Source of the DNA: Bacilli bacterium
GTDB taxonomy: Bacteria > Bacillota_I > Bacilli_A > ML615J-28 > CAG-698
Direction of reading: 5' to 3'
DNA: 64,000 nt
NCBI GenBank assembly: GCA_017450215.1
Contig: JAFSVH010000057.1
Location: 11,154 to 75,153 of the forward strand
The position numbers were made by a program, and so were the translations under genes. Each line of letters opens with the position of its first letter. The stretch's first letter is position 1. The notes beneath the pieces were generated by a model, which was given only the letters and a program-made list of their open reading frames with translations, did no database searches and had not been told where the DNA came from. Shown in pieces: positions 1-64,000 of the stretch.

Positions 1-46
1 CTTTTATAAATATGAGATATATTTATATATTTTAATGAGGATGAAA

Positions 47-517
47 ATGAAAAAACTATTTTTATATATTCCTAAATTAGAAGATTTATGGTTTAGAGAG
101 CAAATGTTAAGTGATGAAGAAACAATGTCATATAATCATAAATGGGGTGGTACCATAGATTTTCCAAAGACTAAATGGAATGATTGGTATTCATATTGGG
201 TTAAGACTATAGGTAATAATAGATTATATAGATATTTAGTTAATGATAATGGAGATTTCATTGGTGAAATTGCCTATCATAAAGATGAAGATACTAATTA
301 TTATATGACTAATATAATTATATATTCTAAATATCGTAATTTAGGCTATGGAAGAATTGGGCTTGGGCTTTTAATTGATATTGCGAAAGAAAATGGAATA
401 ACAGAATTATATGATGATATTGCTATTGATAATAAAGCAATTAAATTATTTATTGATTTTGGTTTTTATGAAATATATAGAACTGATGATATAATAATGA
501 TGAAAAAAGATTTGTAG
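47..517 (+). CDS. GNAT-family N-acetyltransferase
   Basis: The ORF track gives 35..517, but an AGGA RBS sits 5 nt upstream of the in-frame ATG at 47. The protein has a GNAT-like core (RNLGYGRIGLGLLIDIAKENG acetyl-CoA-binding-type segment). Confidence 0.55.
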   Translation: MKKLFLYIPKLEDLWFREQMLSDEETMSYNHKWGGTIDFPKTKWNDWYSYWVKTIGNNRLYRYLVNDNGDFIGEIAYHKDEDTNYYMTNIIIYSKYRNLGYGRIGLGLLIDIAKENGITELYDDIAIDNKAIKLFIDFGFYEIYRTDDIIMMKKDL

Positions 518-810
518 GTTTATATTATGGCAAGTACAAAAGAATATTAGAAATATAAATATTAATAATATTTATTACCAGTTAATGAATTAAATATTAC
601 ATATAAAAAGATGATAGGATAATATCTTTTATACAGTGATGGCATCTTATTTGGTGGTATATATGATAATCGTTTCTTGATTAGGATGACTAAATCAATT
701 GAATCTTTCAACTGATATTCCGTATAAAGGTGCAAAGACTATGTATTTAATTGATATTGAAGAAAAGATATAATTAAAGAAATAATTGTGAAAGTGGTGG
801 AAGAAATAAA

Positions 811-1305
811 ATGGAATATAAAGTAACAAAATTAAATAGAATGGTATTTATTGGTTTTGAAAAAATATTTTCTAATGATAATTCTTATCAAGAAATACCA
901 AAATATTGGAATGAAATATACAATAAATATGCAAATATTGAGTCTAGCAATAAATACAAAAAAGCATTCATAGATAATAATATTGGCGAATATGCTATTT
1001 GTGTTGATGATTTAACAGGGAATAAATTTAGATATTTAATTGCTGGTAAATATGAAGGTGGAGAAGTTCTTGATGGAATGGTTCTTTATGAATTTGGTGA
1101 AAGTGAATGGGCTATATTTGATTGTGTAGGTCCCATACCTGAGGCATTACAGGCATTAAATACCAAAATTTTTAAAGAATGGCTGCCTTATAATGATGAA
1201 TACAAATTAAATGGTAATGCAACAATTGAATGGTATAGTAATCAGGATAATCTTACTGATATTTTTTATCATTCATCAATTTGGATTCCAGTAAAGAGAA
1301 AATAA
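811..1305 (+). CDS. GyrI-like / AraC effector-binding domain protein
   Basis: The 164-aa protein has a pattern typical of GyrI-like small-molecule-binding domains (KLNRMVFIGFEKIF, IPKYWNEI, IEWYSN). A purine-rich RBS precedes the ATG. Confidence 0.5.
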   Translation: MEYKVTKLNRMVFIGFEKIFSNDNSYQEIPKYWNEIYNKYANIESSNKYKKAFIDNNIGEYAICVDDLTGNKFRYLIAGKYEGGEVLDGMVLYEFGESEWAIFDCVGPIPEALQALNTKIFKEWLPYNDEYKLNGNATIEWYSNQDNLTDIFYHSSIWIPVKRK

Positions 1306-1323
1306 TAATATTAATGGTGTTTT

Positions 1324-2016
1324 ATGTGTACTAGTATTGTTGTTAATAAAAAGAAGACTTTAGTTGGTTGGAATCTTGATTTACTTGATATGGAATATCG
1401 TGTAAGACCAAATGATAATGGTGTTTATATTGAAGTTTATGATCATAAAGAAGGTTGGATGCCACTTTTTGGTGCTAATTCAAGAGGTGACTTTGTTGGA
1501 ATGCCAACATGTTATCCTTTTGATGAAAGAAGTAATCCTAATGGTGAAGGGCACAATATCATTATATTAGATATTGATTTATTGCTTCAAAAGAAGACTT
1601 TTCAAGAAATTAAAGATATAGCATGTAAAGAAAAAATATTCAGTATACCTAATCTTACATTTATGTCTAGTTTGTCTGATAAAGATGGAAATGTATTACA
1701 TATTATCCCTGGTCAAGGTAGTTTATATTATGAAAAACCAGAATATAAAGTATTAACTAATTTTTCTCCATATAAACAAGATTCAGAATATCATCCTTGG
1801 ATGGGTTTTGATCGATACAAAAAAACTTTAGAATTATTAAGTCAAATAGATGATGATTTTGATGTTAAAGATTGCTTTTCTATTTTAAAGGCCGTATCAC
1901 AGGAAGTATGTCCTACTGTTGTATCTATGGTATTTGATGTGAATGAAAGAAAAGTATATTGGTGTGAAAATAGAGAATATGACAACGTAAAAGTGTTTGA
2001 ATTACATAAAAAATAG
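1324..2016 (+). CDS. Ntn-hydrolase (choloylglycine hydrolase / linear amide C-N hydrolase family)-like protein, short form
   Basis: N-terminal MCTSIVV carries a Cys at position 2, the nucleophile position of the Ntn hydrolases of the CBAH/PVA family. At 230 aa it is short for that family. Confidence 0.45.
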   Translation: MCTSIVVNKKKTLVGWNLDLLDMEYRVRPNDNGVYIEVYDHKEGWMPLFGANSRGDFVGMPTCYPFDERSNPNGEGHNIIILDIDLLLQKKTFQEIKDIACKEKIFSIPNLTFMSSLSDKDGNVLHIIPGQGSLYYEKPEYKVLTNFSPYKQDSEYHPWMGFDRYKKTLELLSQIDDDFDVKDCFSILKAVSQEVCPTVVSMVFDVNERKVYWCENREYDNVKVFELHKK

Positions 2017-2024
2017 AGGTATTT

Positions 2025-2345
2025 ATGTTATTTGGTTACATTGTTTTTTTTAGTGTTGGATTAATGCTCATTATATTTGGCATATTGATAGCATTCTTTA
2101 AAAAGATTAATTTGATTCATGATTATCATGTTCAGAATGTGAAAGAAGAAGATAAAAATAATTATTTAAGTTTGATTGGAATAAGCTTAATAATAATAGG
2201 TATTAGTATAATATGTATGGGGATATTATTAATTATCTTAATCAATAAAAAATTAGCCTTTATACCACTAGTAGGAGGCTTATTAATCGGAATTATCATA
2301 ATTATAATTGCACAAAAGAAATATAATGGTGGTATTTTTAGTTGA
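2025..2345 (+). CDS. Small membrane protein (DUF3784-like, about 3 predicted TM helices)
   Basis: Hydrophobic segments flank a charged loop (HDYHVQNVKEEDKNNY). A GAGG RBS (AAAATAGAGGTATTT) precedes the ATG. Confidence 0.45.
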   Translation: MLFGYIVFFSVGLMLIIFGILIAFFKKINLIHDYHVQNVKEEDKNNYLSLIGISLIIIGISIICMGILLIILINKKLAFIPLVGGLLIGIIIIIIAQKKYNGGIFS

Positions 2346-2408
2346 TTGTGTGTACTCTTTTTCCTAACAAATGTTATAATATATTTAATATAGATTGGAG
2401 ATAAATAA

Positions 2409-3473
2409 ATGTATAGAAATACTTGTGTTTACGTTAATCTTTCAAATTTAGAATACAATGTGAGAACATTGATTAAGAGATATGAAGGATATAAATATTA
2501 TTTTGGTGTTGTGAAAGCTGATTGCTACGGTCATTATGGTATGAATCCAGTTGATAGCATAATCAAAGCTGGATGTAATTATTTAGCTGTTGCAACTCTA
2601 GATGAAGCAATAGTTATTAGAGAACAAAGACCTAATTTGAATATACCTATCTTATGTTTAGGTATTATTGATCCTAAATATATTGATGTATGTGTTAAAA
2701 ATAATATTACTGTTACTATTAGTAATCTTGAATATGTAAAAAATTTAGAATCTAATGATAAACTTAAAGTTCATATTAAGGTTAATTCTGGAATGAATAG
2801 ATTAGGTGTAAATAATAGTAAAGACTTTAATGAGGTATATAAAGCTATTAAAGACAAGAGCTTTATATTAGAAGGTATTTATACTCATATTTATGATGCT
2901 TCAAGTGAATATAATACAATGAAGCAATATCAATTGTTCGAAGAAATAACTAAAGACATTGATTTATCAATGATTCCAATTGTTCATGTTGGAGCAAGTG
3001 AAGCAACTGAATTATATGAAAAAAGACCATATGCTAATGGATGTAGATTAGGCATTGCAATGTATGGCTTAATTGATTATAAAAATATCGAATTTAAGTC
3101 AACATTCAGTCTATGTAGTGAAGTAATTCAAATCAATGAAGTTCAAAATGGTATTGTAGGCTATTCGGGAAAATATAAAGTTGGAAATAAAAAAGAAAGA
3201 ATAGCAGTTATTCCAATAGGCTATGCTGATGGAATTATTAGAAAGAATAGTGGTAGAATAGTTTTCATTAACAATAAAGAATATGAAATTGTTGGTAATG
3301 TCTGCATGGATATGTTGTTTGTGAGGGTTGATGAGGCAGTTAAGGTAGGAGATAAAGTAGAAATAATCAAAGATATTGATCATATTAAAAAAATTGCAAA
3401 ATATTTAGATACTATTACTTATGAAGTTATTTGCTCAATTGGTAAAAGAGTACCAAGAATATATGTGAAATAA
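2409..3473 (+). CDS. alr: Alanine racemase
   Basis: PLP-lysine motif VVKADCYGHYG, plus KVNSGMNRLG, IPIGYADG, GNVCMDMLFV and a C-terminal YEVICSIGKRVPRIYV, all characteristic of Alr. GGAG RBS. Confidence 0.85.
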   Translation: MYRNTCVYVNLSNLEYNVRTLIKRYEGYKYYFGVVKADCYGHYGMNPVDSIIKAGCNYLAVATLDEAIVIREQRPNLNIPILCLGIIDPKYIDVCVKNNITVTISNLEYVKNLESNDKLKVHIKVNSGMNRLGVNNSKDFNEVYKAIKDKSFILEGIYTHIYDASSEYNTMKQYQLFEEITKDIDLSMIPIVHVGASEATELYEKRPYANGCRLGIAMYGLIDYKNIEFKSTFSLCSEVIQINEVQNGIVGYSGKYKVGNKKERIAVIPIGYADGIIRKNSGRIVFINNKEYEIVGNVCMDMLFVRVDEAVKVGDKVEIIKDIDHIKKIAKYLDTITYEVICSIGKRVPRIYVK

Positions 3474-3647
3474 AAAAAGAAGTTAAAAAAAAATTTATAT
3501 TATAAACTTAAAAAAAACTGGTTTATTGATATTAGTCACTAAACCAGCTTTTTTAAAATATAAACATTCAATAATAGATAATATTAAATGTTTATTAGTA
3601 AATGCTTTTTTATGGTATAATCGTAATAAATAGAGAGGAAATGAGAA

Positions 3648-4613
3648 ATGAAGAAATTTTTAAAGATATTATTAATTGTATTTGGAAGTATTATTGTATT
3701 TGTTGGTATTTTATTATTCTTTGCTTTTGTGGTTACACCAGTAAAAGCGCAACCTAAAAATATTGATACAATTTCCTGGATGAATAATATTGATGATAAT
3801 AAGAAATTATCTAGTCTTTCTATTCCTGGTACTCATGATAGTGGCGCTTATAGAGGGGGATTATTATATCAATTTGGTAAGAATCAAGATCTTACAATTG
3901 AAAACCAACTTAAAGTTGGTGCTAGATTTTTTGATTTAAGATTAGGATTTAAAGGTGATGAACTTTATATTTACCATGGTTTCTTTAATGAAAAAGTAAA
4001 ATTCAGTGATATTTTAGATTCATTTAAATCATTTTTAAATGAATATAGTAGTGAAACAATCTTAATGTGCATAAAAAAAGAACATGGTGAAGATTTAAGT
4101 GATGAATTAATGAAAATTATTAATGAATATAATCAAAATAATTTATTCTATTTAAAAGATGATAATCCTACATTAGGTGAAATAAGAGGTAAAATAGTTT
4201 TATTTAGAAGATTTTCTTATTCGAGTGAAGCTGGAATTAATTTGTATGATGGCTTTATTGATAATGCAACATTTGATATTACATCAAATAAATATAGTAA
4301 TATTCATATTCAAGATTATTATAATTTTGAAAAAGAAGAAATGGACACTGAATGGATTGCTATAAAGGATTGTATTGATTATTGTAGTGAAAGTGGTGAA
4401 GATGAATTAATTATTAATTTTACTTCAGGATATTATTCACTAGTAAAATTTACTGCTCTACCACTAAACAGAGCTACTAGTGATTATGTTCATCCAAGGT
4501 TTATTGATTATGTAAAACAAGATAATATGAAAGAAAAAAAATTAGGAATAGTATTATTTGATTTTATTGATGAAGAGATAGCAAAAACTGTCTATGAAAG
4601 GAATTATGAATAA
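3648..4613 (+). CDS. Membrane-anchored phosphatidylinositol-specific phospholipase C X-domain protein
   Basis: N-terminal TM helix followed by the catalytic-type motif SIPGTHDSGAY of the PI-PLC X domain. Strong RBS (AGAGAGGAAATGAGAA). Confidence 0.65.
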   Translation: MKKFLKILLIVFGSIIVFVGILLFFAFVVTPVKAQPKNIDTISWMNNIDDNKKLSSLSIPGTHDSGAYRGGLLYQFGKNQDLTIENQLKVGARFFDLRLGFKGDELYIYHGFFNEKVKFSDILDSFKSFLNEYSSETILMCIKKEHGEDLSDELMKIINEYNQNNLFYLKDDNPTLGEIRGKIVLFRRFSYSSEAGINLYDGFIDNATFDITSNKYSNIHIQDYYNFEKEEMDTEWIAIKDCIDYCSESGEDELIINFTSGYYSLVKFTALPLNRATSDYVHPRFIDYVKQDNMKEKKLGIVLFDFIDEEIAKTVYERNYE

Positions 4614-6179
4614 ATGAAAGATTATCTTCAAATTAAAGATGTAAATGAAATGACTATTGATGAACTTGTTGGACAAACCATCATGTGTGGTCTACCTTAT
4701 GATTATTTAGATAATGAATCAAAAGAATTTATTAAAAAATATAACATAGGTAATTTTATTTTATTTGCAAGAAATTATAAAGATACAAATGGAATGAAGA
4801 AATTTATGAAAGATTTATATGAATTTAGCCTTGACAATGTTTCATCTTTTCCGCTTGTATCAATTGATCAAGAAGGTGGAATGGTTACGAGATTATTTAA
4901 AGATGTTACTTTTCCTGCTTCCCCTTTAACAACGTCTCTTTCAAGTGTTAAAGATGCTTGTTTGATTACGGGTAGAATTATTGGTGAAGATATGATGAAG
5001 CTTGGACTAAATTTAAATTTAGCTCCTTGTCTAGAAATAAACCATGAATTAAAAAGCCATTTAGTTAATGTTAGAAGCTATGGCTATAATAAAGAGATGG
5101 TTATAAAAGGTGCTAGAAGCTTTATTGATGGTCTTCATGAAAGTAATTGCTTATCATGCCTAAAGCATTTTCCTGGTGCTGGTAAATCAACTAAAGATTC
5201 ACATTTAGAGCTTCCTATTATTGAAGATAAAAAAGAAGATATTATGAATGAAGAAATGTATCCATTTTTGAAATTGATGGATAATGATTCTATTATGTCT
5301 AGTCATTGCTTGTTTAAATCTTTTGATGATGTTCCTACTACTTTATCTAGAAAATTTTTAACTGATTTTTTAAGAGGTGAAGTAGGATTTAAAGGACTAG
5401 TAATATCTGATGGAATGGAAATGAAAGCAATTTATGATCATTATGGCATAGAAAAAGGTTGCATTATGGCCTTAAATGCTGGATGTGATATATTACTTGT
5501 ATGCCATGAAAAAGAATTACAAGAAAAAGCAATTAATGCAGTTAGAAATGCAGTTAAAAATGGTGAAATTGATCTTGAAGAATTAAAAGATAAAGTAAGA
5601 AGAATTAATGAAGCTAAAAAGAGAACTTCTGTAGGTTTAAAGAAATATTTAAATTTCGATAAACCTTATGAAATAAAAGAAGAAGACCATAGAATAATGG
5701 AAGATATTGTCTTTTCATCTTTTACTTTATTTTACGGTAAGGCTCCAATATATACTAAAGATGCGCTTATTTATACACCTAAAGCAATAGTTGGAAGTAT
5801 TGTGGAAGACGAATTTAATTCAAGAGACCTAACAAAAGCACTAAGAAAGAATTTTGATAACGAAATTATTGAATTTAATGAAGAAACAGATTTTGTAAAT
5901 AAACAAATTGAATATATTAATAAAAATAATGTGAAAGATGTTATTGCTTATTCTTATGATGCTTTTAAAATGAATAATCAAATTAATTTAATTAATGAGC
6001 TTGCTAATCAAAATATCAATTTATATGTTGTATCCTTAAAAGGACCAATGGATAGGCTACTTTTTAAGAATATAAAGAATTATTCTTGTTTATATGAATA
6101 TACTCCAAATAGTATTAAGTGCATTATTGAACAATTAAAAAGAAATATTAAAACAAATAATTTTGATTTTAAGATTTAA
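4614..6179 (+). CDS. nagZ: Glycoside hydrolase family 3 beta-N-acetylhexosaminidase (NagZ-like)
   Basis: GH3 N-terminal domain motifs LVSIDQEGGMVTRL and KHFPGAGKST, with a catalytic Asp region LVISDGMEM. The start overlaps the upstream stop (TAAATG), which suggests translational coupling. Confidence 0.75.
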   Translation: MKDYLQIKDVNEMTIDELVGQTIMCGLPYDYLDNESKEFIKKYNIGNFILFARNYKDTNGMKKFMKDLYEFSLDNVSSFPLVSIDQEGGMVTRLFKDVTFPASPLTTSLSSVKDACLITGRIIGEDMMKLGLNLNLAPCLEINHELKSHLVNVRSYGYNKEMVIKGARSFIDGLHESNCLSCLKHFPGAGKSTKDSHLELPIIEDKKEDIMNEEMYPFLKLMDNDSIMSSHCLFKSFDDVPTTLSRKFLTDFLRGEVGFKGLVISDGMEMKAIYDHYGIEKGCIMALNAGCDILLVCHEKELQEKAINAVRNAVKNGEIDLEELKDKVRRINEAKKRTSVGLKKYLNFDKPYEIKEEDHRIMEDIVFSSFTLFYGKAPIYTKDALIYTPKAIVGSIVEDEFNSRDLTKALRKNFDNEIIEFNEETDFVNKQIEYINKNNVKDVIAYSYDAFKMNNQINLINELANQNINLYVVSLKGPMDRLLFKNIKNYSCLYEYTPNSIKCIIEQLKRNIKTNNFDFKI

Positions 6180-6298
6180 ATTGCATAATTTTGTAAAGTC
6201 AACTTTAAGTAGACCAAAATTAATTATCTATTTCTTGTCTAGATGAACAATAGAAACTATAATTCAATTAGATAATAAATTTATATGTGGGGATAAAC

Positions 6299-7084
6299 AT
6301 GAAATTATCTGAAATATTAAAAGAATATCGAAATAACAATAATTTAACCCAAACTGATCTAGCTAGTAAATTGTTTGTTTCAAAACAAGCAATCTCTAAA
6401 TGGGAAAATGATAAAGGATATCCTGATTTATCACTTTATCCAGTTCTTGCTGAAATTACTGGATTAAGTATTGATGAATTAATGGGAATTGAAAGAAAGG
6501 GTAAAGTTGTTAATAAGCAAGGTTTTGAAAATCAAGACTCTGATAACAAAAAAGAAGGGTTTAATAAATTAAAAATCACCTCATTTGTTATGTTGTTTAT
6601 TGCATTAATCATTCTAATAATAATGTCAATTATTACTATTAATAAAGATAAAAAGAATATTATTGATGATAATATTGTCTTAAATGTATTAATTGAAAAT
6701 GTTTATAATGATACAGGAATTAGTATCACTAATACAGTAACAAATTGGAGTTATATTGATTATTCAAAATGGGGCGTTTATGATAATACAATGCCTAATA
6801 ATATATCTTTTATTGTATTAGATAAGCCTATTAATACTTCTAAAGGCAATTGGATTGATTTAATCGATGAAGATGTAATAAATAATATATTAAATATTAT
6901 TCCAGATAATGCACATAATTTTGTGAATAATAGTGATAGTTTTATTCTTGTTAATAGAACTACAAAAAAGCTTAATGAGATTAATCTTAATAAATTAAAT
7001 GAATTAGATGATTTATGTTTAATATGCTACCAAAAAGATTATATGAGAATTATTATCATTAATTTCTATTATGTTATTAAATAG
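6299..7084 (+). CDS. Membrane-anchored XRE-family helix-turn-helix protein
   Basis: N-terminal HTH_3 (LTQTDLASKLFVSKQAISKWENDKGYPDL), a single TM (ITSFVMLFIALIILIIM) and an Asn-rich extracytoplasmic domain. The GGGGATAAAC RBS favours the ATG at 6299 over 6287. Confidence 0.6.
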   Translation: MKLSEILKEYRNNNNLTQTDLASKLFVSKQAISKWENDKGYPDLSLYPVLAEITGLSIDELMGIERKGKVVNKQGFENQDSDNKKEGFNKLKITSFVMLFIALIILIIMSIITINKDKKNIIDDNIVLNVLIENVYNDTGISITNTVTNWSYIDYSKWGVYDNTMPNNISFIVLDKPINTSKGNWIDLIDEDVINNILNIIPDNAHNFVNNSDSFILVNRTTKKLNEINLNKLNELDDLCLICYQKDYMRIIIINFYYVIK

Positions 7085-7136
7085 AAGACCCTACATTATT
7101 TATAATTAATTATCATAATTTATTATAGGAGGAAGT

Positions 7137-8474
7137 ATGAAAGCTTATAAAGTATTTGTTTTCGTTCTTTTGTCATTGTGTTTATTCTTGTTTACTGGCT
7201 GTGATGTTGATGCTAACACTGCAACTATCGATGATGGTGATTATTGTTATATCTATTTATCAAGTAATCCTGCTTTATCATATGTACGAACACAAACTAA
7301 CATTACAATTAAAGATGAATCTCTTTATTTTAAATTCGATGATAGCGAATCTTTTTATAAATTGAAAAGATGTAAAATAGATAAAGATGTATTTGAAATA
7401 AAATCAGCAGTTAGTTTGTTATATTTGAATGAATATTCACATGATATCATTGAAAATATTAAAAAAGAGAAGAAGATAGATGGTTTTAAATGTGAAATAA
7501 AAGCAGGAACTGTTTATAAGACAACATATTATTTTTTCACATTTAAAGGTGCACAATATTTATGGATTGTACATAAAGGAAGTAGTTCTGATTATTATCA
7601 ATATGATTTTTTGGTTAATGTGACAAACAAAGATGTAAAATCATTATTAGAGCTTTGTAAGACTAATTCTGGTGCAGGTTATAATATTTGGAAAACTCCA
7701 AGAAAAGCAAAAGATTCTTCAACTGTACCTTCAGATGTAGTTGGTTATTATTCTTATAATAAATCATTTGGACAATTAGTATTCAATACTATTAATGATA
7801 TTGCTGATTGGAAGGAAATAGAAAATTATAATGAAGATGATTATAAATATGAAAATAATGCTATTACTATTGGCTTCCAAGGAATGTATGGACAAATAAT
7901 AAGATTGATTGTGAAAGACGATAAATTATATGCTTATTCAATTTTTACTATTGGTGATGAACCTGTTTTGAAATATTATACTGAAAATAAAGATGCTATT
8001 GAAATGATAGATAAAGTTATCAATATTAAAGATGAAAATGGCTATAAATATTATGAAGATCAAGTTGTGACTAGTTATTATGATGAAAGTATAATCAGTA
8101 AAGAATTGCAAGAAGCATCTGTACAATATTATCTTGATATATATGGAGAAATTGATAAATATTTATTAAATGGAACTAAATTATCTGCACGTATTGTTGA
8201 TTGTATAAGTTGTCAACATGGTTGGCTTCTAAAATTTGAAGGATGTGAAAGCAGTGATAAAAGAAGTGAAGAAGAAGTAACTATATATGAATATTTAGAT
8301 TATGATAATAAAGAATATACTACCACAACATATAAATTTAAATATAAAGATAATAATCCTTATTATTTTTATTATGGTAATTCTAATGTTTGTACTATTG
8401 TTGATGCTTATTCATTAGTAGTAATTACAAAAGATGAATTAGCTAGTTTTGAAAATTATTTAAATAATAAATAA
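7137..8474 (+). CDS. Lipoprotein of unknown function
   Basis: Signal peptide with lipobox LFTGC. No recognisable catalytic motifs. GGAGG RBS. Confidence 0.55.
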   Translation: MKAYKVFVFVLLSLCLFLFTGCDVDANTATIDDGDYCYIYLSSNPALSYVRTQTNITIKDESLYFKFDDSESFYKLKRCKIDKDVFEIKSAVSLLYLNEYSHDIIENIKKEKKIDGFKCEIKAGTVYKTTYYFFTFKGAQYLWIVHKGSSSDYYQYDFLVNVTNKDVKSLLELCKTNSGAGYNIWKTPRKAKDSSTVPSDVVGYYSYNKSFGQLVFNTINDIADWKEIENYNEDDYKYENNAITIGFQGMYGQIIRLIVKDDKLYAYSIFTIGDEPVLKYYTENKDAIEMIDKVINIKDENGYKYYEDQVVTSYYDESIISKELQEASVQYYLDIYGEIDKYLLNGTKLSARIVDCISCQHGWLLKFEGCESSDKRSEEEVTIYEYLDYDNKEYTTTTYKFKYKDNNPYYFYYGNSNVCTIVDAYSLVVITKDELASFENYLNNK

Positions 8475-8475
8475 T

Positions 8476-8524
8476 AAACACTTATAAACAATTATAAACA
8501 ATTATAAATAAGTGTTTATAAGTG
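8476..8524 (+). terminator. AT-rich hairpin containing a tandem TTATAAACAA repeat downstream of the lipoprotein gene
   Basis: The inverted repeat AAACACTTATAAACA ... TGTTTATAAGTG encloses two to three copies of TTATAAACAA. Confidence 0.4.
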
Positions 8525-8669
8525 AACTGATGTTTGTCTATTTATCCTTTATTTATTATTAATTTTTAAAAGATATTGATTAATAAGCTTAGGCTATGTT
8601 AAATCAATATCTTTTTATTTACATTTACTATTAAAATAAAGTAAAATAATGGTTATAGGAGATAATAAT

Positions 8670-9347
8670 ATGAAGAATACTAAATCATTAAAATTATCAT
8701 TAATAATAAATATCATCAATTTTGTATTCATTACATTTGCGACTATTTCGATGTATACTGGTTTTAATTTTATGACTGATGTAAATGATTTATCATTAGA
8801 GGGCTATTCAGCATTTCAGTTCTTTACTGTTGATTCTAATTTATTATTAGGTTTTGTCATTATTATTTTTGTTATCTATGAAATATTGCTCCTTTCAAGC
8901 AAGATTAATGAAATACCAAAATGGGTATATATTATTAAACATGTTGGTACTGTTGGGGTTACACTTACAATGTTGGTTACAGTATTTTTCTTAGGATTTA
9001 TTGCAAGTAGTGGGTATTTTTCTTTATTTACTAATGCTAATTTGTTCTATCATTTACTTTCGCCACTACTTAGTTTAGTTTGTTTTATATTATTAGAGAA
9101 TACAAATAAAATAAAATTTAATGATTGCTTATTTGGAATGTTACCTTTAATTCTTTATTCTTGCTATTATATTAGTAATGTCTTAATGCATATGGAAAAT
9201 GGTAAAGTATCTACATTTTATGATTTTTATTATTTTGCACAAGGTGGCATTATTTCAATTATAATATCAATCATTGTTGTTTTCTCAATTACTTTTGGTA
9301 TTTGTTATCTTACTTATTATTTTAATCGTAAATTATATAAGGAATAA
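8670..9347 (+). CDS. Polytopic membrane protein of unknown function
   Basis: About 6 hydrophobic helices. A TAGGAGAT RBS sits 8 nt before the ATG at 8670; the ORF track starts at 8649. Confidence 0.5.
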   Translation: MKNTKSLKLSLIINIINFVFITFATISMYTGFNFMTDVNDLSLEGYSAFQFFTVDSNLLLGFVIIIFVIYEILLLSSKINEIPKWVYIIKHVGTVGVTLTMLVTVFFLGFIASSGYFSLFTNANLFYHLLSPLLSLVCFILLENTNKIKFNDCLFGMLPLILYSCYYISNVLMHMENGKVSTFYDFYYFAQGGIISIIISIIVVFSITFGICYLTYYFNRKLYKE

Positions 9348-9377
9348 AAAACATCAGCTTATGGGCTGATGTTTTTA
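9347..9377. terminator. Bidirectional rho-independent terminator
   Basis: AAAAACATCAGC-TTATGG-GCTGATGTTTTT lies between convergent genes. Confidence 0.65.
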
Positions 9378-9408
9378 TTAATCATATTTATGATAAACAT
9401 ATGTATGT

Positions 9409-10194
9409 TTATTTATTTGTAAATATTTGAGTGTCAGATAAATCATTATTATATAATGATAATATTTTATCTATTGTTAATTCTTTCTTAGCTTGTTCAT
9501 CAAATGATAACATTATCTTACCATTATTCATAAGAATTAATTTATTACCATATTTTAGTGCGTCTTTCACATTGTGAGTAATCATTATAGTTGTGATTTT
9601 CTTTTCTGTAACGATTTTTTCGGTTAGTGAAAGGATTGTTTGAGCAGTGTTTGGATCAAGTGCTGCTGTGTGTTCATCAAGAAGAAGTAGCTTTGGAGAT
9701 TCAAGGGTTGCCATAAGCAATGTTAATGCTTGACGTTCACCACCTGAAAGAAGTCCAACGTTAGCATCTAATCTATCTTCTAAATTTAGATTTAATTCTT
9801 TTAGGGATTCTTTTAAAGAATCTCTATTTTTCTTTTTAGTTCCACGAGCAAACATACTCCATTTTCCTTTAGCTCTAACTAGAGCTAAATTTTCTTCAAT
9901 TGTCATGTTAGGAGCAGTACCAAGAAGTGGATTTTGGAATACAACTCCAATTGACCTTGCTCTTTTGTGAGATGGCTTATTAGTTATTATTTCATTATCT
10001 AATCTAATTTCACCACTCTTCGTTTCAACAAGACCTAAAATAGAATTAAGTAAAGTTGATTTACCTGCACCATTAGAGCCTATTACTGTTAAAAAGTCTC
10101 CTTCATCAAGGTGTAGATCAATTCCATCTAGTGCTCTTTTTTCATCAACAGTATTTTCATTAAATATTACTTTCAAATTAATAATATCTAGCAT
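9409..10194 (-). CDS. ABC transporter ATP-binding protein (TrpZ-like, COG1101 type)
   Basis: Walker A GSNGAGKST, signature LSGGERQ, Walker B LLLDEHTAALD. It is the last gene of an SBP-permease-ATPase operon. Confidence 0.8.
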   Translation of the reverse strand: MLDIINLKVIFNENTVDEKRALDGIDLHLDEGDFLTVIGSNGAGKSTLLNSILGLVETKSGEIRLDNEIITNKPSHKRARSIGVVFQNPLLGTAPNMTIEENLALVRAKGKWSMFARGTKKKNRDSLKESLKELNLNLEDRLDANVGLLSGGERQALTLLMATLESPKLLLLDEHTAALDPNTAQTILSLTEKIVTEKKITTIMITHNVKDALKYGNKLILMNNGKIMLSFDEQAKKELTIDKILSLYNNDLSDTQIFTNK

Positions 10195-11114
10195 AGATTA
10201 TTCCTCCTTCTTTCTCTCTTTTTCTTGATAGATTTAGAAACTTGAGGAACATAAACTGATAAAACGATAATAAGTGCAGTAATTATCTTAATATCTATTG
10301 GGTTAATTCCATCGATAAGAAGTGCTAACATAAAGATAATTTGATAGATGATAGCACCTAATACAACGATTATGAATATTTTACCTAATTTCATTTGCTT
10401 TTTATGTTTGAATATTGCTTCACCAATAATAATAGCAGCTAGTCCAATTACCATCATTCCTACTCCATATTGAGAATCATAATTAGATAAATGTTGGACA
10501 TAGAGAGCTCCACCAAAAGCAACTAAGGCATTTGCTAGAGCAAATGAAATAATCTTCATCGTGTCTGTATTGATAGAAGATGCTCTTACCATTGCTTCGT
10601 TATCACCAGTTGCTCTAATAGCCATTCCTAGATTTGTTTTAAAGAAGTAGTTAATTATTAAAATTATACAAACAAGTATTCCAATTATTAATAATAACGA
10701 AAATACTTCTTTTAAATTAGTTCCTAAAAATTCAATTTGCTTTAAGGATGATAAAAAACTAAAGATAGTTTTATTATTATATAAAGTAATTGATGATTTT
10801 CTTCCAGTAATCCAGAAATTGACTGAATATAAAGCAGTCATAGTTAGAATACCTGCAAGAACTACTTGAATTTTTAATTTTGTATGTAAAATTCCAGTTA
10901 TAATTCCAGCAATAGCTCCAGCAAATAAAGATATTAATAATCCTAATATTGGTAAATTATGTAAACATAGAATAGCACTGATTGATGCTCCTAAAGTAAA
11001 GGAGCCATCAACAGTTAAATCAGGTGTGTCAAGAATCTTGAATGAAATGAACACACCTAATGACATTAGTCCAAAGACTAAGCCTATTTGTAAGCAAGTC
11101 ATTATAAGTGACAT
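10188..11114 (-). CDS. ABC transporter permease (TrpY-like, BPD_transp_2 type)
   Basis: Polytopic membrane protein that overlaps the ATPase gene by 7 nt. Confidence 0.75.
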   Translation of the reverse strand: MSLIMTCLQIGLVFGLMSLGVFISFKILDTPDLTVDGSFTLGASISAILCLHNLPILGLLISLFAGAIAGIITGILHTKLKIQVVLAGILTMTALYSVNFWITGRKSSITLYNNKTIFSFLSSLKQIEFLGTNLKEVFSLLLIIGILVCIILIINYFFKTNLGMAIRATGDNEAMVRASSINTDTMKIISFALANALVAFGGALYVQHLSNYDSQYGVGMMVIGLAAIIIGEAIFKHKKQMKLGKIFIIVVLGAIIYQIIFMLALLIDGINPIDIKIITALIIVLSVYVPQVSKSIKKKRERRRNNLC

Positions 11115-11185
11115 GTTTTCCTCCTAATATAATTTATAATTATATTTATAATTTATAATTATATTTGATTTTATTTTTGATATTT

Positions 11186-12166
11186 TTATCTAAAATAAAC
11201 TGTTTCTCCATCTTTATATTCAGGTAGTGTATATTCGATTGCAGCAAGTGTTGTTTCATTAACATATAATTTTAAACCAGTATCGAATACTTTATAAGGA
11301 ATATCACTAGCTTTCTCACCGTTTAAGATTCTAGCAGCCATATTTCCAGTTTCTTTTCCTAATGATTCATAATTAATACCGATTGTAGCCAAACCACCAT
11401 CATTAACTTCAGAATCAACACCACAGAATACCGGGATTTTCTTTTCTTTACCAACATTGGCAAGAACAGACATTGCTGAAGCTACTGTGTTATCATCAGT
11501 AATGAAGATTGCATCTACATCTGTAGCCAATGCTTCAGCTGTTAATTGAAGTTCACTTGATTTAGAAATAGTTTTAGTCTTAAGCTCAATAGTACTATCT
11601 TTTAAATATTCTTGAATCTTACCAAGATTAGTAACTGAATTAGCTTCAGAAGGATTATAAATGAAGCCTAATTTATTTAATGGTTTTTCATTTGTTTGCA
11701 TTACTTCTTTAATATAATCAAGAATTAATGATACTTGGATAGCATCACTTGTACCAGTGATGTTAGTACCACTACTTAATATATCAGTTGGATCACTTAC
11801 TGCTGAGAAAACTACTGGAATTTTATCGCTGTATTTAACTGCTTCAACTGCAGTTGGAGTAGCGATAGCAATGATTACATCAGCTTTTTTGTTTTTTAGT
11901 GTTGCCATGATTGTAGCTATTGTGGAAGCATCGGCATTACCATTTTCTAAGATAATCTTACAATTCTTGCCATCTTCATAGCCTTGTTGCTTAAGTTCAG
12001 CAATACAAGCATCTCTAATTGTATCTAATGAGTCATGAGTTACATATTGTACAATTCCTATAACAGGTCCATTTATGCTATCACAAGCAGTTAATGTAAA
12101 TACAAATGATAACATTAATGCAAATAAACATACGATTGATAATAATTTTTTAATACTTTTTTTCAT
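11186..12166 (-). CDS. ABC transporter substrate-binding lipoprotein (ABC_sub_bind / TrpX-like)
   Basis: Lipobox LTACDS, and the size and pattern of COG2984-type binding proteins (GIVQYVTHDSLD ... IAIATP). Confidence 0.75.
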   Translation of the reverse strand: MKKSIKKLLSIVCLFALMLSFVFTLTACDSINGPVIGIVQYVTHDSLDTIRDACIAELKQQGYEDGKNCKIILENGNADASTIATIMATLKNKKADVIIAIATPTAVEAVKYSDKIPVVFSAVSDPTDILSSGTNITGTSDAIQVSLILDYIKEVMQTNEKPLNKLGFIYNPSEANSVTNLGKIQEYLKDSTIELKTKTISKSSELQLTAEALATDVDAIFITDDNTVASAMSVLANVGKEKKIPVFCGVDSEVNDGGLATIGINYESLGKETGNMAARILNGEKASDIPYKVFDTGLKLYVNETTLAAIEYTLPEYKDGETVYFR

Positions 12167-12330
12167 TGTTTTTCTCCTTTTATTGTATTATTCTTTCTTT
12201 CTTCATAATTTTTAATTTGTTTAATCATAATTTGTTTATTCTTAAATATAAATAAAGTTCATGTAGGTCTCATTTTCATAATTAGCCTCCTATGTTTCTT
12301 ATAATAATTAATTTTATAAATTTATTTAAT

Positions 12331-12632
12331 AAAAAAACGCACTAATCCTTAAAACATAAGGACAAGTGCGAATAATATTCACCTGCGGTACCACCTTAAT
12401 TGATAAAAAATAATTTTATCCACTTCATTCTAAATGCAATCACATTTATTCCTCTATAACGGGAGTACCCGTCAAGTCCTACTAAAACAATTGTTTTTTA
12501 TAAAAATTGTTTTTTCAGCTTGCCCTCAAAGGCCCATTTACTAATCCGCTTGTTATTTGCATCGCACCATCGCAAATTCTCTTAAAACGCGCTATAAGTT
12601 TTACTTCCTTATCGATAGTTTTAAATAATACT
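12331..12632 (-). promoter_or_regulatory. T-box riboswitch leader, possibly Trp-specific, with an intrinsic terminator
   Basis: The reverse complement of 12380..12401 reads AATTAAGGTGGTACCGCAGGTG, matching the T-box consensus AAUUAGGGUGGNACCGCG. Immediately 3' on the minus strand lies a terminator, CGCACUUGUCCUU-loop-AAGGAUUAGUGCG plus U7 (plus-strand coordinates 12331..12370). The candidate specifier region is AGUAAAUGGGCC, containing a UGG codon. The leader is about 300 nt long. Confidence 0.7.
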
Positions 12633-12638
12633 ACATAG

Positions 12639-12667
12639 ATTATACCAAACCTAAAACTATCCTTCAA
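12639..12667 (-). promoter_or_regulatory. Sigma-A type promoter for the T-box leader
   Basis: On the minus strand, TTGAAG, a 17-nt spacer, then TATAAT. Confidence 0.5.
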
Positions 12668-12816
12668 TAATATTAAATAAAATTTCTCCAATGAAAACAA
12701 TTTCATTGAAGAACTAATTAATAAATTCATTCAAATAATATTACAAGAAGGTTTAATTATTGAAAAATAGAAGAGTAAATATTATAATAATTGAGTATTT
12801 TTTTTGGAGAATATAG

Positions 12817-13431
12817 ATGATAACTTTATATTTAATTAGACATTTAAAAACTGAAGGCTTTGTAAAAAAATATTATTATGGAGCTAGTGATATTGATATT
12901 ATAGATTATAATGAATATGGTTTAAATCATGAATTAGAAGAAATTAAAAGTATCTATAGAAATAAATATAATATTAATCAAGAAACAAAAAATAATTATT
13001 TATTCTATTCAACTGGAATGAAAAGATGTAATCATACATTAAATATATTATTTGATTGTTTTAATTATAAAATAATAAATGAGCTTCATGAAATAGATTT
13101 TGGCATTTTTGAATTGAAAAGTTTTGATGAACTGAAGAATATGAAAGAATTCCAAGAATGGATGAAAGGTGATAACTTTGATATTGCACCTTTAAATGGT
13201 GAAAGTGAAAAAGTATTTAGAAATAGAATTATTACTGCTTTTAAGGCGTTTTTAAAGGATATGAGTGATAATTCTAACGTAGTCTTTTCTATGCATGGCG
13301 GAACTATATACGAAATAATGAATTATCTTTTTTTGGATGAAGGAAAGAAAATAGAAGAGTGGATTCCTGATTTTGGTAAAGGCTATGTACTTTATATTGA
13401 TGAAGACATAAAATATGAAAACATTCAATAG
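12817..13431 (+). CDS. Histidine phosphatase family protein (phosphoglycerate mutase-like / CobC-like)
   Basis: LYLIRH near the N-terminus and a second catalytic His in FSMHGGTIYEI. Confidence 0.55.
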   Translation: MITLYLIRHLKTEGFVKKYYYGASDIDIIDYNEYGLNHELEEIKSIYRNKYNINQETKNNYLFYSTGMKRCNHTLNILFDCFNYKIINELHEIDFGIFELKSFDELKNMKEFQEWMKGDNFDIAPLNGESEKVFRNRIITAFKAFLKDMSDNSNVVFSMHGGTIYEIMNYLFLDEGKKIEEWIPDFGKGYVLYIDEDIKYENIQ

Positions 13432-13440
13432 GTGAAGGTA

Positions 13441-14049
13441 ATGGAAGATAAAAACTATGAATTAAAAAAGAGACGTAAAATAATAAAAGATATTGCTTTT
13501 ATTCCTCTTTTTACATCAATTATAATAATATGTTCATGGATTACAGTTCCTTTTACAGTCCCATTTACTCTTCAAACATTTGCTATTTTTTTATCTCTTT
13601 TAATTTTAGGAGGTAAAAGAGGAATAATAGCTATTGTTTTATATGTATTATTAGGTTTGATTGGTTTACCTGTATTTTCTGGCTTTAAAGGGGGCTTAGC
13701 TAGTTTAATTGGTCCTACTGGTGGTTTTCTTATTGGTTTTGTTTTTATGGGAGTTGTTTATTTTATTTTTGAATTAACAATATTAAATAAAAGAAAAAAT
13801 AATAACAAATTAAATGATTTATACAAATACAATTTGTTATATAATGTAATAACATTATTAGTTGGATTATTTGTATGTTATACATTAGGAACGTTGTGGT
13901 TTAGTTATGTCTCTGATGCTTTTACAATTTCTGGATTTATATCTAAATTAATGGTTGCAGTTTTACCATTTATCATTCCAGATCTTTTAAAACTTGGTAT
14001 AGCCATGTTTATATATGTGAAAATAAAAAAAATAAATACTAAGAGATAA
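13441..14049 (+). CDS. bioY: BioY-family biotin transporter (ECF S component)
   Basis: Conserved BioY motif GPTGGFLIGF and the 5-6 TM pattern. A GGTGAAGG RBS precedes the ATG at 13441; the ORF track starts at a GTG at 13432. Confidence 0.75.
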   Translation: MEDKNYELKKRRKIIKDIAFIPLFTSIIIICSWITVPFTVPFTLQTFAIFLSLLILGGKRGIIAIVLYVLLGLIGLPVFSGFKGGLASLIGPTGGFLIGFVFMGVVYFIFELTILNKRKNNNKLNDLYKYNLLYNVITLLVGLFVCYTLGTLWFSYVSDAFTISGFISKLMVAVLPFIIPDLLKLGIAMFIYVKIKKINTKR

Positions 14050-14084
14050 GAATACATAATACAAAATAAATATTTAAATTTTGA

Positions 14085-14122
14085 GATTCTAGTGGCTAAA
14101 ATTGCGCTAGAATCTATTTTTA
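14085..14122 (+). terminator. Rho-independent terminator after bioY
   Basis: GATTCTAG-loop-CTAGAATC followed by a T-run. Confidence 0.5.
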
Positions 14123-14440
14123 TATTATAAATTAATAAATATGAAAATAAAGATTGATTTATGTTTTTCATAATATTTTATAAATTTTTTTAATAAATGG
14201 GTATTTTATGGATAAGAAATGATAATTATAAAAAATTATAAAATTAGAAATGATGGGACTAAAATGTCGTTTAAAGCAATTATAAAAAAAAATAATAAAA
14301 AAAAGTGTGGAAAAAAAAGGAAAAATGATATAAAATCTATACGATGCATTATTGTCGGGGATTTTAACTTGTTTTTATAAATTATTTAAGTATTATAAAA
14401 AACCCGTAATAGATAAATATTTTAAGAGGGAGGTAATCAG

Positions 14441-16672
14441 ATGTTCAAGTTGTACTGCTGTGGAAGTCGTGGAAGTAGACCTGTTGAAGGTAGACGTTTT
14501 AACGAATTCGGTGGATTTACAAGTTGTTATATTTTAAAAACAGATGATTATGCTTTAATAATTGACTGTGGAACAGGATTTTATGAAGCAAATGCAATTG
14601 TTTGTGATTGCTCTAAAATTGATATTGTTCTAACACATGTTCATTATGACCATATTTTAGGTATGCTAGATTGGACAGCAATTCCTAAGACATCAATTGT
14701 TAATTTCTATGCTAACTTTGATGAGTGGTTTGGCGATAAAACTATGAAGGAATTCTTTAGGAAGCCTTTCTGGCCAGTTCAACCAGACTTCAATATTCAT
14801 CAATGTCCAAGTGATGGTGTTCCACTAACACTTAGAAATGATTTAAGTGTAGAATTTTATTCATCACCTCATCCTAATGGTGCTAAATTATTAATGATTC
14901 GTCAAAAAGAATTAAGCGATAAGAATAGTAAATTTGTGAAAGAAAATAGAGTAACAATCATGTTTGATTGCGAAAGAAGTGATGGCTTAGATGAAGAATT
15001 AATTAGAGATTGTGATCTTTTAATCTATGATGGAATGTATACTGATGAAGAATATCCATCAAAGATTGGTTATGGACATTCAACATGGGAAGAAGGCTGT
15101 CGTCTTGCTCAAAGAATTAAATGTAAAAGGTTGATTATCACTCATCATAGTCCTGACCGGGATGATGATAAATTGAGATCTTATGAAGAAAGAGCAAGAA
15201 GTGAATTTTATCCTAATACAGATTTTGCTCGTGCTGGACAAACTTGGGTTGTTGGTGGTGAAATTGTAAAACAAGAAGGTTTGATGCATAGATTTAATGA
15301 AAGAATTGAGAATCAAGCCTTACAAGGTAAAAAAGTAGCTAAAGATATTGCAAAGACTAAGTCTAAAATTAAAGATAAGTTCAAGGAAATGACTGACATC
15401 TTAATGGATGAAGGTAAAATGAGACGTTTTATGTCTCATGCTACTTACTTTTTATTATTTGTGGTTGCTGTCATAATGACTATAGTTAATTATTTTACTG
15501 GACAAAAGCCTTTGTTAATTGCAACAATATCTTTTGCGATTGGTTCACTTGCTAGTTTTATTATATCTAAATTCTTTAAGAAAACAGAAAAAGTAATAGG
15601 AATTATCTTCCAGATTGAATTTATTGCATTATTTACTTATTTTATTGTTACTGGTCATCCTGAAGGATTTAGTATTATTTGGATGTTACTTCTACCTACA
15701 ATGGGTATGGTTGTATTTGGTAAGCGTAATGCGACGATTACATCTTTTATATTATTTATTATTTTGGTATTCTTTTTCTGGATACCAGCTGGTAGAAACT
15801 TATTAAATAATCATCCATATACCGATTCCACAATGCTTCGTTTCCCACTTGCTTTTCTTGCATTTTTTGCAGTTGGTTATTTGTTAGAAACATTAAGACA
15901 TTATGGTTATATGAAGTTAGATGCTTTAAAGATTGAACTTGATAATAAAGTTGCAGATCAAATTTCTGAATTGAGAGATCAAAACTTTGAACTTGTGAAA
16001 GTTAATTCTCAATTAGATTTGAGAAATAGATTGCTTAATAATACATTTGGTAGATTTATGCCAGATAAAATTGTTGGTGAATTATTAGATAATCCTAATA
16101 CTAGTGAAATTGAAGGTAAGAAGATGACTGTTACAGCCCTTCAATGTGATATTAGAGGATTTACTCATATTTGCCAAACAATGGAGGCTTTAGACATTGT
16201 CGGTATGATTAATCATTATTTCTCTGAAATGACTGATATAATTCAAAGAAATCATGGAACTATTCTAGATTTCGTTGGTGATGCTATTTTAGTTGTATTT
16301 GGTGCTCCAATTCCATCAGATAATCAAGCTGATGATGCAATTATCACTGCAATTGAAATGCAAAAAGCGATGAGAAGAATCAATGAATGGAATATTGCTA
16401 ATTACTATCCTGAATTAGAAGTAGGTATTGGTGTACATACAGGAGAAGTGGTATTAGGTACAGTTGGATCTCAAAGACATATGAAATATGATGCAATGGG
16501 TAATGCTGTTAATATTACATCTAGAATAGAAGGTGTTGCGAATGGTGGAGAAATCTTAACTACTAAGGATACAATTGAAACATGTAAGATTCAATTTAAG
16601 ATTCTTGATGAAAGGAAAGCAACTCTTAAAGGTATTGATAAACCTGTAGAATTATATGAAATTGATTATTAA
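14441..16672 (+). CDS. Tripartite fusion: MBL-fold (class-II cNMP phosphodiesterase-like) hydrolase, 6-TM domain and class III adenylate/guanylate cyclase
   Basis: Residues 1 to about 290 carry THVHYDHILGML, which fits the class-II PDE/MBL signature HxHLDH. About 6 TM helices follow (roughly residues 330 to 500), then a coiled-coil linker. The C-terminal part is a complete class III cyclase core with both metal Asp (CDIRGFT, DFVGDAILVVFGAP) and the Asn/Arg transition-state residues (GNAVNITSRIEG). Strong RBS (GAGGGAGG). Confidence 0.75.
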   Translation: MFKLYCCGSRGSRPVEGRRFNEFGGFTSCYILKTDDYALIIDCGTGFYEANAIVCDCSKIDIVLTHVHYDHILGMLDWTAIPKTSIVNFYANFDEWFGDKTMKEFFRKPFWPVQPDFNIHQCPSDGVPLTLRNDLSVEFYSSPHPNGAKLLMIRQKELSDKNSKFVKENRVTIMFDCERSDGLDEELIRDCDLLIYDGMYTDEEYPSKIGYGHSTWEEGCRLAQRIKCKRLIITHHSPDRDDDKLRSYEERARSEFYPNTDFARAGQTWVVGGEIVKQEGLMHRFNERIENQALQGKKVAKDIAKTKSKIKDKFKEMTDILMDEGKMRRFMSHATYFLLFVVAVIMTIVNYFTGQKPLLIATISFAIGSLASFIISKFFKKTEKVIGIIFQIEFIALFTYFIVTGHPEGFSIIWMLLLPTMGMVVFGKRNATITSFILFIILVFFFWIPAGRNLLNNHPYTDSTMLRFPLAFLAFFAVGYLLETLRHYGYMKLDALKIELDNKVADQISELRDQNFELVKVNSQLDLRNRLLNNTFGRFMPDKIVGELLDNPNTSEIEGKKMTVTALQCDIRGFTHICQTMEALDIVGMINHYFSEMTDIIQRNHGTILDFVGDAILVVFGAPIPSDNQADDAIITAIEMQKAMRRINEWNIANYYPELEVGIGVHTGEVVLGTVGSQRHMKYDAMGNAVNITSRIEGVANGGEILTTKDTIETCKIQFKILDERKATLKGIDKPVELYEIDY

Positions 16673-16736
16673 AAATATTTAAAAGACCTAGGGTATGAAT
16701 GTTGTGAACCCCATTTATTGGACATTTTAAAAAGAA

Positions 16737-17507
16737 TTATATATAACTATAGGATTGAGTTCTAAATTCAACAGGACTTAGTCCTTTTAGTTTACTCTTA
16801 ATTCTTTTGTTATTGTAATAAAAAATATAATCATGTATCTCTTGTTTTAATTCATCTAAGGATTCGAATCGGTATCCGTAAAACATTTCTGTTTTCATCC
16901 TTCCAAAGAAGTTTTCCATAACTGAATTATCTAAACTATTTCCTTTTCTTGACATACTTTGCACTATTCCGTGATCGACTAGTGATTTTTGAAAAGATGA
17001 CTGTTGATATTGCCATCCTTGATCACTATGTAATATAGGATGATCATTTATGCCCAATTTTTCGTAAGCTTGATTCATCATATTCCATATTTGACTCATC
17101 CAAGGATGCTCTGATAAATCATAAGCTATTATCTCACCATTATATAAATCTATTATTGGTGATAAATATAGTTTTGATTCACCCAATTTGAATTCAGTAA
17201 TATCTGTACACCAAACCTTATTTATTTTATCACATTTAAAATTACGTTTATAATATGTTTTGTGTTTTTCTTTATCAATAACCTGATAAATTAGTTTATT
17301 ACTGACAGTTTTACCAACTTGACCTTTATATGAATTATATTTAGAAACATTCTTAGATTTGCATTTTAAGCCCAATAATCGCATTAATTTCAATACTTTC
17401 TTGTGATTGATATGATTATTTTTATATTCTGACAATTTATTTAAAGCAACTGTTATTCTACGATAACCATATCTTCCTTTATTATCGTTAAATACTTTTT
17501 GAATCAT
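16737..17507 (-). CDS. IS3-family transposase OrfB (DDE/rve integrase domain)
   Basis: HSDQGWQYQ together with the D...D...E pattern of rve. The reading frame continues upstream to the frameshift site, so the annotated start M is probably internal. Confidence 0.8.
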   Translation of the reverse strand: MIQKVFNDNKGRYGYRRITVALNKLSEYKNNHINHKKVLKLMRLLGLKCKSKNVSKYNSYKGQVGKTVSNKLIYQVIDKEKHKTYYKRNFKCDKINKVWCTDITEFKLGESKLYLSPIIDLYNGEIIAYDLSEHPWMSQIWNMMNQAYEKLGINDHPILHSDQGWQYQQSSFQKSLVDHGIVQSMSRKGNSLDNSVMENFFGRMKTEMFYGYRFESLDELKQEIHDYIFYYNNKRIKSKLKGLSPVEFRTQSYSYI

Positions 17508-17635
17508 TTCCTTATCAAAAGTGTAATCTCGTGAATTTTGAGACTTGAAATAATAATATGTACTTCTCGGTATACCAGATAGTTTTAGTAGTTCGGTTAA
17601 TGGATACTTTGCACTTGGTTCTCGAACTACTTGAG

Positions 17636-18004
17636 CTATTTCTTTTCTTTTTGCTCTCTGGCAGATACTAAGGCACTCAATTTTTTTAAGTATTCATTCT
17701 CCATTTCTAATCGCTGACATTTGGCTATTAAATCCTCTTCAACTTTAGGATCTAAATCTTTCTTTTTTCCTTTGCATTTTAATCCTCTACCACGTCTTTC
17801 AATATAGAATCCTTCTTTACCTTGTTCAAGATAAATTCTTTCCCAAGCAGCGACTCTTTTATTATCGGGATATTGGTAATCATGTATAGTGGTATATAGA
17901 TTAAACCTTCTAGCCGTTTCCATTTGTGATAAGTTTTCTTTCAACTTGGTTTCAATAACTTTAATTTTAAATTCAGGTGAATATTTTTTGTTTTCTCTAG
18001 GCAT
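17636..18004 (-). CDS. IS3-family transposase OrfA (HTH)
   Basis: MPRENKKYSPEFKIKVIE... with a leucine-zipper-like C-terminus (LEMENEYLKKLSAL), typical of IS3 OrfA. Confidence 0.8.
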   Translation of the reverse strand: MPRENKKYSPEFKIKVIETKLKENLSQMETARRFNLYTTIHDYQYPDNKRVAAWERIYLEQGKEGFYIERRGRGLKCKGKKKDLDPKVEEDLIAKCQRLEMENEYLKKLSALVSAREQKEKK

Positions 18005-18104
18005 AAGAAAAGCACCCCTTTCTTTGTTATATTATACACCTTTTTTAGGTGTCTAACAAATGGGGTGCATTTCAGAATCCTAGGTCTTTTAAATATAATT
18101 ATTA

Positions 18105-19361
18105 TTAATCAACTAAATATGGATGTTTCTCCATTAATTTAATTACATTTTGTCTAATTTCGTTTAATTTTTCTTCATCATTATAATTTCTAAGAGCATC
18201 ATCAATAAATTTTGCAACTATCTTTACTTCATCTTCATTAAAGTCTCTAGTTGTAATTGCTGCAGTACCTAATCTTAAACCAGATGTGATTGTTGGTTTT
18301 TGAGTGTCATTTGGAATAGCATTCTTATTGCATGTGATATTTACAGAATGTAAGATATTTTCTGCTTTCTTTCCAGTTACTCCAACTGAATCAAAAATAT
18401 TAACTAATATTAAATGGTTATCAGTTCCGTTTGATACTAATTTATATCCTAATTTCTTTAATTCTTCAGCAAGTACACTACAATTCTTTACTACTTTTCT
18501 AGCATAATCTTTAAAGTCATCTGATAATGCTTCCTTGAAGCATACTGCTTTTGCAGCAATGATGTGTTCAAGTGGTCCACCTTGGCAACCAGGGAAGACA
18601 GAAGAATTGATTTTCTTTGCTAGTTCTTCATTATTTGTTAGAATCATACCACCTCTTGGACCTCTTAATGTCTTGTGAGTTGTAGTAGTTACAATATCAG
18701 CATAATCAATTGGATTAGGGTGAATTCCTGCTGCAACAAGACCAGCAATATGAGCCATATCAACTAGCAAATAACACTTTTTTGCTTTTTTGCTTGTTAC
18801 TTCATCAGCGATTTCTCTAAATTTCTTAAAATCAATGATACGTGAATAAGCAGAAGCACCGCAAACGATTAAGTCAGGCAAGTATTCTAAAGCTTTACGT
18901 TTTACATCATCATAATCAATGTAGCCTTCATCATCTAAACCATAATTGATAGCATTATAGATTTTACCTGAGAAATTAACCTTATAACCATGAGTCAAAT
19001 GACCACCAGCATCAAGAGACATACCAAGGATTGTATCACCGGGGTTTAGAACTGCATTATATGCTGCCATATTTGCTTGTGCTCCTGAATGAGGTTGAAC
19101 ATTAGCAAAATTAGCATTAAATAATTTCTTTGCTCTTTCGATTGCTATACCTTCGATTACATCGATGTTTTCACAGCCACCATAATATCTTTTTCCGCAA
19201 TATCCTTCAGCATATTTATTAGTAAGGATTGATCCTTGTGCTTCAAGAACAGCACGAGATACAAAATTCTCTGAAGCGATAAGCTCTATGTGACTTCTTT
19301 GACGTTCTAATTCATTTTCTATAGCATTACTTATTTCAATGTCAAAATCTTTTAATTTCAT
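18105..19361 (-). CDS. glyA: Serine hydroxymethyltransferase
   Basis: Full-length SHMT with ELIASENF, the PLP Lys region [14 protein letters not shown] and others. Confidence 0.95.
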
Positions 19362-19602
19362 TTTTTTGATTCTCCTTACCTATATAAATAATTATAAATA
19401 ATTACTAAAATCATTATATCATATTATTGTTTAAAATTATAATAATTAGTAATAATCGGGAATGTTAACGTTTTATTTTAAGGTAAGACTTTGTTTTTTT
19501 AAGATAAGGGATGGTATAGAGAAAAATTACAATTGCTTTTAATTTTAATGTATGTTAAAATGAAATGCTTATAAATAAAAAAAATAAACAAGGAGACATT
19601 AA

Positions 19603-22239
19603 ATGAAAAAATACGTTTACTTATTTACAGAAGGAAACGCTAAAATGCGTGAATTATTAGGTGGTAAAGGTGCTAATCTTGCTGAAATGACAAACATTGG
19701 CTTACCTGTTCCTCAAGGTTTTACTATCTCAACTGAAGCTTGTACTCAATATTATGAAGACGGAAGAAAGATTAATGATGATATTCAAGCTGAAATTATG
19801 ACTTATGTTGCAAAACTTGAAGAAATCACAGGCAAGAAGTTTGGTGATAAAGAAAATCCATTACTTGTTTCAGTTAGAAGTGGTGCTAGAGCATCAATGC
19901 CAGGTATGATGGATACAATTCTTAATTTAGGTTTAAATGAAGAAGTTGTTGAAGTATTGGCTAAAAGAAGTGGAAATGCTAGATGGGCATACGACTGCTA
20001 TAGAAGATTTATCCAAATGTTCTCTGATGTTGTTATGGAAGTTTCAAAGAAGGAATTTGAAGCATTAATTGATATAAAGAAGGAAGAAAAAGGCGTTAAG
20101 CAAGATGTTGAACTTACTGCTGAAGATTTAAAGGATTTAGCTAATCAATTTAAAACTAAATATAAAGCTGCTTTAGGTAAAGATTTCCCAAGCGATCCAA
20201 AGGAACAATTATTTGAAGCTATTAAAGCAGTATTTAGAAGTTGGGATAACCCAAGAGCTAACGTTTATAGAAGAGATCATGATATTCCTTATTCTTGGGG
20301 TACTGCTGTAAATGTACAAATGATGGCATTCGGTAATATGGGTGATGATTGTGGAACTGGTGTTGCTTTCACAAGAAATCCTGCTACTGGTGAAAAAGGA
20401 TTAATGGGTGAATTCTTAATGAATGCACAAGGTGAAGACGTTGTTGCTGGTGTTAGAACACCTATGCCAATTTCTCAAATGGCTGAAGTATTACCTGAAG
20501 TTTATGAACAATTCCTAGATGTATGCAATATCTTAGAAAATCATTATAGAGATATGCAAGATATGGAATTCACAATTGAACGTAGAAAATTATATATGCT
20601 TCAAACAAGAAATGGTAAGAGAACAGCAGCTGCTGCAATCAGAATTGCTTGTGATTTAATCGATGAAGGAATGATTAGTGAAGAAGAAGCATTATTACAA
20701 ATTGATGCTAAATCTTTAGATATGTTATTACATCCAACATTTGATGTAAAAGCATTGAAGGATGCTGATAAATCTCATGTAGTTGGTACAGGTATTGCTG
20801 CTAGTCCTGGTGCTGCAAGTGGTACAGTTGTATTCACATCTGAAGAAGCTTGTGAATTAGGTAAATTAGGAAAGAAGGTTGTTCTTGTAAGATTAGAAAC
20901 TAGCCCAGAAGACATCGAAGGAATGAAGTATTCTCAAGGTATCTTAACAGTACGTGGTGGTCAAACATCTCATGCTGCTGTAGTAGCACGTGGTATGGGT
21001 ACTTGCTGTGTATCTGGATGTGGTGCAATTGAAATGCATGAAGAAGAAAAATGGTTCAAACTTGCTGGAAAGAAATTCGTTGAAGGAAGTGAAATTTCTT
21101 TAGATGGTTCTACTGGTAAAATCTATGATATAGCTATTAAGACAGTTCCAGCTGACCCTAATTCAGGTTATTTTGGACGTATAATGAAATTAGCTGATAA
21201 ATATAAAGCTATGGAAGTTAGAACTAATGCTGATACTCCAAAAGATGCTAAGAAAGCAGTTGAGCTTGGTGCTGAAGGTATTGGATTATGTAGAACAGAA
21301 CATATGTTCTTTGAACCAGATAGAATTGGTGCATTCAGAGAAATGATTTGCTCAGATACATTAGAAGCACGTGAAAAAGCTTTAGCTAAGATTCTTCCAA
21401 TGCAGCAAAAAGATTTCGAAGAATTATATAAAGCTTGTAAAGGCTATGCTGTAACTATTCGTTATTTGGATCCACCTCTACATGAATTCGTTCCTACAGT
21501 TGAAGAAGATATTAAGGAATTAGCAAAGGCATTAAATAAAGATGTTAGTGATGTTGTTGCCTTAATTGATTCATTACATGAATTTAATCCAATGATGGGC
21601 CATAGAGGTTTAAGATTAGCTGTAACTTATCCTGAAATTTGCAAGATGCAAACTAGAGCTGTTATTAGAGCTGCTTTAAATGTTAATAAAGAAATGGGTT
21701 GGAATATTGTTCCTGAAATTATGATTCCACTTTCAAGTGAAGTTAAAGAATTAGGATATGTTAAAAAAATCGTTGTTGAAACTGCTGATGAAGAAATTAA
21801 GAATGCAAATGCAAAACTTGAATATAAAGTTGGTACAATGATTGAAATTCCAAGAGCTGCTTTAACAGCTGATGAAATTGCTACACAAGCTGATTTCTTC
21901 TGCTTTGGAACTAACGATTTAACACAAATGACATTTGGATTCTCTAGAGATGACTCTGGTAAATTCTTAAATAGTTATTATGAAAAGAAAATTTTAGAAT
22001 TTGATCCATTTGCAAAATTAGACCAAGTAGGTGTTGGTAAATTAATGAAGATGGCTATTAAATTAGGTAAGCCAGTTAACCCTGCTTTACATGTTGGTAT
22101 TTGTGGAGAACACGGTGGAGATCCATCATCAATCGAATTCTGTCATGAAATTGGTTTAGATTATGTTTCATGCTCACCATATCGTGTTCCAATCGCAAGA
22201 TTATCTGCTGCACAAGCAAATATTAAAAATAAAAGATAA
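19603..22239 (+). CDS. ppdK: Pyruvate, phosphate dikinase
   Basis: 878 aa, with N-terminal GGKGANLAEM, the phospho-His region GGQTSHAAVVARGMG and a C-terminal PEP-utilising domain. Confidence 0.95.
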   Translation: MKKYVYLFTEGNAKMRELLGGKGANLAEMTNIGLPVPQGFTISTEACTQYYEDGRKINDDIQAEIMTYVAKLEEITGKKFGDKENPLLVSVRSGARASMPGMMDTILNLGLNEEVVEVLAKRSGNARWAYDCYRRFIQMFSDVVMEVSKKEFEALIDIKKEEKGVKQDVELTAEDLKDLANQFKTKYKAALGKDFPSDPKEQLFEAIKAVFRSWDNPRANVYRRDHDIPYSWGTAVNVQMMAFGNMGDDCGTGVAFTRNPATGEKGLMGEFLMNAQGEDVVAGVRTPMPISQMAEVLPEVYEQFLDVCNILENHYRDMQDMEFTIERRKLYMLQTRNGKRTAAAAIRIACDLIDEGMISEEEALLQIDAKSLDMLLHPTFDVKALKDADKSHVVGTGIAASPGAASGTVVFTSEEACELGKLGKKVVLVRLETSPEDIEGMKYSQGILTVRGGQTSHAAVVARGMGTCCVSGCGAIEMHEEEKWFKLAGKKFVEGSEISLDGSTGKIYDIAIKTVPADPNSGYFGRIMKLADKYKAMEVRTNADTPKDAKKAVELGAEGIGLCRTEHMFFEPDRIGAFREMICSDTLEAREKALAKILPMQQKDFEELYKACKGYAVTIRYLDPPLHEFVPTVEEDIKELAKALNKDVSDVVALIDSLHEFNPMMGHRGLRLAVTYPEICKMQTRAVIRAALNVNKEMGWNIVPEIMIPLSSEVKELGYVKKIVVETADEEIKNANAKLEYKVGTMIEIPRAALTADEIATQADFFCFGTNDLTQMTFGFSRDDSGKFLNSYYEKKILEFDPFAKLDQVGVGKLMKMAIKLGKPVNPALHVGICGEHGGDPSSIEFCHEIGLDYVSCSPYRVPIARLSAAQANIKNKR

Positions 22240-22265
22240 TTAAATTGATATGATAATTAAATTAT

Positions 22266-22299
22266 AAAGGTAATTTTGGCAATCAAAATTACCTTTTGT
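22266..22299 (+). terminator. Rho-independent terminator after ppdK
   Basis: AAAGGTAATTTTG-GCAATC-CAAAATTACCTTT followed by TTGT. Confidence 0.6.
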
Positions 22300-22316
22300 A
22301 AAATAAATTGATATAA

Positions 22317-23747
22317 ATGAGAATTATGAATAAAACTATGAATAAAACAAGAATTATATTAATAAGCTTATGCTTATTATCTTTACTCCTCTTTTTAACA
22401 TGCTGTGGTGAAAAGATTGTAGTTCATGAGCATGAATTTGAAGATGAAATATCTTATGATGATAATTATCATTTCTATAAATCTACTTGTGGTCATGATG
22501 TGACAAGCACAAAAGAAGCACATTTATTTGGTGAAGAAAGAATCATAAGAGCTGCTACATCAACTCAAAATGGCTTAAAGGAAAAAGAATGTAGTGTTTG
22601 TGGATACAAAGTACAAGAAGATGTTATTTATCAGGGAAAGCAATTCTCATCTAGTTGGGATTATGATAGTGAATATCATTATCACAAAGATTTATATAGC
22701 GAAGCAAAAACTGATAATGCACCTCATGATTTTAGTGATTGGATTACCTTGAGTGTTGCTACAGTTTATCAAGAAGGATTAAAATATAGAGAATGTAGTG
22801 TATGTGGATATAAACAAGAAGAGGTGGAAAATATGTCAAATGTGAAAAAAATACCTAGATTACAAAAAGGTGATACAATTGCGTTAATAGCACCAGCTTC
22901 ACCTGGATCTTCATCTAGTGCAAGTAGTACTAAATCTGCACTTGAAGCTAAGGGCTTTAAGGTAAAAGTATATCCTTCTGTTACTCAAGGAAGCTCTTAT
23001 CCTGTTTCTTATTTAGCTTTAAGTGATGAAGTAAGAGCAAAAGAAATTAATGACTGCTTTAAGGATCCTACAATCAAAGGTATTGTTTGCCTAAGAGGTG
23101 GCTATGGTAGTAGTAGAACATTAGATTTATTAGATTATGATGCAATTAGAGAAAATCCTAAATTCTTTACAGGATATTCTGATATTACTGCTTTAATTAA
23201 TTCATTCTATTACAAGAGTGGAATAATTTCTTATCAAGGATTTATGGGTTCTAATATTACAAGTAGTAATACAATAACAGCAAATGATATTGATGATGTT
23301 TTATTCAATAGTCAAGAAGGAAAAGAATTTAAATATGGTAAATATATATCTAAAAGCAATGATACTGTACAAGGTACATTGATTGGTGGTAATTTATCAT
23401 TATTTGTTCATTTATTAGGAAGTGAATATTTGCCAAATTGTAAAGATAAAATTATCTTTTTAGAAGATACTGGTGAAAGTACTTATGCACTTGATAGAAT
23501 GATAACTAAACTGCGCTTATTCCATGTCTTTGATGAATGCAAAGGTGTTGTTTTAGGTTATTTCACGAATGCAAGTGAAAAGACAGAAATTCAAAATATG
23601 TTAAAGAGGGAATTTGGAAATATGAATATACCTATATTAAGTGGATTCCCATCTGGTCATGAATCACCATTTGTTAGTTTACCAATTGGTGCTTTAGTTG
23701 AGTTATCTCCAAACGGACTTAAGATTTTAGAGGATGTGTTTGAATAA
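22317..23747 (+). CDS. Lipoprotein with two Cys-rich repeats fused to an LD-carboxypeptidase (peptidase S66, LdcA-like) domain
   Basis: Lipobox LTCCGEK. Two repeats of about 60 aa each end in ECSVCGYK. The C-terminal half carries the S66 motifs IALIAPASPG and GYSDITALI. Confidence 0.65.
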   Translation: MRIMNKTMNKTRIILISLCLLSLLLFLTCCGEKIVVHEHEFEDEISYDDNYHFYKSTCGHDVTSTKEAHLFGEERIIRAATSTQNGLKEKECSVCGYKVQEDVIYQGKQFSSSWDYDSEYHYHKDLYSEAKTDNAPHDFSDWITLSVATVYQEGLKYRECSVCGYKQEEVENMSNVKKIPRLQKGDTIALIAPASPGSSSSASSTKSALEAKGFKVKVYPSVTQGSSYPVSYLALSDEVRAKEINDCFKDPTIKGIVCLRGGYGSSRTLDLLDYDAIRENPKFFTGYSDITALINSFYYKSGIISYQGFMGSNITSSNTITANDIDDVLFNSQEGKEFKYGKYISKSNDTVQGTLIGGNLSLFVHLLGSEYLPNCKDKIIFLEDTGESTYALDRMITKLRLFHVFDECKGVVLGYFTNASEKTEIQNMLKREFGNMNIPILSGFPSGHESPFVSLPIGALVELSPNGLKILEDVFE

Positions 23748-23756
23748 TAAAAATGC

Positions 23757-23807
23757 TTATATTTTTCCAGGAGCAAAGAAATTTCCTTCATTTGGAAAAA
23801 TATAAGC
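23757..23807. repeat. 51-bp perfect direct repeat, copy 1, containing an internal hairpin
   Basis: TTATATTTTTCCAGGAGCAAAGAAATTTCCTTCATTTGGAAAAATATAAGC, identical to 25421..25471. Inside it the inverted repeat ATATTTTTCCA / TGGAAAAATAT forms a hairpin. Confidence 0.85.
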
Positions 23808-23906
23808 ACTTTTTTTGTTGATTTGTGAAACATCATATGGTATAATTTTCCATGTAGAGGAAATTTTTCTTTCTGTGGAAAAAAATAACTATATATGGAG
23901 GTTAAT

Positions 23907-25379
23907 ATGAATACTAATTTAAAGAATATAGTTGTGAATAGAGAAAAAGAGATTGAAGAACTTGAAAGAAGATATAATAGTGATAGACCTGAATTCGTAG
24001 CAGTATATGGAAGAAGAAGAGTAGGTAAAACATTTTTGATCGATTCTGTGTTTAATGGTAGATTTACTTTTAAGCATGCTGGATTATCACCAATCTCAGG
24101 TAATCAAAAGAAAATGGAAGGTAAAATGAAGGAACAACTTAAACATTTCTATAATTCATTATTAATTCATGGAATGAAACCTTCAAAATATCCTACTTCT
24201 TGGTTAGAAGCTTTTTATATGCTTGAATTGTTTTTAGAAGAAAGAGAGAATGATAATAAGCTTGTGATATTTATTGATGAGATACAATGGATGGACACAC
24301 CTAAATCTGATTTTATGAGTGGACTTGAAGCTTTTTGGAATAATTGGGTTTGTTATTCTCATAATGTATTATTAATTGTATGTGGAAGTTCTACATCTTG
24401 GATATTGGACAAGTTAATAAATAATTATGGTGGTTTATATAATAGATTGACATGTCAAATTAAATTGGAGCAATTCAATCTTGCTGAATGCGAAAAATTT
24501 TTGAATTATAATAATGTTAATATGTCTAGATATGATATAGCTACTACATATATGGTTTTAGGGGGAATACCTTACTATTTAGAAAAAATTAATAGGGAAA
24601 AAAGCCTTGGCCAAAATATTGATGATTTATTCTTCAATAAAGGTGCAGTATTAGAAAATGAATTCGAAAGATTATTCTCATCAATATTTACAAATGCTAG
24701 TACAATTATTAAAGTTGTAAAAGCAATAAATTCTAAAAGAATAGGTTTGAGTAGAAGTGAAATTATTGATTATACAGGAATAGAATCAAGTGGAGAACTT
24801 TCATCAATTTTGAAAGCACTCGAAAATGGTGATTTTATTATTAAATACAAGCCATTTGGTGGATCAAAGAATATGCTTTATAAATTAATAGATCCATTCT
24901 GCTTATTTTATTTGAGTTTTGTAGATAATAAATCCATCGCTTCAACAAATTTCTGGATGAATAATATAGATTCTCAAAGAACAGTTGTATGGAAGGGTTT
25001 GGCTTATGAAAATGTATGCTTTAATCATATTAATCAAATAAAGAAATCTTTGGAAATATTGGGTGTTTCATCAAATAATTATATGTGGTCTAAAAAAGGA
25101 GACATTGATAGTGAGGGAACACAAATTGATTTGATTATCGATAGAAAAGATAATGTTGTTAATATGTGCGAAATTAAATTTTATCAAGATGATTTTCTAA
25201 TTGATAAAGATTATCATCTTAATATAGTTAGAAAAGCAAGGGTTTTAAAAGAAAATATAGGAAAAAAGAGAACATCAATTATTCCTATACTTATTACAAC
25301 ATTTGGAATTAAGAATAACGAATATAGATTTGATTTTAATAAGGTAATAACATTGGATGATTTATTTAAAGAAGTATAA
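23907..25379 (+). CDS. Orphan AAA/STAND-type ATPase (Arch_ATPase-like N-terminus plus DUF234-like C-terminus)
   Basis: Walker A YGRRRVGKTF and Walker B LVIFIDEIQW. A GGAGG RBS precedes the ATG at 23907. Confidence 0.65.
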   Translation: MNTNLKNIVVNREKEIEELERRYNSDRPEFVAVYGRRRVGKTFLIDSVFNGRFTFKHAGLSPISGNQKKMEGKMKEQLKHFYNSLLIHGMKPSKYPTSWLEAFYMLELFLEERENDNKLVIFIDEIQWMDTPKSDFMSGLEAFWNNWVCYSHNVLLIVCGSSTSWILDKLINNYGGLYNRLTCQIKLEQFNLAECEKFLNYNNVNMSRYDIATTYMVLGGIPYYLEKINREKSLGQNIDDLFFNKGAVLENEFERLFSSIFTNASTIIKVVKAINSKRIGLSRSEIIDYTGIESSGELSSILKALENGDFIIKYKPFGGSKNMLYKLIDPFCLFYLSFVDNKSIASTNFWMNNIDSQRTVVWKGLAYENVCFNHINQIKKSLEILGVSSNNYMWSKKGDIDSEGTQIDLIIDRKDNVVNMCEIKFYQDDFLIDKDYHLNIVRKARVLKENIGKKRTSIIPILITTFGIKNNEYRFDFNKVITLDDLFKEV

Positions 25380-25420
25380 TATATCTTAAATTGTTTATAC
25401 ATTTTTGAAAGAAAAGTTAT

Positions 25421-25471
25421 TTATATTTTTCCAGGAGCAAAGAAATTTCCTTCATTTGGAAAAATATAAGC
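25421..25471. repeat. 51-bp perfect direct repeat, copy 2
   Basis: Identical to 23757..23807. Confidence 0.85.
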
Positions 25472-25574
25472 TCTTTTCAACTTATATTTTTTATTATTGA
25501 AATAATGACATAATTTAGTATAATGTAATAAATGAATATTACATTTGTTAATAAGAAAGGTAAAATAGTTAATT

Positions 25575-26252
25575 ATGGATGAAGTAAAAATAATAGAAAT
25601 TAAAAAAAGTGTTTTTAGTGAAAACGAAATTAAAGCAGATGAATTAAGAGAAATATTAAAGAAGAAAAAAACTTTTTTACTTAATCTAATGTCTTCACCT
25701 GGTGCAGGTAAGACTACTACATTAATTAAACTTATTAACACAATAAAAGAGAAGTCAGCTTATAAAGTTGTAGTTATGGAAGCTGATATTGATTCTGATG
25801 TTGATGCTAAAAAGATAAAAGAAGGTGCAGGAATTGAGGCTATTCAACTTCATACTGGTGGAATGTGCCATTTAGATGCTGAAATGACAAAGCAAGGGCT
25901 TGACAATATTGATTGTGAAGATGCTGACTTAGTCATTTTAGAAAATGTTGGTAATTTAGTTTGTCCTGCAGAATTTGATACCGGTGCACATTTGTGTGCG
26001 ATGATTTTATCAGTTCCAGAAGGTCATGATAAACCACTTAAATATCCATTAATGTTTGAAATATGTGATTTAGTAATTATTAATAAGATTGATTGCTTGC
26101 CATTCTTTGATTTTAACATGGCAAAATGTGAAGAATATGTTCATTTCAGAAATGAAAATGCAAAAATAATTCCAATCTGTGCTAAGACTGGTGAGGGTGT
26201 TGATGTTCTTGCTGAGTATTTGATTGGTAAATTAGAAGAGTTTAAAAATTGA
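25575..26252 (+). CDS. hypB: Hydrogenase/urease nickel-incorporation GTPase HypB
   Basis: P-loop SPGAGKTTT, GGMCHLDA and ENVGNLVCPAEFD match the HypB CH and G-domain motifs. Confidence 0.85.
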   Translation: MDEVKIIEIKKSVFSENEIKADELREILKKKKTFLLNLMSSPGAGKTTTLIKLINTIKEKSAYKVVVMEADIDSDVDAKKIKEGAGIEAIQLHTGGMCHLDAEMTKQGLDNIDCEDADLVILENVGNLVCPAEFDTGAHLCAMILSVPEGHDKPLKYPLMFEICDLVIINKIDCLPFFDFNMAKCEEYVHFRNENAKIIPICAKTGEGVDVLAEYLIGKLEEFKN

Positions 26253-26286
26253 ATAATTTAAATAAATATACTAATAGGAGAAAACT

Positions 26287-29178
26287 ATGTCAGAACAAAA
26301 TAAAAACATTAAAAGTGTATATCAAGGTGAAGAAGTAAAGACTCCTTTTGATGAAAAGCTTTTAAAACTTGCTAGGAAGATTACAGATAATGTAAAAGTA
26401 AAATTAAGAGGTGTTAATACTAATGATCCTGAATATTGGGGATTAAAAGAGATGATTACTGAAGAGATGACAGATATTTTACTTACTATGAAAGTAAGAA
26501 AATTCTATTCATTAGAAGAATTAATCAAGATGAATCCTAAATATTCACCAATTGATGTTGAACGTATATTAGAAGAAGGTGCTTATGCTGGTATTATTGA
26601 ATATGATTATGGCGATAATTATGATGATAATGGTCCTATTAAGGATGCACCAAAGATTAAACGTTATCGTTTGTCTTTCTTTGTTCCAGGTAGTGCAGAA
26701 TTATTCAATTCAAGAAAAGAGACAATTGATGCTAAGCCTGCTGTTGCTTCATTCTTTGAACGTATGACATTTTTACCACTTGAAGATGTTACTCCTATGG
26801 TACGTCCTGGTGGTGATGGTATTGGTATGCATGTTATTCCTGTTGAAAAAGCAATTGAACAAGAAAATGAAGCAATCAATTTAGAAAAGATTTCTTATTG
26901 GCTAAAGAAATACGATGGTCATATTTCTGCTGGTATTTGTTCATGTAGATATTCAAGAGCTGCCTTAGGTGAAGCATGTACTGATGATGTTGAAGATTGG
27001 TGTGTTCAAGTTGGTGATATGGCTGATTATACAGTTGAAACTGGAAGAGCTCATTATATTACTAAAGAAGAAGCACTTGAAATCATGAAAAAAGCTGAAC
27101 AAAATGGTTATGTTCATCAAATTACTAATATTGATGGTAAAAATAAGATATTCGATATTTGTAATTGTAATGTAAAGATTTGTAATGCTTTAAGAACATC
27201 TTTATTATTTAATACACCTAATCTATCAAGAAGTGCTTATACAGCTAAAGTTGATAAAGAAAAATGTGTTGCCTGTGGATATTGTGTTGAATCTTGTCCA
27301 TCTGGTGCAGTTAAATTAGGTCAAAAATTATGTCATAAAGATGGCAGTGAATTCAAATATGAAGTTTCTATTTTACCAGATAAAATTAAATGGGGTAAAT
27401 ATGCATGGGATGAGAATTATCGAGATACGATGAGAAAGAGTGAAACATATTCAACTGGTACATCACCTTGTAAGACTGCATGTCCAGCTCATGTTCCAGT
27501 TCAAGCATATTTAAAGAAAGCAAATTTAGGTGAATATGATGAAGCACTTGCTTTAATCAAGAAAGAAAATCCTTTCCCAAGTGTTTGTGGAAGAGTATGT
27601 AATAAACGATGTGAAGAAGCTTGTACAAGAGGTACAATTGATCAAGCAGTTGCTATTGATGCTGTAAAGAAGTTTGTTGCTGATAGAGAACTAAAGAAAG
27701 AAAATAGATATATTCCAGAAAAGATAATTGAACGTGTAAATGGAGATTTTTCTGAATATAAAATTGCTATTATTGGAGCTGGTCCAGCTGGTTTAAGCTG
27801 TGCTTATTATTTAGCTTTAGCTGGATATAAGCCTACAGTATTCGAAAAGAATGAGAAACCTGGTGGAATGTTAATGTATGGTATTCCATCATATAAATTA
27901 GAAAAAGATGTAATTGATGCTGAAATTGATGTAATCAAGGAATTAGGCGTTGAAATAAAGTGTGGAGTTGAAGTTGGTAAGGATATTACAATTGAAGATT
28001 TGAAGAAAGAAGGCTATAAAGCATTCTATATTGCTATTGGTTGCCAAGGTGGTAGACGTCCTAATGTTAGTCATGATGATGCAGAAGGTACATATATTGC
28101 TGTTGATTATTTGAAGGAAGTAATTGAGAATAAAGATGGCTTAGAATATGATGGCAATGTAGTAGTTATTGGTGGTGGTAATGTTGCTATTGACTGTGCA
28201 AGAAGTGCATCTAGATTAAATGGTAAAGTTACTATGGTTTCATTAGAAACTAAAGAAACAATGCCTGCATCACTTGACGAAATCAAGGAAGCTGAAAAGG
28301 AAGAAGTTCATATTCTTAATAGTTATGGACCAAAAGAAGTATTGGTTGATGAAGACAATAAAGTTATTGGTATTGTTTTAAAGAGATGCTTACAAACAAT
28401 TGATGAAAATGGTAAATTTAATCCTTTCTATGATGAAAATGATACAATCACTATTGATTGCGAAAGAATCATTTTTGCTATTGGTCAAACAATCGTTTGG
28501 GGTGATTTATTAAAAGGAACGAATGTTAAGTTTTGGCATGGATCTTATCCTGTAGCTGATAAAGTAAGTTATCAAACAGATGATCCTGATATCTTTGTTG
28601 GTGGTGATGTTTATACAGGTCCTAAATTTGTTATTGATGCTATTGCAGCAGGTCATAATGTGAGTGAAGCTATTAGACGTCATGTAAGAGAAGCTAATAT
28701 GACAATTGGTTATGCTAAACGTCAATTTACACCACTTGATACTAAAGACATTAGTGTTGTAAGCTATGATAACGCCAAACGCCAAATTGAAGGAATGGAT
28801 GAAAGCATTAATTACAAAGGTTCATTTAAAGATGCTCATCTAACATTCACTGAAGAGCAAGTTAAGAAAGAGACAAGCCGTTGCTTATCTTGTGGTGCTT
28901 CTTTTGTTGATTATAATAAATGTATAGGTTGTGGTATTTGTGTAACTAGATGTAAATTTGATGCTATTCATTTGCATAGAGATCATCCTGAAATGTCAGA
29001 TTTAAGACCTGCTGAAAACAAGGTTGGTGGCTTATTGAGTTATGCTTTGAAACGTGGAATCAAGATTATTTTCAATGCTGGAAGTAAAGATGCATGTAAG
29101 ATGAGATTAAAGAGAAAAGAATTCAAGAAAGTATATAAACAATCTGAAAATAAGCATACTGGTAATGCTATTTTATAA
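26287..29178 (+). CDS. Large FeS flavoprotein oxidoreductase (GltD/DPD-like, YgfK/AegA-type architecture)
   Basis: N-terminal Cys-rich domain (about 330 aa). GltD-type FeS region SPCKTACPAHVPVQAYL ... NPFPSVCGRVC. Two Rossmann motifs, KIAIIGAGPAGL and VVVIGGGNVAIDCARSA. Two 4Fe-4S ferredoxin motifs, CVACGYCVESCP and CIGCGICVTRC. Confidence 0.65.
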   Translation: MSEQNKNIKSVYQGEEVKTPFDEKLLKLARKITDNVKVKLRGVNTNDPEYWGLKEMITEEMTDILLTMKVRKFYSLEELIKMNPKYSPIDVERILEEGAYAGIIEYDYGDNYDDNGPIKDAPKIKRYRLSFFVPGSAELFNSRKETIDAKPAVASFFERMTFLPLEDVTPMVRPGGDGIGMHVIPVEKAIEQENEAINLEKISYWLKKYDGHISAGICSCRYSRAALGEACTDDVEDWCVQVGDMADYTVETGRAHYITKEEALEIMKKAEQNGYVHQITNIDGKNKIFDICNCNVKICNALRTSLLFNTPNLSRSAYTAKVDKEKCVACGYCVESCPSGAVKLGQKLCHKDGSEFKYEVSILPDKIKWGKYAWDENYRDTMRKSETYSTGTSPCKTACPAHVPVQAYLKKANLGEYDEALALIKKENPFPSVCGRVCNKRCEEACTRGTIDQAVAIDAVKKFVADRELKKENRYIPEKIIERVNGDFSEYKIAIIGAGPAGLSCAYYLALAGYKPTVFEKNEKPGGMLMYGIPSYKLEKDVIDAEIDVIKELGVEIKCGVEVGKDITIEDLKKEGYKAFYIAIGCQGGRRPNVSHDDAEGTYIAVDYLKEVIENKDGLEYDGNVVVIGGGNVAIDCARSASRLNGKVTMVSLETKETMPASLDEIKEAEKEEVHILNSYGPKEVLVDEDNKVIGIVLKRCLQTIDENGKFNPFYDENDTITIDCERIIFAIGQTIVWGDLLKGTNVKFWHGSYPVADKVSYQTDDPDIFVGGDVYTGPKFVIDAIAAGHNVSEAIRRHVREANMTIGYAKRQFTPLDTKDISVVSYDNAKRQIEGMDESINYKGSFKDAHLTFTEEQVKKETSRCLSCGASFVDYNKCIGCGICVTRCKFDAIHLHRDHPEMSDLRPAENKVGGLLSYALKRGIKIIFNAGSKDACKMRLKRKEFKKVYKQSENKHTGNAIL

Positions 29179-29180
29179 TT

Positions 29181-29522
29181 ATGCATGAATTAGGTATTGT
29201 TTTCTATGTTGTTGATGAAATAGAAAAAGTAGCTAAGGAAAAGGGTGCAACTAAAGTACTAGGTGCAACCTTAGAACTCGGTGAAGTTTCATCAGTAATT
29301 CCATCATATTTTATGGAATTGTGGGAATGGACAATTAAAAAACATGAGATGTTAGTTGATTGTAAGCTTGATTTAGTTACTATGAAGGCTATTTCTTATT
29401 GCACTGAATGTAAAAAAACATATGGCACTGTTGAATTTGGGAAGACATGCCCAAATTGTGGGAGTGTTAAGACTTATCTAGTGACAGGTAATCAAATTAA
29501 TTTAAAGAATATAAAAGTATAA
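29181..29522 (+). CDS. hypA: Nickel-insertion metallochaperone HypA
   Basis: MHELGIVF N-terminus with the MHE Ni-binding motif, and a zinc site CTEC...CPNCG. Confidence 0.8.
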   Translation: MHELGIVFYVVDEIEKVAKEKGATKVLGATLELGEVSSVIPSYFMELWEWTIKKHEMLVDCKLDLVTMKAISYCTECKKTYGTVEFGKTCPNCGSVKTYLVTGNQINLKNIKV

Positions 29523-29579
29523 TGAAAAATGCATCTCAAGATTTAATTTTGAGATGCTTTATAAACAAGTGAGGAAAAT

Positions 29580-30209
29580 ATGGATATTAATTATAAAGAT
29601 AGATTTGTTGTCGTTAGTGAGATTATAAAAGATTGTCTTCTTGATATAAGATATTATTCATCTTTTAATTTTGTTGGTACAAGAGTAGATGGATATTTAG
29701 AACCGATTGCTATTCTTACAAAAGAAGCATGTGATAAATTAAATGAAGCTAATGAGATATTTAAAAAGTCAGGTTATATCATTAAAATATTTGATTGCTA
29801 TCGTCCTCAAAAAGCAGTTAATCATTTTGTGAGATGGGCAAGTGATGTAAATGATATTAGAACTAAAGAATATTTTTATCCAAATGTTAATAAAAAAGAT
29901 TTATTTGATTTAGGCTTTGTATCAAAAAAATCAGGTCATAGTAGAGGTTCTACTGTCGATTTAACATTAGTTAATATGAAGACTGGAGAATCTATTGACA
30001 TGGGAGGTGGCTTTGATTATTTTGGTGAATTATCACATAGTGATTATCAAGAAATAACTATTGAACAATATAATAATAGATTATTACTTAGAAATATAAT
30101 GGTAGAATGTGGGTTTAAGACAATAAAATCTGAATGGTGGCATTTCACTTTAATTGATGAACCTTTTAAAGATACATATTTTGACTTTGATGTAAAAAAA
30201 GATTTCTAG
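29580..30209 (+). CDS. ddpX: D-alanyl-D-alanine dipeptidase (peptidase M15D, VanX/DdpX-like)
   Basis: SGHSRGSTVDL, EWWHF and YRPQ motifs of the VanX family. GAGG RBS. Confidence 0.8.
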   Translation: MDINYKDRFVVVSEIIKDCLLDIRYYSSFNFVGTRVDGYLEPIAILTKEACDKLNEANEIFKKSGYIIKIFDCYRPQKAVNHFVRWASDVNDIRTKEYFYPNVNKKDLFDLGFVSKKSGHSRGSTVDLTLVNMKTGESIDMGGGFDYFGELSHSDYQEITIEQYNNRLLLRNIMVECGFKTIKSEWWHFTLIDEPFKDTYFDFDVKKDF

Positions 30210-30275
30210 ATTATTTATGATTGTGATAAAATATATATGTATATATAATAAGTAATTTATAAAAGGAGAAATAAA

Positions 30276-32567
30276 ATGAAATTTAAAAATATTATATTCT
30301 TAATTATTATTGCTTTTGCTTGTGTTTTCGCTCTTGTTGGTTGTGGTGAAGACCCAATTGATGATGGTGGAGATGATAAAGAATACATTTTAAATGTTAG
30401 TACTTTTGGTAATCTTGAAATCAATGAAGAAAAAAGACTTGATATTCAAGTTGAAAACATCAATTTAGCTGATGTATCTGTTATTTCAAGTGATGAAAGT
30501 ATTGTAAGTGTAAGTAGTGAAGGTATTATAAAAGCATTAAAGGCTGGTACAGTTACTATCACAGTAAAAGTAAATGGTCATGATGAATTAACAAAGACTT
30601 TCACAATCACAATTAAAGAAGAAACAATTGAATTAAATATTGAAAATTATGAATATGATTATGATGAAGGAGCAAGCTATGAACTTGGCTTAAGTAGTTC
30701 AAATAATGCTTCATCATTATTTAAAGCCGGTTTCAATTATTCATCAAGTGATGAAGGAATTATAAAGATTGATAATGATGGTAAAATTGAAACTATTGGT
30801 GTTGGTAAAGCAACAATTACTGTTACTTCTAAATTAGATAGTAGTAAAAAATATACATTCGAACTTGAAGTTAAATTAGATCCTTTAAAAGTAATTGAAT
30901 CATTCAATATTGAAGAACCTTTATATCAAGAAGTTAAAAGCTTTGGTAATACTGAAATTAAGCAAATGGTTAAAGGTAGTGTTAATTTATATACTCCAAT
31001 GGATCTTAATTTGATTGAAAACATTGTTCCTATTACTAATAATAGTCCTTATGTTGGTCAAACTGCTACAGAAGAATTATTGCAAAAGGCTGAAAATGAA
31101 AATAAATATGTAAGAAGTGGTATTCTACATACTGAAACAACTAAAATCACTTATCATGATACAGGAAATAATAACAGAGGTGCTGATGCTCCAATGCATG
31201 CAAGATATATGATTAGTGAAGGTAATATCAGTGCAAGAAGTAGAAGCTGGCATTATACTGTTGATGAAAATTGTGCTATTCACCACATCCCTGATGAGGA
31301 AGTATCATGGCAAGGTGATACATATGGTTCTTATTCAACAAGTATTGGTATTGAAACATGTGTGAATGAAGGCAGTGAATTTGATATTACATGGCATAGA
31401 ACAGCTAAATTAATGGCATCATTATTAAAGAAGCACAATATGGGCTTCTCTGATATCTTGCAACATTATGATTGGATGGGTAAGAATTGCCCTCAAACTC
31501 TAAGAATGAATAATTTATATCCTTATGCTTTTAGTATGATAAAAGCAGAATATAAAGTTATTACATTATTAGATGGCTATACTATTAAGTTTTATTCTTT
31601 AAATAATGATTTAGTAGATGATAATGGTCACATTGTAAATATTCCAGAAACTGCTACAGAAGTAGGTTATATTGTTCATATTTATAATGATAAAGGCTAT
31701 GATGCAAAGAAGATTCTTTATACTACTATTCCTGGACTTGATGGAAGCAAGAAAGATAGTAACAATAATGCAAAAATTAAAGAAGCTTATGCTGAATTAA
31801 TTGATATTAATAAAGATAATTATAAATCTATATTTGAAAAATTTAATAATTTAAGTGTTGATGAAATGTTACGTGCAACAGGTCATGAATATTTAGTTAA
31901 GGAAGTTGATAAACTTTTATCAACTGATGCAGCACTTAAAAAAGATTTATGTATTTCTGAAGTTAATATGACTAATAATACAATGTATCAATATATTGAA
32001 CTTAAGAATAATAGTAATGAGACACTTAAATTAGAAGGATATTATTTAAAATATATTGAAGGTGAAAAAGAAGTAACACTTAAACTAAATAATAAAGAAT
32101 TTAGTAAAAATACTAATATCATTATTTTTGGTGCTTTGAATGAAGATTTTGAATATAATGAAAAAGTATTATATCCAGATTTAGTTGTAGATTATAAATT
32201 CGGTGCAAGTGGAACTATTAAGTTATATAATGCTAATGATGAATTGTTAGATTCTGTAACTTATAGCAGCTATTTATCTAGAGTTGGAAATAGTGGTGTT
32301 GAAGCTGATGATTTTGTGTCTACTGTTATTTCTCCTGTTAATTCAAGAGGTGAAATATACGAAGTTAGAAGTGGAGTAAATGACAAAGTAATAGCAACTG
32401 AAGTAGCAATTCTTAAGATTCCTAGTGAGCTTGTGAAAAACGATGAAACAAAGGCATTAATTGATAATGCTTATGCATTATATAATGCACTAGGATCAAA
32501 AGAGAAATTGAAGGTAAGGAATTTCACAAATCTAAAGAATATTAAGGCTGCTTATGATGCTTTATAG
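30276..32567 (+). CDS. Lipoprotein N-acetylmuramoyl-L-alanine amidase (Ig-like Big_2 repeats, Amidase_2/PGRP domain, C-terminal beta domain)
   Basis: Lipobox LVGCGED. Two Big_2-like repeats. The Amidase_2 core carries WHYTVDE, IGIETC and HYDWMGKNCPQ. Confidence 0.7.
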   Translation: MKFKNIIFLIIIAFACVFALVGCGEDPIDDGGDDKEYILNVSTFGNLEINEEKRLDIQVENINLADVSVISSDESIVSVSSEGIIKALKAGTVTITVKVNGHDELTKTFTITIKEETIELNIENYEYDYDEGASYELGLSSSNNASSLFKAGFNYSSSDEGIIKIDNDGKIETIGVGKATITVTSKLDSSKKYTFELEVKLDPLKVIESFNIEEPLYQEVKSFGNTEIKQMVKGSVNLYTPMDLNLIENIVPITNNSPYVGQTATEELLQKAENENKYVRSGILHTETTKITYHDTGNNNRGADAPMHARYMISEGNISARSRSWHYTVDENCAIHHIPDEEVSWQGDTYGSYSTSIGIETCVNEGSEFDITWHRTAKLMASLLKKHNMGFSDILQHYDWMGKNCPQTLRMNNLYPYAFSMIKAEYKVITLLDGYTIKFYSLNNDLVDDNGHIVNIPETATEVGYIVHIYNDKGYDAKKILYTTIPGLDGSKKDSNNNAKIKEAYAELIDINKDNYKSIFEKFNNLSVDEMLRATGHEYLVKEVDKLLSTDAALKKDLCISEVNMTNNTMYQYIELKNNSNETLKLEGYYLKYIEGEKEVTLKLNNKEFSKNTNIIIFGALNEDFEYNEKVLYPDLVVDYKFGASGTIKLYNANDELLDSVTYSSYLSRVGNSGVEADDFVSTVISPVNSRGEIYEVRSGVNDKVIATEVAILKIPSELVKNDETKALIDNAYALYNALGSKEKLKVRNFTNLKNIKAAYDAL

Positions 32568-32568
32568 A

Positions 32569-32602
32569 ATAAATAACGCCTTAGGGAGATAGTTCCTTAA
32601 GG
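32569..32602 (+). terminator. Rho-independent terminator
   Basis: GCCTTAGGGA-GATAGT-TCCTTAAGGC followed by T8. Confidence 0.7.
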
Positions 32603-32778
32603 CTTTTTTTTAAAATAATAAAAAATGATATTTATTAATTTAAAACTATTTTTACTATGACTAAATGAATTATTAATAATTAACTCGAAAAAACTAGGTA
32701 ATTTCCTAAGTATAATGAGTATATTTTTCTTTTGTTTTATGTTATAATCTTGATTAGATTATCAAAAAGAGGTGATTT

Positions 32779-33795
32779 ATGTTTTCTTTTAGAAATGATT
32801 ATAATGTTTTATGCCATGAAAATATTATTAAAGCATTAATAAATGCAAATGGTAAACAACTAGATTGTTATGGATTAGATGAATATAGTAAAGAAGCAAG
32901 TGAAAGAATTAAAGACATCTTTGATTGCAAGAATAGTGAAGTTCACTTTCTTTGTGGTGGTACACAAACTAATATGGTTATGATTTCTTATATGTTAAGA
33001 GATTATGAAGCCGTTTTAGCATGTTCAAGTGGACATATTAATATTCATGAAACTGGAAGTGTTGAAGGCAGTGGACATAAGATTTATACTTGCAAAGGTA
33101 GAGATGGAAAAGTAACACCTCAAGATATTAGGGATGCATTAATTGTCAATTGCAATGAACATACAGTTAAAATTAAGATGGTATATATTTCTAATTCAAC
33201 TGAAATTGGAACAATTTATTCTTATCAGGAATTAAAAGAATTGAGCGAAGAATGTAAGAAAAACAATTTATATTTATTCATTGATGGTGCACGTTTAGGT
33301 GCCGCTTTAACATCTAAATATAATGATGTAAAAAGAGAAGATATTGCGAAAATTGCTGATGCTTTTTATATTGGTGGAACTAAAAATGGTTTAATGATTG
33401 GTGAAGCATTAGTTATTGTTAATAAGGAATTACATGGCTTTTTTAGACATGAAATGAAAAATAAAGGTGCGATGATTGCGAAAGGCTATTTGTTAGGTAT
33501 TGAATTCAATGAAATATTTAAAGATGATTTATATTTTAAATTAGCTTCTCACACTAATGAAATGGCTTATTATTTAAAAGATGAATTAAGAAAAATTAAT
33601 ATTGATGTTAATGATTCACCTACAAATCAATTATTTGCTTTCTTTGAAAGGAAGAAAGCACTTGATTTGATTGATAAATTTGGTCTTGAATTATGGACTG
33701 ATTTAGATGATAAAATTGAAGTGAGATTTGTTACTTCATTTAAGACTGAAAAAGAAGATGTTGATGTTTTAATTAATTATTTAAAGAATTATTAA
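32779..33795 (+). CDS. ltaE: Low-specificity threonine aldolase / beta-eliminating lyase family PLP enzyme
   Basis: Pattern typical of threonine aldolases: N-terminal FRNDYNVLCHENI, GGTQTNMV, and a PLP Lys region GGTKNG. Confidence 0.65.
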   Translation: MFSFRNDYNVLCHENIIKALINANGKQLDCYGLDEYSKEASERIKDIFDCKNSEVHFLCGGTQTNMVMISYMLRDYEAVLACSSGHINIHETGSVEGSGHKIYTCKGRDGKVTPQDIRDALIVNCNEHTVKIKMVYISNSTEIGTIYSYQELKELSEECKKNNLYLFIDGARLGAALTSKYNDVKREDIAKIADAFYIGGTKNGLMIGEALVIVNKELHGFFRHEMKNKGAMIAKGYLLGIEFNEIFKDDLYFKLASHTNEMAYYLKDELRKINIDVNDSPTNQLFAFFERKKALDLIDKFGLELWTDLDDKIEVRFVTSFKTEKEDVDVLINYLKNY

Positions 33796-33813
33796 TTCTT
33801 TTGGAGTGTTTTA

Positions 33814-35211
33814 ATGGCAAATGAGCATAAAAGAACACTTGATTTGACTGTTGGAAATTACAAAAGCAAAATGATTATTTTTGCTATTCCTATATTTTTA
33901 AGTTCTTTGCTTCAAACTTTATATAACACAATAGATTCAATTATTGTTGGTAATTATATAAATAAACAAGCACTAGCTGCAGTCACTTCAAGTAGTAATT
34001 TAATATTCTTACTCAATAGCTTTTTTATTGGTATATCAATGGGAGCAGGAATATTAACAAGTAAGTTTTTTGGGGCTAAGCAGTATAATAAAATGTCTAA
34101 ATCCATTCATACAGGTATTACTGTTAGTTTCTTTTCAGGAATATTATTAACAATTGTTGGTGTTAGTCTTACTCCAACAATATTAAAATGGATGAATACA
34201 GATCCAAATGTTTTACCTCAATCTATTGAATATTTTAAATATTATTTTTTAGGTTGTTTAGCAATGGTTATGTATAATACCTTTAATGGTATATTAAATG
34301 CTGTTGGTAATTCTAAAAGACCATTAATGTATCTTGCAATATCATCAATATTAAATGTGATTTTAGATATTGTATTTATTAGAGTTTTTCATGGTGGAGT
34401 AAAGAGTGCTGCTATTGCAACTACCATTTCACAATTCATTAGTGCAATTCTTTGTTTGATACACTTACTTAATAAAGATAATATTTATCATGTGGAAATA
34501 AGAAAAATAGGAATTGATAAAGAGATGTTTATAGGAATGCTTAAATATGGCCTTCCTACAGGAATACAAAATTCGGTGATTGGTCTTGCTAATGTCTTTG
34601 TTCAATCTAATATTAATAAATTTGGTGAAGATGCAATGGCAGGATGTGGTTCATACAATAAATTAGAGGGCTTTGTTTTTCTTCCGATTATGTCTTTCAC
34701 AATGGCGATAAGCACATTTATTGCTCAGAATTTAGGTGCTAATGAATTTGAAAGAAGTAAAAAAGGTGCTAAATTTGGTATTATTACTACCATGATAATG
34801 GCAGAAATTGTTGGAATTGTATTTTATTTGATTGCCCCACAAATGATTTCTATCTTTAATCAAGATATAGAAGTAATCAAATATGGTACATTAGAAGCAA
34901 GAACTATTAGTATATTTTTCTTTCTACTAGCTTTTTCTCATTGTATTGCATCAGTTGCCAGGGGTGCAGGAAAGGCAATTGTACCAATGATAGTAATGCT
35001 AGCTATTTGGTGTGTTTTAAGAGTAACTTATATAAAAATTGTAATGATATATACAGATAATATTAAATATGTATTTATAGCTTATCCTATTACTTGGTTT
35101 ATAAGTTCTATTATTTATTTAATCTATTTTCTAAAATCTGATTGGGTTCATAGCTTTATAAGAAGTGAAGAGAAGAAGAGATTAAGAGAGATGGAGAAAA
35201 ATCAATTATAA
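33814..35211 (+). CDS. MATE-family efflux transporter
   Basis: 12-TM protein of 465 aa with MATE motifs in both halves (PIFLSSLLQTLYNTIDSIIVG). Confidence 0.8.
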   Translation: MANEHKRTLDLTVGNYKSKMIIFAIPIFLSSLLQTLYNTIDSIIVGNYINKQALAAVTSSSNLIFLLNSFFIGISMGAGILTSKFFGAKQYNKMSKSIHTGITVSFFSGILLTIVGVSLTPTILKWMNTDPNVLPQSIEYFKYYFLGCLAMVMYNTFNGILNAVGNSKRPLMYLAISSILNVILDIVFIRVFHGGVKSAAIATTISQFISAILCLIHLLNKDNIYHVEIRKIGIDKEMFIGMLKYGLPTGIQNSVIGLANVFVQSNINKFGEDAMAGCGSYNKLEGFVFLPIMSFTMAISTFIAQNLGANEFERSKKGAKFGIITTMIMAEIVGIVFYLIAPQMISIFNQDIEVIKYGTLEARTISIFFFLLAFSHCIASVARGAGKAIVPMIVMLAIWCVLRVTYIKIVMIYTDNIKYVFIAYPITWFISSIIYLIYFLKSDWVHSFIRSEEKKRLREMEKNQL

Positions 35212-35323
35212 TAATAAATATTATAATAATAATAAATATAATTATTTAAATAATTATATTTATTATTTTTTTATGTAGTATGTTATAATATTGTTAATTT
35301 AGTGAAATTTAAAAGGAGTTTAT

Positions 35324-36220
35324 ATGAGCTTTGTTGAAAAGAAAAAAAGACGATGCGGTGATAGAAAAGATGGAATCTGGGTTAGAGATATTACTGGTTT
35401 GAATGTTATGATGAGTTCTTTATATCCTAATAGATGTGATTGCGAAGTATGTATGCATGAAGAATTGGATATTACAAAACTTTTAGAATATATTGATAAG
35501 AAGAATAGTGATGATCCAGCACATAAAACAAAATTATTTCATTGCATTGTTGCTATGATGGTAAGAATTGTAAATACAAGAAGATATTTAAATCGATTTG
35601 TTAGAACTAATAGAATCTACGAAAGAGATGAAATTACAGTATCATTTGTTGCTAAAAGAGCATTTAATGATACTGCTGAAGAAGCACTTGTGACTTATAA
35701 AGCAAAAAAAGATCATACAATTAAAGATGTCACTAAATTCATATTAGGTGAAGTAGATGAAGTTAGGAATACCAAGAATAAGAAAAAAGATTTGAATAGT
35801 ACGATTAATAAAGTTGCTAGGTTGCCAAGACCATTATTAAGGATGATTACTGGTTTTGTTAGATGGTTAGATAAATATGGAAAAGTTCCAAAATCATTAA
35901 CTCATGGTGACCCTGCTTATTCCACAGTGTTACTTTCAAATTTGGGAAGTATTAAATGTCCTTCTGTATATCATCATTTAAATAATTATGGAACTAATTC
36001 AATAATGATGACAATTGGTACAATGAAGAAGAAAAATATCTTAAATAGTGATGGAAGTATTGAAACAAAAGATGTAGTTGATATATCTGTTACAGCAGAT
36101 GAAAGAATTGCTGATGGTTTTTATTTTGCAAAATCAATTAAAATGTTAAATTATTTATGTTTACATCCTGAAATATTGGATTTACCATTCGATGAAGATG
36201 TAAATTTAGAAGAAAAATAA
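35324..36220 (+). CDS. CAT/E2-fold acyltransferase-like protein with a variant active-site motif
   Basis: The C-terminal segment TADERIADGFYFA aligns with the DHRxxDG motif of 2-oxoacid dehydrogenase E2 and the HHxxxDG motif of CAT and condensation domains, but has Glu where the catalytic His would be. Confidence 0.4.
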   Translation: MSFVEKKKRRCGDRKDGIWVRDITGLNVMMSSLYPNRCDCEVCMHEELDITKLLEYIDKKNSDDPAHKTKLFHCIVAMMVRIVNTRRYLNRFVRTNRIYERDEITVSFVAKRAFNDTAEEALVTYKAKKDHTIKDVTKFILGEVDEVRNTKNKKKDLNSTINKVARLPRPLLRMITGFVRWLDKYGKVPKSLTHGDPAYSTVLLSNLGSIKCPSVYHHLNNYGTNSIMMTIGTMKKKNILNSDGSIETKDVVDISVTADERIADGFYFAKSIKMLNYLCLHPEILDLPFDEDVNLEEK

Positions 36221-36232
36221 AGGAAGAAATAA

Positions 36233-37903
36233 ATGGAAAAATTAGAATATTTAAAAGGTAAACTATTTGATTCAGTATTAGAAATTGCTAACAAGTACCC
36301 TGATAATATTGCATATGAATTTATGGGTAAAAAAGTAAAGTATAAAAAATTCATTTGTGAGATTGATTTATGTGCTAAAGCTCTTATAAAATTAGGAGTA
36401 AAAGAAGATGACATTGTTTGTATTGCTATGCCTAATGTTCCTCAAGCAATTATCATGTTTTATGCTGTTAATAAAATTGGAGCTATTAGCAATATGATTC
36501 ATCCATTATCATCTGAAAATGAGATGTTACAACTTTTAAATAGAGTAAAGGCAAAGACTTTATTACTTATGAACCAATTCTATAATTCAATTAAGAATAT
36601 TAGAAAAGATACGAGTTTAGAAAATGTTATTATTGCATCTATAAAAGAAGCATTACCAGTAATGAAAAAAGTTCCTTATGCTTTGACTTTAGGAAGAAAA
36701 GTGCCAAAAATTGATAAAGGTGAAGCTGTTCTTTTATATAAAGATTTCTTAAAAGCAGTTAAGAATGATAATATTGAATTACCAAAGATAAGTGATAGAG
36801 AAGAAAAAATGGCAGTAATTCTTCAATCTGGTGGAACTACAGGAAAAATGAAGGGTGTATGTTTGTCAAATAAAAATATCAATGCTTGTTCTGTCCAAAT
36901 GAAAGCAGCAAATCCAATGATTGATTCTACTGATAAGATGTTATCAGTTATGCCGATTTTTCATGGTAATGGTTTAGTTATTGGTGTTCATACAATGCTT
37001 ATCACAGGAGCAAGATGTATCTTGATTCCTCGATTCTCTCCTGCAACTTATGCAAAAGATTTATTAAAGCATAAATGTAATTATATGTCAGGTGTTCCTA
37101 CTTTGTTTGAAAAACTTATGGGTGTTGATTGTATGAAGAATGCAGATCTTTCATTTTTGAAAGGTGTTTTTTCTGGTGCTGATTATTTGTCAGTAGAATT
37201 AGAAAGAAAACTAGATTCTTTCTTTGAAAAACATAATTGCCCAGTTAAGATTAGACAAGGTTATGGTATGACAGAAGGAGTTGTTGCTACATCACTTAAT
37301 CCAATGGTAGATTTCAAAGAAGGTTCAATTGGTCTTCCTTTACCTGATACAAATATGAAGATTGTTGAAGCGGGAACTGACAAAGAATTACCAGTTGGTG
37401 AAGTTGGTGAAATAGTATTTTCATCACTTACTAATATGATGGGATATTATAATGATGAAGAAGAAACAAAGAATACATTAAGATTACATAGTGATGGTAA
37501 ATATTGGATTCATTCTGGTGATCTAGGAACAAAAGATGAAGATGGCTTTTATTATTTTAAAGGTAGAATTAAACGGATGATTGTAACAAATGGTTATAAT
37601 GTATTTCCAATGGAACTTGAAAACATAATTGAAGGAAATGAAATGGTTGATAGGTGTTGTGTTATTGGAATACCTGATAAAGAAAGAATAGAAAAAGTTA
37701 AAGCATTTGTTGTATTAAAAAAAGGATTTGAAAAAAATGATGAAACAAAAGAAAAACTAAGATCATATTTCAAATTGAATATTGCAAGATATGCTATTCC
37801 AAGAGAAATTGAATTTGTTGAAGATTTACCTAAGACAAAAATAGGAAAAGTAGATTATAATAAATTAAGAGATGAAGAAATAAGAAAATTAAATAATGAT
37901 TAA
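36233..37903 (+). CDS. AMP-dependent synthetase/ligase (acyl-CoA synthetase, FadD-like)
   Basis: AMP-binding motif ILQSGGTTGKMKGV, the GYGMTEG region and a C-terminal PKTKIGKVD. Confidence 0.8.
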   Translation: MEKLEYLKGKLFDSVLEIANKYPDNIAYEFMGKKVKYKKFICEIDLCAKALIKLGVKEDDIVCIAMPNVPQAIIMFYAVNKIGAISNMIHPLSSENEMLQLLNRVKAKTLLLMNQFYNSIKNIRKDTSLENVIIASIKEALPVMKKVPYALTLGRKVPKIDKGEAVLLYKDFLKAVKNDNIELPKISDREEKMAVILQSGGTTGKMKGVCLSNKNINACSVQMKAANPMIDSTDKMLSVMPIFHGNGLVIGVHTMLITGARCILIPRFSPATYAKDLLKHKCNYMSGVPTLFEKLMGVDCMKNADLSFLKGVFSGADYLSVELERKLDSFFEKHNCPVKIRQGYGMTEGVVATSLNPMVDFKEGSIGLPLPDTNMKIVEAGTDKELPVGEVGEIVFSSLTNMMGYYNDEEETKNTLRLHSDGKYWIHSGDLGTKDEDGFYYFKGRIKRMIVTNGYNVFPMELENIIEGNEMVDRCCVIGIPDKERIEKVKAFVVLKKGFEKNDETKEKLRSYFKLNIARYAIPREIEFVEDLPKTKIGKVDYNKLRDEEIRKLNND

Positions 37904-37926
37904 ATAGTATATTAAATATATATGAG

Positions 37927-37958
37927 AAAAACCACCCAAAAATGGGTGGTTTATTTAT
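37927..37958. terminator. Bidirectional terminator between convergent genes
   Basis: AAAAACCACCCA-AAAAT-GGGTGGTTT followed by ATTTATTT. Confidence 0.65.
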
Positions 37959-39334
37959 TTGTGTTCTGTAATATATCTAGCAACGTAAATACCACTTGCT
38001 GAAGCATGTGATAATGAATGTGTTACACCACTACAATCACCAATAACAAATAAATTTGGATATTTTGTCATTAGGTTTTTATCTATTTCAACATGCATAT
38101 TGTAGAACTTAACTTCAACACCATATAATAATGTATCCATATTAGCTGTACCAGGGGCAATCTTATCTAGTGCGTATATCATTTCTACAACACCATCTAG
38201 AATACGCTTAGGAATAATTAAACTTAAATCTCCTGGAGTTGCTTTTAAAGTTGGTGTGATGAATCCTTCATCAATTCTTGCTTTTGTGCTACGTCTACCA
38301 CTTACAAGATCACCAAATCTTTGTACAATTATTCCACCACCTAGCATGTTAGATAATTTTGCTATATTCTCACCATAGCCATTGCTATCTTTGAATGGTT
38401 CTGAGAATTGTAAGCTAACAAGTAAAGCAAAGTTAGTATTTTTTGTATGTAGTTTTGGATCTTCATAACTATGACCATTAACTGTGATGATTCCATTTGT
38501 GTTTTCGTTTACTACAACACCATGAGGATTCATACAAAATGTTCTTACTTGATCATTAGTGTTCTTTGTTTTATATACTATTTTAGATTCATATAATTCA
38601 TTAGTGATTTCTTGGAATACTTCAGCTGGAAGTTCAACTCTTACACCTAAATCTACTCTATTTGATTGTGTAGGAATGTTTAAATCAGATGAAATCTTTT
38701 CCATCCATTTACTACCACTTCTACCAACTGAAATAATTACTTTATCACCATAATATGTATCATTATTTATATTATCAATGTTAATTTTATAGATTTTATC
38801 TACATATTCAATAGATTTAACTGGTGACTCGAAGAAGAAGTCAACTTTATCTTTAAGTTCATTATAGATATTGCCTAAAACGATGTAATTGATTTCTGTT
38901 CCAAGATGTCTTACTTTTGCATCTAACAAATGTAAATCATGTTCTAAGCATACTTTTTTGAATTTTGTATTGCCTGTTTCAAATGTTCTAGTTTTTTCAC
39001 CACCATGGCTTACATTGATAGTATCAACATATTCCATTAGGTCTAATGCTGTTTCTTTACCGATGTATTCCCAAAGATTACCACCAAAATTATTTGTGAT
39101 ATTATATTTACCATCGGAAAAAGCACCAGCACCACCGAAACCATTCATAATAGCACATGTTTTACAATTGATGCATGAAGTTATTTTTTTGCCATCGATT
39201 GGACATTTTCTTTTTGCAAGCTCTTTTCCAGCTTCAAAAACAGCAATTTTCATTCCCTTATTTAATTTAACTAATTCATAAGCAGAAAAGATACCACCAG
39301 GACCTGCTCCAATAATTATACAATCGTATTTCAT
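37955..39334 (-). CDS. FAD-dependent oxidoreductase (COG2509-type, Cys-cluster-containing)
   Basis: FAD fingerprint DCIIIGAGPGGIFSAY and a Cys cluster KCPIDGKKITSCINCKTCAIMNGFGG. Confidence 0.65.
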   Translation of the reverse strand: MKYDCIIIGAGPGGIFSAYELVKLNKGMKIAVFEAGKELAKRKCPIDGKKITSCINCKTCAIMNGFGGAGAFSDGKYNITNNFGGNLWEYIGKETALDLMEYVDTINVSHGGEKTRTFETGNTKFKKVCLEHDLHLLDAKVRHLGTEINYIVLGNIYNELKDKVDFFFESPVKSIEYVDKIYKINIDNINNDTYYGDKVIISVGRSGSKWMEKISSDLNIPTQSNRVDLGVRVELPAEVFQEITNELYESKIVYKTKNTNDQVRTFCMNPHGVVVNENTNGIITVNGHSYEDPKLHTKNTNFALLVSLQFSEPFKDSNGYGENIAKLSNMLGGGIIVQRFGDLVSGRRSTKARIDEGFITPTLKATPGDLSLIIPKRILDGVVEMIYALDKIAPGTANMDTLLYGVEVKFYNMHVEIDKNLMTKYPNLFVIGDCSGVTHSLSHASASGIYVARYITEHK

Positions 39335-39811
39335 AATGACCTCGTTTGTTTATTATTATATTTTGTATTCAGTTAACCACGAATACTTTACGATTATATC
39401 ATAAATTATTCATTCTTTCCATCTTTTTTTGATTTAGTTTCTTTTTGTTTTAAATAATGTGTATTAAATAAAAAAACATATTACATGCTTTGTGTTCATA
39501 TATTACTATAAAAGCTAGGCGATTTCATTTTTGAATATTCGTGGGGATATGATATTTTAGTATTTCATAGTGACGATTTCTATGCTTTACAACAAGCATA
39601 TAATGATGAATATATTTCACAAATCGATTTATGTGAAATTTATAGAATTTATCATAAATGATTTAACAATATGATAAAACATTATGAAAAAATAAAAAAC
39701 AATTTTCATGAAAATAATGTTTCAAAAGAAAACATTTTCAAGCGATTATTTTCATTGATTGCTTGAATTAAATTATAGTTTTGGTAAAATAATAGTGTAA
39801 TTAAATATTTT

Positions 39812-39960
39812 AGCCGATATATACCTTCATTAAATCGTGGCGAAGGAGTCTCTACCGCATTGCCCTTAAGAATGCGACTATCGAGGAAATATACCCTAAA
39901 AACAAGGGGGTAATTTCGTTTCTTTTTATATTGGCGTTATTTTGTAACGTCTTTTTTTAT
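39812..39960 (+). promoter_or_regulatory. Candidate purine (guanine-type) riboswitch-like leader with an intrinsic terminator upstream of xpt
   Basis: GUCUCUACC resembles J2/3 GUUUCUACC and GCGACUAUC resembles J3/1 GACUAUG of purine aptamers, but the loops are atypical. Downstream lies a terminator ACGTTA-TTTTG-TAACGT-C followed by T7 (39937..39960). Confidence 0.35.
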
Positions 39961-40001
39961 TATATTAATGAATAATTTATTAATGAATAATTGAGGTGCA
40001 A

Positions 40002-40571
40002 ATGAAAGAATTAGAAGAACGAATTATCACTGATGGTGAGGTTTTATCTGGAAATATCTTGAAAGTAGGTAGCTTTTTAAATCAAAAGATTGATTGTCAC
40101 TTACTTAAAAAAATGGCTAAAGAGACTTTGAAGTTTTTTCCAAAAGAAAAAATTACAATGGTATTGACAATTGAGGCTTCAGGCATAGCATTTGCAACTG
40201 CACTTGCTTATGAATATGATGTTGAATTGGTGTTTGCAAAAAAGACAACATCAAGTAATGTTAATGGAAATTTAGTTTCTGCATCTGTTGAATCATATAC
40301 TCACGGAAAAACTTATAATATTACCGTACCTGCTGATTATTTTACCAAAGATGATGTAGTTTTGATCGCTGATGATTTTCTTGCAAAAGGGAATGCATTA
40401 AAAGGCTTGATTGAGATTGTTGAAAGACTGGGAGCTACAATTGCTGGTTGTGTGGTACAAATTGAGAAAGTTTATCAAAATGGTGGTAATAAATTGAGAC
40501 AAAAAGGGTATAAAGTTATTGCTCTTGCAGGAATAAAATCTATGGAAAACGGAAAAATTGAATTTGTTTAA
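40002..40571 (+). CDS. xpt: Xanthine phosphoribosyltransferase
   Basis: Close similarity to Bacillus Xpt throughout (VLSGNILKVGSFLNQ, IEASGIA, PRPP motif VVLIADDFLAKGNA). The ORF track starts at a GTG at 39996. Confidence 0.9.
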   Translation: MKELEERIITDGEVLSGNILKVGSFLNQKIDCHLLKKMAKETLKFFPKEKITMVLTIEASGIAFATALAYEYDVELVFAKKTTSSNVNGNLVSASVESYTHGKTYNITVPADYFTKDDVVLIADDFLAKGNALKGLIEIVERLGATIAGCVVQIEKVYQNGGNKLRQKGYKVIALAGIKSMENGKIEFV

Positions 40572-40703
40572 TTTGATTTTTATTCGTAATTTTATTCATT
40601 AACGAAAAATCGCTCATCAGGTTGATAATTTCCTTTAAAATTATCAAATTCATAAAAAAATAATAAAAAGTAAAAAAATTATTAAGGAGACGAAAATTAT
40701 TTT

Positions 40704-41924
40704 ATGAAAAAAATCTTTGTATTTATTTTTGCTATTATTTGTTCATTGACTTTAGTATTTGCAACTGGTTGTGATGGCTTTGGTGAGGTTAAATTTGATC
40801 CTGTTAATAAAGAAGATGTTAAGATTGGTATGATTTGTTTACATGACCTTAACTCTACTTATGATGCTAACTTCATTTATTCTATGTATAATGCATTAGA
40901 TAATTTAGGTATGAGTAGAGATCAACTTAAGTTATTTACTGGTATTGATGAAAGTGAAGATTGCTATAATAAAGCTGTTGAATTAGCTCAATCTTGTAAT
41001 GTTGTATTTGCAGATTCATTTGGTCATGAAGATTTCATGATTCAAGCTGCTAAAGAATATAAGAATGTTAGATTCTGCCATGCTACTGGTGAAAAAGCTC
41101 ACTTAGTTAATTTAAATAATTTCTCAAATGCATTCGCATCAATTTATCAAGGTAGATTCCTTGCTGGTGTTGCTGCTGGAATGAAGTTACAAGAAATGAA
41201 TAAAGATAAAGCAGCAGAAGAACAAAATTGGAAGATTGGTTATGTTGGTGCTTACCCATATGCTGAAGTTGTATCTGGTTATACATCTTTCTATCTTGGT
41301 GCTAAATATGTTGCTCCAGAAGTTACAATGGAAGTTAGATATACATCTAGCTGGTTTGATTTCGCAAAAGAACAAGCTGCATGTAATGCTTTAATTGCTA
41401 ATGGTTGTGCTTTAATTAGTCAACATGCTGACTCAATGGGTGCTCCTGAAGCATGTGAAACTAAAAAGGTTCCAAATGTAACTTATAATGGAAGTACAGC
41501 TAGTGCTTGCCCTGAAACATATATCGTTTCTAGTAAAATCGATTGGGCTCCTTATTTTGAATATATGATTAATTGTGTAATTAGTGGTGAAAAGATTGCT
41601 ACTGACTGGGTTGGAACTATTGAAACTGGTTCAGTTAAATTAGATTCACTTGGAAAAAATGCTGCTAGTGGTACAGATGAAAAGATTGAAGAAGTAAAAG
41701 CTAAGTTAGTTAATGGTACTTTACATGTATTCGACCTTTCTACATTCACTGTAGGTGGAGTAACATTAAATTCTGTTATGGCTAATGTTGACTTCGATGA
41801 AGCTTATACTCCAGATCATGAAGCTGTAAAGGACGGATATTTTGATGAATCAGCTTTACGTTCTGCTCCATATTTCGAATTAAGAATTGATGGAATTACA
41901 GAAATATCTGATAAAGCTAATTAA
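40704..41924 (+). CDS. BMP-family (PnrA-like) nucleoside-binding lipoprotein of an ABC transporter
   Basis: Lipobox FATGCDG and the BMP family pattern GYVGAYPYAEVVSGYTSFYLGAKY. Confidence 0.75.
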   Translation: MKKIFVFIFAIICSLTLVFATGCDGFGEVKFDPVNKEDVKIGMICLHDLNSTYDANFIYSMYNALDNLGMSRDQLKLFTGIDESEDCYNKAVELAQSCNVVFADSFGHEDFMIQAAKEYKNVRFCHATGEKAHLVNLNNFSNAFASIYQGRFLAGVAAGMKLQEMNKDKAAEEQNWKIGYVGAYPYAEVVSGYTSFYLGAKYVAPEVTMEVRYTSSWFDFAKEQAACNALIANGCALISQHADSMGAPEACETKKVPNVTYNGSTASACPETYIVSSKIDWAPYFEYMINCVISGEKIATDWVGTIETGSVKLDSLGKNAASGTDEKIEEVKAKLVNGTLHVFDLSTFTVGGVTLNSVMANVDFDEAYTPDHEAVKDGYFDESALRSAPYFELRIDGITEISDKAN

Positions 41925-42008
41925 TATTTGTAATTATTGATTAAGTAAATAAAAATAAATAGGGCGGGACTAAACCCGTCTTATTTGCATTTTATAAAGG
42001 AGGCCTAA

Positions 42009-43619
42009 ATGACAGAAAATGTTAATAGAGAAAAAGCCATTGAACTTGTAAATATTACTAAGCATTTTAAAGGTGTTTATGCTAATAAAAATATTAATAT
42101 TTCTCTTTATAAAGGAGAAATTCTTGCCATTTTAGGTGAAAACGGAAGTGGTAAGACAACCTTGATGAATATGCTTGCTGGGATTTATCAACCTGAAGAA
42201 GGAGAAATTTATGTTAACGGAAACTTAGCATCAATATCTTCTCCTAATGATTCATTTAATTATGGTATTGGTATGGTTCATCAACATTATAAATTAGTTG
42301 ATATTTTTACAGCTGAAGAAAATATTTTACTTGGATTTAGAAAAGAATCTAAAAGTGAAGTAATTGCTAGAGTTAATGATATTGTTAATAAATATGGTTT
42401 CAAAATTAATTTAAAGAAGAAGATTCACAATATGTCTATTTCTGAAAAACAAACTATTGAAATTGTAAAAGTATTGGTAAGAAATGTTAACATATTAATT
42501 CTAGATGAACCTACTGCTGTTTTAACTCCACAAGAAACTGATGTATTATTTGATGTATTAAGAAAGATGCGTAATGATGGTAAATCTATCATTATCATTA
42601 CTCATAAATTAAATGAAGTTATGGCAATATCAGATCGGGTAGCTATATTGAGAAAAGGTGAATATATTACTTCTTTTGAAACTGCTAAAACTAATGAAAG
42701 AGAGCTTACTGATTATATGGTTGGTAAGAAGGTTGATTTGAAGCTTGAAAGACTTAAGATTTTAGCTAGTCCTCCAGTATTAGAAATAAGACAACTTAAT
42801 ATTATGAAGGATGATGGAACAGTTGCAATTGAGAATTTGGATTTCTTTTTAAGAGGAGGACAAATCTTAGGTGTTGCTGGTATTGCTGGTTGTGGTCAAA
42901 AAGAGATGTGTGAAGCTTTGGTTGGCCTAAGACCTTATAAAGGTTATATTACGCACAATGGTAAAAGCATTGTTGGTTATAGCCCTGAACAAATAAGAAA
43001 TTTAGGCATTTATATGAGTTTTATTCCAGAAGATAGATTAGGTATTGGTCTTGCACCAAGCTTGTCTATTACTGATAATATGATGCTTAAAGATTATAAA
43101 GATAATAAAGGTATATTTGTTGATAGAGAAAAGGCAAGAGCTAAAGCTGAGAATTTGATTGAACGTTATAATGTTGTTACTCCATCAACAGAAACTCCAG
43201 TAAAGAATTTATCTGGTGGTAATGTACAAAAGATTTTAGTTGGTCGTGAAATAGGACTTAATCCTAATGTATTGATTACTGCTTATCCTGTAAGAGGTCT
43301 TGATATTAATTCATCATATATGATTTATGATATTTTGAATCAAGAAAAAGCTAAAAATACAGCTATATTATTTATAGGTGAAGATTTAGATGTTTTGATG
43401 ACTTTTTGTGATAAAATCATGGTATTATGCCATGGTAAGAATATGGGAGTTGTTCATACAAAGAATACTACAAAAGAAGAAATAGGTCTTATGATGACTG
43501 GCTCTAAGGATTTATCAATTGAACTTGGTAAGACTTATGGTATAGCTAGTGATAGCTTATTATCAGAAGAAGAATGGAATGTGTTAATGGGTAAGGAGGT
43601 TATAGATAATGGAAAATAA
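42009..43619 (+). CDS. Nucleoside/sugar ABC transporter ATP-binding protein with tandem NBDs
   Basis: Two Walker A sites (GENGSGKTT and GIAGCGQKEM) and two signature-like regions. Confidence 0.8.
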   Translation: MTENVNREKAIELVNITKHFKGVYANKNINISLYKGEILAILGENGSGKTTLMNMLAGIYQPEEGEIYVNGNLASISSPNDSFNYGIGMVHQHYKLVDIFTAEENILLGFRKESKSEVIARVNDIVNKYGFKINLKKKIHNMSISEKQTIEIVKVLVRNVNILILDEPTAVLTPQETDVLFDVLRKMRNDGKSIIIITHKLNEVMAISDRVAILRKGEYITSFETAKTNERELTDYMVGKKVDLKLERLKILASPPVLEIRQLNIMKDDGTVAIENLDFFLRGGQILGVAGIAGCGQKEMCEALVGLRPYKGYITHNGKSIVGYSPEQIRNLGIYMSFIPEDRLGIGLAPSLSITDNMMLKDYKDNKGIFVDREKARAKAENLIERYNVVTPSTETPVKNLSGGNVQKILVGREIGLNPNVLITAYPVRGLDINSSYMIYDILNQEKAKNTAILFIGEDLDVLMTFCDKIMVLCHGKNMGVVHTKNTTKEEIGLMMTGSKDLSIELGKTYGIASDSLLSEEEWNVLMGKEVIDNGK

Positions 43620-44736
43620 TATAACTTCTATAAAAAGACATGAACCATTATTTAAAATATTTAAAAGAAATGATATGCCTAAATGGAAAGCATTGCTTAT
43701 TAGAGTTTGTGCTACCCTTGGTGCTATTATTTTTTCAATGATTCTTGCATCTATTATCATTGGAAAAAATCCATTTGAAATTTTTGGTACAATGGTTAGT
43801 GGTGCCTTTGATCTTCCTTGGAGATTAATTTATGATGGTGTCGTTTTATTAGGTTTTGGTATTGCTATAGTTCCAGCTTTCAAGATGAGATTTTGGAATA
43901 TGGGTGCTAATGGTCAAGTGCTAGTTGGTTGCCTTGCTGCTTGTCTTGTCATGTTTTATTTTGGCAATAAAATGAACAATGTCATTTTAATAATTATAAT
44001 GTTTATAGTTTCTTTGATTGCAAGCATCATTTGGGCAGTAGTTCCTGCTATATTTAAAGCTTTCTTTAATACTAATGAAACGTTATTCACTTTGATGATG
44101 AATTATATTGCTATTGGTTTAGTTGCTTATTGTAATTTTGTGATGGCTAAAGGAATGAGAGAAACTCCTGGTATCATTAATAATCTTACTGAAAAGGGTT
44201 GGATTACTTTTCATTTCCTTCCTCCAACTATAAAATCATATATTTTACCAATTATTGTAATTATTTTAATTACTGTATTCATCTATATTTATATTACAAA
44301 GACTAAGCAAGGGTTTGAAGTCAGTGTTCTAGGTGATAGTGAAAAAACAGCTCGTTATGCTGGAATGAATACAAAATGGATTATGATAAGAACTTTAATA
44401 ATTAGTGGTATTATTTGTGGAATAATAGGATTCTTATTTGCTACTTGTGTTCATCATTGTGTTACTGTTAACCTTTGTGGTGGTAAAGGATTTAGTGGTA
44501 TATTAATTGCTTGGCTTTCTAATTTTAATCCTTTAATTATGGCTGGTGTAAGTTTATTTATGTCATTTATTGATAATGGTACATCTAGTGTTACTGCCAC
44601 TTATAGTTTAGGTAGTAATGCATTATCAAGTGTTATCATAGGTTTAATCTTCTTTGCTATTCTTATTAGTGAATTCTTTATTAGATATCGTGTTGTAAGA
44701 AGACAAAGAACAACAAAGGAGGCAAAAGAATGTTAG
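43609..44736 (+). CDS. ABC transporter permease (BPD_transp_2)
   Basis: Polytopic membrane protein that overlaps the upstream gene. Confidence 0.75.
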   Translation: MENNITSIKRHEPLFKIFKRNDMPKWKALLIRVCATLGAIIFSMILASIIIGKNPFEIFGTMVSGAFDLPWRLIYDGVVLLGFGIAIVPAFKMRFWNMGANGQVLVGCLAACLVMFYFGNKMNNVILIIIMFIVSLIASIIWAVVPAIFKAFFNTNETLFTLMMNYIAIGLVAYCNFVMAKGMRETPGIINNLTEKGWITFHFLPPTIKSYILPIIVIILITVFIYIYITKTKQGFEVSVLGDSEKTARYAGMNTKWIMIRTLIISGIICGIIGFLFATCVHHCVTVNLCGGKGFSGILIAWLSNFNPLIMAGVSLFMSFIDNGTSSVTATYSLGSNALSSVIIGLIFFAILISEFFIRYRVVRRQRTTKEAKEC

Positions 44737-45683
44737 TTTCATTAATAACTAATTCTGTTGCTATGGCTATAGTATTCCTATTTGGATGTTTAGGAGAAAC
44801 TATAACTGAACGTGTTGGTAATTTGAATCTTGGTATTCCAGGCATTATGTGCTTAGGTGCTTTAGGTGGAGTTATAGGTGTTGATTTAACATATATTATC
44901 TTTAATAATCCTGGATGGTTTGCTTTGATGTTTGATGCAATTTTCTTTTCTGCATTATTTGCTTGTATTGGTGGTGCAATTTATGCATTTCTAACTGTAT
45001 CTTTACAAGCTAATCAAAATGTAACAGGTTTAGTACTTACTACTTTTGGTGTAGGTTTAATGAAATTTATTGGTACTAATTTAAATAGTCCTAATTTATC
45101 TGCTGCTAGTAAGATTATGAAATCATTGTTTAATGTTGGTGATAAGCTTGGTTGGTTTGGTCGAATATTCTTGAATTATGGCTTTCTAGTTTATTTTGCT
45201 ATCATCCTTGCAATTTTTGCTTCAATCTTTATCAAGAGAACAAGAATTGGCTTATTCTTAAGAGCAGTTGGTGAATCTCCTAAGACAGCAGACGCCCAAG
45301 GAATAAGTATTACTAAATATAAATATACCTTCATATTGATTGGTAGTGCTATTGCAGGACTTGGTGGAATGTATTATGTTATGGATTACAGTGGAGGTAC
45401 TACTTTTACTGATGGTCCAATTGAGGCTTTTGGTTGGCTTGCAGTTGCTTTAGTTATATTCTCAGTATGGAAACCTACAATGGGAATATTAGGAGCATTT
45501 TGCTTTGGTTTATTATATATATTGCCAATGTATATCAATATTAATCCAATTCAATTAAAGTTTTTTGACATTTTCCCTTATCTTACAACTGTAATTGTAC
45601 TTATATTTACAAGCATCTTTGGTGGTAAGAGTATTCAACCACCTGGAAGTTTAGGTGTTAATTATTATCGTGAAGATAGATAA
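44730..45683 (+). CDS. ABC transporter permease (BPD_transp_2), second subunit
   Basis: Polytopic membrane protein that overlaps the upstream gene by 7 nt. Confidence 0.75.
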   Translation: MLVSLITNSVAMAIVFLFGCLGETITERVGNLNLGIPGIMCLGALGGVIGVDLTYIIFNNPGWFALMFDAIFFSALFACIGGAIYAFLTVSLQANQNVTGLVLTTFGVGLMKFIGTNLNSPNLSAASKIMKSLFNVGDKLGWFGRIFLNYGFLVYFAIILAIFASIFIKRTRIGLFLRAVGESPKTADAQGISITKYKYTFILIGSAIAGLGGMYYVMDYSGGTTFTDGPIEAFGWLAVALVIFSVWKPTMGILGAFCFGLLYILPMYININPIQLKFFDIFPYLTTVIVLIFTSIFGGKSIQPPGSLGVNYYREDR

Positions 45684-45721
45684 TTATTATTTATAATAAT
45701 TATTATTTATTTTTGAATTAT

Positions 45722-45754
45722 AAAAGACCTATGGTGTTTTTTCATAGGTCTTTT
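45722..45754 (+). terminator. Rho-independent terminator
   Basis: AAAAGACCTATG-GTGTTTTTTC-CATAGGTCTTTT. Confidence 0.7.
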
Positions 45755-45843
45755 AATATATATATAATTATAAATATATTTATTCATATTTCTTGCTTAA
45801 TTATTTTTGGCATAGTAAAATATAAAAAATGTGAGGTTTGAAA

Positions 45844-46728
45844 ATGACTAAACCAAAAGTTTTTTTCTCAAAAGATTTATCAAGTGAAGGATTAATTAAA
45901 ATATATAAAGCTTTAAATCCGACTTTAGCAGCTCCTGTTGCGGTTAAGCTACATAGTGGAGAAGAAGGAAATCAAAATTATTTACAACCTGAGTTTTGGA
46001 AAGATTTGATTTATTTGATTGAACAAGAATATAAAGATTATAAAGTTGTTGAATGCAACACGGCTTATGATGGAATGCGTGATACAACTGAAAAACATCT
46101 AAAATTGATTGATAAACATGGTTGGAGTAAATATTTCAATTTTGATTTAATGGATGCAACTGGTTTAGATGATGTTTTGATGATTGAAAATGGTAAGAGA
46201 ATTCATAAGAATTATGTTGGTAAAAACTTAAAAAATTATAATTCGATGATTGTCTTATCTCATTTTAAAGGCCACCCTATGGGAGGCTTTGGTGGAGCCA
46301 TAAAGCAACTTTCTATTGGAGTTGCTTCAAGTCATGGTAAGGCCTATATTCATGGTGCTGGTGATGTTACTAAAATATGGACTCAAGAGCATGATTGGTT
46401 CTTAGAATCAATGGCTGATGCAGCTGGGTCTATTGTGAAGAAATTTGAAGGTAAGATTGCTTTTATTAATGTTATGAAGAATATGAGTGTCGATTGTGAT
46501 TGCTGTAGTGTAGCAGAAGATCCTTGTATGCAAGATATTGGTATCTTAGCATCTTTAGATCCTGTTGCTATAGATAAAGCATGTATTGATTTAGTTTATA
46601 GTAGTAATGATCCTGGAAAAAATCGTTTGATTGAAAGAATTGAAACTAGGAATGGTATTCATACTATTTATGAGGCTTATGAATGTGGATATGGAAATAT
46701 AGAATATGAATTAGAGGAGATTAAATAA
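45844..46728 (+). CDS. DUF362-family protein (putative Fe-S / cofactor-binding)
   Basis: DUF362-like pattern, including a CDCC Cys cluster. A GTGAGG RBS lies 7 nt before the ATG at 45844; the ORF track starts at a TTG at 45838. Confidence 0.5.
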   Translation: MTKPKVFFSKDLSSEGLIKIYKALNPTLAAPVAVKLHSGEEGNQNYLQPEFWKDLIYLIEQEYKDYKVVECNTAYDGMRDTTEKHLKLIDKHGWSKYFNFDLMDATGLDDVLMIENGKRIHKNYVGKNLKNYNSMIVLSHFKGHPMGGFGGAIKQLSIGVASSHGKAYIHGAGDVTKIWTQEHDWFLESMADAAGSIVKKFEGKIAFINVMKNMSVDCDCCSVAEDPCMQDIGILASLDPVAIDKACIDLVYSSNDPGKNRLIERIETRNGIHTIYEAYECGYGNIEYELEEIK

Positions 46729-47321
46729 TGAGAAACAAAATGATTTTAAAAATAGTTTTATCTGGTGCTTTTATTGCTATTGGATGGGTATTACCATTCT
46801 TAACTGGTCAAATTCCTGAATTTGGTAATATGCTACTTCCTATGCATTTACCAGTATTCATTGCAGGCTTTATGCTAGGTCCAATTTATGGCTGTATTGT
46901 AGGCTTGGTTACACCAATTACAAGATCATTAATATTCGGTATGCCTAAATTGTTCCCTGGTGCAGTTGGTATGATGTTTGAACTTGCTGCTTATGGTTTT
47001 ATTTGCGGTTTAATCTTTAATGTAATATTAAAGAATTTTAGAAAGAATAAAGGTCAATTACTTGCTACTACATATATTTCATTGGTTGTTGCAATGCTAG
47101 GTGGTCGTATTATTTGGGGTTTAGCTCGTATGGCATTTACCTTAATTCCTGAACAATCATTTACTTATGCTGCATTTATCAGTGGTGCATTTGTTACTGC
47201 TTGGCCTGGAATATTGATTCAATTAGTTTTGATACCAGCTATTATTTTTGCTTTGAATAAGCAAATGATTATTGATTTTGAAGTCGATGCAAGGGACGAA
47301 ATAGAACAAGAAAATTTGTAA
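46728..47321 (+). CDS. ECF-transporter substrate-specific (S) component, substrate unknown
   Basis: 197 aa with about 5-6 TM helices and a small-S-component pattern (MHLPVFIAGFMLGPIYG). The start overlaps the upstream stop (TAATG). Confidence 0.5.
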   Translation: MRNKMILKIVLSGAFIAIGWVLPFLTGQIPEFGNMLLPMHLPVFIAGFMLGPIYGCIVGLVTPITRSLIFGMPKLFPGAVGMMFELAAYGFICGLIFNVILKNFRKNKGQLLATTYISLVVAMLGGRIIWGLARMAFTLIPEQSFTYAAFISGAFVTAWPGILIQLVLIPAIIFALNKQMIIDFEVDARDEIEQENL

Positions 47322-47358
47322 AAGAAGAAAAAAATTTAAATATAATTATTTAAAATTA

Positions 47359-47401
47359 AGCATGTTTAATTGATAAAATAGCATTTAAACATGCTTTTAT
47401 T
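47359..47401 (+). terminator. Rho-independent terminator
   Basis: AAGCATGTTTAA-loop-TTAAACATGCTT followed by TTAT. Confidence 0.65.
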
Positions 47402-47466
47402 TGGGACAATAAAGAAAATAATGTTATAATATAATAGTATAAATATTAATAAAGAAGGAGTACTAT

Positions 47467-48864
47467 ATGTTTTCTAAATATCTAAAAAAGAAAAAAGAAA
47501 TAGTTAAGAAACTAATTGCTGATTTAGGTGAGAAATATGAATTTGCATCTATCCTTGCAACTGATGTAAAAGGTATGGTTTATGCAGTGGATAAGAGCAG
47601 TACAGTCATTAGACCATCTAGCGTTAGTGAATGTGGCTTTGTATTAAGAGTTAATACAAATGGTTTAATTTATGAATATTCATTTAGTGAACTAACTGAA
47701 AAGAATATTGATGAAGTTAAAAAAGGAATTGAAGAATTAATTAATAAAAAAGCAAGCTCAAAGAAAGTAGATGTTACTTTAAATAAAGAAGAAGAAATAA
47801 AAAAAGATTTTGTTAGAAAGAGCAAAGGAAAGAAATATAGTGATAATGAAATTATCGATAAATTGAAAGAATTAAGAGATTATGGCTTTAGCTTAGATGA
47901 GAGAGTATTAAATTGTCAGGTATCATTTGAAAGTATTGAATATAATAAAATGTATATTTCAAAAAATAAAGAATTAACTCAATTTTATACTTATGATAAT
48001 CCAAGATGTTATTGCTTAGTAAAAGATGGTGATAATATTAAATATGCTTATGATGGCTTTGGTGGTAATAATCCTGATGAAGAATTTGTTCTTTTGAAAG
48101 ATTCTATTAAAGAAACTGTTAATCTTGCTATTGAATTGTTAGGGGCTACTATGCCTACACCTGGAAAATATACAATAATTACTGATCCATCAATTACAGG
48201 TTTAATTGCTCATGAAGCTTTTGGTCATGGTGTTGAGATGGATATGTTTGTAAAAGACAGAGCAAAATCACAAGAATACAAGAACAAAGAAGTTGCTTCA
48301 TCTTTAGTTACTATGCATGATGGAGCTAGTGCTACTTTTTCATCAGCTTCATATTTCTTTGATGATGAAGGAGTGCTTGCTCAAGATACAGTTATTATTG
48401 ATAAAGGTATCTTGATTGGTGGTCTTTGTGATAGTGTAAGTGCTGGAATATTGAAATATCATCCTACTGGAAATGGTAGAAGAGAATCATTTAAACGTAA
48501 AGTATATACTAGAATGACTAATACTTTCTTTGATAAGAACAAAGATAAATTAGAAGGTATGATAGCTTCAACTGAATATGGATATTACATTTGTGCTACA
48601 AACAATGGAATGGAAGATCCTAAGAATTGGGGAATTCAATGTACTGCTCTTTATGGACGTGAAATAGTGAATGGTAAATTTACTGGTAAAATTGTTTCTC
48701 CAGTAGTTATGAGTGGCTATGTTATTGATTTATTAGAATCAATTGAGGCAGTATCCAATACTAAAAAGATAATTGGTAGTGGTGGCTGTGGTAAAGGCTA
48801 TAAAGAATGGGTTAGAGTTAGTGATGGTGGAGCATCTATCAAAGCTACTGTAAAGATAGGCTAG
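47467..48864 (+). CDS. tldD: TldD-family metallopeptidase (peptidase U62)
   Basis: HExxxGH-type motif HEAFGHGVEMD and a C-terminal GGCG motif typical of TldD. Confidence 0.75.
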   Translation: MFSKYLKKKKEIVKKLIADLGEKYEFASILATDVKGMVYAVDKSSTVIRPSSVSECGFVLRVNTNGLIYEYSFSELTEKNIDEVKKGIEELINKKASSKKVDVTLNKEEEIKKDFVRKSKGKKYSDNEIIDKLKELRDYGFSLDERVLNCQVSFESIEYNKMYISKNKELTQFYTYDNPRCYCLVKDGDNIKYAYDGFGGNNPDEEFVLLKDSIKETVNLAIELLGATMPTPGKYTIITDPSITGLIAHEAFGHGVEMDMFVKDRAKSQEYKNKEVASSLVTMHDGASATFSSASYFFDDEGVLAQDTVIIDKGILIGGLCDSVSAGILKYHPTGNGRRESFKRKVYTRMTNTFFDKNKDKLEGMIASTEYGYYICATNNGMEDPKNWGIQCTALYGREIVNGKFTGKIVSPVVMSGYVIDLLESIEAVSNTKKIIGSGGCGKGYKEWVRVSDGGASIKATVKIG

Positions 48865-48873
48865 GTGATAATT

Positions 48874-50211
48874 ATGAATTATAATTTAAATACATTAATA
48901 AAAAGAACTATCAAGGTTTTAAGTCAAAATAAAGAAATAAGTGATTATTCACTTAACATTAATAAGAAAAGCACAACTGAAATGTTTTATGTATTGCAAA
49001 AACTTGAAACATCAAGAATTACTGATACATTTGAAATTTTAATTACAATTTATAAAAAGAATGGAGAAAATCTTGGTCAAGCAAGTTTCATGATTAGTCA
49101 TGATATTAATAAGAAACAAATAGAAGAATTAATTAATCAAGCTTTATATAGTGCTTCTTTTGTTAATAATAAATATTATGATATTGTGAAAGGGGAGAAG
49201 AAGATAAAGAAAATCAAAAAGATTGACAAAGTTTTATCTGTTACTCCATTTGAATTCTTAGAAAAGACTGCTAATGAATTCTTTAATGCTTCATTTGAAA
49301 ATGAATCAGAATCAATTAAATTCAATTCATTAGAATTATTCTTTATTAATAACAATGTTAGAATGATTAATTCTAAAGGTGTTAATTATGAAAAAGAAAC
49401 TAATGAAATCATGATTGAAGCAATTCCTTCATTTACTTCTTTTAAGACAAATTATAAGACAGAATTATATAGAATGTATAGATACAATGATGTAAATGAT
49501 AAATTGATTGAAAGAATCAAAAAAGCAGCAAAGGAAGCAGTTGAAGATTGTAAACTTAGAAGTGAAGCTGTTAGCTTGAATGAAGTAATTAAAGATGATG
49601 AAAAGATAGTTGATGTAGTGCTTCGCGATGAAGATATTTCTAATATGCTAGATGAAATTATTTCATCTTATGATTATCATAGTGTATATACTGAATCTAA
49701 TATGCATAAAGTAGGTGATATGGTTCAAAAAGATGATAGTAAAAATAAGATTACTGTGAAATTAGAAAAAATATCAAAGGAAGATTTCTTCGATGGTGAA
49801 GGTGTATTACTTGATGATGTTACTATAATTGATAAAGGTAAATTAGTTAGCTATTATGGTGGCAATAGATTTGCTTCATATTTAGGATTAAAACCTACAG
49901 GATCACTTCCAGTGATTCATTTAGGCAAAGGTAATAAATCAATTGACAAAATCGAAAAGAAAAATGAAAAGTGGATTGAAGTTATCGATATGAGTGGTAT
50001 TCAAGTTGACTTATATCAAGGATATATCGGTGGTGAAGTTAGACTTGCAAAATATTATGATGGAAAAGAAATAAAAGCAGTAAGTGGCTTCTCTTTTAGT
50101 GGTAATTTAGTTGATGCATTAAATAGTATTGAATTATCAAAAGAAGAAATTGCTATTAGATTCTATCGTGGACCTAAATATGCAAAAATTAAAAATATGG
50201 AACTTAATTAA
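48874..50211 (+). CDS. pmbA: TldE/PmbA-family protein (partner of TldD)
   Basis: Same fold family but lacking the HExxxGH motif. Adjacency to tldD is as in tldD-tldE pairs. The ORF track starts at a GTG at 48865. Confidence 0.6.
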   Translation: MNYNLNTLIKRTIKVLSQNKEISDYSLNINKKSTTEMFYVLQKLETSRITDTFEILITIYKKNGENLGQASFMISHDINKKQIEELINQALYSASFVNNKYYDIVKGEKKIKKIKKIDKVLSVTPFEFLEKTANEFFNASFENESESIKFNSLELFFINNNVRMINSKGVNYEKETNEIMIEAIPSFTSFKTNYKTELYRMYRYNDVNDKLIERIKKAAKEAVEDCKLRSEAVSLNEVIKDDEKIVDVVLRDEDISNMLDEIISSYDYHSVYTESNMHKVGDMVQKDDSKNKITVKLEKISKEDFFDGEGVLLDDVTIIDKGKLVSYYGGNRFASYLGLKPTGSLPVIHLGKGNKSIDKIEKKNEKWIEVIDMSGIQVDLYQGYIGGEVRLAKYYDGKEIKAVSGFSFSGNLVDALNSIELSKEEIAIRFYRGPKYAKIKNMELN

Positions 50212-50231
50212 TTGAGAAAGGAGAATAGAAT

Positions 50232-51764
50232 ATGGAAGAAAAAAATCTACAATATTATATTAATAAATATAATGAAACTAATAAGATATTACGTGCTTAT
50301 GGTTATGCTAATTATTTATCTAATTGGGATGCTGAAACGACAGCTGCTTTCGGTACGATTCAATCTCGTAATGATGTTGTTGGTAGTTTATCAGAATTAA
50401 GCTATAAATTATCAACAAGTGCTGAATATACAGAAACAATTGATTATTTGTTTGATCATCGTGATGAATTAGATGACATCTTAAAGCATGAAATATATGA
50501 AATGAAGAAGAATAATGAAGCTCAAAAGAAGATTCCAATGGAAGATTTTGTAGCCTTTTCTCAGTTATTAAATGAAGTTTATCCAGTTTATGTGAAAGCT
50601 AAGAATGAAGATAATTATGATTTGTTTGCTCCTTATTTAGAAAAAATAATTGAATTCAAAAAGAAGCAAATTAAATATTTAGAAAAAGATAATAGATTTA
50701 ATAATTATAAAGGTTATGATTTGTTATTAGATGGATTTGAACCTGATATGACGAGAGAAGAATATGATAAATTCTTTGGAGTTCTTAAGGAAAAATTAGT
50801 TCCATTTATTAAAAAAGTTACAAAGAAAAAACTTAAATATAATAAGAAATTCTTAAACAAGAAATATGCTTCATCTATTCAATTTGAATATGCTAAATAT
50901 TTACAAGCTGTTATGGAGTTTGATCCTAATTATACTGTTATGAGAGAAAGTGAACATCCATTCACTACAGGATTTGGCAATAAAGATGTTAGAATTACTA
51001 ATCATTATTATGAAGATAATGTAAGAAGTTCTATCTTTAGTGCTATTCATGAAATGGGTCATGGCTTATATGAACTACATGTAAGTGATGAAGTTGATGC
51101 AAGCTTAAGTGGTGGTGGAGCTAGTATGGCTATGCATGAAAGTCAATCAAGATTTATGGAAAATATGATTGCTAGAAAAGAAGTGTTCTGGGAAACTCAT
51201 TTTTCAAAATTACAAGAAATGTTTCCAAAAGAATTGAAAGGTATCAATTATCATGATTTCTTTTTATCAGTTAATGAAGTAAAGAGAGATTTCATTAGAA
51301 CTGAGGCAGATGAATTGACTTATCCACTTCATATTATGGTTCGTTATGAATTAGAAAAGAAAATCTTTAGTGGTAAGATTAAGGTAAGTGATTTAAGTAA
51401 TGAATGGAATAAATTATATAAGAAATATTTAGGATTAAAGGTTACAAATAATAAGCAAGGCATCTTACAAGATGTTCATTGGGCATATGGTAATTTTGGA
51501 TATTTCCCAACGTATGCTTTAGGTTCTGCTTATGCTGCTCAATTCTATAAAGCATTAGAAAAAGATGTTGATATTGATAAAGCAATTAGAAGTGGTAAAT
51601 TAACTGATATTAATAATTGGTTAAAAGAGCATATTCATAAATATGGAGCAAGCCTTTATCCAAAAGAAATAATCAAAAAAGCAACAGGTGAAGATTTTAA
51701 TCCAGATTATTATGTTAAATATTTGATTGATAAATATTCAAAAATTTATGAAATTGATGATTAA
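50232..51764 (+). CDS. M32-family carboxypeptidase (Taq-type)
   Basis: HEMGHGLYE zinc motif and the HESQSRFMEN motif characteristic of peptidase M32. Confidence 0.75.
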   Translation: MEEKNLQYYINKYNETNKILRAYGYANYLSNWDAETTAAFGTIQSRNDVVGSLSELSYKLSTSAEYTETIDYLFDHRDELDDILKHEIYEMKKNNEAQKKIPMEDFVAFSQLLNEVYPVYVKAKNEDNYDLFAPYLEKIIEFKKKQIKYLEKDNRFNNYKGYDLLLDGFEPDMTREEYDKFFGVLKEKLVPFIKKVTKKKLKYNKKFLNKKYASSIQFEYAKYLQAVMEFDPNYTVMRESEHPFTTGFGNKDVRITNHYYEDNVRSSIFSAIHEMGHGLYELHVSDEVDASLSGGGASMAMHESQSRFMENMIARKEVFWETHFSKLQEMFPKELKGINYHDFFLSVNEVKRDFIRTEADELTYPLHIMVRYELEKKIFSGKIKVSDLSNEWNKLYKKYLGLKVTNNKQGILQDVHWAYGNFGYFPTYALGSAYAAQFYKALEKDVDIDKAIRSGKLTDINNWLKEHIHKYGASLYPKEIIKKATGEDFNPDYYVKYLIDKYSKIYEIDD

Positions 51765-51809
51765 TTATAATGATAAATAGGAAATAATTAGTAAATAATT
51801 AGTGAATAA

Positions 51810-51858
51810 TTTTCAAATAAAAAGTCTTAGATAGTACTCATTTGATACTATTCTAAGA
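51810..51858. terminator. Bidirectional terminator between convergent genes
   Basis: AAAAGTCTTAGATAGTA-loop-TACTATTCTAAGACTTTT. Confidence 0.65.
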
Positions 51859-51866
51859 CTTTTGTT

Positions 51867-53177
51867 TTAATTTTTACTGTTATTTATTCTACGTCTTGTT
51901 GTTTTCTTATATAAGAATCTATCTGTAGCAATAACTAGATTCATACTTCCAGGCTTATAATATTGAGCAGATCCTCTTTGGTATTTGGCACCTTTCAGTT
52001 GACTTTTGAAAACAAATGTCACGATTAATGCAACTATTAATCCAATAACTAAGCCAATAGCTAGGCCAGCAAATGGAGAATATTCACTATCTTGGAAGAT
52101 GAAATACATTAATAGACCAATTAAGCCACCATAAACTACAAATTGACCAATTAACCAAAGAACGAATTTGAGTGGAGACATAGGTAGATTACCTTTTAAT
52201 TTACCTGTTTCACCATTCATTGCGAATGTATAAGTATTGTCTTTCCATCTAGTTCCTAAAATGTAGATTGGGAAGTAAGCATAATCTACTTTAGTATTGT
52301 ATAATCTAATATTGCAAGTTTCAGTTCTAACTTCTTGATATCCTGTTACTGTCTTTCTAAAGGCAATTTCAGTTCCTTCTCTGATTCTTTGAGTTGCTCT
52401 ACCACTACATTCTTCAGCTGTTTGATCATATTTATCTGACATATAACCAGCTAGATATGCTGTTTCGAATTCTTTTGTTTCATTAAATGAGAATGGTTCA
52501 ATTGCTTCAGTTAGTTTATTATCAATTGATTTAGAAGCATCTACTGGTAGATGCTCATAAGCAATACCACCTTCACGAATAACAGAATAATAACTAGTTT
52601 CTGTATATTCATAATCTCCCTTAGTGTATCTACGTGTATTAGAACAACGATAATGAATTCTTGCATCTACATCAGCATCATATAACCAATATGGTACATA
52701 TAATGGTTTAATTTCATTAATTTTGTTTTCTGATTTAAATAATCTTGGAAGAAGAATCTTTTTCTTCATATAATTCTTAAGAGCATCTTTTGCGTCTTTT
52801 TCAGTCTTTTTGAATGGAATAATGTATTTAGGCTTTAAAGCACCTGTTAGGTTCTTTCTAAGTAGTACGTTGTTTCCACAATAAGGACATGAAGTAGAAG
52901 AAGTGTTCTCTCCACAAATGATTTCTCCACCACAAGCATCACAAAGGTATGAAACCATACCTTCTTGTTCTGCTGTAGAGAATTCTTTCATTGAATCGGT
53001 AGTATCCCAACTTGTTTCATCGTTGAAGTCTCTATTTTTTTCTTCATTCATTGCTTTGATGTCTTCAATTGAGAATTCAGAATCACAATAAGGACATTTT
53101 ATGTTTTGATTAGTAGCATCAAATTTTAAACTGCTACCACAAGCAGGACAAACGAATTGTGTAACCTTGTCAGCCAT
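51867..53177 (-). CDS. Double zinc-ribbon membrane protein (YdjG/YdjH-like)
   Basis: Two N-terminal CxxC...CxxC zinc ribbons (CPACG...CPYCD; CDACG...CPYCGN), a central domain and two C-terminal TM helices. Confidence 0.55.
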   Translation of the reverse strand: MADKVTQFVCPACGSSLKFDATNQNIKCPYCDSEFSIEDIKAMNEEKNRDFNDETSWDTTDSMKEFSTAEQEGMVSYLCDACGGEIICGENTSSTSCPYCGNNVLLRKNLTGALKPKYIIPFKKTEKDAKDALKNYMKKKILLPRLFKSENKINEIKPLYVPYWLYDADVDARIHYRCSNTRRYTKGDYEYTETSYYSVIREGGIAYEHLPVDASKSIDNKLTEAIEPFSFNETKEFETAYLAGYMSDKYDQTAEECSGRATQRIREGTEIAFRKTVTGYQEVRTETCNIRLYNTKVDYAYFPIYILGTRWKDNTYTFAMNGETGKLKGNLPMSPLKFVLWLIGQFVVYGGLIGLLMYFIFQDSEYSPFAGLAIGLVIGLIVALIVTFVFKSQLKGAKYQRGSAQYYKPGSMNLVIATDRFLYKKTTRRRINNSKN

Positions 53178-53191
53178 TCATTACCTCTTTA

Positions 53192-54613
53192 TTACTTTGC
53201 ATCTTCATCATTGAATGGATCGCCACATTGTGGACAGAATTTAGGTGGGTTCTTTGGATCTTTTGGTTTCCAACCACATTTATTACATTTATATGTAGGT
53301 TCACCAGCTGGTTTCTTGCATCCACATTCAGCACAGAATTTGCCTTTGTTTACTTTTCCGCATTCAGGACATACCCATCCATCAACTTGTTCAGGCTTTT
53401 TAGTTCCACATTCAGGGCAGAATTTACCAGTTGCTTCAAAACCACATTTTGGACATTTCCAAGTGTCAGCTTTCTTTTCTTCAGGCTTTTTAGCTCCACA
53501 TTCAGGACAGAATTTGCCAGTAACTGTAGCACCACAGCTTGGACAAGTCCAAGAATCTTTTGCTGCTTGTGCAGCTTGAGCTTGTTTTTCTGCTTGTTGC
53601 TTTTCATACATATTGTAATATTGACTAGTATTTACTCCACCTGTTGCATTCATTGCCATACCTAAGCCCATAAATCCAGTCATAGCACCAGCTGAATTAC
53701 TAGCAGCACCTTTCAAAGCTTCAGCTTGAGCTTCAACTAATGTAGCACCAGCCATACCAGGATCTCTGTACATTGCTTTTCTTTGTGCTTCTTTGATTAA
53801 GTCTTGATCTTCTTGAGGAAGAGTAACAGTTGATAATGCAATTGATACAATTTCAAGTCCTCTTAATTCAGCCCATTTATTTGATAATACATCATTCATT
53901 GCTTGTTCTAATTCATTAACATGAGCAACAATTTGATTTGGTCTCATTTCCATAGCTGATAATTTACCAAATGCAGGTTGTAAAGCACTAATGAATTCAC
54001 TCTTTAATTGAGTTTCAATTTTAGATTTTGTATAATCTTCTTCAACGTTTCCACAAACATTAGTATAGAATAACATTGGGTTAGCGATTTTATAAGAATA
54101 TACACCTGCGCATCTTACACTAACATCAATGTCTAGACCAATTTTATTGTCTACAACACGGAATGGAACTGGTTGAGGTGTACCGAATTTATTATCTAAG
54201 ATTTCCTTTATATTAAAATAATAAACTCTTTGGTCATTACCAGTATCTCCACCAAAAGCAAATCTTCTTCCGAATGTCTTGAAGAATCCGCCAATACGCT
54301 CACCTAATGAACCATAGAATACAGATGATTCACTTGATTTATCAAAAATATATCCACCAGGTTCTGCAGATAATTCAACTACTTTTCCCGCTTCAACAAT
54401 CATCATACATTGTCCATCAGCAACAGCAATTTTTGAACCATTAGAGATGATGTTTTCGCTTCCTTTTGTATTTGAAGAACGTCTTCCGTTTACTTGTTTT
54501 TTACCTTTTACTACTAGTGTATCGTTTGGAATAGAATCACAATAGAAGAATTCCTTCCATTGGTCAGCTAATGTTCCACTCATGGCACCAGCAAATGCTT
54601 TAATTAATCCCAT
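53192..54613 (-). CDS. SPFH/Band-7-like protein (YdjI-like) with four C-terminal tandem zinc-ribbon repeats
   Basis: N-terminal MGLIKAFAGA... resembles YdjI-type SPFH proteins. The C-terminus has repeats of the pattern W-x-CPxCG-x5-GKFCPECGxKKP. Confidence 0.6.
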   Translation of the reverse strand: MGLIKAFAGAMSGTLADQWKEFFYCDSIPNDTLVVKGKKQVNGRRSSNTKGSENIISNGSKIAVADGQCMMIVEAGKVVELSAEPGGYIFDKSSESSVFYGSLGERIGGFFKTFGRRFAFGGDTGNDQRVYYFNIKEILDNKFGTPQPVPFRVVDNKIGLDIDVSVRCAGVYSYKIANPMLFYTNVCGNVEEDYTKSKIETQLKSEFISALQPAFGKLSAMEMRPNQIVAHVNELEQAMNDVLSNKWAELRGLEIVSIALSTVTLPQEDQDLIKEAQRKAMYRDPGMAGATLVEAQAEALKGAASNSAGAMTGFMGLGMAMNATGGVNTSQYYNMYEKQQAEKQAQAAQAAKDSWTCPSCGATVTGKFCPECGAKKPEEKKADTWKCPKCGFEATGKFCPECGTKKPEQVDGWVCPECGKVNKGKFCAECGCKKPAGEPTYKCNKCGWKPKDPKNPPKFCPQCGDPFNDEDAK

Positions 54614-54805
54614 AATATATCCTCCTTATATGATTAATCTTTATGATAACATTATATAACAAATAAATCTTAAAATAAATAAATATTAATAGAAAGAATA
54701 TTAAATCAACTAATTTTAAGTATTTAGAACATATAAATTAGGAATATTTCATATTTATTTGGTGTTATGAAATGATGTGAAAGTAATAATGATAATAATA
54801 TATTA

Positions 54806-54877
54806 AAAAAAGCAATCCAATGGTATAAAGATTAAAGACTAGAAATATCTTTATCTTTTATCTTAGGATTGCTTTTA
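54806..54877. terminator. Long hairpin downstream of the antiporter gene
   Basis: AAAAAGCAATCC ... GGATTGCTTTT with an internal TAAAGAT / ATCTTTA pairing. Confidence 0.45.
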
Positions 54878-54900
54878 ATATTTTTTATTAAATATTATAT

Positions 54901-56211
54901 TTAAATATTTTGTTTATTCAGTTTTTTGATTTTTGGTACGATAGGTATTTCTCCAGCTTTTTCTAAGGCAATCTTAGTTAATACTGGTCCGATAAGTTCA
55001 TATACAAAAGTAGCACATAGTGCAATTGTGTATATTTTAACTCCATCACTACCAAAGGAAGCTTTTGCTACATTTGCCATTCCAATGGCAACACCTGCTT
55101 GTGGAAGAAGGGTAATACCTAAATACTTTTTCACATTAGGTTCAGCTTTTGATATTGCTCCACCAATGTATGCACCACTATATTTACCAATAGAACGGAA
55201 TAATAGATAAACTAAAGTAACAATTACAATATTCCATGAATTTAAAACAGTTAAATCAATGCTTGCTCCACTTATTACAAAGAATAAAGTAAATAACGGA
55301 GCAGTGAATTCATCAACACGTTGTAAATAACGATCACAATCTTTTCTCATATTACAATATGTTGCACCAAGCATCATGCAAACAAGTAAGCTTGATAAGT
55401 TAAAATGTATTTCAGGACCAAAATTGAAATTAATTTTACTTAATGCAACACATAATACAGCAAAGCCAATCATCATTGCTAGAGTATTAGCACGAGATTT
55501 GAAGAATTTACAAAGTAATGTCATTATGAATCCACAAATAAAGCCAATTAATAAAGATAGTAATATTTCTAAAATTGGAGATACTAGAACTGCTAGGACT
55601 GTTAAAGAGGCACCACTCTCATATACTTTCGCAATATTAAAAGAAAGAGAGAAGACCATTAATCCGACAGCATCGTCAAAAGCTACGACAGGAAGCAAAG
55701 TATTAACTACAGGTCCGGAAGCGTTGTATTGACGTACAACCATCAAGGTTGCTGCTGGAGCAGTTGCTGTAGCAATGGCACCTAATGTAATTGCAAGACC
55801 AACTGAAATATTAAGTGGCTTCATTAACAATAATAAAGCAGCATCAACTAAAATAGTAGTAGTGACAGCTTGGACAACTGTTATAATGAGAATCTTTTTA
55901 CCCATATGCTTAATCTTACCCCATTTGAATTCAGCACCAATTGATAATGCAATAAATCCAAGAGCAATATCAGTTAAAACAGATAGGCTATTTACTGTAT
56001 CTTTATATTCATTAATAAAATTGTTTGAAAATACACCAAATGAATTATGTAATATAATTACAACCCCTGGCCCAACTATTAAACCAGCAAGAAGATAAGC
56101 AGTTACATTTGGTAATTTTAAATATCTTAGTAATCTCGTCATTAATAATCCTAAAATAAAGAATATTGAGATTACAATTAAACTAAAAGTCAATATATCA
56201 CCTTCTAACAA
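54901..56211 (-). CDS. Monovalent cation:proton antiporter (CPA family, Na+/H+ exchanger-like)
   Basis: 436 aa with about 12 TM helices and the Na_H_exchanger-type pattern (LLAGLIVGPGV). Confidence 0.7.
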   Translation of the reverse strand: MLEGDILTFSLIVISIFFILGLLMTRLLRYLKLPNVTAYLLAGLIVGPGVVIILHNSFGVFSNNFINEYKDTVNSLSVLTDIALGFIALSIGAEFKWGKIKHMGKKILIITVVQAVTTTILVDAALLLLMKPLNISVGLAITLGAIATATAPAATLMVVRQYNASGPVVNTLLPVVAFDDAVGLMVFSLSFNIAKVYESGASLTVLAVLVSPILEILLSLLIGFICGFIMTLLCKFFKSRANTLAMMIGFAVLCVALSKINFNFGPEIHFNLSSLLVCMMLGATYCNMRKDCDRYLQRVDEFTAPLFTLFFVISGASIDLTVLNSWNIVIVTLVYLLFRSIGKYSGAYIGGAISKAEPNVKKYLGITLLPQAGVAIGMANVAKASFGSDGVKIYTIALCATFVYELIGPVLTKIALEKAGEIPIVPKIKKLNKQNI

Positions 56212-56479
56212 ATATATATTTTTGACTATATTTTTTTAAGCATTAAACATTTTACTCTTTTTTTTAATATTTTCAATTATTTTTTAGTGTTTGTTTGAAT
56301 TATTGTGCATGAAAACATTTTTAATTAAAAAAAGAGAAAAAGAAAAGAATAAAAAAATATATTTTATGACAAATATTACTATATATATAAAGAATGGAGG
56401 AAATAAGAAACATTTCAAAATTTGATAAAAGGATGGAATAACATTGTTAGAACTGATTTATGTATAATTGTTATACCCC

Positions 56480-56508
56480 TTGACATAGAATATTATAAGG
56501 GGTATAAT
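56480..56508 (+). promoter_or_regulatory. Near-consensus sigma-A promoter
   Basis: TTGACA, a 17-nt spacer, then TATAAT, about 25 nt upstream of the ATPase gene. A second TATAAT follows. Confidence 0.55.
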
Positions 56509-56531
56509 GGGTATAATGAAGGAGATAAAAT

Positions 56532-58358
56532 ATGATAGTTAAACTAGAAGATATTAAAAGAGGCAATGTTTTTGATATTTTGGAGAAGATTGAGGAATTA
56601 AATAAAGAAATTTCTCTTTTACCTTCTGGCTCAATAACTACAAAAAGAATAGGCGATAAAGTATATTATTATCATCGAATATCTAAATCAGGAAGACGAT
56701 TTGAGAGCTACATCCCTTTTGAAAAAGTTGATGAAGTGAAAAAGCAAATAATGAAACGTAAAGATTTAGAAGAAAAATTAAAACAACTAAAAAATAGTAT
56801 TCCTTTGGATAAGAAAGGAAATAAAAAAGATTTTACTAAATTTAAAACATTTGTACGAATTAATGAACAACTATTAAATATGGCTTTGATTGTAAAGAAG
56901 TACAAACATAGAGAATGTTATGATTTTTTATCTAATTATATATTTGGAGAAACTCAAGATAAAGTATTAATTCTTTATGGATTGAGACGTACAGGAAAGA
57001 CCACTTTAATTCGTCAAGTTATTTTAGAGATGTCAGAAGAAGAACGTAAAAAAACAGCTTTTATTCAAATTGATAGTAATAATACTCTTTCTGAATTATA
57101 TTCTGATTTAAAATTATTAGAAGAAATGAAATATAAATATGTGTTTATTGATGAAGTTACTCAATTAGAAGATTTTATTGAAGGTTCAGCTATTTTTTCT
57201 GATGTTTTTGCATCTAGTGGGATGAAAATTGTTTTATCAGGTACAGATTCTTTAGGTTTTATGTTTGCAGCTAAAAATCAATTGTATGATCGTTCTATTA
57301 TGGTTCGTACTACTTTTATATCCTATCGTGAATTTGAGGATGTATTGGGAATAAAAGGTATTGATGAATATATTCGCTATGGTGGGACAATGAGCCTTGG
57401 TGGGTTAAATTATAATGATAATTCACCTTTCAGTACGAAAGAAAATGTTAGTGATTATGTTGATAGTGCAATCGCCAAAAATATTCAACATTCCCTTAAA
57501 TATTATCAAGATGGTGGACATTTTAGGCTATTATATGATTTATATGAAAAAGGTGAGTTAACCAATGCCATTAATAGAGTTGTTGAAAACATAAATCATT
57601 ATTTCACTAAAGAAGTAATCACAAAAACTTTTAAATCCTCTGACTTAAAGTTAGCAGAAAGAAATCTTATGAATGACCGGGATAAGCCTATTATTTTGGA
57701 TGAAAAGATTAATCGGGAATTTGTGGAAAAGACATTAAAATCAATGATAGATGTTTTAAATAAAGAAGAGCAAACTATCGATATTGATGATGCATGTGCA
57801 AATCAAATTAAAGAATATTTATCGGTTCTCGATTTAATATCTGAAATTGAATTGATTCATCTTCCTTATCAAGGAAAAATAGATAAAAAGATTGTATTAG
57901 TGCAACCTGGTATGAGATATGCTTTAGCTGAAGCGTTAGTGAATTCATTAATATTAGATCAAAAATTCATAAGTATGAATTATTTAGAGATTAATCGTAT
58001 TTTGGAAAGAGTGTTAGATACAGTTAAAGGAATGATAATGGAAGAGATTGTTTTATTAGAAACAAAGCTTTCTCAAAGTATGAAAAATATTTATCAGGTT
58101 CAATTTGCAATTGGAGAGATTGATATGATAGTTCAAGATAGTAGCAATAAAACTTGTTCCATTTATGAAATTAAGCATAGTAAAGAAATTGCTTTTGAAC
58201 AATATCGTCATTTAATTGATGATGATAAATGTAATATAATAAAAAAAGTATTTGGGAATATTACTGGTAAATATGTAATATATAGAGGAAGTAATAAAAT
58301 AGTAGATAATATTAATTATTTGAATGTTGAAGAGTATTTAAAGAATATAAACAAATAA
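56532..58358 (+). CDS. Orphan AAA+ ATPase (AAA_14 plus DUF4143-like)
   Basis: Walker A GLRRTGKTT and Walker B VFIDEVTQ. A GGAG RBS is present. Confidence 0.7.
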   Translation: MIVKLEDIKRGNVFDILEKIEELNKEISLLPSGSITTKRIGDKVYYYHRISKSGRRFESYIPFEKVDEVKKQIMKRKDLEEKLKQLKNSIPLDKKGNKKDFTKFKTFVRINEQLLNMALIVKKYKHRECYDFLSNYIFGETQDKVLILYGLRRTGKTTLIRQVILEMSEEERKKTAFIQIDSNNTLSELYSDLKLLEEMKYKYVFIDEVTQLEDFIEGSAIFSDVFASSGMKIVLSGTDSLGFMFAAKNQLYDRSIMVRTTFISYREFEDVLGIKGIDEYIRYGGTMSLGGLNYNDNSPFSTKENVSDYVDSAIAKNIQHSLKYYQDGGHFRLLYDLYEKGELTNAINRVVENINHYFTKEVITKTFKSSDLKLAERNLMNDRDKPIILDEKINREFVEKTLKSMIDVLNKEEQTIDIDDACANQIKEYLSVLDLISEIELIHLPYQGKIDKKIVLVQPGMRYALAEALVNSLILDQKFISMNYLEINRILERVLDTVKGMIMEEIVLLETKLSQSMKNIYQVQFAIGEIDMIVQDSSNKTCSIYEIKHSKEIAFEQYRHLIDDDKCNIIKKVFGNITGKYVIYRGSNKIVDNINYLNVEEYLKNINK

Positions 58359-58611
58359 TTGTAAACAAATAATTGTAAACAAAGAATTGTAAATTGTTAA
58401 TAACAATTAAAAAAAACAATTAATTTTCACATTTAGCCTTGATATATATAGTATAATTTTTAATGATGATTGAAAAATGACTAAATTTATTAAATACATA
58501 ATTAAACTATTATAATTAATCAGTGGTAACATTTTTATTTTAGTTATAATCCCTATATTGATTTGGGTGATTTTCATTTCATCTTATTATAAACATTTGT
58601 TGGAGGAGATT

Positions 58612-58998
58612 ATGATTTGTAAAAACTGTGGGAAAGAATTATTTGAAGGAACAAAAATTTGTCCTTCTTGTGGTGCAAAGGTAGAAGAAGAAAAAGTAGT
58701 TTATGTTCCATTAAAAGATGCACCAAAGGATGAAAGTTATAAAGTGGGTTTAGGATGTGCAATAGCTTCTTTTGTTTTGATGGTTGTTAGTTTACCATTC
58801 TCATTAATACCGATTGCAGGTTGGGTATTATATATTATACTTAAAATTTTATCATACTGTTTTGCGGTTCCGGGATTTATAGTTTCATTGATTAGAATTA
58901 TTCAAAGAAAGAGATTAGGTGCTGCCATTACAGCAATGTGTTTCACAATTGTATCTGTAATTATGAATATATTATTTATAGGATTGGTTGTAAATTAG
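58612..58998 (+). CDS. Zinc-ribbon membrane protein
   Basis: MICKNCGKELFEGTKICPSCGAK zinc ribbon followed by 3 TM helices. A GGAGGAG RBS precedes the ATG at 58612; the ORF track starts at 58558. Confidence 0.5.
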   Translation: MICKNCGKELFEGTKICPSCGAKVEEEKVVYVPLKDAPKDESYKVGLGCAIASFVLMVVSLPFSLIPIAGWVLYIILKILSYCFAVPGFIVSLIRIIQRKRLGAAITAMCFTIVSVIMNILFIGLVVN

Positions 58999-59210
58999 TA
59001 GAATCATTAGCATAAAATTGTTAATATAGTCAGTCAAATAAGGAATAATTTATTACCAAAGTGTCAATAGTTTTTTTGATTTTACACTTTTTATTTATAT
59101 GACAAATATCACAAAAAAATAATCTTCACTTAATTGATGAAGAGAAAAGTATTAAATAATGAAGTTTAGGCTTTGCTTTAGATAATTATTATAAAAAATT
59201 AAAAAAACAA

Positions 59211-59245
59211 TTGACATTATAAGATGATTGTAGTAAAATCCTAAA
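59211..59245 (+). promoter_or_regulatory. Sigma-A promoter of the str operon
   Basis: TTGACA, a 17-nt spacer, then TAAAAT. Hairpins follow in the leader (AAGCGTAG-GCAAA-CTACGCTT; TTTGAAAC ... GTTTCAAA). Confidence 0.5.
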
Positions 59246-59366
59246 GGATTTTGAGATAGGAAGCGTAGGCAAACTACGCTTTAAATAAGGTATTTTTGAA
59301 ACACCAGGATGTGTGGTCGTTTCAAAGGTTTCAAATGACAATAAAATATATGAAAGGAGAATATAA

Positions 59367-59777
59367 ATGCCTACTATAAATCAATTAGTAAGAAAGTCTC
59401 GTGAATCAAAAGTTAAGAAGTCAAAATCACCTCATATGAGTATTGGCTACAATAGTTTAAAGAAAATTTATACTAATGTTGATGCTCCACAAAAACGTGG
59501 TGTTTGTACTCGTGTAACTACTATGACACCTAAGAAGCCAAATTCTGCTATTCGTAAATATGCCAGAGTTCGTTTATCAAATGGTATTGAAGTTACAGCT
59601 TATATTCCAGGAATTGGACATCGTCTACAAGAACATAGCGTTGTTTTAATTCGTGGTGGACGTGTAAAGGATTTACCTGGTGTACGTTATCATATCATTC
59701 GTGGTACATTAGATGCTACTGGTGTTGAAAACAGAAATCAAGCTAGATCTAAATATGGTACTAAAAAACCAAAATAA
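59367..59777 (+). CDS. rpsL: 30S ribosomal protein S12
   Basis: [10 protein letters not shown]... is a canonical S12 sequence. Confidence 0.97.
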
Positions 59778-59836
59778 TAACTAAATAAAAAAATAAAACA
59801 TAATAATAATATATGTAATTGAAAGGAGGAAATACC

Positions 59837-60307
59837 ATGCCACGTAAAGGACATGTCCCAAAGAGAAAAGTATTACCAGATCCAATTTACAATAGTCCTA
59901 TTATTACAAGATTAATTAATAGTATCATGTTGGATGGTAAAAAAGGTGTTGCTCAAAACATTATTTATGGAGCATTCGATAGAATAGAAAAACAAACAGG
60001 TAAACCTGCTATGGATGTATTTAATGAAGCATTAAATAACATTACACCTCAACTAGAAGTTAGAGCTAGAAGAATTGGTGGTGCTAACTACCAAGTACCT
60101 TGTGAAGTTAGACCAGAAAGAAAGATGACTCTTTGCTTAAGATGGTTAACACAATATTCTAGACTTAGAAGAGAAAAGACAATGGAAGAACGTCTAGCTG
60201 CTGAAATCATTGATGCAAGCAATGGTTTAGGTGCATCTGTAAAGAAGAAAGATGATACTCATAGAATGGCAGAAGCTAATAAAGCATTTGCTCATTATCA
60301 ATGGTAA
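59837..60307 (+). CDS. rpsG: 30S ribosomal protein S7
   Basis: [20 protein letters not shown]... is canonical S7. The GGAGG RBS favours the ATG at 59837 over the ORF-track start at 59819. Confidence 0.97.
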
Positions 60308-60386
60308 TCATTAATAATAAAGAGTTTATAATAAAAAGTTAATAATAAAAAATTTATAATAAATAATAATAAGAATAGAGGAAATT

Positions 60387-62456
60387 ATGTCACGTGAAAC
60401 ATCGCTTGAAATGACGCGTAATATAGGCATTATGGCTCATATTGATGCGGGTAAGACAACTGTTTCTGAAAGAATATTATACCATGCTGGTAAAATCCAT
60501 AAAATTGGAGAGACACATGATGGTGCTGCTCAAATGGATTGGATGGAACAAGAAAAAGAAAGGGGTATTACAATTACCTCAGCTGCTACAACAGCATTTT
60601 GGAAAGGTTATAGATTAAATATAATAGACACTCCAGGTCACGTAGATTTTACAGTTGAAGTAAGTAGATCTCTTAGAGTCTTGGATGGTGCAGTTACAGT
60701 GTTGGATGCTCAAGCTGGTGTTGAGCCTCAAACCGAAACTGTATGGCATCAAGCTACAGACTACCATGTTCCAAGAATTGTATATGTAAATAAAATGGAT
60801 AAGACTGGTGCTGATTTTGATTATTCAGTTGAAACTGTTCGTAATAGACTTGGAGCAAAGGCTTCTCCAATTCAACTTCCTATTGGAAGTGAATCTAATT
60901 TTGTTGGAATGATAGACTTGGTAACAATGAAAGCTTATAACTTCCCAGGTGACCCTGATGAAAGTTATACAGAAGTAGATGTTCCATCATCTTTAATTGA
61001 TAAAGCTAATGATTTGAGAAGTGAATTGATTGAAGCAGTTGCTGATTATGATGAAGATTTAATGATGATGTATTTGGATGGAGAAGAAATCGATAGTGAA
61101 TCTTTGAAGAAAGCAATTAGAAAAGCTACACTATCTGTTGAATTCTTCCCTGTTGTTTGCGGTACAGCTTTTAAGAACAAAGGTGTTAAGTTTGTGTTAG
61201 ATGCTATTGTTGATTATTTACCATCACCTCTTGATGTTCCAGCTATTGTTGGATTTGATTCAAAAGATAGAGAAATTGATGTTCATTCAAGTGATGATGA
61301 ACCATTTGCTGCTTTAGCATTCAAAGTTATGACTGACCCTTTTGTTGGAAAACTTACATTCTTTAGAGTTTATTCAGGTGTGTTAGAATCTGGTTCTTAT
61401 GTTTATAATTCAACGAAAGATGAAAAAGAAAGAATCGGAAGAATATTATTAATGCATGCGAATAACCGTACAGAAATAAAGGAAGCTCGTGCTGGTGATA
61501 TTGCTGCTGCTGTAGGACTTAAGAATACAACTACTGGAGATACTCTAAGTAGTGAAAAGAGAAAGGTAATATTAGAAAAGATGATATTCCCTGAACCTGT
61601 TATCTCAGTTGCTATTGAGCCTAAGACTAAAGGTGACCAAGATAAGATGGGAGTTGCTCTTGCTAAGCTTGCTGAAGAAGATCCTACATTCAGAACCTAT
61701 ACTAATGTTGAAACTGGTCAAACAATTATATCTGGAATGGGTGAATTACACTTAGACATTATTGTTGATAGAATGAAGAGAGAATTTAGAGTTGATGCAA
61801 ATGTTGGTGCACCTCAAGTTTCTTATCGTGAAACTATCAAAACTAGTGGTGAAGTTCAAGGAAAATTTGTTAGACAATCAGGTGGTCGTGGACAATATGG
61901 TGATGTTTGGATTAGATTTGAACCTAATCCTGGCAAGGGATTTGAATTTGTTGACGCAATAGTTGGTGGTGTTGTTCCTCGTGAATACATTCCAGCTGTT
62001 AGCAAAGGACTAGAAGCAAGTATGCAAACTGGTAATATGGCAGGATATCCAGTAATTGATATTAAAGCTACTTTGTTTGATGGATCTTATCATGAGGTCG
62101 ATTCAAGTCAAATAGCATTTGAGGTTGCTGCTAGTATGGCTTTCAAGGAATCTATTAATAAGTGTAAAACTGTATTATTAGAACCTATTATGGATGTTGA
62201 TGTAAGAGTTCCGGACGAATATTTAGGTACAGTAATTGGTGATTTAACTTCTCGTAGAGGTCGTATCAAAGGTCAAGAAGGCCATGGTAAGATTCAAAGT
62301 GTTAGAGCATCAGTTCCACTTGCTGAAATGTTCGGTTATGCTACTGCTTTGAGAAGTAATACTCAAGGTCGTGGAAATTATACAATGCAATTTGAGAGTT
62401 ATGAAGAATGTCCAAAGAGCATTGCTGAAGAAATCGTAAAGAAGAGATGTATGTAA
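60387..62456 (+). CDS. fusA: Elongation factor G
   Basis: [10 protein letters not shown]1 motif, DTPGHVDF and full-length EF-G. Confidence 0.97.
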
Positions 62457-62609
62457 TAAAACAAATACATTAAATCTTAAAAAAATATAAATAAATTATA
62501 AATAAAATTATAATTTTTAAGCCAAAAAATAAAAAACATTGCTTTTTTGCTATTTATAAAGTATAATGAAAAAGGAAATAAATTAAAAATTTAGGAGGAA
62601 AAATAATTT

Positions 62610-63794
62610 ATGGCAAAAGAAAAGTTCGTGCGTAATAAACCACATGTAAACATTGGAACAATCGGTCACGTTGACCATGGTAAAACAACATTAACATCAG
62701 CTATTACTAAAGTTTTAGCTAAGAAGGGTCAAGCTAAGGAAATGGCTTATGACCAAATCGATGGTGCTCCAGAAGAAAAAGCTCGTGGTATAACGATCAA
62801 TACTGCACACGTTGAATATGAAACTGAAAAACGTCACTACGCTCATGTAGACTGCCCAGGACATGCTGACTACGTTAAAAACATGATTACAGGTGCTGCA
62901 CAAATGGATGGTGCTATCCTTGTTATCGCTGCTACAGATGGCCCTATGGCTCAAACTCGTGAACACATCTTACTTGCTCGTCAAGTAGGTGTTCCTCGTA
63001 TCATTGTTTTCTTAAACAAGTGCGATATGGTAGATGATGAAGAATTATTAGAATTAGTTGAAATGGAAGTTCGTGATCTATTAAGCGAATATGGATTCCC
63101 TGGAGATGAAATTCCAATCATCAGAGGTTCTGCATTTGATGCTATGAATGGTGATCCAGCTGCTGAAGAAAAGATCGTTGAATTAATGAACGTTGTTGAT
63201 GAATATATCCCAACTCCAATTCGTGAAACTGATAAGCCATTCTTAATGCCTGTTGAAGACGTATTCTCAATCACAGGTCGTGGAACAGTTGCTACAGGAC
63301 GTGTTGAACGTGGTACAGTAGTAGTTGGTGATCCAGTTGAAATCGTTGGTATTAGACCTACTCAAAACACTGTTGTAACAGGTGTTGAAATGTTCAGAAA
63401 GTTATTAGACAAGGCTGAAGCTGGTGATAACATTGGTACATTATTAAGAGGTATCACTCGTGACCAAGTTGAACGTGGACAAGTATTAGCTAAACCTAAA
63501 TCAGTTACACCTCATACAGTATTCAAAGCTCAAGTTTACGTATTAACAAAAGAAGAAGGTGGACGTCATACTCCATTCTTCACTAACTATCGTCCTCAAT
63601 TCTATTTCAGAACTACAGACGTTACAGGTGTTATTGAATTATTAGCTGGCGTTGAAATGGTTATGCCTGGCGATAACGCTGAATTAAAAGTTGAATTAAT
63701 TCACCCAATCGCTATCGAATTAGGTACTAAGTTCTCTATCCGTGAAGGTGGTAGAACTGTAGGTGCTGGTAACGTTACAGAAATCATTAAATAA
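62610..63794 (+). CDS. tuf: Elongation factor Tu
   Basis: [18 protein letters not shown] and NKCD are canonical EF-Tu motifs. Confidence 0.97.
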
Positions 63795-63824
63795 TATTTA
63801 AATTATTATTTTGATATAACCTAG

Positions 63825-63862
63825 AATATCTAACTAGTCTTTTGATTAGTTAGATATTTTGG
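63825..63862 (+). terminator. Rho-independent terminator after tuf
   Basis: AATATCTAACTAGTC-TTTTGA-TTAGTTAGATATT followed by TTGG. Confidence 0.55.
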
Positions 63863-64000
63863 CTCTATCAATAATTTTGTTGATTTGTAATATTTTTATT
63901 TTATTTTTATGAGCATAAATGCTCTCTCTCAAGAAGTTTGTTGATGAGCATTGTCAAGAAGTTTGTTGATAGATATAAAGAAGACCTAACTAGTCAAATA

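Follow-up and report, generated by a model that had tools for sequence, protein, structure and literature searches.

A rare MBL-MASE6-class III cyclase fusion from a gut or rumen Firmicute as a candidate one-protein synthase and hydrolase of a cyclic mononucleotide

For c-di-GMP (GGDEF-EAL proteins) and (p)ppGpp (Rel/SpoT enzymes), the synthase and the hydrolase of one messenger are joined in a single polypeptide under a shared sensor, and one half is often degenerate in paralogues of these enzymes. A precedent for a multidomain signalling phosphodiesterase (PDE) acting on cyclic mononucleotides (cNMPs) is found in Dictyostelium, where GbpA and GbpB combine an MBL-fold PDE for cGMP/cAMP with cNMP-binding domains. 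To our knowledge, cyclic mononucleotide signalling has been little explored in Firmicutes, and only a few cases of cGMP signalling have been described in bacteria. Among single enzymes, the MBL-fold proteins YhfI (B. subtilis), BA1088 (B. anthracis), Rv1339 (M. tuberculosis), and CpdA (C. glutamicum) convert 3',5'-cNMPs to 5'-NMPs, while Cya2 of Synechocystis is a guanylyl cyclase of class IIIb with the order CHASE2 - TM - cyclase transducer element (CTE) - cyclase. The motif HxHLDH marks canonical class II PDEs, and [T/S]HxHxDH within a PF12706 MBL domain marks atypical class II enzymes (PMC9293780).

The gene described here occupies positions 14441..16672 (+ strand; ATG start, stop codon included) of a 64-kb window, that is, the whole stretch of DNA that was analysed, and encodes a 743-aa protein with the order MBL - MASE6 - class III cyclase. 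A preliminary description had read this ORF as one polypeptide of three parts, which proved exactly right: Pfam recovered Lactamase_B_2 (PF12706; aa 39-236, E 2.9e-15, 56.8 bits), MASE6 (PF20966; aa 326-487, E 7.4e-11, 42.8 bits vs a cut-off of 27.4), and Guanylate_cyc (PF00211; aa 562-739, E 8.4e-29, 100.9 bits vs a gathering score of 21.9), and all three domains exceeded their gathering cut-offs. The motifs THVHYDH, CDIRGF, DFVGDA, and KYDAMGNAVNITSRIEG start at aa 65, 569, 610, and 682, respectively, and the full-length AlphaFold2 (AF2) model has a mean pLDDT of 84. Because the identical protein was present on 11 independent contigs and full-length orthologues exist at 37-82% identity, the fusion is not an assembly artefact. 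The host is a gut or rumen Firmicute; the closest match among species-representative genomes belonged to Solobacterium sp. UBA1761 (47% identity), and relatives came from Erysipelotrichaceae, Lachnospiraceae, and Clostridia MAGs, including one from goat omasum. The architecture is rare and has no database name, and neither an MBL-cyclase fusion nor MASE6 was found in the searchable literature; the earlier impression of an unusual architecture thus holds for a fusion that is both rare and uncharacterised.

The neighbours of the gene are BioY, an insertion sequence (IS), glyA, and ppdK, and orthologues at 55-82% identity share the order BioY - gene - (glyA) - ppdK. Upstream, the region 14050-14440 (391 bp, ~17-20% GC) had been singled out as a 390-bp AT-rich leader; its length and AT-richness stand, but it is an ordinary intergenic region with a promoter-like block, and no riboswitch or leader RNA was matched in it by Rfam. 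Comparison with the locus of an 82%-identical orthologue (L091) left only one well-conserved upstream block, ~100 nt before the start, which holds a promoter-like site (TGGAAA, 17-nt spacer, TAAAAT; 14308..14336, + strand) found by consensus scan. Such sites were not enriched over shuffles in this intergenic region, and the promoter scan on its own is therefore weak. A Shine-Dalgarno sequence, GAGGGAGG (14426..14433, + strand), was read directly from the DNA, ends 7 nt before the ATG, and is kept in L091. T-box and purine riboswitches are present in the DNA, which has roughly 30% GC; together with the relatives named above, these riboswitches were the basis for assigning the host to the Firmicutes. 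Downstream, the position next to an IS element noted earlier was confirmed, with an IS3-family element (16705..18069, - strand) beginning 33 bp past the stop codon. This element has 37-nt imperfect terminal inverted repeats (TGAACCCC...GGGGTGCA); its orfA carries an HTH transposase domain and its orfB rve/rve_2/HTH_21. It is missing from the syntenic locus L091, where an intact hairpin (AAAGATCTAGG-TTAA-CCTAGGTCTTTTTTT) directly follows the stop codon. In the window, the IS splits this intrinsic-terminator hairpin of the gene into a left arm (AAAAGACCTAGG; 16681..16692, + strand; inverted repeat I2) and a right arm (CCTAGGTCTTTT; 18079..18090, + strand; identified by inverted repeat and comparison with L091). 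The element inserted recently into the terminator loop and does not belong to the signalling protein.

The N-terminal domain (aa 1-270; 14441..15250, + strand; PF12706/PF00753) is an MBL-fold binuclear-metal hydrolase and a probable 3',5'-cNMP PDE. All metal ligands are present, namely the motif T65-H-V-H-Y-D-H71 together with H144, D176, H213, and H235/H236. Across 60 MBL relatives, H66, H68, D70, H71, E178, D197, H213, H235, H236, and D242 are invariant, while H144 and D176 are conserved in at least 90%, and the AF2 pLDDT of the domain is 91.6. The fold and the metal ligands agree with the original label of a class-II-PDE-like MBL, but the class itself needed revision: the sequence reads H-V-H-Y-D-H rather than HxHLDH, and PF02112, the canonical class II model, gave no match to the protein even at E <= 10, so that a canonical class II identity was dropped. 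Yeast PDE1 (4ojv) matched at E 0.0056, over aa 23-56 only. What the domain does carry is the atypical class II signature, with T65-H-V-H-Y-D-H71 lying inside the PF12706 domain. YhfI and BA1088 were the top full-length matches in a PDB profile search (E 4e-19 and 5e-15, at only ~20% identity), YhfI/BA1088-type structures were joint-best in Foldseek, and the closest solved relatives are YhfI/BA1088 and RNase Z. Judged by sequence, the domain belongs to the RNase Z/YhfI clade and fits the atypical class II PDE motif.

Membership of this clade raises the question of whether the MBL domain might instead be an RNase Z-like or other hydrolase, acting on RNA, 2',3'-cyclic phosphates, linear oligonucleotides, or a membrane-derived compound, and coupled to cNMP synthesis rather than turning over the protein's own product. 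An HMM assignment to RNase Z had been proposed as a check, and its outcome was divided: RNase Z models were the strongest NCBIfam matches both for the protein (NF000801, 69.6 bits vs 252, aa 186-268) and for standalone MBL relatives (60-89 bits vs cut-offs of at least 252), but all were partial and 3-4 fold below the cut-offs. The model for cyclic nucleotide-degrading phosphodiesterases (NF041851) scored 37 bits vs 400 for the protein and 29-69 bits for the standalone relatives, and no curated NCBIfam cut-off was reached by either. The HST motif of RNase Z is conserved (GHSTW at aa 212), whereas the domain lacks the ~50-aa RNase Z insertion that we interpret as the tRNA-binding arm, and with it, apparently, the flexible arm/exosite by which RNase Z binds tRNA; the full-length profile alignment favours YhfI/BA1088. 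A different substrate would be in keeping with the invariant motifs CCGSRGS, PFWP, and YDGM, which are specific to this MBL family and have no characterised counterpart, and with the hydrolysis of 2',3'-cNMPs as well by Rv1339 (PMC9293780). An RNase, however, would have no reason to be fused to cyclases in both orders or to share operons with cNMP-binding proteins and cyclases, and we consider a non-PDE hydrolase unlikely, if still worth keeping in mind.

It is mainly this association with cyclases that makes a PDE role of the MBL domain probable. Fusions of the MBL subfamily to class III cyclases occur in both orders and with different sensors (MBL-MASE6-cyc, MBL-GAF-cyc, CHASE2-cyc-MBL, and x-cyc-MBL), with further fusions to REC and to GAF-HD_5, and of 15 Firmicute genome loci, 13 encode the MBL together with a cyclase, either within one ORF or in two neighbouring ORFs. 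The canonical adenylyl pair Lys/Thr is found in the cyclases of MBL-GAF-cyclase and of the fusions that end in the MBL, which places this MBL in the company of genuine cNMP producers. Relatives with no cyclase domain are the most numerous (about 35 clusters), yet they keep the signalling helix with a CTE-like segment; all three informative cases among these cyclase-less relatives lie in an operon cNMP_binding -> Guanylate_cyc -> MBL-MASE6, with a stop/start overlap at the cyclase/MBL junction. In the related three-gene operons, a membrane cyclase with an acidic/Asp pair and an MBL-MASE6 putative PDE are accompanied by a separately encoded cNMP-binding protein, which carries an RTA phosphate-binding cassette and in L085 (4707-5204) has 165 aa. 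A search of the 64-kb window for a cNMP-binding or Crp-like receptor, using HMMs built from the operonic CNB proteins and an approximate E. coli Crp sequence as a further probe, returned none.

The C-terminal domain (aa 556-743; 16106..16669, + strand; PF00211) is a class IIIb nucleotidyl cyclase catalytic domain, and its closest solved counterpart is Cya2 (2w01, E 3e-38). Mapped onto the catalytic-residue table for Cya2, adenylyl cyclases (ACs), and guanylyl cyclases (GCs) in PMC6005667, D570, D614, N691, R695, and R572 align with D448, D492, N569, R573, and R450 of Cya2; D570, R572, and D614 take the metal/phosphate roles, N691 and R695 the ribose/phosphate roles, and D610/D684 form the base pair. 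The claim of a catalytically complete cyclase is sound for the metal Asp pair and the Asn/Arg pair, but it overlooked the base-specifying residues, which in the reference enzymes are Lys-Asp/Thr (AC) and Glu-Cys/Gly (GC) (PMC6005667). Asp610/Asp684 is neither the adenylyl pair (Lys with Asp/Thr) nor the guanylyl pair (Glu with Cys/Ser/Gly), as the first position is Asp rather than Glu and the second is also Asp, and the base choice is therefore not fixed by the pair. Asp/Asp is without precedent among the characterised enzymes compared, and the position of the supporting Tyr of Cya2 is taken by Ser694.

Such a non-canonical pair might lower activity, as the K101E substitution in Ma1120 did for AC kcat (about 16-fold, from 216 to 13.4 per s; PMC4215837), and only one half of the protein may be catalytic in vivo. 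The protein would then essentially be a MASE6-regulated PDE in which the cyclase domain plays a regulatory part, in dimerisation or NTP sensing, or silently partners another cyclase, as in many GGDEF-EAL proteins with one degenerate domain. Degenerate cyclases are indeed frequent in the clade: they are clear in relatives P0008, P0010, P0011, P0040, P0042, and P0114, the 61% orthologue P0003 has lost both Asn and Arg, and P0004-6 have Asn replaced by Ser, which indicates that the cyclase half is not always under selection for catalysis. The dead cyclase of P0011 is followed, 5 nt on, by an intact 724-aa cyclase gene, and the retention of the signalling helix and CTE-like segment in the cyclase-less clusters points the same way. 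Every catalytic residue is nevertheless intact in the window protein, its 82-99% relatives, P0007, and P0009; the 64-kb window holds no second cyclase gene that a silent domain could partner; and the standalone operonic cyclases combine a Glu/Asp pair (Gly/Asp in one) with a full set of intact catalytic residues, which argues that pairs of this kind belong to working enzymes. For the protein studied here, we accordingly regard a silent cyclase as distinctly unlikely and retain the reading in which both halves would be active.

The cyclase product also bears on the suggestion, made in the preliminary description, of Pycsar-type defence, in which infection would trigger cCMP/cUMP synthesis and an Apyc1-related MBL would keep the signal off in uninfected cells. 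PADLOC PycC models do match the cyclase (top 67.6 bits, E 2.6e-19), and the non-purine-like Asp/Asp pair leaves pyrimidine substrates formally possible, but the PycC match is weaker than that of the generic PF00211 and reflects shared class III ancestry. On the MBL side, PDB Apyc1 (7u2r) matched at E 1e-3, and the Apyc1 model PF23023 reached 12.2 bits vs a cut-off of 50, over the HxHxDH region only (aa 31-77); membership of Apyc1 was dropped on this score. The gene has no adjoining effector gene (a cNMP-binding domain with TIR or TM), its housekeeping synteny is conserved in the orthologues, and the combination of membrane sensor, signalling helix, and CTE is one that signalling cyclases typically show. 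In addition, YhfI-type enzymes prefer purine cNMPs, and the MBL subfamily is essentially absent from viral contigs, a search of 2.9 million of them for a phage origin having given only one weak match (25% identity). A role in antiphage defence is thus highly improbable, and the idea was abandoned in favour of a signalling enzyme.

Between the two catalytic domains lies the MASE6 six-transmembrane sensor domain (aa ~324-490; 15410..15910, + strand), which gives a family name to the middle region of about six TM helices described earlier. Six hydrophobic segments are apparent in the sequence, and the AF2 model places six helices across aa 324-490 (324-353, 356-378, 380-404, 408-426, 428-447, and 462 onward), such that both the PF20966 profile and the multi-TM topology are those of MASE6; its outside loops are very short. 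The MBL is connected to TM1 by a Lys-rich helical linker (aa 281-322; 15281..15406, + strand), modelled as helices 281-294 and 298-322 and predicted to be cytoplasmic, and aa 301-332 carry 10 K+R, consistent with the positive-inside rule. On the other side, the signalling helix and CTE (aa ~491-555; 15911..16105, + strand) continue directly from the sensor: in the model, TM6 and the signalling helix are a single helix (462-536), followed by a short one (542-550). Residues 534-555 (NTFGRFMPDKIVGELLDNPNTS) align in 6fht, at high similarity, with the stretch of Cya2 that immediately precedes its cyclase core, the place where the Cya2 structure paper locates a CTE (PMC5995499). The protein thus has the conserved CTE helix of class IIIa/b cyclases, and the motif ELRDQNF..N..L.LRN is kept across the family.

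Taken together, we find it slightly more plausible than the opposite that a single membrane protein here carries both the synthase and the hydrolase of a cyclic-mononucleotide circuit, and one molecule probably sets the level of cGMP and/or cAMP. The protein would be a homodimeric inner-membrane signalling enzyme, in which the C-terminal class IIIb cyclase would make a 3',5'-cNMP, most likely cGMP and/or cAMP, and the N-terminal MBL, as a relative of the YhfI/Rv1339-like (atypical class II) PDEs, would break this cNMP down to the 5'-NMP. From the six TM helices and the Lys-rich segment before TM1, the two catalytic domains are both predicted to lie on the cytoplasmic side. Because MASE6 has almost no extracytoplasmic loops, its signal probably arises within or at the membrane and may be a lipid, a hydrophobic ligand, a partner protein, or the membrane's own physical state. 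Mechanistically, MASE6 would drive the cyclase along the route used by other membrane class III cyclases, via TM6, the unbroken signalling helix, and the CTE; with the PDE tethered to TM1 by the helical linker, one conformational change could switch both activities in opposite directions. Opposite switching of this kind, which we propose purely by analogy with GGDEF-EAL proteins or Rel synthetase/hydrolases, would allow fast, local, self-limiting signals.

A broader hypothesis, which we offer tentatively and think possible rather than likely, is that the window protein and the three-gene operons represent a previously unrecognised signalling system of gut/rumen Firmicutes based on cGMP or another non-cAMP nucleotide. 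Within this system, the hydrolase would stand for a new branch of MBL PDEs under sensor control, with the window gene as the self-contained make-and-break form, in which one intramembrane sensor would switch synthesis and hydrolysis reciprocally. The locus offers a compact system open to direct testing, in which one 743-aa protein may both make and destroy its own messenger, alongside a family of split versions with a dedicated receptor protein. If the MBL is a PDE, the Asp/Asp (or Glu/Asp) base pair would represent a novel way of encoding specificity in class III cyclases, a regulated, membrane-tethered branch would be added to the recently recognised atypical class II PDEs, and the fused synthase/hydrolase logic of c-di-GMP and (p)ppGpp would also have evolved for cAMP/cGMP. 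The modular layout could further interest designers of optogenetic or synthetic signalling tools.

Set against the described systems, the MBL domain shares with YhfI, BA1088, Rv1339, and CpdA the MBL fold, the [T/S]HxHxDH motif, the full metal-ligand set, and the lack of the long RNase Z insertion, and their chemistry is proposed for it. It differs from them in ~20% identity and in the extra motifs CCGSRGS, PFWP, and YDGM, and whereas those enzymes are soluble and stand alone, at about 245-275 aa, this MBL is joined to a membrane sensor and a cyclase. RNase Z/ElaC (ZiPD) is set apart by its ~50-aa insertion, and the MBL studied here is embedded in cNMP-signalling architectures. The cyclase half has in common with Cya2 the class IIIb core, a closely similar pre-core segment, an acidic residue in place of the AC Lys at the first base position, and membrane anchoring, with a homodimer predicted by likeness to Cya2; unlike this protein, Cya2 has a Glu/Gly pair with a supporting Tyr (here Asp/Asp and Ser), a periplasmic CHASE2 sensor rather than intramembrane MASE6, and no PDE domain. 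GbpA and GbpB, compared by description, are eukaryotic and are fused to receptors rather than to a cyclase. By analogy, the fusion may be the cNMP counterpart of the GGDEF-EAL enzymes: degeneration of one half, as in GGDEF-EAL and Rel/SpoT paralogues, is likewise seen in this family, in the cyclase half, whereas its messenger would be a cyclic mononucleotide, its catalytic domains have unrelated folds (class III cyclase and MBL), and its sensor sits between them.

The ORF at 14441–16672 (+) begins with ATG, encodes 743 aa according to the ORF list, and is preceded by a strong Shine-Dalgarno sequence read directly from the DNA (GAGGGAGG, ending 7 nt 5' of the ATG on the + strand). Pfam placed three domains above their curated cut-offs, i.e., Lactamase_B_2 (aa 39–236, E = 2.9e-15), MASE6 (aa 326–487, E = 7.4e-11), and Guanylate_cyc (aa 562–739, E = 8.4e-29). 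Since the identical protein occurs with the same neighbours on 11 independent metagenomic contigs, and full-length orthologues (37–82% identity) are known, the fusion is not an assembly or frameshift artefact; the gene and three-domain architecture of the preliminary description are thus real, and the motifs quoted there were all found where it had placed them. The architecture is also rare. A search with the metallo-beta-lactamase (MBL) domain through 1.84 billion representatives (50% identity clusters) recovered only 60 proteins at E <= 1e-30, and about two-thirds of the best ~35 of these 60 were multidomain by our own count. The exact MBL-MASE6-cyclase layout was represented by 5 proteins at 50% clustering (own count) and 13 at 90%, none named in any source searched, and no paper on MASE6 or an MBL-cyclase fusion was found in the searchable literature, which mostly excludes subscription journals.

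Across the 60 MBL relatives, H66, H68, D70, H71, E178, D197, H213, H235, H236, and D242 were invariant and H144 and D176 were conserved in at least 90%; the catalytic residue set of this N-terminal MBL-fold hydrolase, which was modelled confidently by AlphaFold2 (aa 1–290, mean pLDDT 91.6), is under strong selection. Its proposed identity as a canonical class II cyclic-nucleotide phosphodiesterase (PDE) did not hold, as the Pfam search gave zero matches of PF02112 to this domain and yeast PDE1 was only a marginal profile match. A profile of 19 family members, searched against solved structures, instead matched BA1088 (4e-19) and Bacillus subtilis YhfI (5e-15) over the whole length, followed by RNase Z/ELAC1 (6e-14 to 1e-12) and weakly by Apyc1 (1e-3), and YhfI and B. 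subtilis RNase Z tied in Foldseek. The ~50-residue insertion of RNase Z, presumably its tRNA-binding flexible arm, has no counterpart in this MBL family. No curated NCBIfam model was reached by the domain (69.6 bits for RNase Z models against cut-offs of at least 252, and 37 for the cyclic mononucleotide (cNMP)-degrading PDE model against 400), and ten standalone MBL relatives likewise fell below every curated NCBIfam cut-off. Thomson et al. (PMC9293780) defined "atypical class-II PDEs" (Rv1339, YhfI, and Corynebacterium glutamicum CpdA) as PF12706 proteins close to RNase Z with the motif [T/S]HxHxDH, which is matched here by THVHYDH, and YhfI prefers cAMP/cGMP over cCMP/cUMP (Hobbs et al., PMC9117128). 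Judged from sequence and structure, the domain forms its own uncharacterised branch within the RNase Z/YhfI clade, and a predicted role as a cNMP PDE is compatible with both.

Genomic context provides the strongest argument for the MBL domain as a putative PDE. The subfamily occurs as MBL-MASE6-cyclase, MBL-GAF-cyclase, CHASE2-cyclase-MBL, X-cyclase-MBL, REC-MBL, and MBL-GAF-HD_5, and in 13 of 15 Firmicute loci from species-representative genomes it lies within, or adjoins, a cyclase ORF. MBL and class III cyclase have been joined in either order and to more than one kind of sensor, which speaks for a functional connection and against one accidental fusion. The commonest close relatives, forming about 35 clusters of ~535-aa proteins, have the layout MBL-MASE6 without a cyclase and stop directly after the signalling helix and a segment resembling the cyclase transducer element (CTE). 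All three with upstream DNA, from related metagenomic Firmicutes (L085:4707-8936, L086:107-4364, and L087:3297-7644), sit in a conserved apparent operon encoding, in order, a standalone cNMP-binding protein (163–177 aa), a membrane cyclase (714–718 aa) whose stop overlaps the next start, and MBL-MASE6 (527–547 aa). Second-messenger modules are classically laid out in this way, with receptor, synthase, and hydrolase (here the MBL protein) encoded together. Beside the L086 operon lies a called gene (L086:4639-10364, -) that extends past the locus end, with a product listed at 10,123 residues and no Pfam match. At another locus, L002:10112-12376 encodes the MBL-GAF-HD_5 protein, a two-hydrolase signalling protein whose HD_5 domain we take to be of HD-GYP type; the same cluster contains a standalone MBL protein as well as a cyclase-MBL fusion, and a third MBL-containing ORF is also present in loci L005 and L009.

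Among solved structures, the one nearest to the cyclase domain is that of Synechocystis guanylyl cyclase Cya2 (2w01, E = 3e-38), followed by the class IIIb enzymes Pseudomonas aeruginosa CyaB and Spirulina CyaC. Mapped onto the catalytic table of PMC6005667, the metal (D570, D614), phosphate (R572, R695), and ribose (N691) positions are conserved, and the description of the domain as catalytically complete therefore stands for the metal Asp and the Asn/Arg residues; the base-specifying pair is non-canonical, with D610 where Cya2 has Glu488 and adenylyl cyclases (ACs) have Lys, and D684 where Cya2 has Gly562, ACs have Asp/Thr, and guanylyl cyclases (GCs) have Cys. An Asp-or-Glu plus Asp pair is found throughout the MBL-MASE6-cyclase clade and in most operonic cyclases. 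The three operonic cyclases retain their catalytic residues, and their pair is Glu/Asp in two and Gly/Asp in the one at L087. In the C-terminal-MBL fusions and in MBL-GAF-cyclase, the cyclase has the canonical Lys/Thr AC pair, so the MBL domain also accompanies ordinary ACs. The only experimental proxy found for the Asp/Glu plus Asp pair was Ma1120 K101E (Glu/Asp), in which most of the AC turnover disappeared and GC activity emerged, so that ATP and GTP were used at similar rates (PMC4215837). The operonic cNMP-binding proteins contain the phosphate-binding cassette FGEIALI...PRTA. In PKG and CNG channels, a Thr following the Arg favours cGMP, but cAMP-preferring HCN channels have it too; it is only a hint of cGMP. 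Overall, we estimate that the predicted product is somewhat more likely to be cGMP, alone or mixed with cAMP, than cAMP alone, and that a pyrimidine cNMP is unlikely. A conserved extension of ~100 aa (GIGxPYN... then ...LFDNIRIN...), without a Pfam match, follows the cyclase domain in the related proteins P0007, P0009, and P0010 and in operonic cyclases (e.g., L085:5210-7360, last ~120 aa), and is missing from the window protein.

Several relatives have degenerate cyclase domains, which keeps alive the alternative that the cyclase half of such fusions is regulatory: a metal Asp is missing in P0008, P0010, P0011, P0040, P0042, and P0114, the Asn and Arg are lost in the 61% orthologue (P0003), and the Asn is replaced by Ser in P0004-6. 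P0011, itself an MBL-MASE6-cyclase protein (L089:6001-10339), has lost both metal Asp, Asn, and Arg and is followed after 5 nt by an intact 724-aa cyclase gene, with whose product it may, by analogy, form a heterodimer, as the C1 and C2 halves of eukaryotic cyclases do. In the window protein and its closest relatives, however, the cyclase residues are intact.

Between the two enzymatic halves, six hydrophobic segments coincide with six helices of the full-length model (mean pLDDT 84). A Lys/Arg-rich segment before TM1 predicts an intracellular N-terminus, which, with six TM helices, also places the C-terminal cyclase inside the cell. The outside loops of MASE6 (3–14 residues) could hardly bind a soluble periplasmic ligand, and sensing within the membrane or via a partner protein is more likely. 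TM6 continues as one helix to aa 536 in this model, followed by a short helix (542–550), and aa 534–555 show a close alignment to the stretch that immediately precedes the Cya2 cyclase core, in which a CTE was described (PMC5995499); membrane class IIIa/b cyclases normally pass their signals along this route of TM6, long helix, and CTE.

Upstream, the reported 390-bp leader is present as a 391-bp spacer. The spacer had no Rfam match, and only a block of ~60 nt with a promoter-like TGGAAA-17-TAAAAT site (14308–14336), together with the Shine-Dalgarno sequence, is conserved in the 82% orthologue. The 5' UTR would accordingly be some 100 nt in length rather than a long structured leader. The spacer also holds a 53-aa Lys-rich ORF (14219–14380, +) that metagenome records annotate as a gene; it lacks a Pfam hit, lies mostly in sequence that the 82% orthologue either lacks or conserves poorly, and is probably not a gene. 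Immediately downstream, as described, is an IS3-family element (16705–18069, orfA/orfB on the - strand, 37-nt imperfect terminal inverted repeats, TG...CA). It lies between two hairpin arms (16681–16692 and 18079–18090), and the IS-free locus of the 82% orthologue (L091) has the intact terminator hairpin directly 3' of the stop codon. The element is therefore a recent insertion, which split the terminator and left the coding sequence untouched. The insertion may enable read-through or outward transcription.

The order BioY, this gene, glyA (opposite strand), ppdK, and LD-carboxypeptidase is shared by the window and the 82% orthologue, and in 55–61% orthologues the gene is directly upstream of ppdK. 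In every orthologous locus examined, this pyruvate phosphate dikinase gene (window 19603–22239; L082:10523-13162; L083:10296-13007; L091:5096-7732) lies just 3' of the fusion gene, either adjacent (28-nt gap in L083) or past glyA only, which may reflect inherited synteny or a functional tie to carbon/energy state. Given this conserved order, we rejected the Pycsar-type defence role raised earlier: no effector gene is present at the cyclase gene, the MBL subfamily is essentially absent among 2.9 million viral contigs, and PADLOC PycC models score up to 67.6 bits on the cyclase, below the generic Pfam cyclase model (100.9 bits), as expected of any class III cyclase. Elsewhere in the window, a T-box leader (12355–12624, -; 102 bits, above the gathering score) precedes a minus-strand ABC substrate-binding protein gene (11186–12166) and its transporter genes, and a purine riboswitch aptamer (39795–39900, +; 42.9 bits, gathering score 37) is located 5' of an ORF starting near 39987.

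Taken together, the original observation is confirmed and its interpretation is supported in part. The most likely reading, in which our confidence is slightly better than even, is a predicted homodimeric, MASE6-controlled bifunctional cNMP cyclase/phosphodiesterase, whose cyclase would have an unusual specificity code and whose PDE would belong to the uncharacterised branch of the RNase Z/YhfI clade. This compact and rare fusion lends itself to direct testing and points to a form of cNMP signalling, possibly through cGMP, that is unexplored in gut Firmicutes; the window protein would be the cyclic-mononucleotide counterpart of the GGDEF-EAL enzymes.
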